41,292 bases of DNA from positions 1-41,292 of IMG/VR virus record IMGVR_UViG_2718217795_000002. One strand, written 5' to 3'. Position numbers and translations under genes: made by a program. Position 1 is the stretch's first letter, and the number at the start of each line of letters is the position of its first letter. This document shows, piece after piece, positions 1 to 41,292 of the stretch. The notes beneath the pieces are model-generated. The model was not told the origin of the DNA. It did not search any database and worked only from the letters and a program-made list of their open reading frames with translations. The DNA comes from a virus. Taxonomy: Duplodnaviria > Heunggongvirae > Uroviricota > Caudoviricetes.

Positions 1-1248
1 ATGGCACTGAATATTCCATTCAGAAATGCGTACTATCGTTTTGCATCCAGTTACTCATTTCTCTTTTTTATTTCCTGGTCGCTGTGGTGGTCGTTATACG
101 CTATTTGGCTGAAAGGACATCTAGGATTAACAGGGACGGAATTAGGTACACTTTATTCGGTCAACCAGTTTACCAGCATTCTATTTATGATGTTCTACGG
201 CATCGTTCAGGATAAACTCGGTCTGAAGAAACCGCTCATCTGGTGTATGAGTTTCATTCTGGTCTTGACCGGACCGTTTATGATTTACGTTTATGAACCG
301 TTACTGCAAAGCAATTTTTCTGTAGGTCTAATTCTGGGGGCGCTCTTTTTTGGCCTGGGGTATCTGGCGGGATGCGGTTTGCTTGACAGCTTCACCGAAA
401 AAATGGCGCGAAATTTTCATTTCGAATATGGAACAGCGCGCGCCTGGGGATCTTTTGGCTATGCTATTGGCGCGTTCTTTGCCGGTATATTTTTTAGTAT
501 CAGTCCCCATATCAACTTCTGGTTGGTCTCGCTATTTGGCGCTGTATTTATGATGATCAACATGCGTTTTAAAGATAAGGATCACCAGTGCATAGCGGCG
601 GATGCGGGAGGGGTAAAAAAAGAGGATTTTATCGCAGTTTTCAAGGATCGAAACTTCTGGGTTTTTGTCATATTTATTGTGGGGACGTGGTCTTTCTATA
701 ACATTTTTGATCAACAACTCTTTCCTGTCTTTTATGCAGGTTTATTCGAATCACACGATGTAGGAACGCGCCTGTATGGTTATCTCAACTCATTCCAGGT
801 GGTACTCGAAGCGCTGTGCATGGCGATTATTCCTTTCTTTGTGAATCGGGTAGGGCCAAAAAATGCATTACTTATCGGTGTTGTGATTATGGCGTTGCGT
901 ATCCTTTCCTGCGCGTTGTTCGTTAACCCCTGGATTATTTCATTAGTGAAGCTGTTACATGCCATTGAGGTTCCACTTTGTGTCATATCCGTCTTCAAAT
1001 ACAGCGTGGCAAACTTTGATAAGCGCCTGTCGTCGACGATCTTTCTGATTGGTTTTCAAATTGCCAGTTCGCTTGGGATTGTGCTGCTTTCAACGCCGAC
1101 TGGGATACTCTTTGACCACGCAGGCTACCAGACAGTTTTCTTCGCAATTTCGGGTATTGTCTGCCTGATGTTGCTATTTGGCATTTTCTTCCTGAGTAAA
1201 AAACGCGAGCAAATAGTTATGGAAACGCCTATACCTTCAGCAATATAG
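1..1248 (+). CDS. cscB: Sucrose:H+ symporter, MFS/LacY family (CscB-like), 415 aa
   Basis: Full-length ORF; multi-TM hydrophobic profile; N-terminus MALNIPFRNAYYRFASSYSFLFF matches my recollection of E. coli CscB; csc locus is known to lie next to argW/dsd. Confidence 0.8.
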   Translation: MALNIPFRNAYYRFASSYSFLFFISWSLWWSLYAIWLKGHLGLTGTELGTLYSVNQFTSILFMMFYGIVQDKLGLKKPLIWCMSFILVLTGPFMIYVYEPLLQSNFSVGLILGALFFGLGYLAGCGLLDSFTEKMARNFHFEYGTARAWGSFGYAIGAFFAGIFFSISPHINFWLVSLFGAVFMMINMRFKDKDHQCIAADAGGVKKEDFIAVFKDRNFWVFVIFIVGTWSFYNIFDQQLFPVFYAGLFESHDVGTRLYGYLNSFQVVLEALCMAIIPFFVNRVGPKNALLIGVVIMALRILSCALFVNPWIISLVKLLHAIEVPLCVISVFKYSVANFDKRLSSTIFLIGFQIASSLGIVLLSTPTGILFDHAGYQTVFFAISGIVCLMLLFGIFFLSKKREQIVMETPIPSAI

Positions 1249-1327
1249 ACGTAAACTTTTTCCGGTTGTTGTCGATATCTCCATATCCCTCAACCGGAAA
1301 ATAATAATACAAAAATGCTTAGCCCAA

Positions 1328-1564
1328 CTAATAATCACCTAATCCAAACGCCTCATTCATGTTCTGGTACAGTCGCTCAAATGTACTCCGGATACGCGGT
1401 TCGCTGATTTCCAGGACATTGTCGTCATTCAGCGACCTGTCCCGAGTATCACGGGCCTGCGAATTCATCAAGGAATGCATTGCAGAGTGAAGTATCGAGT
1501 CACGCCATATTTCGCTATCAGGATTCTGTATGATGGTTACATCGCCCGGCCCAGGGCTGTTTAG
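1328..1564 (-). pseudogene. Open reading frame of about 78 codons with no start codon; likely 3' fragment of a truncated chromosomal gene between cscB and the prophage junction
   Basis: Minus-strand frame open from 1564 to stop at 1328-1330 (ends ...ERLYQNMNEAFGLGDY*), no in-frame start of adequate length. Confidence 0.3.
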
Positions 1565-1689
1565 TCATCAGCGCTTTCTGACAGTGCTGAGATTTCAACC
1601 TGTTGCAGTAAAAATGAGTAGATATAGGGCAAGTGTGCTGCCAAACCCATCTTTTACGGGGTGAAGGTAGATATTGTTAGAAGGGTATC

Positions 1690-1704
1690 TGGTGTCCCCT
1701 GCAG
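1690..1704. repeat. attR core: 15-bp copy (tggtgtcccctgcag) of the argW 3' end
   Basis: Exact 15-bp match to 40210-40224; flanking bases differ on both sides. Confidence 0.8.
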
Positions 1705-1777
1705 ACATCTACTTGAAGCGGCAGGGGGTTGATTGGAATGGTGTTTTTTAGATGTGATAAATATTTTACCCGCTATT

Positions 1778-1978
1778 TTACCCATTGGCGCGGCTTAAGA
1801 GCTTATTTTTGAATTCACAATGGTCACGATATAACCATCTTGCTCGACCGTGGATAACTTTGGCTTTTGGCAGGTCGCCGGACTTAATCCGGTCATAGAT
1901 GAAGGTTTTACCAAAGCCAGTATCGGCCATGATGAATTTCAAATCAACCAGTGAATCAGGCTGTAGTTCGTGTTGCAT
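1778..1978 (-). CDS. torI: Excisionase-like / AlpA-family DNA-binding protein TorI, 66 aa
   Basis: 66-aa ORF immediately inside attR; sequence MQHELQPDSLVDLKFIMADTGFGKTF... recalled as E. coli KplE1 TorI. Confidence 0.8.
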   Translation of the reverse strand: MQHELQPDSLVDLKFIMADTGFGKTFIYDRIKSGDLPKAKVIHGRARWLYRDHCEFKNKLLSRANG

Positions 1979-2021
1979 GAGTGCTATCTCCGAATAGGGA
2001 ATCGAACCTGCAAATCAGGCA

Positions 2022-2043
2022 ATAAAAAACCGCATTGATGCGG
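2022..2043 (-). terminator. Rho-independent terminator of the leftward early operon (stem ccgca/tgcgg, T-run on minus strand)
   Basis: Plus strand aaaaaaccgcattgatgcgg; on the minus strand a hairpin followed by TTTTTT, downstream of the ORF ending at 2103. Confidence 0.5.
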
Positions 2044-2102
2044 CGATGTTATGTCTGGATATATTGAGAAATGAACAGGCCTCATCGAGTGTGAGGCTGT
2101 GG

Positions 2103-2474
2103 TTAGTCATTGCGTAACTCGCTAATTCTTTTGTAAGTCTCTGGTGCTTTGTTTCCGTGTATCTTCATTTCTGACTTCAACAGAGCAACGAGGGAATCCC
2201 ATTCGTTGAGGATGCCTTTGAATGCCGGAACGCGCTTTGCAACCTTGTCGAATGAATCTCTGATTTCTGGAATCTGCTCGACAAGCGCAACGCATCGTCG
2301 GAAATCGGCTGCGTCATGTGGAGCGCCGAAGTGATGACCATAGATATTCTTTTTCAGTCCACATGCGATTGAGGCAAGAGTTGCGCTACTGATGCCGACA
2401 TCGCCAGTCGATTGCCATTTCAAAACCTTCATAGCCAAATCTGACATTTCTTGTCTCCAATAAAAAACCGCCAT
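2103..2474 (-). CDS. Hypothetical phage protein, 123 aa
   Basis: ORF in the co-directional minus-strand operon; start overlaps stop of the upstream small ORF (TGATG); alternative start at Met10 with a GGAG SD. Confidence 0.6.
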   Translation of the reverse strand: MAVFYWRQEMSDLAMKVLKWQSTGDVGISSATLASIACGLKKNIYGHHFGAPHDAADFRRCVALVEQIPEIRDSFDKVAKRVPAFKGILNEWDSLVALLKSEMKIHGNKAPETYKRISELRND

Positions 2475-2641
2475 CAGGCGGCATGGTGTTCTTTCAGTTC
2501 TTCAATTCGAATATTGGTTACGTCTGCATGCGCTATCTGCGCCCATATCATCCAGTGGTCATAGCAGTCGTTGATGTTCTCTGCTTCGATAACTCTGTTG
2601 AATGGCTCTCCATTCCATTCACCTGTCACCCGGAAGTGCAT
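2474..2641 (-). CDS. Small hypothetical protein, 55 aa (below ORF-track cutoff)
   Basis: ATG at 2641 preceded by GGAG with 7-nt spacer; stop overlaps next start; fills the gap between flanking genes. Confidence 0.3.
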   Translation of the reverse strand: MHFRVTGEWNGEPFNRVIEAENINDCYDHWMIWAQIAHADVTNIRIEELKEHHAA

Positions 2642-2713
2642 TTATCATCTCCATAAAACAAAACTCGCCGTAGCGAGTTCAGATAAAAGAAATCCCCGCG
2701 AATGCGAGGATTG

Positions 2714-2998
2714 TTATTCAGTGCCGATATTCACCTTTATCGCGAACACCTTTACCGGTTTATCGCCGAAGTGGGGATGTGTGATTGTCTTGATTTCATA
2801 TCCGTCATACGGAATATCAATTCTGCGGCTGGAATCGTCGCGCTTCGGATATCCCTTTGTGATAATCAGACGGTCATACTTTCGGAACATAATTCGCTTA
2901 TTCCAATAGTCATTACACAGGCGATACTCTTCCGTTTTCTCTCCGCGAATCATGGCATCGAAGTATTCACCTTTAACGGCAAGTTGCAGGTTAGCCAC
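2714..2998 (-). CDS. Hypothetical protein, possibly ASCH/PUA-like fold, 94 aa
   Basis: ORF in operon; family assignment is from weak recollection only. Confidence 0.6.
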   Translation of the reverse strand: MANLQLAVKGEYFDAMIRGEKTEEYRLCNDYWNKRIMFRKYDRLIITKGYPKRDDSSRRIDIPYDGYEIKTITHPHFGDKPVKVFAIKVNIGTE

Positions 2999-3611
2999 GG
3001 TTAACCTCCTGCGGCGGCTCCGGTAGCGGCATCCAGTGAGTTATTTCATCGGCAAAGATATCTGAGTTAAGTTCCGTCCAACTATTCCAATACCCAGATT
3101 CATCCCACCATTTAACCTCGACATGCTCGCCGTCGGTCACTAACACATCAGCATACCCTTTCGGCATTCGCTCACTACAGCTTATCCAACTATCCGGAGT
3201 TACCGGAGAGTTGCCAGATAGCTCGTTCAACTTGTAAGTTTGGCTTACAGGTTCGGCACCATGAAGCATGGCGGCGCGGCAGGCATTCCAGCCTCTCACC
3301 TCTGCAATAGCGGCAACAGCATCGACCGCGTACATGCTAAGAGGGTTAGGCATTGTTTTTTCTTCAGGTACTACTGGCACTGGAGGGGCGGCATAAACAG
3401 GAATAACGTCCGCTTGCTCTTTATTGCTTTCATCCGTTAAAGCCCAGAATAATTTCCCGGCCGGATGTTTGAAAATATAAGCAACTGGATCTGCTTCCAG
3501 CGATGCCAGAGCAATTTCATAAGCACGGCGCTCAATATTGTCTCGAACGTCCAAGCTGCCTATGCGCTCTTTGATTTCTTTAATCAGTTCTTTGTCGGTA
3601 AAAGTGGTCAT
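2991..3611 (-). CDS. DUF551-domain phage protein, about 206 aa
   Basis: C-terminal WISCSERMPKGY...WMPLPEPP motif typical of DUF551; start moved to ATG at 3611 with AAGGAG SD (track ORF extends to 3641). Confidence 0.7.
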   Translation of the reverse strand: MTTFTDKELIKEIKERIGSLDVRDNIERRAYEIALASLEADPVAYIFKHPAGKLFWALTDESNKEQADVIPVYAAPPVPVVPEEKTMPNPLSMYAVDAVAAIAEVRGWNACRAAMLHGAEPVSQTYKLNELSGNSPVTPDSWISCSERMPKGYADVLVTDGEHVEVKWWDESGYWNSWTELNSDIFADEITHWMPLPEPPQEVNRG

Positions 3612-3612
3612 A

Positions 3613-4320
3613 TCACTCTCCTTTGATGCGAATGCCAGCAAGCCAGTTTCTTATGCCGATATATTCAGCGTTCCTGAAACCGCTTTTTACATATATAAAT
3701 GGCAAGCGAAGATTGTGACCATTGACTGCCAGGTAGTCTTTACAACCCTGTTCGGTGAAACAGCAGGTAACGAATTCATCAATATCTTTCACAGCAACGC
3801 GCCGCCATTTTTCTGGTGGCTCTCGAAAGTTTTCGTGAAGTAGTTCGAGACGACGACTTTGGCGTTTATTGGCTTCATTGCCATCTTCATCAACCCAGAC
3901 AATCCGGTCATAGTCATAATCAGCATCAACAACGATTTCGCGCTTTTGATACACACAAAACATAGGGTCTGACGTTATTCGATTATCCTGTGTTCGAATA
4001 TTTTCACCGATGATGCCAAACGAATCTGGTGCAGAGTTTGTCTGCAACTCTTCGATACGTTCAGCCATAGCAGCACACTCTTCAAAGTTGCTTAATTCTT
4101 TTCGCTCCCATTCGGCGCATTGTTTTTCCAGTTCTGCTATGCGCTTACTCCCATCCGAGATAACGCCCTCGTAATACTCACGCTGCTCGTTGAGTTTTGA
4201 TTCAAGTTCACCGAACTTACGGACAAGATATTCAGCGTTTGTTTCGTTAACCTTTAAATCTCGTGGGATGCATTGACCTTTCAGAAATCCATCCATCTCA
4301 ATTAGTGACATTTGTTTCAT
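3613..4320 (-). CDS. Ea22-like coiled-coil protein, about 235 aa
   Basis: Coiled-coil N-terminal region plus C-terminal domain as in lambdoid Ea22 proteins; track start at 4338 is GTG; ATG at 4320 forms an ATGA overlap with the upstream small ORF. Confidence 0.6.
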
Positions 4321-4481
4321 TTCTTCCCACTCCGCCACATCGCATTCAGATATTTGTTTTGATTTACTGATGGAAAAGAATTTCTCTTAAGCAATTCCTC
4401 TCTCGATGGCATTGGCTTTACGCGTTGGCGAATAATCATTTCTGCCGGAAGAATGCCGGGATTGTATGCAAGTCCTCTCAT
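4317..4481 (-). CDS. Small hypothetical protein, 54 aa (below ORF-track cutoff)
   Basis: ATGA start/stop overlaps with both neighbours (4478-4481 and 4317-4320). Confidence 0.3.
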
Positions 4482-4759
4482 GATTTACTCTCCACGAACT
4501 GGTCAACGGCCATGCTAAGTGACACACCTAAAGTTTCGATATGCTGCTGAATATCCTGTAGCGTCTGCGCCTGAGATAACAGTATTTCACGGTTGCATAA
4601 CTCTTTAACCAGATGCTCAAACTTGCTGTAATAACCGATACGGCTTAGTGTTTCTTTCCCTGCATTCTCGCCTTCTTTGATAATTCCTCTTTCGCTAAGA
4701 ATCAGGTCGTGTTTGGTGCCGGTAATAACGTATTTTCCGAGGTCGATGTTTAGCTTCAT
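4478..4759 (-). CDS. Hypothetical protein, 93 aa
   Basis: ORF in the co-directional operon; no family recognised. Confidence 0.55.
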
Positions 4760-4775
4760 TGTTAATTACTCCATG

Positions 4776-5090
4776 TTAATTTATTCGTATGCCTGCTCTT
4801 TCTTCATCGAGTTTTTTTAGCTTGTATCGCATAGCTCTTACTGAATAAATTGAGCGGCAGGTTGCAATTGCTATTTCTTCTGCGGAGAACTTACCGAAAA
4901 GTGATACTTCGGCTCTTGTCCATCGTCTTCCACGAAGTCGGCTAACAATGTCAGCGCCAATCCTTGTTGCTTTCGCCATTACTGCTTTTTCAGTCCTTTC
5001 CAGTTTTTCAGCGATAACTTCAACTGGCATTGTCGCCGCTACTTCGCGCAAGAAATCGACTTCCCATTTCTCCCATGGAGTCTTTTTCAT
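4776..5090 (-). CDS. Hypothetical protein with two Trp-containing SANT/Myb-like helix repeats (putative DNA-binding), 104 aa
   Basis: Two internal repeats (WEKWEVDFLREVAA... and WTRAEVSLFGKFSAEEIA...) read by eye. Confidence 0.55.
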   Translation of the reverse strand: MKKTPWEKWEVDFLREVAATMPVEVIAEKLERTEKAVMAKATRIGADIVSRLRGRRWTRAEVSLFGKFSAEEIAIATCRSIYSVRAMRYKLKKLDEERAGIRIN

Positions 5091-5101
5091 AGGCGATACC
5101 G

Positions 5102-5590
5102 TTATTTGATAAGAAGTGAAGGTTTCCCAACTTTGAGTTGAGCACCGGGGATATTTATTCCTGCTTTTAGTTGTTGTTTGATTGCCAGTTTGTCGGCTTT
5201 AATTGTCGTTTCGAACTCAACGTATTCAGGAGGAAGGGCGCTTGAGTCGAAGATTTCTACAGTTTCTGACGGTTTGCGGATTGTTACCTGGTGAATACCT
5301 GCTCGAATCTTTTTCTTGCCAACCATTTCAAGCGATGACGCTATATACGCCATAATGCTGTTAATCTTATTTTGAATTACTGCGGCTCGCTCATTTAGTG
5401 ACTTTGCCTCTTCCTTGAGGCGTTCAGCATAACCAGATTCATTTTTAATAATGGCAAGAAGTTGCTCTATTTTATCGGTAAATTCTCCTTCCATGCCTTC
5501 TATTGTGTCAGCAATCATCTCTGGTTCTAAATCTGAATCCATCAATTTTGCGTATTCATTGGCAATTTCATACAGTTTGCTCACTAGCAA
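5102..5590 (-). CDS. Gp157-like coiled-coil protein (recombination-module accessory), 162 aa
   Basis: Directly downstream of recT; family assignment from recollection, moderate. Confidence 0.6.
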   Translation of the reverse strand: MLVSKLYEIANEYAKLMDSDLEPEMIADTIEGMEGEFTDKIEQLLAIIKNESGYAERLKEEAKSLNERAAVIQNKINSIMAYIASSLEMVGKKKIRAGIHQVTIRKPSETVEIFDSSALPPEYVEFETTIKADKLAIKQQLKAGINIPGAQLKVGKPSLLIK

Positions 5591-6470
5591 CCTCCAGTTT
5601 CGCTTTGCATTCTATGTAAATGGCTTGTACGTTCTGCTGCAATTTCATTCCAGATGTCAGGCGATATGCTTCTGCAAAATATCGCTTCAAATCATCCATG
5701 TTTTCTGCCTGAGCCATTTCATCACAAAGAAGTTGTGCTTTATCCATTATTTCCTGCTGGCGTTTCCGTTCATCTTCGCGGATATCTTCCTCTGATTTGT
5801 GCGGCATAACTGGTTCCTGATGCATACCTTCATCTTCGTTAAGCAGGTGAATGGCATTATCCAGTCGCTGGGCTTTAGGCCAGTATTTGCTGGCACGTTT
5901 AACTATTGTTTTACGCGCCATCTCTTCCCAGAATGTTTTCCACGGTCCATTCTTTGCCTTGCTCGTTGCTTCCACAGCTTTAATTTCTGCCAGACTCATT
6001 TCTTCAGTCAGGTAGTCACCATCTGCTGTTTTAACCGTGCAATAACCTCCAACAATAGAGCCTCGCTCACCAAATGCGTTGTATTTGTGGGTTGGTGCTG
6101 AATCAAGGCCATTTGATTCATAGGTGTCGTTTGAGTACACCAGTTTGCATTGCCCCCACTTAATTGATCCTGTCGATTGCGCAAGATGAAGTAATCCCAT
6201 GTAACTGATATCAAGGCACACCATGCCGTCGCGCGGAACCAGATAAGCAAGTTTGCTGGCCGGGTTTAAGGTGATGCCGATCGCCGCAACATTGATGATG
6301 GCGTTCTGTGCGCTGGTTGGATTTGCCAGTGCCGTTTTAGCCAGGTAATCATTTTTCTGGAAATACTGAATTGCAAACTGGCTTTCCTTAGCCCATGTCA
6401 CCGTCTGTTCAGTCAATGCTCCGCAGAATAACTGCTCTTGCTGTTTAACGAATTCAACGATATTGCTCAT
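5568..6470 (-). CDS. recT: RecT-family single-strand annealing recombinase, 300 aa
   Basis: Motifs such as GITLNP...AYLVPR and overall similarity to RecT; sits in the lambda bet position. Confidence 0.85.
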   Translation of the reverse strand: MSNIVEFVKQQEQLFCGALTEQTVTWAKESQFAIQYFQKNDYLAKTALANPTSAQNAIINVAAIGITLNPASKLAYLVPRDGMVCLDISYMGLLHLAQSTGSIKWGQCKLVYSNDTYESNGLDSAPTHKYNAFGERGSIVGGYCTVKTADGDYLTEEMSLAEIKAVEATSKAKNGPWKTFWEEMARKTIVKRASKYWPKAQRLDNAIHLLNEDEGMHQEPVMPHKSEEDIREDERKRQQEIMDKAQLLCDEMAQAENMDDLKRYFAEAYRLTSGMKLQQNVQAIYIECKAKLEVASEQTV

Positions 6471-6778
6471 GCTGCTTCTCCAAAAATGTGTCTGCGTTTG
6501 AATATTGCGAAGGCATATTCAGCCTTAACTCTTTCTGTTATTGCATCCCAGAACCATTCAGCGGCTTTTTCCTGATAGTTACAGTCATCATCTTCCAGCC
6601 AGTCGATAGCGTCCTTAGTGTGTTCATCTGGCTTATATGAGCGAAGCATTTCGCTTATTGGGTCGCAACGTTTGCAGAGGCGATCAACTTCACTGTTGAT
6701 TCGTTCGTAATCTTCATCAGTAAAACTTGCGATTATTTGCGATATTTCACGCTTATCATTCAGAGTCAGAATCATCAT
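6467..6778 (-). CDS. Hypothetical protein, 103 aa
   Basis: ORF whose stop overlaps the recT start; in the lambda gam position but no Gam similarity recognised. Confidence 0.55.
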   Translation of the reverse strand: MMILTLNDKREISQIIASFTDEDYERINSEVDRLCKRCDPISEMLRSYKPDEHTKDAIDWLEDDDCNYQEKAAEWFWDAITERVKAEYAFAIFKRRHIFGEAA

Positions 6779-6859
6779 CTTTCTCCTGTTCTTTGTGCTG
6801 ATTGAGCATTTTGTTCATCTGACGAATGAATTCTTCGTCTGACCAGTTATCTGTAAAAC

Positions 6860-7012
6860 TCATTTCCTGCGATACCACGGAATGTTGATCGCTGATTTCA
6901 TCGCTTTATTTGCTTCAAGCCACATTTTGGAATCACCAATAAATCTGGCTATTACTGCTTTGTTTTGTGCTGCACGAAGCATCTGGTGATTGATGGCTAT
7001 TTCATTGCGCAT
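6860..7012 (-). CDS. kil: Kil-like host cell-division inhibitor, 50 aa (below ORF-track cutoff)
   Basis: GGAGG SD 4 nt upstream of ATG; segment IARFIGDSKMWLEANKA resembles recalled lambda Kil (IATFIGDEKMFREA); located between cIII-like ORF and the recombination genes as in lambda. Confidence 0.4.
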   Translation of the reverse strand: MRNEIAINHQMLRAAQNKAVIARFIGDSKMWLEANKAMKSAINIPWYRRK

Positions 7013-7131
7013 AACGCCTCCAGTTGTTTCTTTGCTGCTCTGATTAATTGTTTAACTCGGCGTGATAATTCAGATTCGTGCGGGTAGAAAGCGGACATGA
7101 CGCCGCTACCCGCGAGCTGAAAGTGCATCAT
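6997..7131 (-). CDS. cIII: cIII-like FtsH inhibitor, 44 aa (below ORF-track cutoff)
   Basis: GGAG SD; pattern ..AG..V......ES.L..R...L.. resembles recalled lambda CIII; position leftward of N as in lambda. Confidence 0.4.
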   Translation of the reverse strand: MMHFQLAGSGVMSAFYPHESELSRRVKQLIRAAKKQLEALCAMK

Positions 7132-7214
7132 GGGTAACTCCTTATATTTGATTGCATAACGAAAACGCCTCGAGTGAAGCGTTATTGGTATGCGGTAAAG
7201 CCGCGCTCAGGCGG

Positions 7215-7463
7215 CTACTCTATTTCTTCTTCGAATGATTTTATTAGTCGGTCAATAACATCATCCGTTTCAATATCATTTCCGTCTGATTGCTTTAATA
7301 CATCTATTGATTCTGCAGCGGTGAATTCCATCGCTGTGAGAAACTCGACAATTGCACACTCAACGACATATCGTTCTTCATCTGTACGACATGAGATAAA
7401 AGAGCATTTAATTGCTGTTATTACTTTTTGTTTAAGCTCTGCAGGGTAATCAGTTTTTATCAT
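7215..7463 (-). CDS. Hypothetical acidic protein, 82 aa
   Basis: ORF immediately downstream of a terminator hairpin; occupies the lambda ea10 position. Confidence 0.55.
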   Translation of the reverse strand: MIKTDYPAELKQKVITAIKCSFISCRTDEERYVVECAIVEFLTAMEFTAAESIDVLKQSDGNDIETDDVIDRLIKSFEEEIE

Positions 7464-7476
7464 CGTTTACTCCGTC

Positions 7477-7505
7477 AAAAAAATTGCCCTCACATTAGAG
7501 GGCAA
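7477..7505 (-). terminator. Rho-independent terminator within the pL operon (8-bp stem ttgccctc/gagggcaa plus T7 run on minus strand)
   Basis: Perfect 8-bp inverted repeat with 6-nt loop followed by TTTTTTT on the transcribed strand. Confidence 0.65.
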
Positions 7506-7660
7506 AGAAGATTTCCAATAATCAGAACAAGTCGGCTCCTGTTTAGTTACGAGCGACATTGCTCCGTGTATTCACTCGTTGGAATGAATACACAGTGCTG
7601 TGTTTATTCTGTTATTTATGCCAAAAATAAAGGCCACTATCAGGCAGCTTTGTTGTTCTA

Positions 7661-7807
7661 TTAACCAAGTTCTCTGGCAATCATTGCCGTCGTTCGTATT
7701 GCCCACACCATTGATTCTTATCAATAGTCGTAGTCATACGGATAGTCCTGGTATTGTTCCATCACATCCTGCGGATGCTCTTCGAACTCTTCAAATTCTT
7801 CTTCCAT
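7661..7807 (-). pseudogene. ral: ral-like (restriction alleviation) reading frame interrupted by tandem in-frame stops (TGA TAA)
   Basis: 28-aa acidic ORF with GAGGTGA SD (7721-7807), then TGA TAA, then the same frame encodes ...MVWAIRTTAMIARELG*, matching the recalled C-terminus of lambda Ral. Confidence 0.4.
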
Positions 7808-7861
7808 ATCTCACCTCAAATAAGTGGTTTGCTGCGAAAGTAAATACGCTTAAGTTACCTG

Positions 7862-7999
7862 TTATTTATCCCACCAAGTTCCGTATCTATCTATCCAGTT
7901 ACACCAATCATCGACACTCCATTTTGTTGTGTCGCATTTTGGCAACTGGCATGAATATCTACCTTCTTTGTAAAGTCGGCGCTTGACTTTCTTGAGCAT
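7862..7999 (-). CDS. Small Cys/Trp-rich hypothetical protein, 45 aa (below ORF-track cutoff)
   Basis: ATG preceded by GAGGTGA SD; just downstream of N stop. Confidence 0.3.
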   Translation of the reverse strand: MLKKVKRRLYKEGRYSCQLPKCDTTKWSVDDWCNWIDRYGTWWDK

Positions 8000-8007
8000 G
8001 GCTCACC

Positions 8008-8340
8008 TCAATCGTAATAAGCTGGAATTGATTTTCCGCGTTGCTTCTGGCGGCCTGAGCAAGTCACACCTATTTCACTGCGTGGCTTGCTGTACCATGT
8101 GCGCTGATTCTTGCGCTCAATACGCTGCAGGTTGCTTTCAATCTGTTCGTGGTATTCAGCCAGCACCGTAAGGTCTATCGGATTCAGTGCGCTTTCTACT
8201 CGTGAATTCGGTTTGCGATTCAGCGAGAGAATAGGGCGGTTAACTGGTTTTGCGCTTACCCCAACCAACAGGGGATTTGCTGCTTTCCATTGAGCCTGTT
8301 TCTCTGCGCGACGTTCGCGGCGGCGTGTTTGTGCATCCAT
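8008..8340 (-). CDS. N: Antitermination protein N (lambda type), 110 aa
   Basis: N-terminal arginine-rich motif MDAQTRRRERRAEKQAQWKAAN identical to lambda N; track ORF trimmed to the ATG at 8340. Confidence 0.9.
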   Translation of the reverse strand: MDAQTRRRERRAEKQAQWKAANPLLVGVSAKPVNRPILSLNRKPNSRVESALNPIDLTVLAEYHEQIESNLQRIERKNQRTWYSKPRSEIGVTCSGRQKQRGKSIPAYYD

Positions 8341-8450
8341 CTGGATTCTCCTGTCAGTTAGCTTTGAGTAACGCGCCGTGATGCTTATCTCCACGGTTGC
8401 TGTCTTGCAGCTGCATTTCGCGCTACTCAAAGCTTTCTGCTTTGAATGCT

Positions 8451-8481
8451 GCCCTTCTTCAGGGCTTAATTTTTAAGAGCC
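8451..8481 (-). promoter_or_regulatory. nutL site: boxB (8451-8465, reads GCCCTGAAGAAGGGC on minus strand) and boxA-like GCTCTTAAA (8472-8480)
   Basis: Reverse complement matches recalled lambda nutL almost base for base; located between pL region and N. Confidence 0.8.
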
Positions 8482-8522
8482 TCACCTTCATGGTGGTCAG
8501 TGCGTCCTGCTGATGGCTAAAT

Positions 8523-8562
8523 AGTACGATTTGTACTTTATCGAGTCAATACAAAATGTTCT
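8523..8562. promoter_or_regulatory. Putative OL operators / pL region: perfect dyad agtac-N5-gtact (8523-8537) and a degenerate copy (8548-8562)
   Basis: Palindromes read by eye; related half-sites recur in the cI-cro intergenic region. Confidence 0.35.
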
Positions 8563-8612
8563 AAATATAGTTGGTTTTTTATAACGCTTTGTATTTAATG
8601 GGTTTATATTTT

Positions 8613-8642
8613 GGAAAAAGAAAACCCGACACTAAGGTCGGG
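8613..8642 (-). terminator. Putative rho-independent terminator downstream of cI (stem cccgac/gtcggg, T-rich tail on minus strand)
   Basis: 6-bp stem with 6-nt loop; A-rich run 8613-8624 on plus strand equals T-rich tail for the minus-strand transcript. Confidence 0.45.
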
Positions 8643-8674
8643 TTATTGTTGTGTGCTTTAGAGTGGTGAGGTTG

Positions 8675-9328
8675 TTAACTAAATGTCTCTTCAGGCCACT
8701 GGCTGGCGATAACTTTCCCTACAACGGAACAGCTATCATTGCATGGGATCATTGGATATTGCGGGTTTAGTGGTTGTAGGAACACCTGACCGCTATCCCT
8801 GATCAGTTTCTTGAAGGTAAACTCGTCACCACCAAGTCTGGCTATGCAGAAATCACCTGGCTCAACAGCCTGCTCAGGGTCAACGAGAATTAACATCCCG
8901 TCAGGAAAGCTTGGCTTGGATCCTGTTGGTGCGGTCATGGAATTACCTTCAACTTCAAGCCAGAACGCACAATCACTGGCTTTTTTGGTTGTGCTGACCC
9001 ATCTCTCCGCATCACCTTTGGTAAAGGTTCTAAGCTCAGGCGAGAACATCCCGGCCTGAACATGAGAAAAAACAGGGTACTCATATTGTTTTTTAACGGG
9101 GGCAGATGAGTATTCGCCAACAGGTGAAAATGTACCGTCGTGGTTGAATGAGACGTTATCAATACCAAGGTATTTAAACACCACACCAATCTCGTCAAGA
9201 GATGGATGACGAGATCCGCGCAACCAGTGACCAATTCCACCCTGCGTCATACCAAGCTCTTCAGCTAACTTCTCTTGAGTTATGCCGAGCTCTTTCATTC
9301 TGGATCTAGCCAGTTCATACCATTTCAT
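8675..9328 (-). CDS. cI: CI-type repressor, chimeric: non-lambda HTH N-terminal domain fused to a lambda-CI-like C-terminal S24 autocleavage/dimerisation domain
   Basis: C-terminal region from [14 protein letters not shown] to ...[12 protein letters not shown] is near-identical to recalled lambda CI; N-terminal HTH differs; start chosen at ATG 9328 (9 nt after the purine-rich AAGGG, which abuts the ATG at 9334). Confidence 0.9.
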
Positions 9329-9445
9329 TTTCATACCCTTATTATTACGCTCTGTACTAAAACCATCCATGCACAAGATGTATTTTTTGTTTGCATTCTA
9401 AAAGTACATATCGTATTATTGTTTCATGGTTACTATGGAGGGCAT
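9329..9445. promoter_or_regulatory. Divergent cI-cro control region (OR operators, pRM and pR)
   Basis: 117-bp intergenic region between divergent cI and cro with dyad-like elements (9344-9358, 9369-9396, 9403-9417). Confidence 0.5.
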
Positions 9446-9661
9446 ATGAGCAACCTACGAAAATATCGAGAGTCACTGAATATCTCTCAAACAACACTTG
9501 CTAAGGCAGTTGGATGCACACAGGGAGCTATCGGACATTGGGAATCTGGTCGTCGCTTCCCAGACCTTAAAACATGCCGTGCTCTTGTTGAGTGCCTAAA
9601 CAAGTTAGGCGCAAAAGTCAGTCTTGATGACGTGTTCCCGCCGGAACACAAAGCCGCTTAA
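9446..9661 (+). CDS. cro: Cro-like HTH repressor, 71 aa
   Basis: ATG with GGAGG SD; short HTH protein divergent from cI; track ORF 9275-9661 trimmed. Confidence 0.8.
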   Translation: MSNLRKYRESLNISQTTLAKAVGCTQGAIGHWESGRRFPDLKTCRALVECLNKLGAKVSLDDVFPPEHKAA

Positions 9662-9670
9662 GACATTCTA

Positions 9671-9701
9671 GCTCTTACACATCACAGCCCTGAAAAAGGG
9701 C
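9671..9701 (+). promoter_or_regulatory. nutR site: boxA GCTCTTACA (9671-9679) and boxB GCCCTGAAAAAGGGC (9687-9701)
   Basis: Matches recalled lambda nutR; located between cro and cII. Confidence 0.8.
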
Positions 9702-9777
9702 ATTACCAGAAACAAATCTCTATGGTTTTGCGTTTCTTTGCGAAGCCAACTCTATCTAATTATTAAGGAAATTATCT

Positions 9778-10059
9778 ATGGGTACTATTGCAACTAAAAG
9801 CAAGAAAGCGGCTCGCATCGAGTCAGCCTTGCTGAACAAACTGGCACTGATGGGGCAGAAGACATTCGCTCGAGCGATGGGGGTTCCTGAATATCAGGTA
9901 AGCCGATGGAAGAATGGTTTCTTCTCGCAGGTAAGCATGATGCTGGCTGTTCTGGAATACGGAATCGAAGACGATGAAATGGCTGAATTGACTAAGCGGC
10001 TTGCCGATTACCTGACAAAAGAAAAAGCCCCGAAGAACGGCGAATTCTTCGAGGCCTGA
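9778..10059 (+). CDS. cII: CII transcriptional activator, 93 aa
   Basis: RIESALLNKLA...SRWK...MLAVLEYG motif strongly resembles lambda CII. Confidence 0.85.
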   Translation: MGTIATKSKKAARIESALLNKLALMGQKTFARAMGVPEYQVSRWKNGFFSQVSMMLAVLEYGIEDDEMAELTKRLADYLTKEKAPKNGEFFEA

Positions 10060-10094
10060 TTGTAGAAAGACTGGATCAATCCACAGGAGTAATT

Positions 10095-10259
10095 ATGACA
10101 AAACGTCGTAAGAAATACCAGGAAAAAGAAGAGATTCGACACCCTGATTCACCTGAGGGATTAGTGGTAGCCGCAGCAAATAACAGGGCGTTCGCAGAGC
10201 GCCTTGTTGGTGTTTACAGACTAGCCAAAGCAGGAGTGAAACATGGGCGTCGTTAAGTT
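10095..10259 (+). CDS. Small basic hypothetical protein, 54 aa (below ORF-track cutoff)
   Basis: ATG at 10095 with AGGAG SD at 5-nt spacing; overlaps the O start by 17 nt. Confidence 0.3.
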
Positions 10260-11064
10260 AGCTGATTACAGGCCTCAACTGGAGGTCGTGGAGCATCGCG
10301 TGGCAGATACCGAAGATGGTTTCATGCGCGTTGCTAACGAGATTACCGACAGTCTGCTGATGGCTGATTTAACCGTCCGGCAGCTGAAGGTGATGCTCGC
10401 TATCATGCGCAAGACATACGGATTCAATAAGCCGATGGATCGACTCACAAACACGCAGATAGCAGCCATGACAGGTATTCATCACACTCATGTTTGCGCT
10501 GCCAAGCGCCAGCTTATTGAGCGTAAATTCCTCATTGCTGATGGCGTGAAAATCGGAGTGAACAAGGTGGTTTCTCAGTGGATTAGCCAGGACAGCTTAA
10601 CATTAGCTAAAACAGCTAATAAAACATTAGCCAAGTCGGCTAATGGGTATAAGCCAAGTCAGCTAAACACAAAAGACAATATACAAAAGACAATAAATAC
10701 AAATACCCCCTTACCCCCTAACGGGGGCGGCGATGGGCAGGTTAAACCTGAACGTCGCAAGGCAGAACGAATCGACTACGAATCCTTCCTGAACGCTTAC
10801 AACACCGAAGTCGGTGACAGACTGCCACACGCTGTTGCGGTCAACGAGAAACGCAAACGCCGCCTGAAGAAAATCATCCCGCAACTGAAAACGCCAAACG
10901 TGGACGGTTTCAGAGCGTATGTCAGGGCGTTTGTGCATCAGGCCAAGCCGTTTTACTTCGGAGACAACGACACGGGCTGGACGGCTGATTTTGATTACCT
11001 GCTGAGAGAAGACTCGTTAACGGGAGTTCGGGAAGGGAAGTTTGCAGACAGGGGGATTGCATGA
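10243..11064 (+). CDS. O: Replication initiation protein O, 273 aa
   Basis: N-terminal [28 protein letters not shown] resembles lambda O; ori iterons inside the gene. Confidence 0.85.
10583..10705. repeat. Origin of replication: four ~17-bp dyad iterons (10583, 10604, 10627, 10650) followed by an AT-rich stretch
   Basis: Repeats ttagccaggacagcttaa / ttagctaaaacagctaa / ttagccaagtcggctaa / taagccaagtcagctaa spaced 21-23 bp, then AT-rich 10667-10705, inside O as in lambda ori. Confidence 0.6.
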
Positions 11065-12437
11065 GACAGGATATCGAAGCGAGCGTTATCGGTGGCCTGC
11101 TGATTGGTGGATTAACACCAACCGCCAGTGACGTTCTGGCAACGCTGGAGCCGGAAGCGTTTTCAATTCCGCTCTACCGGAAAGCCTTCGAGGTTATCCG
11201 CAAGCAGGCGCGAAACAGAAACCTAATCGACGCACTGATGGTTGCCGAGGCGTGCGGAGAGGAGCATTTCACGTCAATCCTGATGACCAGCAAAAACTGC
11301 CCGAGTGCCGCAAACCTGAAGGGATATGCCGGAATGGTCGCGGATAACTATCACCGCCGTCTGGTGCTGGAAATCATGGATGAAATGCGTGAACCAATTC
11401 AGAGCGGAACCATCGACGCATCGAGTCAGGCGATGGATGAACTTGTAAAACGTCTCTCAGCTATCAGAAAGCCCCGTGACGAGGTTAAACCTGTACGGTT
11501 AGGGGAAATCATCACTGACTACACTGACACGCTTGACAGGCGTCTGAGGAACGGAGAAGAGTCAGATACCCTGAAGACCGGAATCGAAGAACTTGACGCT
11601 ATCACCGGAGGGATGAACGCAGAAGACCTGGTGATTATCGCCGCTCGTCCTGGTATGGGGAAAACCGAACTGGCGCTGAAGATTGCCGAAGGCGTTGCAA
11701 GCCGCGCTATTCCTGGTTCTGACGTCCGGCGCGGAGTGTTGATTTTCTCGATGGAAATGAGCGCATTGCAGATTGCAGAGCGAAGCATTGCCAACGCCGG
11801 GAGGATGTCGGTTAGCGTGCTGCGAAATCCTGCATCGATGGATGACGAAGGCTGGGCGCGTGTTGCTAACGGCATGAGTCAGCTTGCAGATTTGGATGTA
11901 TGGGTAGTCGATGCCTCGCGGTTATCGGTCGAAGAAATACGCTCAATCGCAGAACGGCACAAGCAGGAAAATCCAAACCTGTCACTCATCATGGCGGATT
12001 ATCTTGGCCTGATTGAGAAGCCGAAAGCAGACCGCAACGACCTCGCAATTGCTCACATCTCCGGAAGCCTGAAGGCGATGGCGAAAGACCTGAAAACGCC
12101 TGTTATCTCCCTGAGTCAGCTTTCGCGCGATGTTGAGAAGCGACCAAACAAACGCCCGACAAACGCAGATTTGCGTGATTCAGGAAGCATTGAACAGGAC
12201 GCAGACTCAATCATCATGCTCTATCGGGAAGCGGTATATGACGAGAACAGTAGCGCCGCACCATTTGCTGAAATCATTGTGACAAAAAACCGTTTTGGCT
12301 CGCTTGGTACGGTTTACCAGCGGTTCTGCAACGGACACTTTGTTGCATGTGACCAGGATGAAGCCAGACAGATTTGCACAGCATCAAATGCGCCCGCTGC
12401 GCGTGGCAGACGATATGCACAAGGGGCTGACGTATGA
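11061..12437 (+). CDS. Replicative DNA helicase, DnaB family (phage-encoded), 458 aa
   Basis: Walker A motif ARPGMGKT and DnaB-like architecture; ATGA overlap with O. Confidence 0.9.
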
Positions 12438-12462
12438 CCATCTACATCACTGAGCTAATAAC

Positions 12463-12491
12463 AGGCCTGCTGGTAATCGCAGGCCTTTTTA
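12463..12491 (+). terminator. Rho-independent terminator (tR2-like): 8-bp stem aggcctgc/gcaggcct plus T-run
   Basis: Perfect stem with 8-nt loop followed by TTTTT, between helicase gene and ninB. Confidence 0.6.
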
Positions 12492-12510
12492 TTTGGGGGA
12501 GAGGGAAGTC

Positions 12511-12951
12511 ATGAAAAAACTAACCTTTGAAATTCGATCTCCAGCACATCAGCAAAACGCTATCCACGCAGTACAGCAAATCCTTCCAGACCCAACCAAA
12601 CCAATCGTAGTAACCATTCAGGAACGCAACCGCAGCTTAGACCAGAATCGAAAGCTTTGGGCTTGCCTTGGTGACGTCTCTCGTCAGGTTGAATGGCATG
12701 GTCGCTGGCTGGATGCAGAAAGCTGGAAGTGTGTGTTTACCGCAGCATTAAAGCAGCAGGACGTTGTTCCTAACCTTGCCGGGAATGGCTTTGTGGTAAT
12801 AGGCCAGTCAACCAGCAGGATGCGTGTAAGCGAATTTGCGGAGCTATTAGAGCTTATACAGGCATTTGGTACAGAACATGGCGTTAAGTGGTCAGACGAA
12901 GCGCGACTGGCTCTGGAATGGAAAGCGAGATGGGGAGACAGGGCTGCATGA
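12511..12951 (+). CDS. ninB: NinB recombination protein, 146 aa
   Basis: Near-identical to recalled lambda NinB from [21 protein letters not shown]; track start (TTG 12493) trimmed to ATG 12511. Confidence 0.9.
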
Positions 12952-13130
12952 GGCGACAGCGACGAAGTATCACCGACATAATCTGCGAAAACTGCAAATA
13001 CCTTCCAACGAAACGCTCCAGAAATAAACGCAAGCCAATCCCAAAAGAATCTGACGTAAAAACCTTCAACTACACGGCTCACCTGTGGGATATCCGGTGG
13101 CTTAGAGAACGTGCGAGGAAAACAAGGTGA
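12948..13130 (+). CDS. ninE: NinE, 60 aa
   Basis: [20 protein letters not shown]... matches recalled lambda NinE; ATGA overlap with ninB stop. Confidence 0.8.
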
Positions 13131-13297
13131 TTGACCAAAATCGAAGTTACGAACAAGAAAGCGTCGAGCGGGCTTTAACGTGCGCTAACTGCGGTAAGAA
13201 GCTGCATGTGCTGGAAGTTCACGTGTGTGAGCACTGCTGCGCAGAACTGATGAGCGATCCGAATAGCTCAATGTACGAGGAAGAAGACGATGAGTGA
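13127..13297 (+). CDS. ninF: NinF, 56 aa, GTG start (below ORF-track cutoff)
   Basis: GTG overlapping ninE stop (GTGA); translation (M)[22 protein letters not shown]... matches recalled lambda NinF. Confidence 0.7.
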
Positions 13298-14012
13298 GTT
13301 AATGAATGGCAATGCCATCAAAATGACAAGCATTGAAATCGCTGAGTTGGTGGGTAAGCGTCATGACAATGTGAAACGTACCATCGAAACGCTGGCTAAA
13401 AATGGTGTTATCCGGCTTCCTCAAATTGAGGTTTCCGAAAGAATCAATAACTTAGGGTTCAATGTTCAGTACGAGCATTACGTCTTCGAGGGCGAACAAG
13501 GTAAGCGAGACAGTATTGTCGTTGTTGCCCAGTTGTCGCCAGAGTTCACCGCTCGCCTTGTTGACCGCTGGCGAGAGCTTGAAGAAGCTGCGGTTAATAT
13601 CCCCAAAACGCTACCAGAAGCGTTGCGCCTTGCTGCTGATCTTGCTGAGCAGAAAATGCAACTGGAAAACCAGCTCGCAATTGCCGCACCTAAAGTTGAG
13701 TTTGCCGATCGCGTTGGCGAGGCCAGCGGAATTTTGATTGGAAACTTTGCAAAGGTTGTCGGTATTGGTCAAAACAAACTGTTTGCATGGATGCGCGATC
13801 ACAAAATCCTTATTGCTTCAGGTTCCCGGCGAAATGTGCCAATGCAGGAATATATGGATCGCGGCTATTTCACAGTGAAAGAAACAGCGGTCAACACAAA
13901 TCACGGAATACAGATATCGTTCACCACAAAAATCACCGGGCGTGGTCAACAGTGGCTGACCAGAAAGCTGCTCGATAACGGAATGCTGAAAGTAACAGGG
14001 GAGGCTGCTTAA
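13290..14012 (+). CDS. Rha-family phage regulatory protein / antirepressor, 240 aa
   Basis: N-terminal Rha-like motif (IEIAELVGKRHDNVKRTIETL) and antirepressor-like C-terminal domain. Confidence 0.8.
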   Translation: MSELMNGNAIKMTSIEIAELVGKRHDNVKRTIETLAKNGVIRLPQIEVSERINNLGFNVQYEHYVFEGEQGKRDSIVVVAQLSPEFTARLVDRWRELEEAAVNIPKTLPEALRLAADLAEQKMQLENQLAIAAPKVEFADRVGEASGILIGNFAKVVGIGQNKLFAWMRDHKILIASGSRRNVPMQEYMDRGYFTVKETAVNTNHGIQISFTTKITGRGQQWLTRKLLDNGMLKVTGEAA

Positions 14013-14302
14013 TGGCTAACCTACGCAAAGAAGCGCGCGGCAGAGAATGCCAGGTACGTATTTACGGCGTATGCAATGGCAACCCTGAAACTACAGTTCT
14101 GGCACATTACCGGATGGCTGGAATTTGCGGAACGGGAATGAAGCCTGACGACCTGATCGGCGCATGGGCTTGTAGTGACTGCCACGCGGAGATCGACCGA
14201 CGCACCCATAATCTCGACAACAAAGACGCCAGACTTTACCACCTCGAAGGCGTAATCAGGACGCAGGCGATACTGCTGAAGGAGGGGAAGATTAAGTCAT
14301 GA
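14012..14302 (+). CDS. YbcO-like DUF1364 protein (putative Zn-binding nuclease), 96 aa
   Basis: CQVRIYGVCNGNPETTVLAHYR...CSDCHAEIDRRTH pattern recalled from E. coli YbcO. Confidence 0.75.
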   Translation: MANLRKEARGRECQVRIYGVCNGNPETTVLAHYRMAGICGTGMKPDDLIGAWACSDCHAEIDRRTHNLDNKDARLYHLEGVIRTQAILLKEGKIKS

Positions 14303-14661
14303 ACGAATATCAGTTTGTGCTTCCATACCCGCCGTCGGTGAACACCTACTGGCGAAGACGGGGAAGCCAATATTACATAAGCGATAAAGGCCAGAAATAC
14401 CGAAAAGACGTTCAGCAAATCATCCGCCAACTTAAGTTAGACATTTTCACCAAATCACGACTCCGCATCAAAGTAATCGCAGACGTTCCAGACTCCCGCC
14501 GCCGCGACCTCGACAACATCCTGAAAGGTTTACTCGACTCCCTTATCCACGCCGGATTTGCGGAAGACGACGAGCAATTCGATGACATTCGCGTAATTCG
14601 TGGCGTGAAAGTACCAGGCGGAAGGCTTGGAATAAAAATCACCGAACTGGAGAACGTATGA
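14299..14661 (+). CDS. rusA: RusA-family Holliday junction resolvase, 120 aa
   Basis: Conserved PDSRRRDLDN motif and overall RusA similarity. Confidence 0.9.
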   Translation: MNEYQFVLPYPPSVNTYWRRRGSQYYISDKGQKYRKDVQQIIRQLKLDIFTKSRLRIKVIADVPDSRRRDLDNILKGLLDSLIHAGFAEDDEQFDDIRVIRGVKVPGGRLGIKITELENV

Positions 14662-14846
14662 ACGCCACAATTCAAACGATACCAGAGCTTCTTATCCAGA
14701 CGCGAGGCAATCAGACCGAAGTGGCGAGGATGCTTTCCTGCGCAAGAGGAACAGTGCTCAAGTACAACCGAGACAGAAAAGGCGAGCGTCACGTAATAGT
14801 TAACGGCGTCCTGATGGTCAAACAGGGCAAGAGGGGAAGACGATGA
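14658..14846 (+). CDS. ninH: NinH, 62 aa
   Basis: TIPELLIQTRGNQTEVARML... resembles lambda NinH. Confidence 0.75.
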   Translation: MNATIQTIPELLIQTRGNQTEVARMLSCARGTVLKYNRDRKGERHVIVNGVLMVKQGKRGRR

Positions 14847-15466
14847 GACTCGAAAGCGTAGCTAAATTTCATTCGCCAAAAAGCCCGATGATGAGCGACT
14901 CACCACGGGCCACGGCTTCTGACTCTCTTTCCGGTACTGATGTGATGGCTGCTATGGGGATGGCGCAATCACAAGCCGGATTCGGAATGGCTGCATTCTG
15001 CGGTAAGCATGAACTCAGCCAGAACGACAAACAAAAGGCTATCAACTATCTGATGCAATTTGCACACAAGGTATCGGGGAAATACCGTGGTGTGGCAAAG
15101 CTCGAAGGAAATACTAAGGCAAAGGTACTGCAAGTGCTCGCAACATTCGCTTATGCGGATTATTGCCGTAGTGCCGCGACGCCGGGCGCAAGATGCAGAG
15201 ATTGCCACGGTACAGGCCGTGCGGTTGATATAGCAAAAACAGAGCAGTGGGGGAGAGTTGTTGAGAAAGAGTGCGGAAGATGCAAAGGTGTCGGCTATTC
15301 AAGGATGCCAGCAAGCGCCGCATATCGCGCTGTGACGATGCTAATCCCAAACCTTACTCAACCCACCTGGTCACGCACTGTTAAACCACTGTATGACGCT
15401 CTGGTGGTGCAATGCCACAAAGAAGAGTCAATCGCAGACAACATTTTGAATGCGGTCACACGTTAG
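14843..15466 (+). CDS. Q: Late antiterminator Q (lambda type), 207 aa
   Basis: Essentially identical to recalled lambda Q along its length. Confidence 0.95.
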   Translation: MRLESVAKFHSPKSPMMSDSPRATASDSLSGTDVMAAMGMAQSQAGFGMAAFCGKHELSQNDKQKAINYLMQFAHKVSGKYRGVAKLEGNTKAKVLQVLATFAYADYCRSAATPGARCRDCHGTGRAVDIAKTEQWGRVVEKECGRCKGVGYSRMPASAAYRAVTMLIPNLTQPTWSRTVKPLYDALVVQCHKEESIADNILNAVTR

Positions 15467-15508
15467 CGTCATGATTGCCACGGATGGCAACATATTAACG
15501 GCATAATA

Positions 15509-15544
15509 TTGACTTTTTGAATAAAGTTGGGTAAATTTGACTCA
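15509..15544 (+). promoter_or_regulatory. Late promoter pR' (-35 TTGACT 15509-15514, -10 TAAATT 15532-15537) with overlapping qut region
   Basis: Hexamers with 17-bp spacer; sequence matches recalled lambda pR'. Confidence 0.7.
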
Positions 15545-15572
15545 ACGATGGATAAATGCACTCGTTAAATAA

Positions 15573-15605
15573 AGCCCTGAGTTAATAGCTCGGGGCTTTT
15601 TGCGT
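15573..15605 (+). terminator. tR'-like rho-independent terminator (9-bp stem, T-run)
   Basis: Stem agccctgag/ctcggggct (one G-U) with 7-nt loop followed by TTTTT; about 30 nt downstream of predicted pR' start. Confidence 0.65.
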
Positions 15606-15899
15606 TTTAATCACGACCTTTCTGAAAGCACATCAAACCAAATACCAGACAGACAAAAATAATCACCTTATCCGCTGTGGCTACGGTGCGGTGTGCTTTG
15701 CATAAAAGAAAACCAGCGCAATGGCTGGCTTCGTGAAAGCGGGTGGCAAGAGGTTGCGCTAACAACCTCCTGCCGTTTTGCCCGTGCATATCGGTCACGA
15801 ACAAATCTGATTACTAAACACAGTAGCCTGGATTTGTTCTATCAGTAATCGACCTTATTCCTAATTAAATAGAGCAAATCCCCTTATTGGGGGTAAGAC

Positions 15900-16223
15900 A
15901 TGAAGATGCCAGAAAAACATGACCTGTTAGCCGCCATTCTCGCGGCAAAGGAACAAGGCATCGGGGCAATCCTTGCGTTTGCAATGGCGTACCTTCGCGG
16001 CAGATATAATGGCGGTGCGTTTACAAAAACAGTAATCGACGCAACGATGTGCGCCATTATCGCCTGGTTCATTCGTGACCTTCTCGACTTCGCCGGACTA
16101 AGTAGCAATCTCGCTTATATAACGAGCGTGTTTATCGGCTACATCGGTACTGACTCGATAGGTTCGCTTATCAAACGCTTCGCTGCTAAAAAAGCCGGAG
16201 TAGAAGATGGTGGAAATCAATAA
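15900..16223 (+). CDS. S: Holin S (lambda type, dual start Met1/Met3), 107 aa
   Basis: [34 protein letters not shown]... matches lambda S. Confidence 0.95.
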
Positions 16224-16683
16224 TCAACGTAAGGCGTTCCTCGATATGCTGGCATGGTCAGAGGGAACTGATAACGGACGTCAGAAAACCAGAAATCATG
16301 GTTATGACGTCATTGTAGGAGGAGAGCTATTCACTGATTACTCCGATCACCCTCGCAAACTTGTCACGCTAAACCCCAAACTCAAATCAACAGCCGCCGG
16401 ACGCTACCAGCTTCTTTCCCGTTGGTGGGATGCCTACCGCAAGCAGCTTGGCCTGAAAGACTTCTCTCCCAAAAGCCAGGACGCTGTGGCACTGCAGCAG
16501 ATTAAGGAGCGTGGCGCTTTACCGATGATTGATCGCGGTGATATTCGTCAGGCTATTGATCGTTGCAGCAATATTTGGGCTTCATTGCCCGGTGCTGGCT
16601 ACGGTCAGTATGAACACAAGATCGATAGTCTGATTGCCAAATTCAAAGAAGCTGGCGGGGTGGTTAATGAAACTTCGCTATAA
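16207..16683 (+). CDS. R: Endolysin R (lambda-type lytic transglycosylase), 158 aa
   Basis: [35 protein letters not shown]... matches lambda R. Confidence 0.95.
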
Positions 16684-17059
16684 GCTGGTTATTTCTGCTT
16701 TCCTCCTGACTTTATTCGGTTCTCTCGTCTGGTCAGCTAACCACTACCACAGCAAATACCAGCGCGAAAAGAAACGTGCTGATGAGGCTGTACAAAATGC
16801 CGAATCGGCAACCGCTATTACCAATAACGTCCTGCAATCACTGCAAATCGTCAATACAGTTCTGGAGGCTAACCAGCATGCAAAACAGCAGATCGCACTG
16901 GAGTCACAGAGAACCCAGGCTGATATCAAAGTGGCTGTTGCGGATGATGATTGTGCTGTACGCCCTGTGCCTGCTGCCGCTGCTGACCGGTTGCGGAAGT
17001 ACGCGAACAGTTTACGTACCGATTCCGGCGGTACCGTTGCCAGCAAGCCTGACTACTGA
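16667..17059 (+). CDS. i-spanin (Rz-like), 130 aa
   Basis: Start at ATG 16667 overlapping R end; N-terminal TM helix then coiled-coil region; track ORF 16634-17059 trimmed. Confidence 0.7.
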   Translation: MKLRYKLVISAFLLTLFGSLVWSANHYHSKYQREKKRADEAVQNAESATAITNNVLQSLQIVNTVLEANQHAKQQIALESQRTQADIKVAVADDDCAVRPVPAAAADRLRKYANSLRTDSGGTVASKPDY

Positions 17060-17216
17060 AACTCCCCAGCCAGTCATTCCCGAGCCGCTGACCTATGGGG
17101 CCAGTCTGGATCTGAATGTGAGCCTGCTTTCGGCGTTGGGACAATGCAATATTGACAAAGCGGGGATTCGAAGTATCGAGATGCGCCGTAACGCTTTGCT
17201 GGCAGCAGTCAAATAG
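16944..17216 (+). CDS. o-spanin (Rz1-like lipoprotein), 90 aa, +1 frame, overlapping the 3' part of the Rz gene
   Basis: Signal peptide MMIVLYALCLLPLLTGC with lipobox LLTGC; Pro-rich mature region; starts inside Rz and runs past its stop. Confidence 0.5.
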   Translation: MMIVLYALCLLPLLTGCGSTRTVYVPIPAVPLPASLTTETPQPVIPEPLTYGASLDLNVSLLSALGQCNIDKAGIRSIEMRRNALLAAVK

Positions 17217-17242
17217 TCCGAACAAAGAACAGGAATATATTT

Positions 17243-17593
17243 ATGCCCCCTCGAACTCCAAAAGCCTGCCGCGTTCGCGGCTGCCGTAATACCACGACAG
17301 ACCCGTCAGGCTACTGCGAAAGCCACAAAAGCGAAGGCTGGAAGCAATACAAGCCAGGACAATCCCGTCATCAGCGCGGCTACGGTTCGAAGTGGGACGT
17401 TATCCGTGCGCGTGTGCTGAAACGTGACAAAGGCCTGTGTCAGTTATGTCTGCGTGCCGGTGTGGTGCGTGAAGCGAAAACCGTTGACCACATCATCCCT
17501 AAAGCGCATGGCGGCACCGATGCAGACAGTAATCTGCAGAGCCTGTGCTGGCCGTGCCATAAGGCGAAGACGGCCCGTGAACGGCTGAAGTGA
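17243..17593 (+). CDS. HNH endonuclease (packaging-associated), 116 aa
   Basis: Cys-rich N-terminus, HNH motif (DHIIPKAHGG ... CHKAK); immediately upstream of terminase. Confidence 0.85.
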   Translation: MPPRTPKACRVRGCRNTTTDPSGYCESHKSEGWKQYKPGQSRHQRGYGSKWDVIRARVLKRDKGLCQLCLRAGVVREAKTVDHIIPKAHGGTDADSNLQSLCWPCHKAKTARERLK

Positions 17594-17619
17594 TAATGAT
17601 TCTCAACTGCCTGAGGGGA

Positions 17620-17680
17620 GGGGCGGGTCAAATCCCTGTGACCTGACGTCTTCCGGACTGCCCGCCCCATCGTTTTTTTA
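17620..17680 (+). other. GC-rich inverted repeat (ggggcggg ... cccgcccc) followed by T7 run; putative terminator or cos-proximal structure
   Basis: 8-bp perfect arms 17620-17627 and 17661-17668 with 33-nt spacer, then TTTTTTT 17673-17679. Confidence 0.35.
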
Positions 17681-17718
17681 TACCCGCGAAAAATGAAATT
17701 TAACCAGGAGTGCCGCAT

Positions 17719-18213
17719 ATGGCTGGAACGGCGGGGCGTTCCGGGCGTCGCCCCAAGCCAACGGCGCGCAAGGCGCTGGCCGGAAACCCCGGCAAGCGAG
17801 CCCTGAACAAAGATGAACCTGTTTTTACGCCCATCAAAGGCGTTGAACCACCGGAGTGGTTCGCAGAAGAAAATCTCCCTCTCGCCACGATCATGTGGCA
17901 ACTGACAACCAAAGAACTCTGCGGTCAGGGCCTGCTGTGCGTGACTGACCTCGCGGTGCTTGAGCGGTGGTGCGTAGCCTATGAGTTCTGGCGACGTGCC
18001 GTGAAAAATATTGCCATACAGGGCAACACCATCACCGGTGCAATGGGCGGCATGGTCAAAAATCCGGAGCTGACCGCCAAAAAAGAACAGGAGTCCGAGA
18101 TGAGCAGCACGGGTGCAATGCTCGGACTTGACCCCAGCAGCCGCCAGCGTCTGATTGGCCTGGCGGGGCAGAAGAAAGCTACTAACCCGTTTCTGAAAAT
18201 CATCGAATCATGA
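17719..18213 (+). CDS. Terminase small subunit (P27-like), 164 aa
   Basis: ATG at 17719 with AGGAG SD (track start is GTG 17710); position before terL. Confidence 0.8.
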
Positions 18214-19943
18214 GCCGGAAATCTTACCCCAACGTAAATGCTGCAAATCAGTATGCCCGGGATGTCGTGCGCGGAAAGATTGTGGCCTGCCAGTTTGTGA
18301 TTCAGGCCTGCCAGCGCCATCTTGATGACCTGATGGAGGAAAAAAGTAAGTCGTTTCGTTACCGCTTCGACAAGGACCTGGCTGAACGGGCCGCGAAATT
18401 TATTCAGCTGTTGCCGCACACCAAGGGTGAGTGGGCATTTAAGAGGATGCCCATCACGCTGGAGCCGTGGCAGCTCTTTGTGATCTGCTGCGCGTTTGGC
18501 TGGGTCAATAAAGGCTCCCGGCTGCGCCGCTTCCGTGAGGTGTATACCGAAATCCCCCGTAAGAACGGCAAATCGGCAATCTCTGCCGGTGTCGCCCTGT
18601 ATTGTTTTGCCTGTGATAACGAGTTCGGCGCGGAAGTGTATTCCGGTGCCACGACGGAGAAACAGGCATGGGAAGTCTTTCGTCCGGCAAGACTGATGTG
18701 TAAACGCACACCCATGCTGACGGAAGCGTTCGGGATTGAGGTTAACGCCTCAAACATGAACCGTCCGGAGGATGGTGCGCGTTTTGAACCGCTGATCGGT
18801 AACCCCGGTGATGGTTCATCACCCCACTGTGCGGTGGTGGATGAATATCACGAGCACGCCACCGATGCGCTTTACACCACGATGCTTACCGGGATGGGGG
18901 CGCGACGTCAGCCACTGATGTGGGCCATTACTACTGCCGGGTACAACATTGAGGGGCCGTGCTACGACAAGCGACGGGAAGTTATCGAGATGCTCAACGG
19001 GTCGGTACCCAACGATGAACTGTTCGGGATCATCTATACCGTTGACGAAGGCGATGACTGGACCGACCCGCAGGTGCTGGAAAAAGCTAACCCGAATATT
19101 GGCGTGTCGGTTTATCGCGAATTTTTGTTAAGTCAGCAGCAGCGTGCGAAAAATAACGCCCGTCAGGCAAACGTCTTTAAAACAAAACACCTCAATATCT
19201 GGGTGTCGGCGCGTTCGGCGTATTTCAACCTGGTGAGCTGGCAGAGCTGCGAGGATAAATCACTGACCCTTGAGCAGTTCGAGGGGCAGCCGTGCATTCT
19301 GGCCTTTGACCTGGCGCGTAAGCTGGATATGAACAGCATGGCGCGACTTTATACCCGCGAGATTGACGGTAAAACGCATTACTACAGTGTGGCCCCGCGT
19401 TTCTGGGTACCGTATGACACGGTGTACAGCGTCGAGAAAAATGAAGATCGCCGGACAGCCGAACGCTTTCAGAAATGGGTGGAAATGGGCGTCCTGACCG
19501 TTACCGATGGTGCGGAGGTGGATTATCGCTACATCCTCGAAGAGGCCAAAGCGGCGAACAAAATCAGCCCGGTCAGCGAGTCACCCATCGACCCCTTCGG
19601 GGCGACCGGGCTGTCACATGACCTTGCTGATGAAGACCTGAATCCCATCACCATCATTCAGAACTACACCAACATGTCCGACCCGATGAAAGAGCTGGAA
19701 GCGGCAATTGAATCGGGGCGCTTTCATCATGATGGCAATCCCATCATGACCTGGTGTATCGGTAACGTGGTCGGCAAAACCATTCCGGGTAACGATGATG
19801 TGGTGAAGCCCGTCAAAGAGCAGGCGGAAAACAAAATCGATGGTGCAGTTGCGCTGATTATGGCGGTTGGCAGAGCCATGCTGTATGAGAAAGAAGACAC
19901 GCTGTCCGACCACATTGAGTCCTACGGGATCCGCTCGCTTTAA
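18210..19943 (+). CDS. Terminase large subunit (HK97-like Terminase_1 family), 577 aa
   Basis: ATPase and nuclease domain signatures; ATGA overlap with terS. Confidence 0.95.
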
Positions 19944-19954
19944 CTGAGGTAATT

Positions 19955-20137
19955 ATGATCATGCTGATTCTCGCGCCTCTGGTGGGCGTGCTGGGGGCGC
20001 TTTTGCTGGCGTATGGCGCCTGGCTGATTTATCCCCCGGCGGGGTTTGTTGTTGCCGGGGCGTTGTGCCTGTTCTGGTCGTGGCTGGTAGCGCGATATCT
20101 CGACCGTACACAGATGTCTGTTGGTGGAGGTAAATAG
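19955..20137 (+). CDS. Small membrane protein (two predicted TM helices), 60 aa
   Basis: ATG with GAGG SD; hydrophobic; fills the terL-portal gap. Confidence 0.45.
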
Positions 20138-21378
20138 TGTTCTTTTCGGGATTATTTCAACGAAAAAGTGACGCACCGGTGACCACGCCAGCAGAGCTGG
20201 TGGATGCTATCGGGCTGTCATACGACACCTATACCGGAAAGCAGATCAGCAGCCAGAGGGCCATGCGACTGACGGCGGTTTTTTCCTGCGTCAGGGTGCT
20301 GGCGGAGTCGGTCGGGATGTTGCCCTGCAACCTGTATCACCTGAACGGCAGCCTGAAGCAGAGAGCCACTGGCGAACGTCTGCATAAGCTGATCTCCACG
20401 CATCCCAATGGCTATATGACGCCGCAGGAGTTCTGGGAGCTGGTGGTCACCTGTCTGTGCCTGCGGGGAAACTTTTACGCCTACAAAGTGAAAACATTTG
20501 GCGAAGTGGCTGAACTGCTGCCCGTCGATCCCGGCTGTGTGGTACCGAAGCTTAACAGTAGCTGGGAGCCGGTCTATCAGGTCACATTCCCGGATGGCTC
20601 CACGGATGTACTGAGCCAGGAGGATATCTGGCATGTGCGCACGCTGACGCTGGACGGACTGGTGGGGCTGAATCCCATCGCCTATGCCCGCGAGGCAATA
20701 TCGCTGGCGGCAGCGACCGAAGAGCACGGGGCCAGACTGTTCAGCAATGGCGCGGTGACGTCGGGTGTGTTGCGTACAGAGCAGACGCTGTCAGATCAGG
20801 CTTACGAGCGCCTGAAGAAAGATTTTGAGGAGCGTCACACCGGGCTTGGCAATGCTCACCGCCCGATGATCCTTGAGATGGGGCTGGACTGGAAGTCGAT
20901 GGCGCTGAACGCCGAGGACAGCCAGTTCCTGGAAACCCGCAAGTTTCAGCTTGAAGAAATCTGTCGTCTGTTCCGGGTGCCGTTGCACATGGTGCAGAAC
21001 ACCGATCGCGCCACCTTCAACAATATCGAAGAGCTGGGGCTGGGATTTATCAACTATTCACTGGTGCCGTATCTGACCCGCATCGAACAGCGGATCAACA
21101 CCGGACTGGTACGAAAAAGTAAGCAGGGCGTTTATTACGCCAAATTTAACGCCGGGGCGTTACTGCGCGGGGATATGAAGTCCCGTTTTGAAGCCTACGC
21201 CACCGGGATCAACTGGGGAATTTACTCTCCCAATGACTGCCGCGACCTGGAAGATATGAATCCGCGTCCCGGTGGTGATGTCTATCTCACACCGATGAAC
21301 ATGACCACGAAACCCTCCGATGGCAGTAAAGCCGGTAAGCAGAAGGATAACGCCAATGCAGACGAAACAACGTCTTGA
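20137..21378 (+). CDS. Portal protein (HK97 family), 413 aa, GTG start
   Basis: Portal family similarity; GTG preceded by GGTGGAGG SD. Confidence 0.9.
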   Translation: MFFSGLFQRKSDAPVTTPAELVDAIGLSYDTYTGKQISSQRAMRLTAVFSCVRVLAESVGMLPCNLYHLNGSLKQRATGERLHKLISTHPNGYMTPQEFWELVVTCLCLRGNFYAYKVKTFGEVAELLPVDPGCVVPKLNSSWEPVYQVTFPDGSTDVLSQEDIWHVRTLTLDGLVGLNPIAYAREAISLAAATEEHGARLFSNGAVTSGVLRTEQTLSDQAYERLKKDFEERHTGLGNAHRPMILEMGLDWKSMALNAEDSQFLETRKFQLEEICRLFRVPLHMVQNTDRATFNNIEELGLGFINYSLVPYLTRIEQRINTGLVRKSKQGVYYAKFNAGALLRGDMKSRFEAYATGINWGIYSPNDCRDLEDMNPRPGGDVYLTPMNMTTKPSDGSKAGKQKDNANADETTS

Positions 21379-22006
21379 TGTACCGCTGAGTCTGAAATCT
21401 GTCAGTGACTCCGGTGAGTTTGAAGGGTATGGCTCCGTCTTTGGTGTAAAGGACAGCCACGATGATGTGGTGATGTCCGGGGCATTTGCTGCTTCCCTGC
21501 GGGCGTGGAGTGACAGAAAAGCGTTACCTGCGCTGCTCTGGCAGCACCGCATGGATGAACCCATCGGTGTTTACACCGAAATGAAGGAAGACGATGTCGG
21601 GCTTTACGTCAGGGGACGGTTGCTTATTGATGATGATCCCCTCGCAAAACGCGCACATGCACACATGAAGGCCGGTTCGTTAACCGGCCTTTCTATTGGG
21701 TACGTCCTGAAAGACTGGGAATACGACCGGAGCAAAGAAGCCTTTCTGCTGAAAGAAATCGACCTATGGGAAGTCAGCCTGGTGACGTTCCCGTCTAACG
21801 ACGAGGCGCGGATCAGCGACGTCAAGAACGCACTGGCCCGCGGGGAAATCCCCGAACAGAAAAAAATCGAAAGAGTCCTGCGTGATGTCGGACTCTCCCG
21901 TACCCAGGCCAAAGCATTCATGGCCGGGGGCTATGGCGCACTGTCCCTGCGCGACGCTGAGGATGTGGGCTCTGCACTGAATGCACTGAAAAATCTGAAC
22001 TTCTAA
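21356..22006 (+). CDS. Prohead maturation protease (HK97 family), about 216 aa
   Basis: HK97-type protease similarity; start set at ATG 21356 (AAGGA SD) rather than track 21320. Confidence 0.85.
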   Translation: MQTKQRLDVPLSLKSVSDSGEFEGYGSVFGVKDSHDDVVMSGAFAASLRAWSDRKALPALLWQHRMDEPIGVYTEMKEDDVGLYVRGRLLIDDDPLAKRAHAHMKAGSLTGLSIGYVLKDWEYDRSKEAFLLKEIDLWEVSLVTFPSNDEARISDVKNALARGEIPEQKKIERVLRDVGLSRTQAKAFMAGGYGALSLRDAEDVGSALNALKNLNF

Positions 22007-22020
22007 TCAGGAGAAATACG

Positions 22021-23226
22021 ATGGCGGTTGATATTAAAGATGTCGAACAGGTCGCGCAGGAGCTGCAGCAGAAGTTTGACGACTTCAAAGCAAAGAACGA
22101 CAAGCGCGTGGATGCGATTGAGCAGGAAAAAGGCAAGCTTGCCGGGCAGGTGGAAACCCTGAACGGGAAACTCAGCGAGCTGGAAAATCTCAAAAGCGAT
22201 CTTGAAAAAGAGCTGCTTGAGCTGAAACGTCCGGCAGGTGGCGCGCAAAATAAACTGGCCACCGAGCATAAAGAAGCGTTTGTGGGCTTTTTGCGTAAAG
22301 GCCGTGAAGACGGTCTGCGCGATCTGGAGCGTAAGGCATTGCAGGTGGGCACCGATGAAGACGGTGGCTATGCCGTGCCGGAAGCACTGGATCGCAACAT
22401 TCTCACCCTGCTGAAAGATGAAGTGGTGATGCGCCAGGAAGCCACGGTAATCACTGTTGGCGGTTCCGACTACAAAAAACTGGTGAATCTGGGCGGCACG
22501 GCTTCCGGATGGGTTGGCGAGACTGACGCGCGCTCCCAGACCGCCACCTCAAAACTGGGACTGATTGAACCTTTCATGGGGGAAATCTACGGTAACCCGC
22601 AGGCCACCCAGAAAATGCTGGATGATGCCTTCTTCAACGTAGAGGCCTGGATCAACAGCGAGCTGGCAACCGAATTTGCCGAACAGGAAGAAATTGCCTT
22701 TACCACTGGTGATGGCACCAAGAAGCCGAAAGGGTTCCTGGCGTATGAGTCCACGGATGAAACCGATAAGGTACGTGCGTTCGGCAAACTTCAGCATATT
22801 GTATCCGGTGAAGCGACGGCAGTGACCGCTGATGCCATTATCAAACTGATTTACACGCTGCGTAAGGCACATCGCACCGGTGCGAAGTTCATGATGAACA
22901 ACAACAGCCTGTTTGCCATTCGTCTGCTGAAAGACACCGAGGGTAACTATCTGTGGCGTCCGGGGCTGGAACTGGGGCAGCCGTCCTCTCTGGCGGGTTA
23001 CGGTATCGCTGAAAACGAGCAGATGCCGGATATCGCCGCGGATGCGAAAGCCATTGCATTTGGTAACTTCAAACGGGGTTACACCATCGTTGACCGTATC
23101 GGTACCCGCATTTTGCGCGATCCGTACACCAATAAACCGTTTGTCGGTTTTTATACCACCAAGCGCACCGGCGGCATGCTGGTCGATTCGCAGGCCATCA
23201 AACTGCTGAAGATTGCTGCGGCGTAA
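22021..23226 (+). CDS. Major capsid protein (HK97 fold, with N-terminal coiled-coil delta domain), 401 aa
   Basis: AGGAG SD; HK97-like MCP similarity; coiled-coil N-terminal 100 aa. Confidence 0.95.
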   Translation: MAVDIKDVEQVAQELQQKFDDFKAKNDKRVDAIEQEKGKLAGQVETLNGKLSELENLKSDLEKELLELKRPAGGAQNKLATEHKEAFVGFLRKGREDGLRDLERKALQVGTDEDGGYAVPEALDRNILTLLKDEVVMRQEATVITVGGSDYKKLVNLGGTASGWVGETDARSQTATSKLGLIEPFMGEIYGNPQATQKMLDDAFFNVEAWINSELATEFAEQEEIAFTTGDGTKKPKGFLAYESTDETDKVRAFGKLQHIVSGEATAVTADAIIKLIYTLRKAHRTGAKFMMNNNSLFAIRLLKDTEGNYLWRPGLELGQPSSLAGYGIAENEQMPDIAADAKAIAFGNFKRGYTIVDRIGTRILRDPYTNKPFVGFYTTKRTGGMLVDSQAIKLLKIAAA

Positions 23227-23274
23227 TCACTCAGGGGCGCTGAACTGCGCCCCTGTTCTGATGGGTGAAGAATC

Positions 23275-23475
23275 ATGATCCTGAAACAAGATCTGAAATG
23301 GTCACCGGACGGTATGCGTGTTGAGGTCATTCAGGCCGGTGAGTATGACGACGGAGCGCTTCCTGCCCGGGTGCAGGAGATTGCACTTCAGGCCGGGTTA
23401 GCAGAGCGCGGAATCAGTGCAAAAAGCAGTAAAGCGGCAAAAGAAAAAAAAGCCACGACCAGTAAAGAGGGCTGA
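23275..23475 (+). CDS. Hypothetical head-associated protein, 66 aa
   Basis: ORF between capsid and connector genes; Lys-rich C-terminus. Confidence 0.5.
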   Translation: MILKQDLKWSPDGMRVEVIQAGEYDDGALPARVQEIALQAGLAERGISAKSSKAAKEKKATTSKEG

Positions 23476-23477
23476 GT

Positions 23478-23801
23478 ATGCTTCTGACAATGGAAGAGAT
23501 TAAAGCCCAACTCCGGCTGGATGAGGATTTCGATACTGATGACCGCCATCTGCAACTGCTGGCATGTGCGGCACAAAAGCGGACGGAAACGTATCTGAAC
23601 CGGAAGCTCTATGCACCGGATGAAACCATTCCGGACAGCGATCCGGACGGGCTGCACCTGCCGGATGATATTCGTCTGGGGATGCTGATGCTTATCAGCC
23701 ATTTTTACGAAAACCGCTCGTCGGTTACGGAAGTGGAGAAACTCGACATGCCGCAGAGTTTTGGCTGGCTTGTCGGCCCGTACAGGTACTTTCCGCAATG
23801 A
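23478..23801 (+). CDS. Head-tail connector (gp6-like), 107 aa
   Basis: Position and similarity to phage head-tail connector family. Confidence 0.8.
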   Translation: MLLTMEEIKAQLRLDEDFDTDDRHLQLLACAAQKRTETYLNRKLYAPDETIPDSDPDGLHLPDDIRLGMLMLISHFYENRSSVTEVEKLDMPQSFGWLVGPYRYFPQ

Positions 23802-24208
23802 AAATTAGTCAGGCGCAGACCAGCGCAACCTACATTCTGCCGGACCCCGGTGAACTGAATAAACGCGTCCTGATCCGCCAGCGGGTGGATATGCCCGCGG
23901 ATAACTTTGGCGTGGAGCCTCAATACCCGGTTACGTTCCGGGCATGGGCGAAGGTTATCCAGACCAGTGCCACCACCTGGCAGGAAACCGCACAGACCGG
24001 GGACGCCATCACCCATTACATCACCATTCGTTACCGCCGGGGGATCACTGCTGATTATGAGGTGGTCTGTGATGACAGTGTGTACCGGGTGAAACGTCAG
24101 CGTGATCTGAACGGGGCGCGGCGCTTTCTGCTGCTGGAGTGTACGGAACTGGGCGAATTTACGCAGAGTCACGGAGGCAGCAATGGCGACTCCATTTTTT
24201 CACGTTGA
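23798..24208 (+). CDS. Head closure / head-tail adaptor protein, 136 aa
   Basis: ATGA coupling; head-tail joining family similarity. Confidence 0.8.
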   Translation: MKISQAQTSATYILPDPGELNKRVLIRQRVDMPADNFGVEPQYPVTFRAWAKVIQTSATTWQETAQTGDAITHYITIRYRRGITADYEVVCDDSVYRVKRQRDLNGARRFLLLECTELGEFTQSHGGSNGDSIFSR

Positions 24209-24689
24209 TGTTCAGCAGCCCGCGGAGATGCGCTTTAACCGCGCCCGTGTCAGGCGGGCGTTTGTCACGATTGGGCAGCGTCATATGCGTGATGCCCGTC
24301 GGCTGGTGATGCGCCGTGCGCGGTCGGCACCGGGTGAAAACCCCGGTTATCAGACCGGACGCCTGGCTCGTTCGATTGGTTACATGGTGCCGAGAGCCAG
24401 TAAAAAGCGAGCCGGTTTTATGACACGCATTGCCCCTAACCAGCGCAACGGGAAGGGGAACCGGATGATCTCTGGTGACTTCTATCCGGCGTTTCTGTTT
24501 TTTGGTGTCCGGGGAGGAGCAAAGCGTCGTCGCAGCCATCATCGTGGTGCATCCGGTGGCAGCGGCTGGCGACTGGCTCCACGTAATAACTTCATGGTGG
24601 AAACGCTTGAAAAGAACCGCAGCTGGACACGCTATTTTCTGGCGCGGGAATTGCGTAAATCACTGAAGCCGGAGCGACGACACAGATGA
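24183..24689 (+). CDS. Tail component (HK97 gp10-like), 168 aa
   Basis: GGAGG SD; conserved position in SfV-like phages. Confidence 0.7.
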   Translation: MATPFFHVDVQQPAEMRFNRARVRRAFVTIGQRHMRDARRLVMRRARSAPGENPGYQTGRLARSIGYMVPRASKKRAGFMTRIAPNQRNGKGNRMISGDFYPAFLFFGVRGGAKRRRSHHRGASGGSGWRLAPRNNFMVETLEKNRSWTRYFLARELRKSLKPERRHR

Positions 24690-25246
24690 AACTGACGCCT
24701 GTTATTGCTGCGCTGCGTGCCCGCTGCCCGTATTTTGAAAACCGGGTGGCAGGCGCGGCACAGTTCAAAAATCTGCCGGAGGTCGGAAAGCTGAGACTCC
24801 CGGCGGCGTATGTGGTACCGGGTGATGACTCTCCGGGAGAAAACAAAAGCCAGACCGACTACTGGCAGGAGCTGAAAGAGGGCTTCTCCGTGGTTGTCAT
24901 ACTGAGTAACGGGCGTGATGAGCGCGGTCAGTTTGCCTCGTATGATGTGGTGGACGATGTCCGGCAGATGCTCTTTAAGGCCCTGCTGGGCTGGAACCCG
25001 GAAGCGTGCGGTAACCCGATTACCTATGACGGCGGCACGCTGCTGGATCTGAATCGTCATGAGCTGATTTATCAGTTCGATTTTTCGGTCATCAGCGAGC
25101 TGACTGAAGACGATACCCGCCAGCAGGATGATCTGAACAGTCTGGATGAACTGCAAACGCTGGCGATTGATGTTGATTATCTCGAGCCCGGTAACGGGCC
25201 TGACGGCGATATCGAACATCACACCGAAATAACCCTTCCTTCCTGA
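24686..25246 (+). CDS. Tail completion / sheath terminator-like protein (Mu gp37-like), 186 aa
   Basis: ATGA coupling; position before sheath gene. Confidence 0.7.
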   Translation: MKLTPVIAALRARCPYFENRVAGAAQFKNLPEVGKLRLPAAYVVPGDDSPGENKSQTDYWQELKEGFSVVVILSNGRDERGQFASYDVVDDVRQMLFKALLGWNPEACGNPITYDGGTLLDLNRHELIYQFDFSVISELTEDDTRQQDDLNSLDELQTLAIDVDYLEPGNGPDGDIEHHTEITLPS

Positions 25247-25254
25247 GGATCCTC

Positions 25255-25425
25255 ATGTTTGTCAAACCTGTTAAAGGGCGGTCAGTGCCTGACCCTGCCC
25301 GCGGCGACCTTTTGCCCGCCGAAGGGCGAAATGTTGACGAGAACAACTACTGGCTGCGCCGTGAAGCAGCGGGTGATATCCGGCGCGTGAATAAAAAGGT
25401 GAACACCGATGACGATAAGCTTTAA
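25255..25425 (+). CDS. Small conserved tail-module protein (DUF2635-like), 56 aa (below ORF-track cutoff)
   Basis: ATG 25255 with GAGGA SD; fills the gap before the sheath gene and overlaps its start; MFVKP...GRSVPDPARGD recalled as conserved in Mu-like tail modules. Confidence 0.5.
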   Translation: MFVKPVKGRSVPDPARGDLLPAEGRNVDENNYWLRREAAGDIRRVNKKVNTDDDKL

Positions 25426-26905
25426 CACCATTCCATCGAATACGCTGGTTCCGCTGTTTTATGCGGAAATGGATAACCAGGCGGCGAATACTGCACAGGA
25501 CAGCGGAGCATCGCTGCTGATTGGTCATGCCAGTAACGGTGCAGAGATTGTTGCCAACAGTCTGGTGTTGATGCCGTCGGCAGACTATGCACGCCAGATT
25601 TGTGGTGCGGGAAGTCAGCTGGCGCGTATGGTCGAGGCTTATCGCCAGACCGACCCGTTTGGTGAGCTGTATGTGATTGCCGTTCCGGAAGCCACAGGCG
25701 CGGCGGCAACGGTTACGCTGACGGTGACCGGGGAAGCAACCGAAAGCGGCGCGGTGAATGTCTATGTGGGACGTACCCGCGTGCAGGCTCCGGTGACCAA
25801 CGGCGATAACGTCACGACGATTGCCAGCAGTATCAAAGATGCCATCAATGCCGTTCCGACTCTGCCGTTTACGGCTTCATCTTCGGCAGGCGTGGTCACA
25901 CTGACCGCGCGTCATAAGGGGCTTTGCGGGAATGAAATTCCTGTCAGCCTCAATTACTACGGCTTTGGTGGGGGCGAAGTGCTGCCAGCGGGCGTACAGA
26001 TTGCCGTGGCGACGGGTACCGCCGGAACGGGTGCTCCGGTTCTCACCGGCGCGGTGGCTGCAATGGCGGATGAGCCGTTTGATTATATCGGCCTGCCGTT
26101 CAACGACACGGCCTCCGTTAACACGCTGGTGACCGAGATGAACGATACCAGCGGTCGCTGGAGCTATGCGCGTCAGCTGTATGGTCATGTGTATACGGCA
26201 AAGATCGGCACGCTGTCAGAACTGGTGACCGCAGGTGACCAGTTTAACCAGCAGCACATTACCCTGGCAGGGTACGAAAAAGAGACCCAGACGCCTGCCG
26301 ACGAGCTGGCGGCAAGCCGTACCGCCCGCGCAGCGGTGTTTATCCGCAACGATCCGGCACGTCCCACGCAGACCGGTGAGCTGGTGGGTATGCTGCCTGC
26401 GCCGAAGGGGAAACGGTTCACGATGACCGAACAACAGACCCTGCTGTCTCATGGCGTGGCAACGGCGTATGTCGAAAGCGGGGTGCTGCGCATTCAGCGT
26501 GATGTCACCACGTACAGGAAAAACGCTTACGGGGTTGCGGATAACAGCTACCTCGACAGCGAGACGCTGCATACCAGTGCCTATGTACTGCGCAAACTGA
26601 AATCCGTCATTACCAGTAAGTACGGGCGTCACAAGCTTGCCAGTGACGGTACCCGCTTTGGTCCCGGTCAGGCGATTGTCACCCCGGCGGTGATCAAAGG
26701 GGAACTGCTGGCAACCTACCGTCAGCTTGAGCGTGCGGGGATCGTGGAAAACTACGAACTGTTTAAGCAGTACCTGGTTGTGGAGCGTGATGCCAGCGAT
26801 CCGAACCGCCTGAACACGCTGTTCCCGCCTGACTATGTTAACCAGTTGCGTGTCTTTGCCGTGGTTAACCAGTTCCGTCTTCAGTATTCAGAGGAGTCCG
26901 CATAA
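25409..26905 (+). CDS. Contractile tail sheath protein (Mu gpL-like), 498 aa
   Basis: Tail sheath family similarity and size. Confidence 0.9.
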   Translation: MTISFNTIPSNTLVPLFYAEMDNQAANTAQDSGASLLIGHASNGAEIVANSLVLMPSADYARQICGAGSQLARMVEAYRQTDPFGELYVIAVPEATGAAATVTLTVTGEATESGAVNVYVGRTRVQAPVTNGDNVTTIASSIKDAINAVPTLPFTASSSAGVVTLTARHKGLCGNEIPVSLNYYGFGGGEVLPAGVQIAVATGTAGTGAPVLTGAVAAMADEPFDYIGLPFNDTASVNTLVTEMNDTSGRWSYARQLYGHVYTAKIGTLSELVTAGDQFNQQHITLAGYEKETQTPADELAASRTARAAVFIRNDPARPTQTGELVGMLPAPKGKRFTMTEQQTLLSHGVATAYVESGVLRIQRDVTTYRKNAYGVADNSYLDSETLHTSAYVLRKLKSVITSKYGRHKLASDGTRFGPGQAIVTPAVIKGELLATYRQLERAGIVENYELFKQYLVVERDASDPNRLNTLFPPDYVNQLRVFAVVNQFRLQYSEESA

Positions 26906-27261
26906 TGGCCCGTATCGGGGGAACCTGTTATTTCAAAATTGACGGTCAGCAGCTATCGCTGACCGGCGGCATTGAGGTGCCCATGAACAGGACGGTCAAT
27001 GATGACATCATCGGCCTGGACGGTTCAGTGGACCGCAAGGAAACTCACCGTGCGCCTTATGTCAAAGGGACCTTCAAGGTGCCGAAGAATTTTCCGGTGA
27101 ACAAAATCACCTCGTCTGATGAGATGACCATCACTGCCGAGCTGGCGAACGGTCAGGTCTATGTACTGTCGTCTGCCTGGCTGCACGGCGAAGCGAACCA
27201 TAATGCCGAAGAAGGCACGGTCGATCTTGAATTCCACGGTGAAGAAGGGGATTACCAGTAA
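26905..27261 (+). CDS. Tail tube protein (Mu gpM-like), 118 aa
   Basis: Position after sheath and family similarity. Confidence 0.85.
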   Translation: MARIGGTCYFKIDGQQLSLTGGIEVPMNRTVNDDIIGLDGSVDRKETHRAPYVKGTFKVPKNFPVNKITSSDEMTITAELANGQVYVLSSAWLHGEANHNAEEGTVDLEFHGEEGDYQ

Positions 27262-27530
27262 TGAAAGAGCTTGAGTTAAAGAAACCGATTACCGCTCATG
27301 GCGAGACACTCTCCGTACTGGAGTTTGATGAGCCCACCGGGAAAGATGTCCGCGAGCTGGGGTATCCCTACCAGATGAATCAGGATGAGTCCGTCAGACT
27401 TCTGGCGCATGTGGTGTCGAAATACATTGTGCGGCTGGCGAAAGTGCCGCAAAGCTCTGTCGACCAGATGTCTCCGGCAGACCTGAATGCAGCGGCGTGG
27501 CTTGTGGCCGGTTTTTTCCTCCAGGCCTGA
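27261..27530 (+). CDS. Tail assembly chaperone (short, zero-frame product), 89 aa
   Basis: Position between tube and tape measure; slippery TTTTTTC near its 3' end. Confidence 0.8.
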   Translation: MKELELKKPITAHGETLSVLEFDEPTGKDVRELGYPYQMNQDESVRLLAHVVSKYIVRLAKVPQSSVDQMSPADLNAAAWLVAGFFLQA

Positions 27531-27679
27531 CGGCTGAATACCTCACTGATCGCTTCTTTGACTGCGCCAGCTACTGGCGCATTAATCCCTTCGAATTGCT
27601 GAATATGCCGATCAGTGAAATTCCCTTGCTGGTCAGTCAGGCAAACAGGATAGAGCAGGAGAAACGCACACATGGCTGA
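27261..27679 (+). CDS. Tail assembly chaperone long form produced by programmed -1 frameshift at T_TTT_TTC (27512-27518), about 139 aa
   Basis: The -1 frame is open from the slip site to 27679 and overlaps the tape-measure start; canonical X_XXY_YYZ heptamer. Confidence 0.55.
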
Positions 27680-29507
27680 ATTTGAGCTTAAGGCGTTGAT
27701 CACCGGTGTCGACAGGCTTTCTCCCGCGCTGTCGAAAATGCAAAAGAAAATCCGGGGATTTAAACGCCAGGCGGAAGAAGCGTCACAGGGTGGGCTGGCG
27801 CTTGGTGGCGGACTGGCTGCGGGTCTGACGCTTTCCCTGAAATCTTATGCCGATCAGGAAAACGCCGCCACCGGGCTGAAAGTCGCCATGATGGATGCGA
27901 ACGGCGAGGTTGGAAAGAGCTTTCAGGACATCAATAAACTGGCTATTGGCCTGGGTAACCAGCTACCCGGTACAACGGCTGATTTCCAGAACATGATGCA
28001 GATGCTGGTGCGTCAGGGGATCCCGGCAGAAAACATTCTTGGTGGTGTGGGTAAAGCGACAGCTTATCTTGCGGTACAACTGAAAAAAACACCGGAAGCG
28101 GCTGCTGAGTTTGCCGCAAAGATGCAGGATGCTACCGGAACGGCCTCAGAAGACATGATGGGGCTGTTCGACACAATTCAGAAGGCGTTTTATCTGGGCG
28201 TGGACGATACCAACATGTTGTCCTTCTTCACTAAAACCAGCTCTGTTCTGAAGATGGTGAACAAGGACGGTCTTCAGGCTGCACAGAGCCTTGCCCCCAT
28301 CAGCGTCATGATGGATCAGATGGGGATGAACGGGGAGTCGGCAGGTAACGCCCTGCGAAAAGTTATCCAGTCCGGATTAAGCGTTAAGAAAATCAGGGAC
28401 GTCAATAAAATCATGGCCCGCCAGAAACTCGGGGTACAGCTCGATTTTACTGACGGCAAAGGGAGTTTTGGCGGTCTTGATAACATGTTCAGGCAACTGG
28501 CAAAGCTGCGAAAACTGACCGACGTTAAACGAACTGGTGTACTTAAGGCAATATTTGGTGATGATGCCGAAACCCTTCAGGTGGTCAATGCACTAATCGA
28601 TAAAGGAAAGGATGGCTACGATCAGATCCAGCAGAAGATGAATAAACAGGCCAGCCTGAATAAACGTGTTCAGGCACAGCTTGGTACGCTGTCCAACCTG
28701 TGGGAGGCAATGACGGGGACCGCAACTAACGGCCTTGCGGCTATTGGCGGCGCATTTTCTGGTGACGCTAAAAATATCACGCAATGGCTGGGGGAGTTAG
28801 GGGAAAAATTCACGAAGTTTGCGGATGAAAATCCCCGGGTTATTCGCGGCGTCGTCGGGCTTGCTGCCGGTCTTGCGATTCTGAAACTGGGATTGATGGG
28901 CGTGGGCAGTGCCATCAGTATTGTCAGCAGGATCATGTCGATGACGCCGATTGGCATGATTGCGACGGCGATAGCCCTGGCTGCGGGATTAATTATCACT
29001 AACTGGGATGTTGTCGGACCTTATTTTAAGAAACTCTGGGAAACCATTGGTCCTTATTTTGAGGCTGGCTGGGAACTCCTTAAGAAAGTTTTTGCCTGGT
29101 CGCCGCTGGGGATGGTGATCAATAACTGGGGGCCGGTTGTAAAGTGGTTTCAGGATATGTGGGATAAGCTGAAGCCAATTATTGAGTGGCTTACCGACAG
29201 TTCCGGTGACACGGTCGATGCCATTAACTCGGCGCAGTGGGGTGCGGGTGCTTATGATGCTTATGGGACGGGAATACCGGCGCGGGGATACACACCTTAT
29301 CCGGCGGTGGATCCGGCTCAGTCAAACAACGCCTCTAATGCCACAGGCCCGAATCCCTTCATGATTAACAAAGCTTCTGCGCCAAAAGTTGATGGTGAGA
29401 TCAAGGTATCTTTTGTGAATTCGCCTCCGGGTATGCGGGTTATGGAAACGCGATCCAGCGGTTTTGATGTCAGCCATGATGTTGGCTATACGCGCTTTGG
29501 CAGGTAA
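27672..29507 (+). CDS. Tail tape measure protein, 611 aa
   Basis: AGGAG SD; long alpha-helical protein with a hydrophobic internal segment; position. Confidence 0.9.
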   Translation: MAEFELKALITGVDRLSPALSKMQKKIRGFKRQAEEASQGGLALGGGLAAGLTLSLKSYADQENAATGLKVAMMDANGEVGKSFQDINKLAIGLGNQLPGTTADFQNMMQMLVRQGIPAENILGGVGKATAYLAVQLKKTPEAAAEFAAKMQDATGTASEDMMGLFDTIQKAFYLGVDDTNMLSFFTKTSSVLKMVNKDGLQAAQSLAPISVMMDQMGMNGESAGNALRKVIQSGLSVKKIRDVNKIMARQKLGVQLDFTDGKGSFGGLDNMFRQLAKLRKLTDVKRTGVLKAIFGDDAETLQVVNALIDKGKDGYDQIQQKMNKQASLNKRVQAQLGTLSNLWEAMTGTATNGLAAIGGAFSGDAKNITQWLGELGEKFTKFADENPRVIRGVVGLAAGLAILKLGLMGVGSAISIVSRIMSMTPIGMIATAIALAAGLIITNWDVVGPYFKKLWETIGPYFEAGWELLKKVFAWSPLGMVINNWGPVVKWFQDMWDKLKPIIEWLTDSSGDTVDAINSAQWGAGAYDAYGTGIPARGYTPYPAVDPAQSNNASNATGPNPFMINKASAPKVDGEIKVSFVNSPPGMRVMETRSSGFDVSHDVGYTRFGR

Positions 29508-29567
29508 TGAAAAATTAATCTGTTAATGAGTCCCACTCCGGTGGGATTTTTTATGTACGGAGTTTAT

Positions 29568-30896
29568 ATGACGTGGAAAGACAGACTTCAGGACGCGTCA
29601 TTTCGCGGTGTGCCGTTTAAGGTTGAAGAAGAAAGTGCGGGAACCGGCCGTCGTGTGGAAACGCACGAATACCCGAACCGCGACAAACCCTATACCGAGG
29701 ACCTGGGGAAAATCACTTTCCGCCCGTCCATCACGGCTTATGTGGTGGGAGATGACTGCTTTGACCAGCGCGATCGCCTGATTGACGCGCTGAATAAACC
29801 CGGTCCCGGCACGCTTGTCCATCCGACTTACGGTGAGCTGAAAGTCTGTGTTGACGGGGAAGTTCGGGTCAGCACATCGAAGAGTGAAGGGCGTATTGTC
29901 CGTTTTGACCTGAAGTTTGTCGAAGCAGGAGAACTCTCTTACCCCACATCAGGTGCGGCGACGGCGCAGACGCTGATGTCATCCTGTTCTGCACTGGATG
30001 ACTGCATCAGTGACAGCTTCAGCGGTTTCAGTATCGATGGCGTGGCGGATTTCGTGCAGAACGACGTCGTTGGTAATGTCAGCACAATGCTTGGGTATGT
30101 TTCTGATGCGATGAAAGTGGTGGATTCTGCCGTATCGGATGCCGCCAGGCTGTTGCAGGGGGATATCTCGGTACTTCTGCCGCCGCCATCGTCAGGCAAA
30201 AATTTCGTTGAGCAGGTGCAGAAAATGTGGCGTACCGGGAAACGCCTTTATGGTAACGCCAGCGACCTGGTCACCATGATCAAAACGCTTTCCGGTGTCA
30301 GCCTCGGCAGCGATCTGCAACCGCGCGGCGTCTGGAAAACGGACAGTAAAACCACCGCCACGGCGACGCAGCAGCGTAACGTGGTTGCCAGCACCCTTCG
30401 TACGACCGCAATCAGCGAAGCGGCGTATGCCGTCACCCGATTGCCTGCGCCAACAACTTCCGCGGTGATGCAGAATTCCTCAGTGGGGCAGGCTACAACA
30501 CCTGCGCAGAGCACTGGCTGGCCTTCCGTCACGCATCCGGCACTGAACAATGCACCGGCGGTGAAAAACAAGGTTGACCTGCCGACGTGGGAAGAACTGA
30601 CTGACATTCGCGACACACTGAATACGGCAATTGATAAGGAGTTGTCCCGTACAACCAGTGATGCGCTGTTTCTGGCGCTGCGCCGGGTGAAAGCAGATCT
30701 GAATGCGGATATCAACACGCGCCTTGAACAGTCTGCACGGATCATTCAGCGCACACCGGATGAGGTTTTACCCGCGCTGGTGCTGGCGGCGACCTGGTTT
30801 GATAACGCGGCGCGTGACGCGGACATTATCCGGCGTAATGCCATTACGCATCCCGGCTTTGTGCCGGTGATCCCTCTGAAGGTGCCAGTGCAATGA
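29568..30896 (+). CDS. DNA circularisation protein N-like tail protein (Mu gp43-like), about 442 aa
   Basis: Mu gp43-family N-terminus (MTWKDRLQDASFRGVPF); start set at ATG 29568 with GGAG SD (track 29526). Confidence 0.8.
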   Translation: MTWKDRLQDASFRGVPFKVEEESAGTGRRVETHEYPNRDKPYTEDLGKITFRPSITAYVVGDDCFDQRDRLIDALNKPGPGTLVHPTYGELKVCVDGEVRVSTSKSEGRIVRFDLKFVEAGELSYPTSGAATAQTLMSSCSALDDCISDSFSGFSIDGVADFVQNDVVGNVSTMLGYVSDAMKVVDSAVSDAARLLQGDISVLLPPPSSGKNFVEQVQKMWRTGKRLYGNASDLVTMIKTLSGVSLGSDLQPRGVWKTDSKTTATATQQRNVVASTLRTTAISEAAYAVTRLPAPTTSAVMQNSSVGQATTPAQSTGWPSVTHPALNNAPAVKNKVDLPTWEELTDIRDTLNTAIDKELSRTTSDALFLALRRVKADLNADINTRLEQSARIIQRTPDEVLPALVLAATWFDNAARDADIIRRNAITHPGFVPVIPLKVPVQ

Positions 30897-31972
30897 ACGA
30901 CAATGTCACGCTACGGGTAAATGGCCGGGAGTGGAATGGCTGGACATCGGTGCGCATCGGTGCCGGTATTGAACGGCTGGCGCGGGATTTCAGTGTGGAG
31001 ATCACCCGCCAGTGGCCGGGAGATGAGGGTATCACCACGCTTCAGCCGCGCATTAAAAACGGTTCAAAAGTGGAAGTGCTGATTGGTGATGAGCTGGTGA
31101 TCACCGGCTGGGTGGAGGCGACGCCCGTTCGTTACGATGCCCGTTCGGTCAGCACCGGTATTGCCGGACGTAGTCTGACGGCTGACCTGATTGACTGTGC
31201 AGCCGAACCGACACAGTTTAACGGACGCTCGCTGGTGCAGATTGCGCAGGCGCTTGCTGCGCCTTTCGGCATTGAGGTGGTGAACAGCGGTGCGCCGTCG
31301 GGTGTTATTCCTGATGTTCAGCCTGATCACGGTGAAACGGTGATTGAGGTAATCAACAAAATACTCGGTCAGCAGCAGGCACTGGCTTACGACGACCCGC
31401 ACGGCAGGCTGGTGATTGGCGGTATTGGCTCAACGCGGGCACATACTGCGCTGGTACTCGGGGAAAACATCCTTTCCTGCGATACGGAGAAGAGTATCCG
31501 GGAGCGGTTTTCTGTTTACCAGGTGGCGGGGCAGCGTGCCGGAAACGACGATGATTTCGGTGAGGCCACCACCACCGCGCTGCGGGCCCGCACAGAGGAC
31601 GCATTTATTGCCCGTTACCGTCCGATGTATATCAGGCAGACAGGGCAGGCTACGGGGGCAGGCTGTATTGCGCGTGCTGACTTTGAAGCCCGGCAACGGG
31701 CGGCGCGGACGGATGAAACCACCTATGTGGTGCAGGGCTGGCGACAGGGTAACGGTACGCTGTGGCAGCCCAACCAGCGGGTGATTGTCTTTGATCCGGT
31801 CTGTGGTTTCGACAATACCGAACTGCTTGTTTCGGAAGTCACGTTTACTCAGGACCAGAACGGCACCCTGACGGAAATCCGTGTCGGCCCACCTGATGCT
31901 TATCTGCCTGAACCCGAAGCCCCCGGCGCGCGGAAAAAGAAAAAAGCCAGAGTACAGGAGGACCCGTTCTGA
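30893..31972 (+). CDS. Baseplate hub / tail protein P (Mu gp44-like), 359 aa
   Basis: ATGA coupling; Mu P-like similarity. Confidence 0.8.
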   Translation: MNDNVTLRVNGREWNGWTSVRIGAGIERLARDFSVEITRQWPGDEGITTLQPRIKNGSKVEVLIGDELVITGWVEATPVRYDARSVSTGIAGRSLTADLIDCAAEPTQFNGRSLVQIAQALAAPFGIEVVNSGAPSGVIPDVQPDHGETVIEVINKILGQQQALAYDDPHGRLVIGGIGSTRAHTALVLGENILSCDTEKSIRERFSVYQVAGQRAGNDDDFGEATTTALRARTEDAFIARYRPMYIRQTGQATGAGCIARADFEARQRAARTDETTYVVQGWRQGNGTLWQPNQRVIVFDPVCGFDNTELLVSEVTFTQDQNGTLTEIRVGPPDAYLPEPEAPGARKKKKARVQEDPF

Positions 31973-32520
31973 TGAGGACGATTGAAGCCATGCAGCGACA
32001 ACTCCTCGGCCTGATTGGGCGGGCAGTGGTGAAAAGCATCAGTGCCGCCACGAAATGTCAGACCGTGGATGTGTCCCTGATTGCCGGTGAACCCAAAGCC
32101 GGGGTTGAACATCTTGAACCCTACGGTTTTACCGCAAGGGCAAACAGCGGTGCGGAAGCGGTGGTGTTGTTTCCGGATGGCGACCGTTCTCATGCGGTGG
32201 TTGTTACGGTGTCGGACCGGCGCTACCGCCTGAAAGGGCTGCAGACGGGTGAGGTGGCTGTCTATGACGATCAGGGGCAGTCTGTGACGCTGACCCGGGA
32301 GGGGATCGTGGTGGACGGTGCAGGTAAAACGATCACGTTTCGCAATGCGCCCAGAGCACGTTTTGAAATGGACCTGGAAGTGACCGGACAGGTGAAAGAC
32401 CTGTGCGACTCCGGCGGTACCACCATGTCAGCGATGCGGCTTGCCTATAACGGGCATCGTCACAGAGAGAACGGTCAGGGCAGTAACACCGACAAACCGG
32501 ATAAAGCGATGGAGGCATGA
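31972..32520 (+). CDS. Baseplate assembly protein V / spike (Mu gp45-like), 182 aa
   Basis: Position and family similarity. Confidence 0.8.
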   Translation: MRTIEAMQRQLLGLIGRAVVKSISAATKCQTVDVSLIAGEPKAGVEHLEPYGFTARANSGAEAVVLFPDGDRSHAVVVTVSDRRYRLKGLQTGEVAVYDDQGQSVTLTREGIVVDGAGKTITFRNAPRARFEMDLEVTGQVKDLCDSGGTTMSAMRLAYNGHRHRENGQGSNTDKPDKAMEA

Positions 32521-32945
32521 TGGAACTGTGGCTGACGGTGAACGGTAAACGCACCTGCGCCAGCGCACCGCTGGATCCGCTGACCCGCGCCGTGGTGATT
32601 TCCCTGTTTACCTGGCGGCGGGCGGAGCCTGATGACAACGCCGACGTCCCGATGGGATGGTGGGGGGATACCTGGCCTGCGGTACAGAATGACCGTTACG
32701 GCTCCCGACTGTGGCTGCTTCAGCGCAGCAAACTGACCAATCAGCTGGTGCAGACGGTAAGGGGATATATCCGCGAATGCCTGCAATGGATGATTGATGA
32801 CGGCGTGGTGTCCCGTATTGATCTGGATATCCGCCGCACCGGGATTAATGAGCTGGGTAACAGTATCACCCTCTGGCGTCGTGATGGACCAGTAATGATT
32901 TCTTTTGATGATCTGTGGAGTGCGATAACGCATGGCGGACAGTGA
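32517..32945 (+). CDS. Baseplate protein (Mu gp46-like), 142 aa
   Basis: ATGA coupling; conserved position. Confidence 0.75.
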   Translation: MMELWLTVNGKRTCASAPLDPLTRAVVISLFTWRRAEPDDNADVPMGWWGDTWPAVQNDRYGSRLWLLQRSKLTNQLVQTVRGYIRECLQWMIDDGVVSRIDLDIRRTGINELGNSITLWRRDGPVMISFDDLWSAITHGGQ

Positions 32946-33990
32946 ATTTCAGCGCCCGACGCTGGCAGAAAATATCAGTATGCTCCGTAACGATTTATTC
33001 GCCAGGCTGGACGTCAGCGACACGCTCCGGCGCATGGATGAAGACGTGCGGGCAAAGGTGTATGCGGCGGCGCTGCATACGGTTTACGGGTACATCGATT
33101 ATCTGGCAATGAATATGCTGCCTGACCTGTGCGATGAGTCCTGGCTGGCGCGACATGCTGCGATGAAACGGTGTCCGCGCAAGGGGGCCACGGCTGCCAG
33201 CGGGTATATGCGCTGGGAAGGTGTCAGCGATGGCCTGAAGGTGACTGCCGGGAGCGTGATTCAGCGCGATGACCTGGTTCAGTACACGGCAACTGCCGAT
33301 GCAACCAGCTCCGGTGGTGTCCTGCGTGTGCCGATCACTTGCTCAACTACAGGCGCGGTCGGTAACGCTGACGACGGTACGGCATTAATCCTGGTCACGC
33401 CGGTGAATGGTCTGCCGTCTTCCGGTGTTGCAGATACCCTGACTGGCGGATTCGATACTGAAGATCTGGAAACGTGGCGCGCCCGCGTCATTGAGCGGTA
33501 TTACTGGACGCCGCAGGGCGGGGCTGACGGGGACTATGTCGTCTGGGCTAAAGAAGTGCCCGGCATTACCCGCGCATGGACATACCGTCACTGGATGGGA
33601 ACGGGAACTGTCGGTGTGATGATTGCCAGCAGTGACCTGATTAATCCCATTCCGGAAGAATCAACGGAAACGGCGGCAAGACAACATATCGGGCCACTGG
33701 CCCCGGTGGCAGGCTCTGATTTGTATGTGTTCAGGCCGGTGGCGCATAAAGTGGATTTTCATATCCGCGTGACGCCGGACACACCGGAAATACGGGCTGC
33801 CATCACCGCGGAGTTGCGTTCGTTCCTGCTGCGTGATGGTTATCCGCAGGGAGAACTGAAGGTGTCGCGTATCAGTGAGGCGATTTCCGGTGCGAACGGG
33901 GAATACAGCCATCAGTTGCTTGCACCGGCAGACAATATCTCCATTGCAAAAAATGAACTGGCGGTTCTGGGGACGATTTCATGGACGTGA
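32932..33990 (+). CDS. Baseplate J-like protein (Mu gp47-like), 352 aa
   Basis: Baseplate J family similarity. Confidence 0.85.
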
Positions 33991-34565
33991 CAAACGATGA
34001 TTACATCCGTCTGTTGTCGGCACTGTTGCCACCCGGTCCGGCGTGGTCAGCCAGAGATCCGGCGATTGCCGGTGCGGCACCGTCATTAACCCGCGTTCAT
34101 CAGCGTGCGGATGCCCTGATGCGGGAGCTGGATCCGCGCACCACCACTGAACTGATAAACCGCTGGGAGCGTCTGTGCGGTCTGCCGGATGAATGTATTC
34201 CCGCAGGGACACAGACCCTTCGCCAGCGTCAGCAACGGCTGGATGCGAAGGTTAATCTGGCGGGCGGCATCAATGAGGATTTTTACCTTGCACAGCTTGC
34301 TGCCATGGGCAGACCAGACGCCACTATCACGCGATACGATAAAAGCACGTTCACCTGCTCATCGGCCTGTACTGACGCGGTGAATGCGCCGGAATGGCGG
34401 TATTACTGGCAGGTCAACATGCCAGCCGCCACCAACACCACCTGGATGACATGTGGCGATCCCTGTGATTCCGCACTGCGTATCTGGGGCGACACCGTTG
34501 TCGAGTGCGTGCTTAACAAACTCTGCCCGTCGCATACCTACGTAATTTTTAAATATCCGGAGTAA
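33981..34565 (+). CDS. Tail protein (Mu gp48-like, DUF2313), 194 aa
   Basis: Position and family similarity. Confidence 0.75.
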
Positions 34566-34568
34566 TCC

Positions 34569-35540
34569 ATGCATCGTATAGACACGAAAACCGCGCAGAA
34601 GGATAAGTTCGGCGCGGGTAAGAACGGTTTTACCCGTGGTAACCCCCAGACCGGCACACCTGCCACCGATCTGGATGATGACTACTTTGACATGTTGCAG
34701 GAGGAGCTTTGCAGCGTTGTGGAGGCCTCCGGTGCCAGCCTGGAGAAAGGGCGGCACGACCAGTTGCTTACCGCGCTTCGTGCGCTGCTGTTAAGCCGCA
34801 AAAATCCGTTTGGCGATATCAAATCGGATGGCACGGTGAAAACGGCTCTCGAAAACCTTGATTTGGGAGATGAGAGCGGATACGTTGGCCGCCTGCTGAA
34901 CGTGCAGACTTTCTACACAAGCGGAACCTACACGCCTACAGCCGGCACGAAAAAAGTAATCGTTGAAATGGTTGGCGGCGGCGGTGGCGGCGCTGGAGCG
35001 CGCGCCGCAGGACCTGGCCAGGTAGCCGTTGGTGGTGCCGGAGGTGCTGGCTCGTATGCAAAAGCTCAGTTTACTTCTGGTTTTAGCGGCGTAAACGTAA
35101 TTGTTGGCTCAGGAGGGATGGGTGGCACTACATCTAATCCTTACGCAAGCAGCGGTGGCACTTCGTCTTTCGGCAATCTTGTTTCAGCTGCTGGGGGAGA
35201 TTCTGGCAAACCAGCCGGGCCGTCAGGCTCTTTCCCCTTCTCAACTGTGGCGGCAACTGTTTCAGCTTCGCCTTCAGGATCGGGTGTAATTGTCGGAACT
35301 CCCGGTGAAGGCGCAGCATCGTCCATTGCTTTGAGTGCTGGAGTTTCGATTTCTTCTCCCGGTGGATCGTCACGCTTTGGCGCGGGAGGATTCATTACTG
35401 CTTATGGTGCCAATGGTATTGATGGTGCAGGTTATGGCGCTGGCGGTGGACCTGTTGCGACGTCAACAGGCACGCCTAATACTGCTCTGGCAGGTGGTAA
35501 CGGATCTATGGGTATTGTGATTGTTTGGGAGTATGCATAA
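34569..35540 (+). CDS. Tail fibre protein with glycine-rich C-terminal region, 323 aa
   Basis: Conserved N-terminus [22 protein letters not shown]; Gly-rich C-terminal half; followed by tfa. Confidence 0.8.
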
Positions 35541-35941
35541 TGGAAGCTGAAGACTACGCAGTAATTGATGGTGATGGAAATATTGTGAATGTTATCGTTT
35601 GGGATGGCGTCACAGAATGGGAACCACCTGAAGGTACTCAGGCAGTAAGGTGCGGTGATAACCTTTACGGGATTGGCGGAACATATAAAGACGGGGTATT
35701 CACCTTTCCTCCGGCGCCAGAGGTACCAAAAGAGGATTTAATTAATCAGGCAGAACAGCAAAAGGCCAACCTGATAGCCGAAGCAAGCCAGACGATCTCC
35801 ATACTTCAGGATGCGATCGACCTAGACATGGCGACAGATGAAGAAAGAACACAGTTAACTACACTGAAAAAATATCGCGTGCTTTTAAGCCGGGTTGATA
35901 CTTCCAAGGCGCCTGATATTGACTGGCCGACAGCCATATAA
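35540..35941 (+). CDS. Tail fibre assembly protein, about 133 aa
   Basis: Start ATG 35540 overlapping tail-fibre stop; Tfa-like C-terminal region. Confidence 0.75.
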   Translation: MEAEDYAVIDGDGNIVNVIVWDGVTEWEPPEGTQAVRCGDNLYGIGGTYKDGVFTFPPAPEVPKEDLINQAEQQKANLIAEASQTISILQDAIDLDMATDEERTQLTTLKKYRVLLSRVDTSKAPDIDWPTAI

Positions 35942-35947
35942 ATTTCA

Positions 35948-35965
35948 CCCCGGCTTAAGCCGGGG
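35948..35965. terminator. 18-bp perfect palindrome ccccggcttaagccgggg between convergent tfa and gtrC; possible bidirectional terminator
   Basis: Perfect palindrome at the convergence point; no clear T-run on either strand. Confidence 0.35.
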
Positions 35966-35970
35966 CATCC

Positions 35971-37443
35971 TCAGCACTTAGTTCTTAGAAAATCAATGAT
36001 CAGAATATCATTGAATGAGTAAAGTGAGTAAATGCTTCCCTTGGTGATCAGGGTGCTTTTACATATCATATTTTTCTTTTCACTTCCTAATACTTTGAAC
36101 TCTAAATTCATTCCATAGTGATTTAGAAGTTCCGCTCCCCAAACCCAGTCATAACTCAAGTAAACAGGAACGAGCTTTGACATAAGCGGTAGTTTATTTT
36201 CCGCCATGAGCAATTGCCTTGACTTAGGCATTTCTCCATTAACAGTAACGTATTTGAGGCTAAATTCATGGTGAGATGTTTCCTGAAATACGGAGGTGGC
36301 TATTATCTCATCAGTTATGGACTGGCTCTTGGACGCATTGGAAAAAGAGTAACTGTAAACAAAGCTAATCCAAACTAACGGAGCGAAAATAAAAGTCAAA
36401 ATTACAGGGCTTTTTATATTTCGCAGCATCAGGAAAGCATAAAACATAGCTGCACCAGAAAAAGAGAGAAGAACCCTTGGTGCAAAAACTGGGCTTTTAA
36501 GTATTGCCATAGGTGCTATTGAAAATACCAGAACTAAAAAGGGTGATAATATCAGGATTAAAAGAGCTATAGCATTATCTTTTGAGCCTATCTTATAGAT
36601 TTCATAAGCCATTTTAATTGTTGAATATGCAATTGCTGAGGGGATTAAAACCCTTAATGCGACAGGCATGCTATGAAAATAGCTATTCAAAAACCATAGG
36701 AAGCTTTTGATGTTCTCAATAAGCACCGATAAGGATTCATGGCTTAACTTAATAACTTCAGAGTGAGTTATGTTATAGTAATCCTTAACGAAGTAAGAAG
36801 ATATAAATGTCTTATATATCAGGAAGGCTATAAACAGCTGCATTACCCTTCTTGCTATCATTGAAGCAATATGTTTGTTGCCTTTGTTCGAAGCCGTAAT
36901 AGATTCAATCAAAGCCAGAATAGCAAACAGACCTATTGATGCCTGATAAAGAGAAAGAGATCCTATAATCATAAGAATAGAAAATAGGTCGCTTATGTAT
37001 CGCCTGCTGGCAACTGAGTATGGAATTAGCAGTAACACCATGCTCAAAGCCATTGTTAAAGAGTCAAATCTGTATGAAAGGTTCTCAATGTAGAATGGAT
37101 TTGCTATGAACAGAAAGCATATAACAAGCGATCCTATAAAGCTAATTTCGCCAAAAAATTTTGCAGCATAATAATACAGGGCAATGCAAAGTATCAAAAC
37201 ACTTAATATTTGATTGAGTGGTGACAAGTCTAGCAGTTCACCGCCTAAGCTCATAGACTGCATTATTGCATCACTTAACGGCCTGCCGTTTAACCCCCAT
37301 CCGGAATATCCATACAGAGTCCGACCCAAGTCATCAATGTAGAGCCTGCCCGTTAAGATTATAGGCATCACATAAAGTGCAATCAAAGCACAGAAAAACA
37401 TGAAAGAGAATGTGCGCGGTTGCTTTTTAAAAATTGAAATCAT
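35971..37443 (-). CDS. Serotype-specific O-antigen glucosyltransferase (GtrC/Gtr-type-specific, polytopic membrane protein), about 490 aa
   Basis: Third gene of gtr cassette; many predicted TM helices; start set at ATG 37443, 7 nt after gtrB stop (track ORF extends to 37533 and overlaps gtrB). Confidence 0.8.
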   Translation of the reverse strand: MISIFKKQPRTFSFMFFCALIALYVMPIILTGRLYIDDLGRTLYGYSGWGLNGRPLSDAIMQSMSLGGELLDLSPLNQILSVLILCIALYYYAAKFFGEISFIGSLVICFLFIANPFYIENLSYRFDSLTMALSMVLLLIPYSVASRRYISDLFSILMIIGSLSLYQASIGLFAILALIESITASNKGNKHIASMIARRVMQLFIAFLIYKTFISSYFVKDYYNITHSEVIKLSHESLSVLIENIKSFLWFLNSYFHSMPVALRVLIPSAIAYSTIKMAYEIYKIGSKDNAIALLILILSPFLVLVFSIAPMAILKSPVFAPRVLLSFSGAAMFYAFLMLRNIKSPVILTFIFAPLVWISFVYSYSFSNASKSQSITDEIIATSVFQETSHHEFSLKYVTVNGEMPKSRQLLMAENKLPLMSKLVPVYLSYDWVWGAELLNHYGMNLEFKVLGSEKKNMICKSTLITKGSIYSLYSFNDILIIDFLRTKC

Positions 37444-37450
37444 ATAGATG

Positions 37451-38368
37451 TCATTCCTTTGACTTAGTAATGTATCTTGGTCTGTTCTTTGTTTCGATGT
37501 AAATGCGGCCAATGTATTCGCCGAGCACTCCAATACCTATCAGCTGAACGCCGCCAAGGAATAGCATCGATACCATTATCGATGTATATCCCTTCACCGG
37601 ATTGCCAAAACAAAGGGTATCCACAATCATGTATGCCCCATAAAAAAATGAGCAACCGGCTACGAAGAGACCGATATACGTCCACATTCTCAGCGGGAAG
37701 GTAGAAAAACTCGTTATCCCTTCAAGCGCCAGATTCCAAAGTTTCCAGCCATTAAACTTACTTTTTCCTGCGGCTCTTTCGGCTCTAACGTATTCAACCA
37801 CATCTGTCTTACCACCTACCCAGGATAGTATCCCCTTCATAAAAAGGTTTCTCTCAGGCAGCAGTTTGATGTGTTCGACAACTTCTCGGGACATAAGACG
37901 AAAATCGCCGACGTTCTCTTCAATTTGAGGATTACTGATTAAGTTGTGAAGATGGTAGAACCATTCAGCGCTTTTTCTCTTGAGGTAGCTATCGCAAGAC
38001 CTATCCATGCGCTTTGCCAGAACAACATCAGCCCCTTCTCGCCATTTCTCAATCATGCGCGGAATGACTTCCAGCGGGTCCTGAAGGTCCACGTCTATAG
38101 GTATTACCACCTCGCCGCTGGCCTCTGCTAGCCCAGCAAATAACGCAGCTTCTTTACCAAAGTTGCGAGTAAAGAATATGTTTTTGACCAGACTATCTTC
38201 CTGCGCCATCTCTTTCATCAGAACAGCAGTGAAGTCAGTGCTACCGTCATCTACAAAGACAATTTCAACCTCTTCCCCCTGGAAGGGCTGAAAATGACGG
38301 ATTTCCCTATAGAAAATGGTTATGGCGTCTTCTTCATTAAATACCGGAACGACAAGGGATATTTTCAT
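37451..38368 (-). CDS. gtrB: Bactoprenol glucosyltransferase GtrB (GT2 family), 305 aa
   Basis: [13 protein letters not shown]..., DDGSTD motif, two C-terminal TM helices. Confidence 0.95.
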
Positions 38369-38727
38369 CCTCTATCCTTGAAAACAATGTACTTTGAATA
38401 AATGAATCCACACACCATGCTGATGGCGGAGAAGGTGACAAGAGTGACAATTGGAGGAAGTGAACATCTATCAGCAGCCCATCCAACAGTAGCACTCAGT
38501 GTTCCCATGAACCCGACATATAACATGTAGCGCATCGTTGTAGTTGATGCTTTGAATGTGAATTTTGCATTCGCAAAGAAGCTAAAACTCACAGCCACAA
38601 CGAAACCTGCGAAGTTTGCCATAGCCTGATTGGTATGCGCGGCATAGATACATACACCAAAAACCACCCAGTGTATAAGTGTGTTCAGCACGCCAATCAA
38701 GGTGTACTTTGCAAATAGCTTTAACAT
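38365..38727 (-). CDS. gtrA: GtrA flippase-like membrane protein, 120 aa
   Basis: Small 4-TM protein upstream of and overlapping gtrB. Confidence 0.9.
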
Positions 38728-38890
38728 TTCTTCTATCAGCTAATAATCAAAAGCATGAAGTCTATCATCTAAGTCTCAATCGATCGATACTTGCTGTAGT
38801 TGATGAGACAAAACTCTGGCACACAAAGCTTTGCACTGGATTACAAGGCCATGTGTCAGATCAAGTCGCGACTAATACAGTTAAGGCGGA

Positions 38891-40084
38891 TCACTCCACC
38901 TTTTCATCAAGCCAGTCCGCCCACCATTGCATCATTTCTCTGCGCTTATCGAGATACTGAGCATGGTTGTAAATTCCACGTACAGATCCGCCGTTGGCAT
39001 GTGCCAGTTGCACTTCAATGGCGTCGGCAGGCCATTCGTGCTCGTTCATAATCGTGCTGAATTCATGCCTGAATCCGTGACCGCTTTCCAGACCTTCATA
39101 GCCGATTTGTTTGATCACAAGCAATACCGCGTTCTCGCAGATTGGCTTCTTCTTATCGTTGCGCCCGGCAAAAACAAACTCTGATACTGGTTTGGTGATT
39201 GAGCTTAGCGTAGTGAGAAGTTCAACCACCTGGTCTGACATCGGGACCACATGAATTTTGCGTCCCTTCATCACATTGGCGTCAATGGTGATAATCCTGT
39301 TTTCAAAATCGACGTTCTTCCATTGCATGGAACGAAGCTCTTTTGTTCTTAGGGCTGTGTAGCGTAAAACCTTGGTGGCAATGAGCGATACGATACTTCC
39401 TGAAAATGTTGCCAGTGCTTTATTGAATGCCGGGATCTGGTCTGCAGGAAGAAACGGGAAGTTCTTCTTGCGGTATCCCTTCATGGCGTCAGCAAGGTCA
39501 GGTGCTGGGTTATATTTAGCCCTTCCGGTGACAATAGCGTAACGGAAAACCTCGCCGCATCTTCTGCGGGCTTTGTTGGCTCGCTCCATTGCACCGCGAT
39601 CTTCAAATCTGCGGATTACTTCCAGCAGTTGCATCGGCTCAATATCCTGAATCTCAAGACCGCCGATGATAGGTAAAATGTCGTCGTCAAACATTTTGGC
39701 AAGTTCAGTCGCATACCCTACAGACCATACTTGCTTCTTGTGCTCGTACCATTCTTTGTAAATCGCACTAAAGGAATTGTTGTTAGACGAAGCCTTTTTC
39801 GCCTTTACCGGATCGATGCCAACCGAGATGTCTTTCCTCGCAGTCCATGCCTTATCCCTTGCCTCCTGCAAAGTCATTAGCGGATATTTTCCTACGGTCA
39901 GGACTTTCTCCTTACCGTCAATCTTGTAGCGAAGCTGCCATACCTTTTTCCCTGATACAGGGACATAAAGGTACAGGCCATTACCATCGAGTAGGCGGTA
40001 TGGTTTTTCTTTCGGCTTAGCTGCTTCAATCTGCTTAACGGTGAGCATGGGTAAAAATCCGGTGGGTAAAATTATTTTATCCAC
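38891..40084 (-). CDS. intS: Tyrosine integrase, P4-like family (IntS-type, argW-specific), 397 aa
   Basis: N-terminal MLTVKQIEAAKPKEKPYRLLDGNGLYLYV...; C-terminal catalytic R..HxxR..Y region; adjacent to argW. Confidence 0.95.
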   Translation of the reverse strand: MDKIILPTGFLPMLTVKQIEAAKPKEKPYRLLDGNGLYLYVPVSGKKVWQLRYKIDGKEKVLTVGKYPLMTLQEARDKAWTARKDISVGIDPVKAKKASSNNNSFSAIYKEWYEHKKQVWSVGYATELAKMFDDDILPIIGGLEIQDIEPMQLLEVIRRFEDRGAMERANKARRRCGEVFRYAIVTGRAKYNPAPDLADAMKGYRKKNFPFLPADQIPAFNKALATFSGSIVSLIATKVLRYTALRTKELRSMQWKNVDFENRIITIDANVMKGRKIHVVPMSDQVVELLTTLSSITKPVSEFVFAGRNDKKKPICENAVLLVIKQIGYEGLESGHGFRHEFSTIMNEHEWPADAIEVQLAHANGGSVRGIYNHAQYLDKRREMMQWWADWLDEKVE

Positions 40085-40209
40085 TTTTTACCCGTCATGG
40101 AGTGCGGCTGTCAACGATCTGACGCGAACCATGACGAACCGTGAATATACGGAAGGCTTGATATTCAGGGGATTTTGCGGACTGGTACGGATGGGAGCGA
40201 ACTGATAAA

Positions 40210-40224
40210 TGGTGTCCCCTGCAG
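40210..40224. repeat. attL core: 15 bp of the argW 3' end duplicated at 1690-1704
   Basis: Exact direct repeat. Confidence 0.8.
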
Positions 40225-40284
40225 GAATCGAACCTGCAATTAGCCCTTAGGAGGGGCTCGTTATATCCATTTAACTAAGAGGAC
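40210..40284 (-). tRNA. argW: tRNA-Arg (anticodon CCU), 75 nt including CCA
   Basis: Reverse complement reads GTCCTCTTAGTTAAATGGATATAACGAGCCCCTCCTAAGGGCTAATTGCAGGTTCGATTCCTGCAGGGGACACCA; cloverleaf-consistent, CCT anticodon in loop. Confidence 0.95.
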
Positions 40285-40359
40285 AATGCGGCATGAGTAT
40301 ACCCGCTAATGGACTGCGGGGTAAGTACGCTGCCGCTCGATTGCTTAAACCCTCGCCAT

Positions 40360-41292
40360 TTATGCCGGGTTTTTATCATTTTTCTTAATGTTTTCCGCAC
40401 GTTCTGCTTTTTGGCGTGCTTCTGCTTTGCGCTTGTTGCTCATGTCGTTACGAATCTGTGCATGACTCATTAACGCGAAGATAAAGGTGCCGCCGCAGAT
40501 GTTCCCCGCTAAAGTAGGTAGTGCGAAGGGCCAGATGAAATCGCTCCAGTGCAGCGTGCCGTTAAACACCAGATAGAGGATTTCTACAGAACCGACAACG
40601 ATGTGAGTGGTGTCACCCAGTGCAATAAGCCAGGTCATCAATATAATCACCACAATCTTTGCCGCACCCGCTGCAGGAAACATCCATACCATAGTGGCGA
40701 TCAGCCAGCCGGAAATGATCGCGTTGGCAAACATCTCGCTGGGGGTGTTCTTCATCACATCCATGCCGATTTTGACAAATGCATCGCGAGTTTCTTCATT
40801 GAAGATTGGCATATATTCAAATGCCCACGCCGCAATACCTGTCCCGAGAATATTACCCAGCAGCACGACGCCCCATAACCGCATAAGTAAGCCAACGTTG
40901 CTCATTGTCGGTTTTTGCATGACGGGTAGTACCGCAGTCACGGTGTTTTCGGTAAATAATTGCTGGCGGGCCATAATGACGATAATAAAACCAAAGGTAT
41001 AACCGAGATTCTCCAGCAAGAAGCTGCCCGGCACGCCTTCCAGTTCGACATGAAATATCCCTTTTGCCAGTAGCGAAGCGCCCATCGACAGACCCGCCGC
41101 AATGGCTGACCACAGTAGCGCCATTGCGTCGCGTTCCAGCTCTTTTTCACCATCCTGGCGGATATGCTCATGAATTGCCATCGCCCGGGAGGGGAGTCGA
41201 TCTTCATCTATTTCTATTTTTTTGCCGCGCTCTTTTTCTTCGCTCTCAACTTCAATTTCGTCGCTGTGTTGATCAATTTTGTCGTTGTCCAT
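40360..41292 (-). CDS. yfdC: Formate/nitrite transporter family inner-membrane protein YfdC, 310 aa
   Basis: Full ORF ending exactly at window edge; FNT-like TM pattern; known neighbour of argW in E. coli. Confidence 0.85.
   Translation of the reverse strand: MDNDKIDQHSDEIEVESEEKERGKKIEIDEDRLPSRAMAIHEHIRQDGEKELERDAMALLWSAIAAGLSMGASLLAKGIFHVELEGVPGSFLLENLGYTFGFIIVIMARQQLFTENTVTAVLPVMQKPTMSNVGLLMRLWGVVLLGNILGTGIAAWAFEYMPIFNEETRDAFVKIGMDVMKNTPSEMFANAIISGWLIATMVWMFPAAGAAKIVVIILMTWLIALGDTTHIVVGSVEILYLVFNGTLHWSDFIWPFALPTLAGNICGGTFIFALMSHAQIRNDMSNKRKAEARQKAERAENIKKNDKNPA

Follow-up and report, generated by a model that had tools for sequence, protein, structure and literature searches.

The 41,292-nt stretch of viral DNA that we analysed (the window) very probably holds an intact three-component lysogenic-conversion operon of the Gtr type, which is part of a myovirus prophage that resembles SfII and is located at argW. 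It is an ordinary three-gene prophage cassette, consisting of gtrA, gtrB and a gene for a type-specific membrane sugar transferase, and it probably adds a glucose side-branch to the O-antigen at the host surface. The product of the third gene, a GtrC-like protein, appears to be a specificity type without prior characterisation.

The three genes occupy positions 35971-38890 as tightly packed, co-oriented ORFs on the minus strand, adjacent to each other and in the gtrA, gtrB, gtr(type) order of a one-operon Gtr system. The sequence-only reading had placed a gtrA-gtrB-gtrC cassette there, and the ORFs as well as the Pfam and PHROG family matches confirmed it. GtrA (38365-38727, 120 aa) matched PF04138 (E=8.9e-15) and PHROG 2224 (E=1.4e-67), GtrB (37451-38368, 305 aa) matched PF00535 (E=1.2e-31), and the GtrC-like protein (35971-37443, 490 aa from an ATG start) matched PF14264, 'Glucosyl transferase GtrII' (E=2.9e-29). 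In PHROG, all three proteins belong to 'moron' families, which bear the names GtrA, GtrB and GtrC. Among the NCBIfam models none matched GtrA or GtrC, and GtrB stayed under every equivalog cutoff. The start of gtrB overlaps the gtrA stop by 4 nt, and the ATG of the gtrC-like gene (37443), preceded by AAGGAA, follows the gtrB stop after a gap of 7 nt. The longest ORF of this third gene starts from a TTG at 37533 and spans 520 aa; the product of the ATG agrees with the range of 488-494 aa that nearly all close homologues show, and therefore the length of ~490 aa that had been given for the transferase is right.

Directly past the gtrC stop there is a strong hairpin terminator (35946-35967, minus strand) with a stem of 9 pairs, 7 of them GC, a 4-nt loop and the tail AAATTTATAT, in which the hairpin is followed by a T-rich tract. 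It is the single terminator that gtrABC share. The hairpin lies in the 29-bp gap between gtrC and a tail-fibre assembly gene (35525-35941, plus strand; PF02413, E=1e-29), and as this gene is convergent with gtrC the terminator may work in both directions. Every Klebsiella locus with the same gtrC has this 29-bp gap with 100% identity.

The cassette belongs to a prophage, as had been proposed. It has the tail-fibre assembly gene on one side, and at its other end it borders on the integration module, an integrase beside a tRNA-Arg gene. Position 38890 is the base just ahead of the stop codon of the integrase (38891-40048, minus strand), an IntS-type (P4-like) tyrosine integrase of 385 aa with the Pfam domains Arm-DNA-bind_3, Phage_int_M and Phage_integrase. 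We took as its start the Met that matches the start of K-12 IntS, to which it is 99.2% identical; the ORF can be extended to a GTG at 40084. The integrase is unrelated to those of the Sf phages. The tRNA-Arg(CCT) gene, argW, was identified by ARAGORN at 40210-40284 on the minus strand and obtained 63.4 bits with the Rfam tRNA model, the only match of the Rfam scan. The 3′ 15 nt of argW form the right-hand att core, TGGTGTCCCCTGCAG (40210-40224), and an exact repeat of these 15 nt at 1690-1704 forms the left-hand core. Together they bound a prophage of ~38.5 kb (1690-40224). Just inside the left core, at the prophage end opposite the integrase, we found an ORF for an AlpA/Xis-like excisionase and regulator (1778-1978, minus strand, 66 aa; PHROG 66 'excisionase and transcriptional regulator', E=2.7e-8). 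The prophage is an SfI/SfII/SfV-like myovirus whose integration site is argW on an E. coli-like chromosome. Mobile carriage is evident from the temperate phage, from its integration module at a tRNA gene and from the GC content, which is 55.3% in the phage structural genes versus 43.0% in gtrA, 45.0% in gtrB and, lowest of all, 36.8% in the type-specific gene. The window holds no host O-antigen locus.

GtrA and GtrB had been described as conserved, and their identities to characterised homologues (86-92% and 74-77%, respectively) agree with this. GtrA is a small (~120 aa), hydrophobic protein of the GtrA/DPMS-TM family, and by BLASTP it is 91.5% identical to K-12 YfdG, 86% to GtrA of the Sf phages and 77% to P22 GtrA; we regard it as a putative Und-P-glucose flippase. 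GtrB is predicted from its homologues to be a GT2 undecaprenyl-phosphate glucosyltransferase. It is close to the characterised GtrB proteins of SfII, SfV, SfI, SfIV and P22 (74-77% identity), it matches the structure of Synechocystis GtrB (5EKP) with E=3.4e-86, and it ends with two hydrophobic segments, near residues 231-252 and 264-286, as C-terminal anchors.

The GtrC-like protein is long and polytopic, in line with the earlier description: it is a membrane protein of 490 aa with a GT-C fold. Its structure was modelled with confidence (pLDDT 93.8), and the top fold matches of the model are the GT-C proteins Pmt4, STT3, AftB, ALG12, ArnT and PglB; nearly all of its GT-C matches are transferases that use polyprenyl-phosphate sugars. 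A search of PDB sequences with the protein gave no match, and the GT-C placement comes from the fold comparison alone. The GT-C superfamily (ArnT, PglB/STT3, PMTs, ALG, Aft) is only 7-13% identical to GtrC, and its members differ in acceptors and donors. Following TM1 there is a YIDDxxR motif (Y35-I-D37-D38-x-x-R41), in which Y35, D37, D38 and R41 are invariant in 39 homologues with identities down to 18%. The protein thus has what a type-specific enzyme has, a polytopic inner-membrane GT-C architecture with conserved acidic residues in the predicted N-terminal periplasmic loop, and in addition a C-terminal alpha/beta domain at about residues 392-490. Judged by sequence, it belongs, as a distant member, to the family of P22 GtrC, PHROG 4829 (E=4.6e-94), its residues 15-490 aligning with profile positions 14-485 of 485.

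The cassette resembles several named systems in layout and differs from each of them in the type-specific gene. The P22 gtrABC operon, whose GtrC ('ORF485') is responsible for O:1 glucosylation, has the same gene order and the same PHROGs, and it too is flanked by a tail gene on one side and by the integrase region on the other. Its GtrB and GtrA are 74% and 77% identical to the present ones and the surroundings of the promoter are partly conserved, whereas the two GtrC proteins are only 31% identical over 92% of their length. Hence the acceptor and linkage of the P22 enzyme (the O:1 factor) cannot be transferred to the present one, in agreement with the earlier remark that the specificity is not readable from the sequence. 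Also, the attP of P22 lies between gtrA and int, while here the att site is at the far side of int. The E. coli K-12 cryptic prophage CPS-53 (argW-intS-yfdG-yfdH-yfdI-tfaS) occupies the identical chromosomal site, with the same gene order and the same 15-nt att core, and in the K-12 annotation it begins 15 nt within argW. Its integrase (99.2%) and GtrA (91.5%) are very similar to those of the present prophage, but its GtrB is only 73.5% identical, its YfdI (443 aa) has no detectable similarity to the 490-aa GtrC, and CPS-53 is a 10-kb remnant where the present prophage is full-length. In SfI, SfII, SfIV and SfV the head, tail and baseplate genes have ~97% nucleotide identity to the present prophage, and the gtr cassette is likewise placed past the tail-fibre assembly gene (GtrA 86%, GtrB 75-77%). 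These phages integrate at thrW with an unrelated integrase, not at argW, and their GtrI, GtrII, GtrIV and GtrV have no detectable similarity to the present GtrC.

It follows that the third gene is indeed the variable one of the cassette, as had been stated. That it nevertheless encodes one of the enzymes already characterised (GtrI, II, IV, V, X, Ic, YfdI/GtrS, P22 GtrC or GmlD) could be argued from the prophage backbone, 97% identical to SfI, SfII, SfIV and SfV, from PF14264, which is named after GtrII, and from PHROG 4829, which is common to it and P22 GtrC. However, BLASTP gave no alignment with GtrI, GtrII, GtrIV, GtrV or YfdI at E<10, the 31% identity by BLASTP rejects P22 GtrC, and tblastn of GtrC against 50,697 phage records found nothing above 32% and no Shigella phage. 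GtrIc was rejected on three grounds: three published gtrIC-cluster primers had no match at up to 3 mismatches, the published residues F31, H32 and V495 clash with T31, G32 and the length of 490 aa, and gtrIC is located at tRNA-Pro, not at argW. GmlABD, raised as a candidate since the present GtrC is common in Klebsiella, was rejected by direct comparison with its locus. Identity to a characterised enzyme, which the sequence-only reading had named as the result that would overturn it, was therefore found for none of GtrI, II, IV, V, Ic, YfdI, P22 GtrC and GmlD, and we consider such an identity extremely improbable. The lack of similarity to the studied types that were tested and the low identity to P22 GtrC together point to a specificity type that is uncharacterised, within a system that is well known. 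Our literature searches found no paper on this GtrC-like protein.

As a sequence the protein is already known: under a generic name, the databases contain the identical API48191.1, which is widespread, with hundreds of contigs from E. coli and Klebsiella encoding it and 960 blocks of the indexed sequence collection listing it. Throughout hundreds of genomes GtrC is 99-100% identical, and identical copies are present in E. coli, K. pneumoniae, the K. michiganensis/oxytoca group and Citrobacter. The gene is carried by 7 of 5,426 complete E. coli genomes. In one K. pneumoniae genome the same int-gtrABC module is found at that genome's own argW with 99.9-100% identity, while the flanking genes are only 77% identical, implying a recent cross-genus transfer. 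The 3′ 234 nt of the tail-fibre assembly gene have a 93% identical counterpart in a Klebsiella prophage that differs in other respects but has the same gtrC next to its own tail-fibre assembly gene, which suggests that this segment moves together with the gtr module. The closest non-identical relatives of GtrC are from Pantoea. Among GTDB species representatives a single-protein scan with GtrC gave no match, and a profile scan returned only distant relatives (up to 45% identity), most of them without an adjacent gtrB, a point that counts against our main reading. Literature on Klebsiella gtrABC prophages yielded nothing relevant.

The cassette would act in three steps. GtrB, the GT2 enzyme at the cytoplasmic face, would convert UDP-glucose to undecaprenyl-phosphate-glucose, GtrA would flip the lipid-linked glucose to the periplasmic face, and GtrC would use its acidic DD motif, located in what is predicted to be the first periplasmic loop, to move the glucose onto one defined sugar of the O-antigen. 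The transfer would take place on the Und-PP-linked O-antigen, ahead of ligation, and the acceptor is probably recognised by the C-terminal soluble domain of GtrC. The expected outcome would be a changed serotype along with a changed receptor for phages that depend on the O-antigen. The gene order, the domains and folds, the identities to known proteins and the prophage setting are direct results of the analysis; we infer glucose as the sugar, the O-antigen as the acceptor, and expression and activity in the present host. The distinct glucosyl modification that had been suggested earlier is accordingly supported as far as the cassette and its protein families go, and stays conditional as to the O-antigen of the present host.

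As gtrB and gtrC are commonly found as this same pair in Klebsiella (many Klebsiella prophages encode an identical GtrC and a 99.3% identical GtrB), the cassette might instead move a sugar other than glucose, for example GlcNAc, or galactose as in GmlABD. Klebsiella does add galactose through a Gtr-like three-component system (PMC9176290, PMC7556023). This system, GmlABD (O2aeh), follows the same logic, combining a small protein that resembles GtrA with a GT2 enzyme and with a membrane transferase that is large and polytopic, and it is mobile too, its locus having been found on an E. coli plasmid. The reference locus, on plasmid CP057196.1, was traced through the SI of PMC10629545. GmlB is only 37.7% identical to the present GtrB, as against the 74-77% identity of the latter to GtrB of the glucosylating phages; GmlA is 31% identical over 68 aa, half its length, and GmlD, with 674 aa, has no significant similarity to the present GtrC (E=0.15). 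Moreover, of 12,093 Klebsiella genomes typed with Kaptive not one had gmlABD (PMC9176290), while the present protein is common. We consider a sugar other than glucose very improbable.

It is unlikely, though by no means negligible, that the cassette is passenger DNA without a phenotype here, with a Klebsiella or Pantoea-like O-antigen perhaps as its cognate acceptor. The near-identical module in K. pneumoniae between diverged flanks, the few complete E. coli genomes with gtrC and the Pantoea relatives all fit this possibility. So do the O loci of the E. coli carriers: those of MB30 and GDSC2239PM are wholly different, for which reason we dropped the attempt to derive the acceptor from them, and in one of these two carriers the galF-gnd O-antigen interval is almost deleted. 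Carriage of the gene is therefore no proof of function. On the other hand, all three gtr ORFs are intact, the upstream region and the terminator are retained, and gtr modules that protect lysogens are normally retained by phages. An acceptor glycan built on undecaprenyl and found throughout Enterobacteriaceae (ECA, for instance, or else a capsule unit or the reducing-end primer) would account for the occurrence of one identical enzyme in hosts whose O-antigens are unrelated, from E. coli to Citrobacter, and for its presence in a strain without an O-antigen cluster. Phage mobility by itself explains this distribution, though, and we know of no Gtr-type system that acts on any of these acceptors, so that we consider such a glycan very improbable as the acceptor. 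The related idea that the 100% identical GtrC works in both E. coli and Klebsiella through a shared acceptor (ECA, the reducing-end primer or a common disaccharide) has a slim chance of being correct; if it is, the cassette would be a 'universal' moron for surface glucosylation with a broad host range, and prophages of more than one type would spread it.

If the cassette glucosylates the O-antigen, as we favour, its type-specific enzyme matters for typing. Side-branch glucosylation of the O-antigen alters serotype, antibody recognition and phage adsorption, and unlinked gtr cassettes are a known cause of mismatch between the serotype predicted from the O locus and the phenotype. Hundreds of E. 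coli and Klebsiella genomes carry this GtrC type in unaltered form, yet it is without characterisation, and knowledge of its acceptor would help in-silico serotyping (ECTyper, Kaptive), with possible relevance to Klebsiella O-antigen vaccines and phage therapy. It widens a well-understood system and opens no new biology.

We examined the regulatory region upstream of gtrA (38728-38890, minus strand) for phase variation by Dam and OxyR of the P22 and LT2_I type, whose signature consists of four GATC sites, paired two by two at 13 bp, with overlapping OxyR half-sites. This signature, present in P22, is missing upstream of gtrA, and phase variation of this type was rejected. GATC sites start at 38892, 38862 and 38785, with spacings of 30 and 77 bp, the upstream region contains no GATC-N9-GATC, and only the equivalent of GATC4 aligns with P22. 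A generic sigma-70 scan detected no promoter upstream of gtrA. Alignment with the related upstream regions of K-12 CPS-53, MB30, SfII, SfV and P22 revealed invariant blocks around ATCGA and AGACTTCA. By homology to the mapped gtr promoter of P22 and its transcription-start geometry (PMC2909390), the gtr promoter is expected to have its -35 element, TCGATC, at 38787-38782 and its -10 element, TAGACT, at 38764-38759.

The cassette that the sequence-only reading had described at 35971-38890 is a real, intact and ordinary lysogenic-conversion cassette of the Gtr type. Reading of the open frames in the window placed three co-oriented minus-strand genes within this interval: gtrA (38365-38727, 120 aa; Pfam GtrA/DPMS-TM, E=8.9e-15), gtrB (37451-38368, 305 aa; Pfam GT2, E=1.2e-31) and a gtrC-like third gene (35971-37443, 490 aa from its ATG; PF14264 'Glucosyl transferase GtrII', E=2.9e-29). 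All three proteins fall in 'moron' families of PHROGs (GtrA-like, GtrB and GtrC-like), and the GtrC profile covers the third protein end to end (E=4.6e-94). The gtrA stop and the gtrB ATG overlap by 4 nt. The longest open reading frame of the third gene encodes 520 aa from a TTG at 37533, inside gtrB; the ATG at 37443, 7 nt past the gtrB stop and 12 nt past AAGGAA, yields 490 aa, the length found in nearly all close homologues, and the length of about 490 aa suggested earlier is therefore correct. Directly 3′ of the gtrC stop lies a hairpin terminator (35946-35967), with a 9-bp GC-rich stem followed by a T-rich tract. GC content is 55.3% in the phage structural genes versus 43.0% in gtrA, 45.0% in gtrB and 36.8% in gtrC.

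The presumed conservation of GtrA and GtrB was borne out. GtrA is 91.5% identical to YfdG of the K-12 prophage CPS-53, 86% to GtrA of the Shigella flexneri serotype-converting (Sf) phages and 77% to P22 GtrA, and GtrB is 74-77% identical to GtrB of SfII, SfV, SfI, SfIV and P22. GtrB, whose C-terminus carries two hydrophobic segments, also matched the Synechocystis GtrB crystal structure over its whole length (E=3.4e-86). Its 74-77% identity to proteins of glucose systems, versus 38% to GmlB of a galactose system, supports glucose as the probable transferred sugar. The sequence upstream of gtrA is conserved in CPS-53, SfII and SfV and in part also in P22. Homology to the mapped P22 gtr promoter (PMC2909390) points to a putative promoter with its -35 element (TCGATC) at 38787-38782 and its -10 element (TAGACT) at 38764-38759; a generic sigma-70 scan upstream of gtrA found no promoter. 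The phase-variation signature of P22 and LT2_I, four GATC sites in two pairs 13 bp apart, is absent upstream of gtrA, where there are instead three GATC sites spaced 30 and 77 bp, and only the equivalent of P22 GATC4 is retained.

The third protein is modeled as a short N-terminal stretch (K6, K7, R10) followed by about 11-12 membrane helices and, from about residue 392, an alpha/beta C-terminal domain. The family alignment, which reaches down to 18% identity, shows no variation at Y35, D37, D38, R41 and G45, just past the first membrane helix, nor at P75, P116, Y166, Q167, R323, Q374 and G403. GT-C enzymes typically have, as their catalytic signature, two acidic residues in the first extracytoplasmic loop, and D37-D38 may represent this signature. 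To compare the protein with known type enzymes, we ran BLASTP against references drawn from phage and K-12 records. There was no alignment at E<10 with GtrI, GtrII, GtrIV, GtrV or YfdI, the type-specific protein of CPS-53, and P22 GtrC showed 31% identity over 92% of the length. A tblastn search of 50,697 phage records gave no match above 32% identity, and no Shigella phage was among the matches. The gtrIC locus lies at tRNA-Pro, whereas the cassette here adjoins an integrase and tRNA-Arg(CCT). Three primers published for the invariant gtrIC cluster (PMC4924310) matched nowhere in the window, even with three mismatches allowed, and the fusion points reported for GtrIc, F31, H32 and V495 (PMC3259042), cannot be reconciled with a protein of 490 aa that has T31 and G32. 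Since the third protein is common in Klebsiella, we also compared the galactosylation system GmlABD, using E. coli plasmid CP057196, a named carrier (SI of PMC10629545). Its GmlD has 674 aa and no significant similarity to the third protein (E=0.15), while GmlB is 37.7% identical to GtrB and GmlA 31% identical to GtrA over 68 residues. Taken together, the BLASTP and tblastn searches, the GtrIc primers and residues and the GmlABD comparison distinguish the third protein from GtrI, GtrII, GtrIV, GtrV, GtrIc, YfdI, P22 GtrC and GmlD; identity to a characterised Gtr enzyme, which would have spoken against the initial reading, was found for none of these types. It is a type-specific GT-C enzyme of uncharacterised specificity, though already abundant in databases.

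The assignment of the cassette to a prophage also held. It is bordered on one side by a lambda-gpK-type tail-fibre assembly gene (35525-35941, plus strand) and on the other by a tyrosine integrase (38891-40048) 99.2% identical to K-12 IntS, beyond which lie the tRNA-Arg(CCT) gene argW (40210-40284) and yfdC. The 15-nt att core, TGGTGTCCCCTGCAG, at the end of argW (40210-40224) is repeated exactly at 1690-1704, giving a prophage span of ~38.5 kb, and E. coli chromosomes match the yfdC-argW flank at 99.8% identity. An AlpA/Xis-like ORF (1778-1978, minus strand) lies just inside the left att copy. CPS-53 shares the gene order argW-intS-gtrA-gtrB-gtr(type)-tfa without exception, but it is cryptic, whereas the element here looks complete, with a CI-like repressor, replication O and DnaB-like genes and RecT upstream. 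Its head, tail and baseplate genes have ~97% nucleotide identity to SfI, SfII, SfIV and SfV; however, the Sf phages carry an unrelated integrase and integrate at thrW rather than argW, and relative to them the att site here lies on the far side of int. The element is an Sf-like phage with its integration module swapped for an argW/IntS one. At 1998-2013, ~300 bp inside the left prophage end and just upstream of the alpA/xis-like ORF, 16 nt from the interior of argW, GGAATCGAACCTGCAA (40224-40239), recur without a mismatch; this repeat is distinct from the att core and may be left over from a previous integration event. The left att site is flanked by a complete LacY-family sugar/H+ symporter (1-1248, 415 aa; PF01306, E=1e-193), which probably resembles the sucrose permease CscB, whose gene is found close to argW in certain E. 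coli strains. A glycine-rich tail-fibre protein (PF21722) is encoded at 34569-35540, before the assembly gene.

The third protein is not new in sequence, as an identical 490-aa copy is already in NCBI (API48191.1, 'MULTISPECIES: glucosyltransferase domain-containing protein [Enterobacteriaceae]'), neighboured by API48190.1 (GtrB) and API48189.1 (GtrA); hundreds of contigs are listed as carrying it. Nine of its ten longest contexts are Klebsiella chromosomes (K. pneumoniae, K. michiganensis/oxytoca group) in which the gene sits in a different prophage, next to a type VI secretion cluster and dinI. At the nucleotide level, these loci match gtrC at 99.9%, gtrB at 98.8% and gtrA at only 68.6%, the 29-bp terminator spacer at 100% and the 3′-terminal 234 nt of the tail-fibre assembly gene at 93%. 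In E. coli MB30 the breakpoint lies elsewhere, with gtrC at 99.7% and gtrB at ~86% over 721 aligning nt. These identities place recombination breakpoints at gene junctions, and their differing positions show that the type gene is exchanged as a unit, sometimes together with gtrB and sometimes alone, through recombination in conserved flanking sequence; the modular exchange takes place at the gtrA/gtrB and gtrB/gtrC junctions. In the tenth context (K. pneumoniae GCA_051091225.1), this Sf-like prophage occupies the argW site of the Klebsiella genome. Compared with 27971-40209 of the window, int and the gtrA-int spacer are 100% identical, gtrABC 99.9% and the tail genes 96-99.6%, beside a yfdC only 77% identical, which looks like recent cross-genus transfer of the phage between E. 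coli and K. pneumoniae. The least conserved segment between the two prophage copies (96.4%) is 34001-35970, which holds the tail-fibre gene.

This gtrC is present in just seven of 5,426 complete E. coli genomes, and none has the exact combination found in the window. The rmlBDAC-wzx-wzy O locus of carrier MB30 recurs in no more than four other complete genomes (0/4 carriers). In carrier GDSC2239PM the galF-gnd interval (NZ_CP136018.1 1803342-1807110) is nearly empty: a truncated flippase and a WbuC fragment are all that it holds, and the O-antigen cluster is essentially gone, yet the gtr cassette is intact. As these O loci differ, carriage is not tied to one O type and points to no particular acceptor, and the cassette probably lacks a substrate in some hosts. 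In E. coli DLI.6n (NZ_CP103974.1 1964340-1967375) the cassette match ends shortly before the integrase, it covers no annotated intS, and the neighbourhood is offset unlike that of argW carriers; this cassette may lie in a prophage at another chromosomal site. Distant PF14264 relatives occur among GTDB species representatives of many phyla, including Pseudomonadota, Bacillota, Desulfobacterota and Bacteroidota, with a GtrB-like gene within 5 kb in only 16 of the 80 loci; in the closest representatives, Erwinia piriflorinigrans and Candidatus Pantoea alvi, the genes appear orphan.
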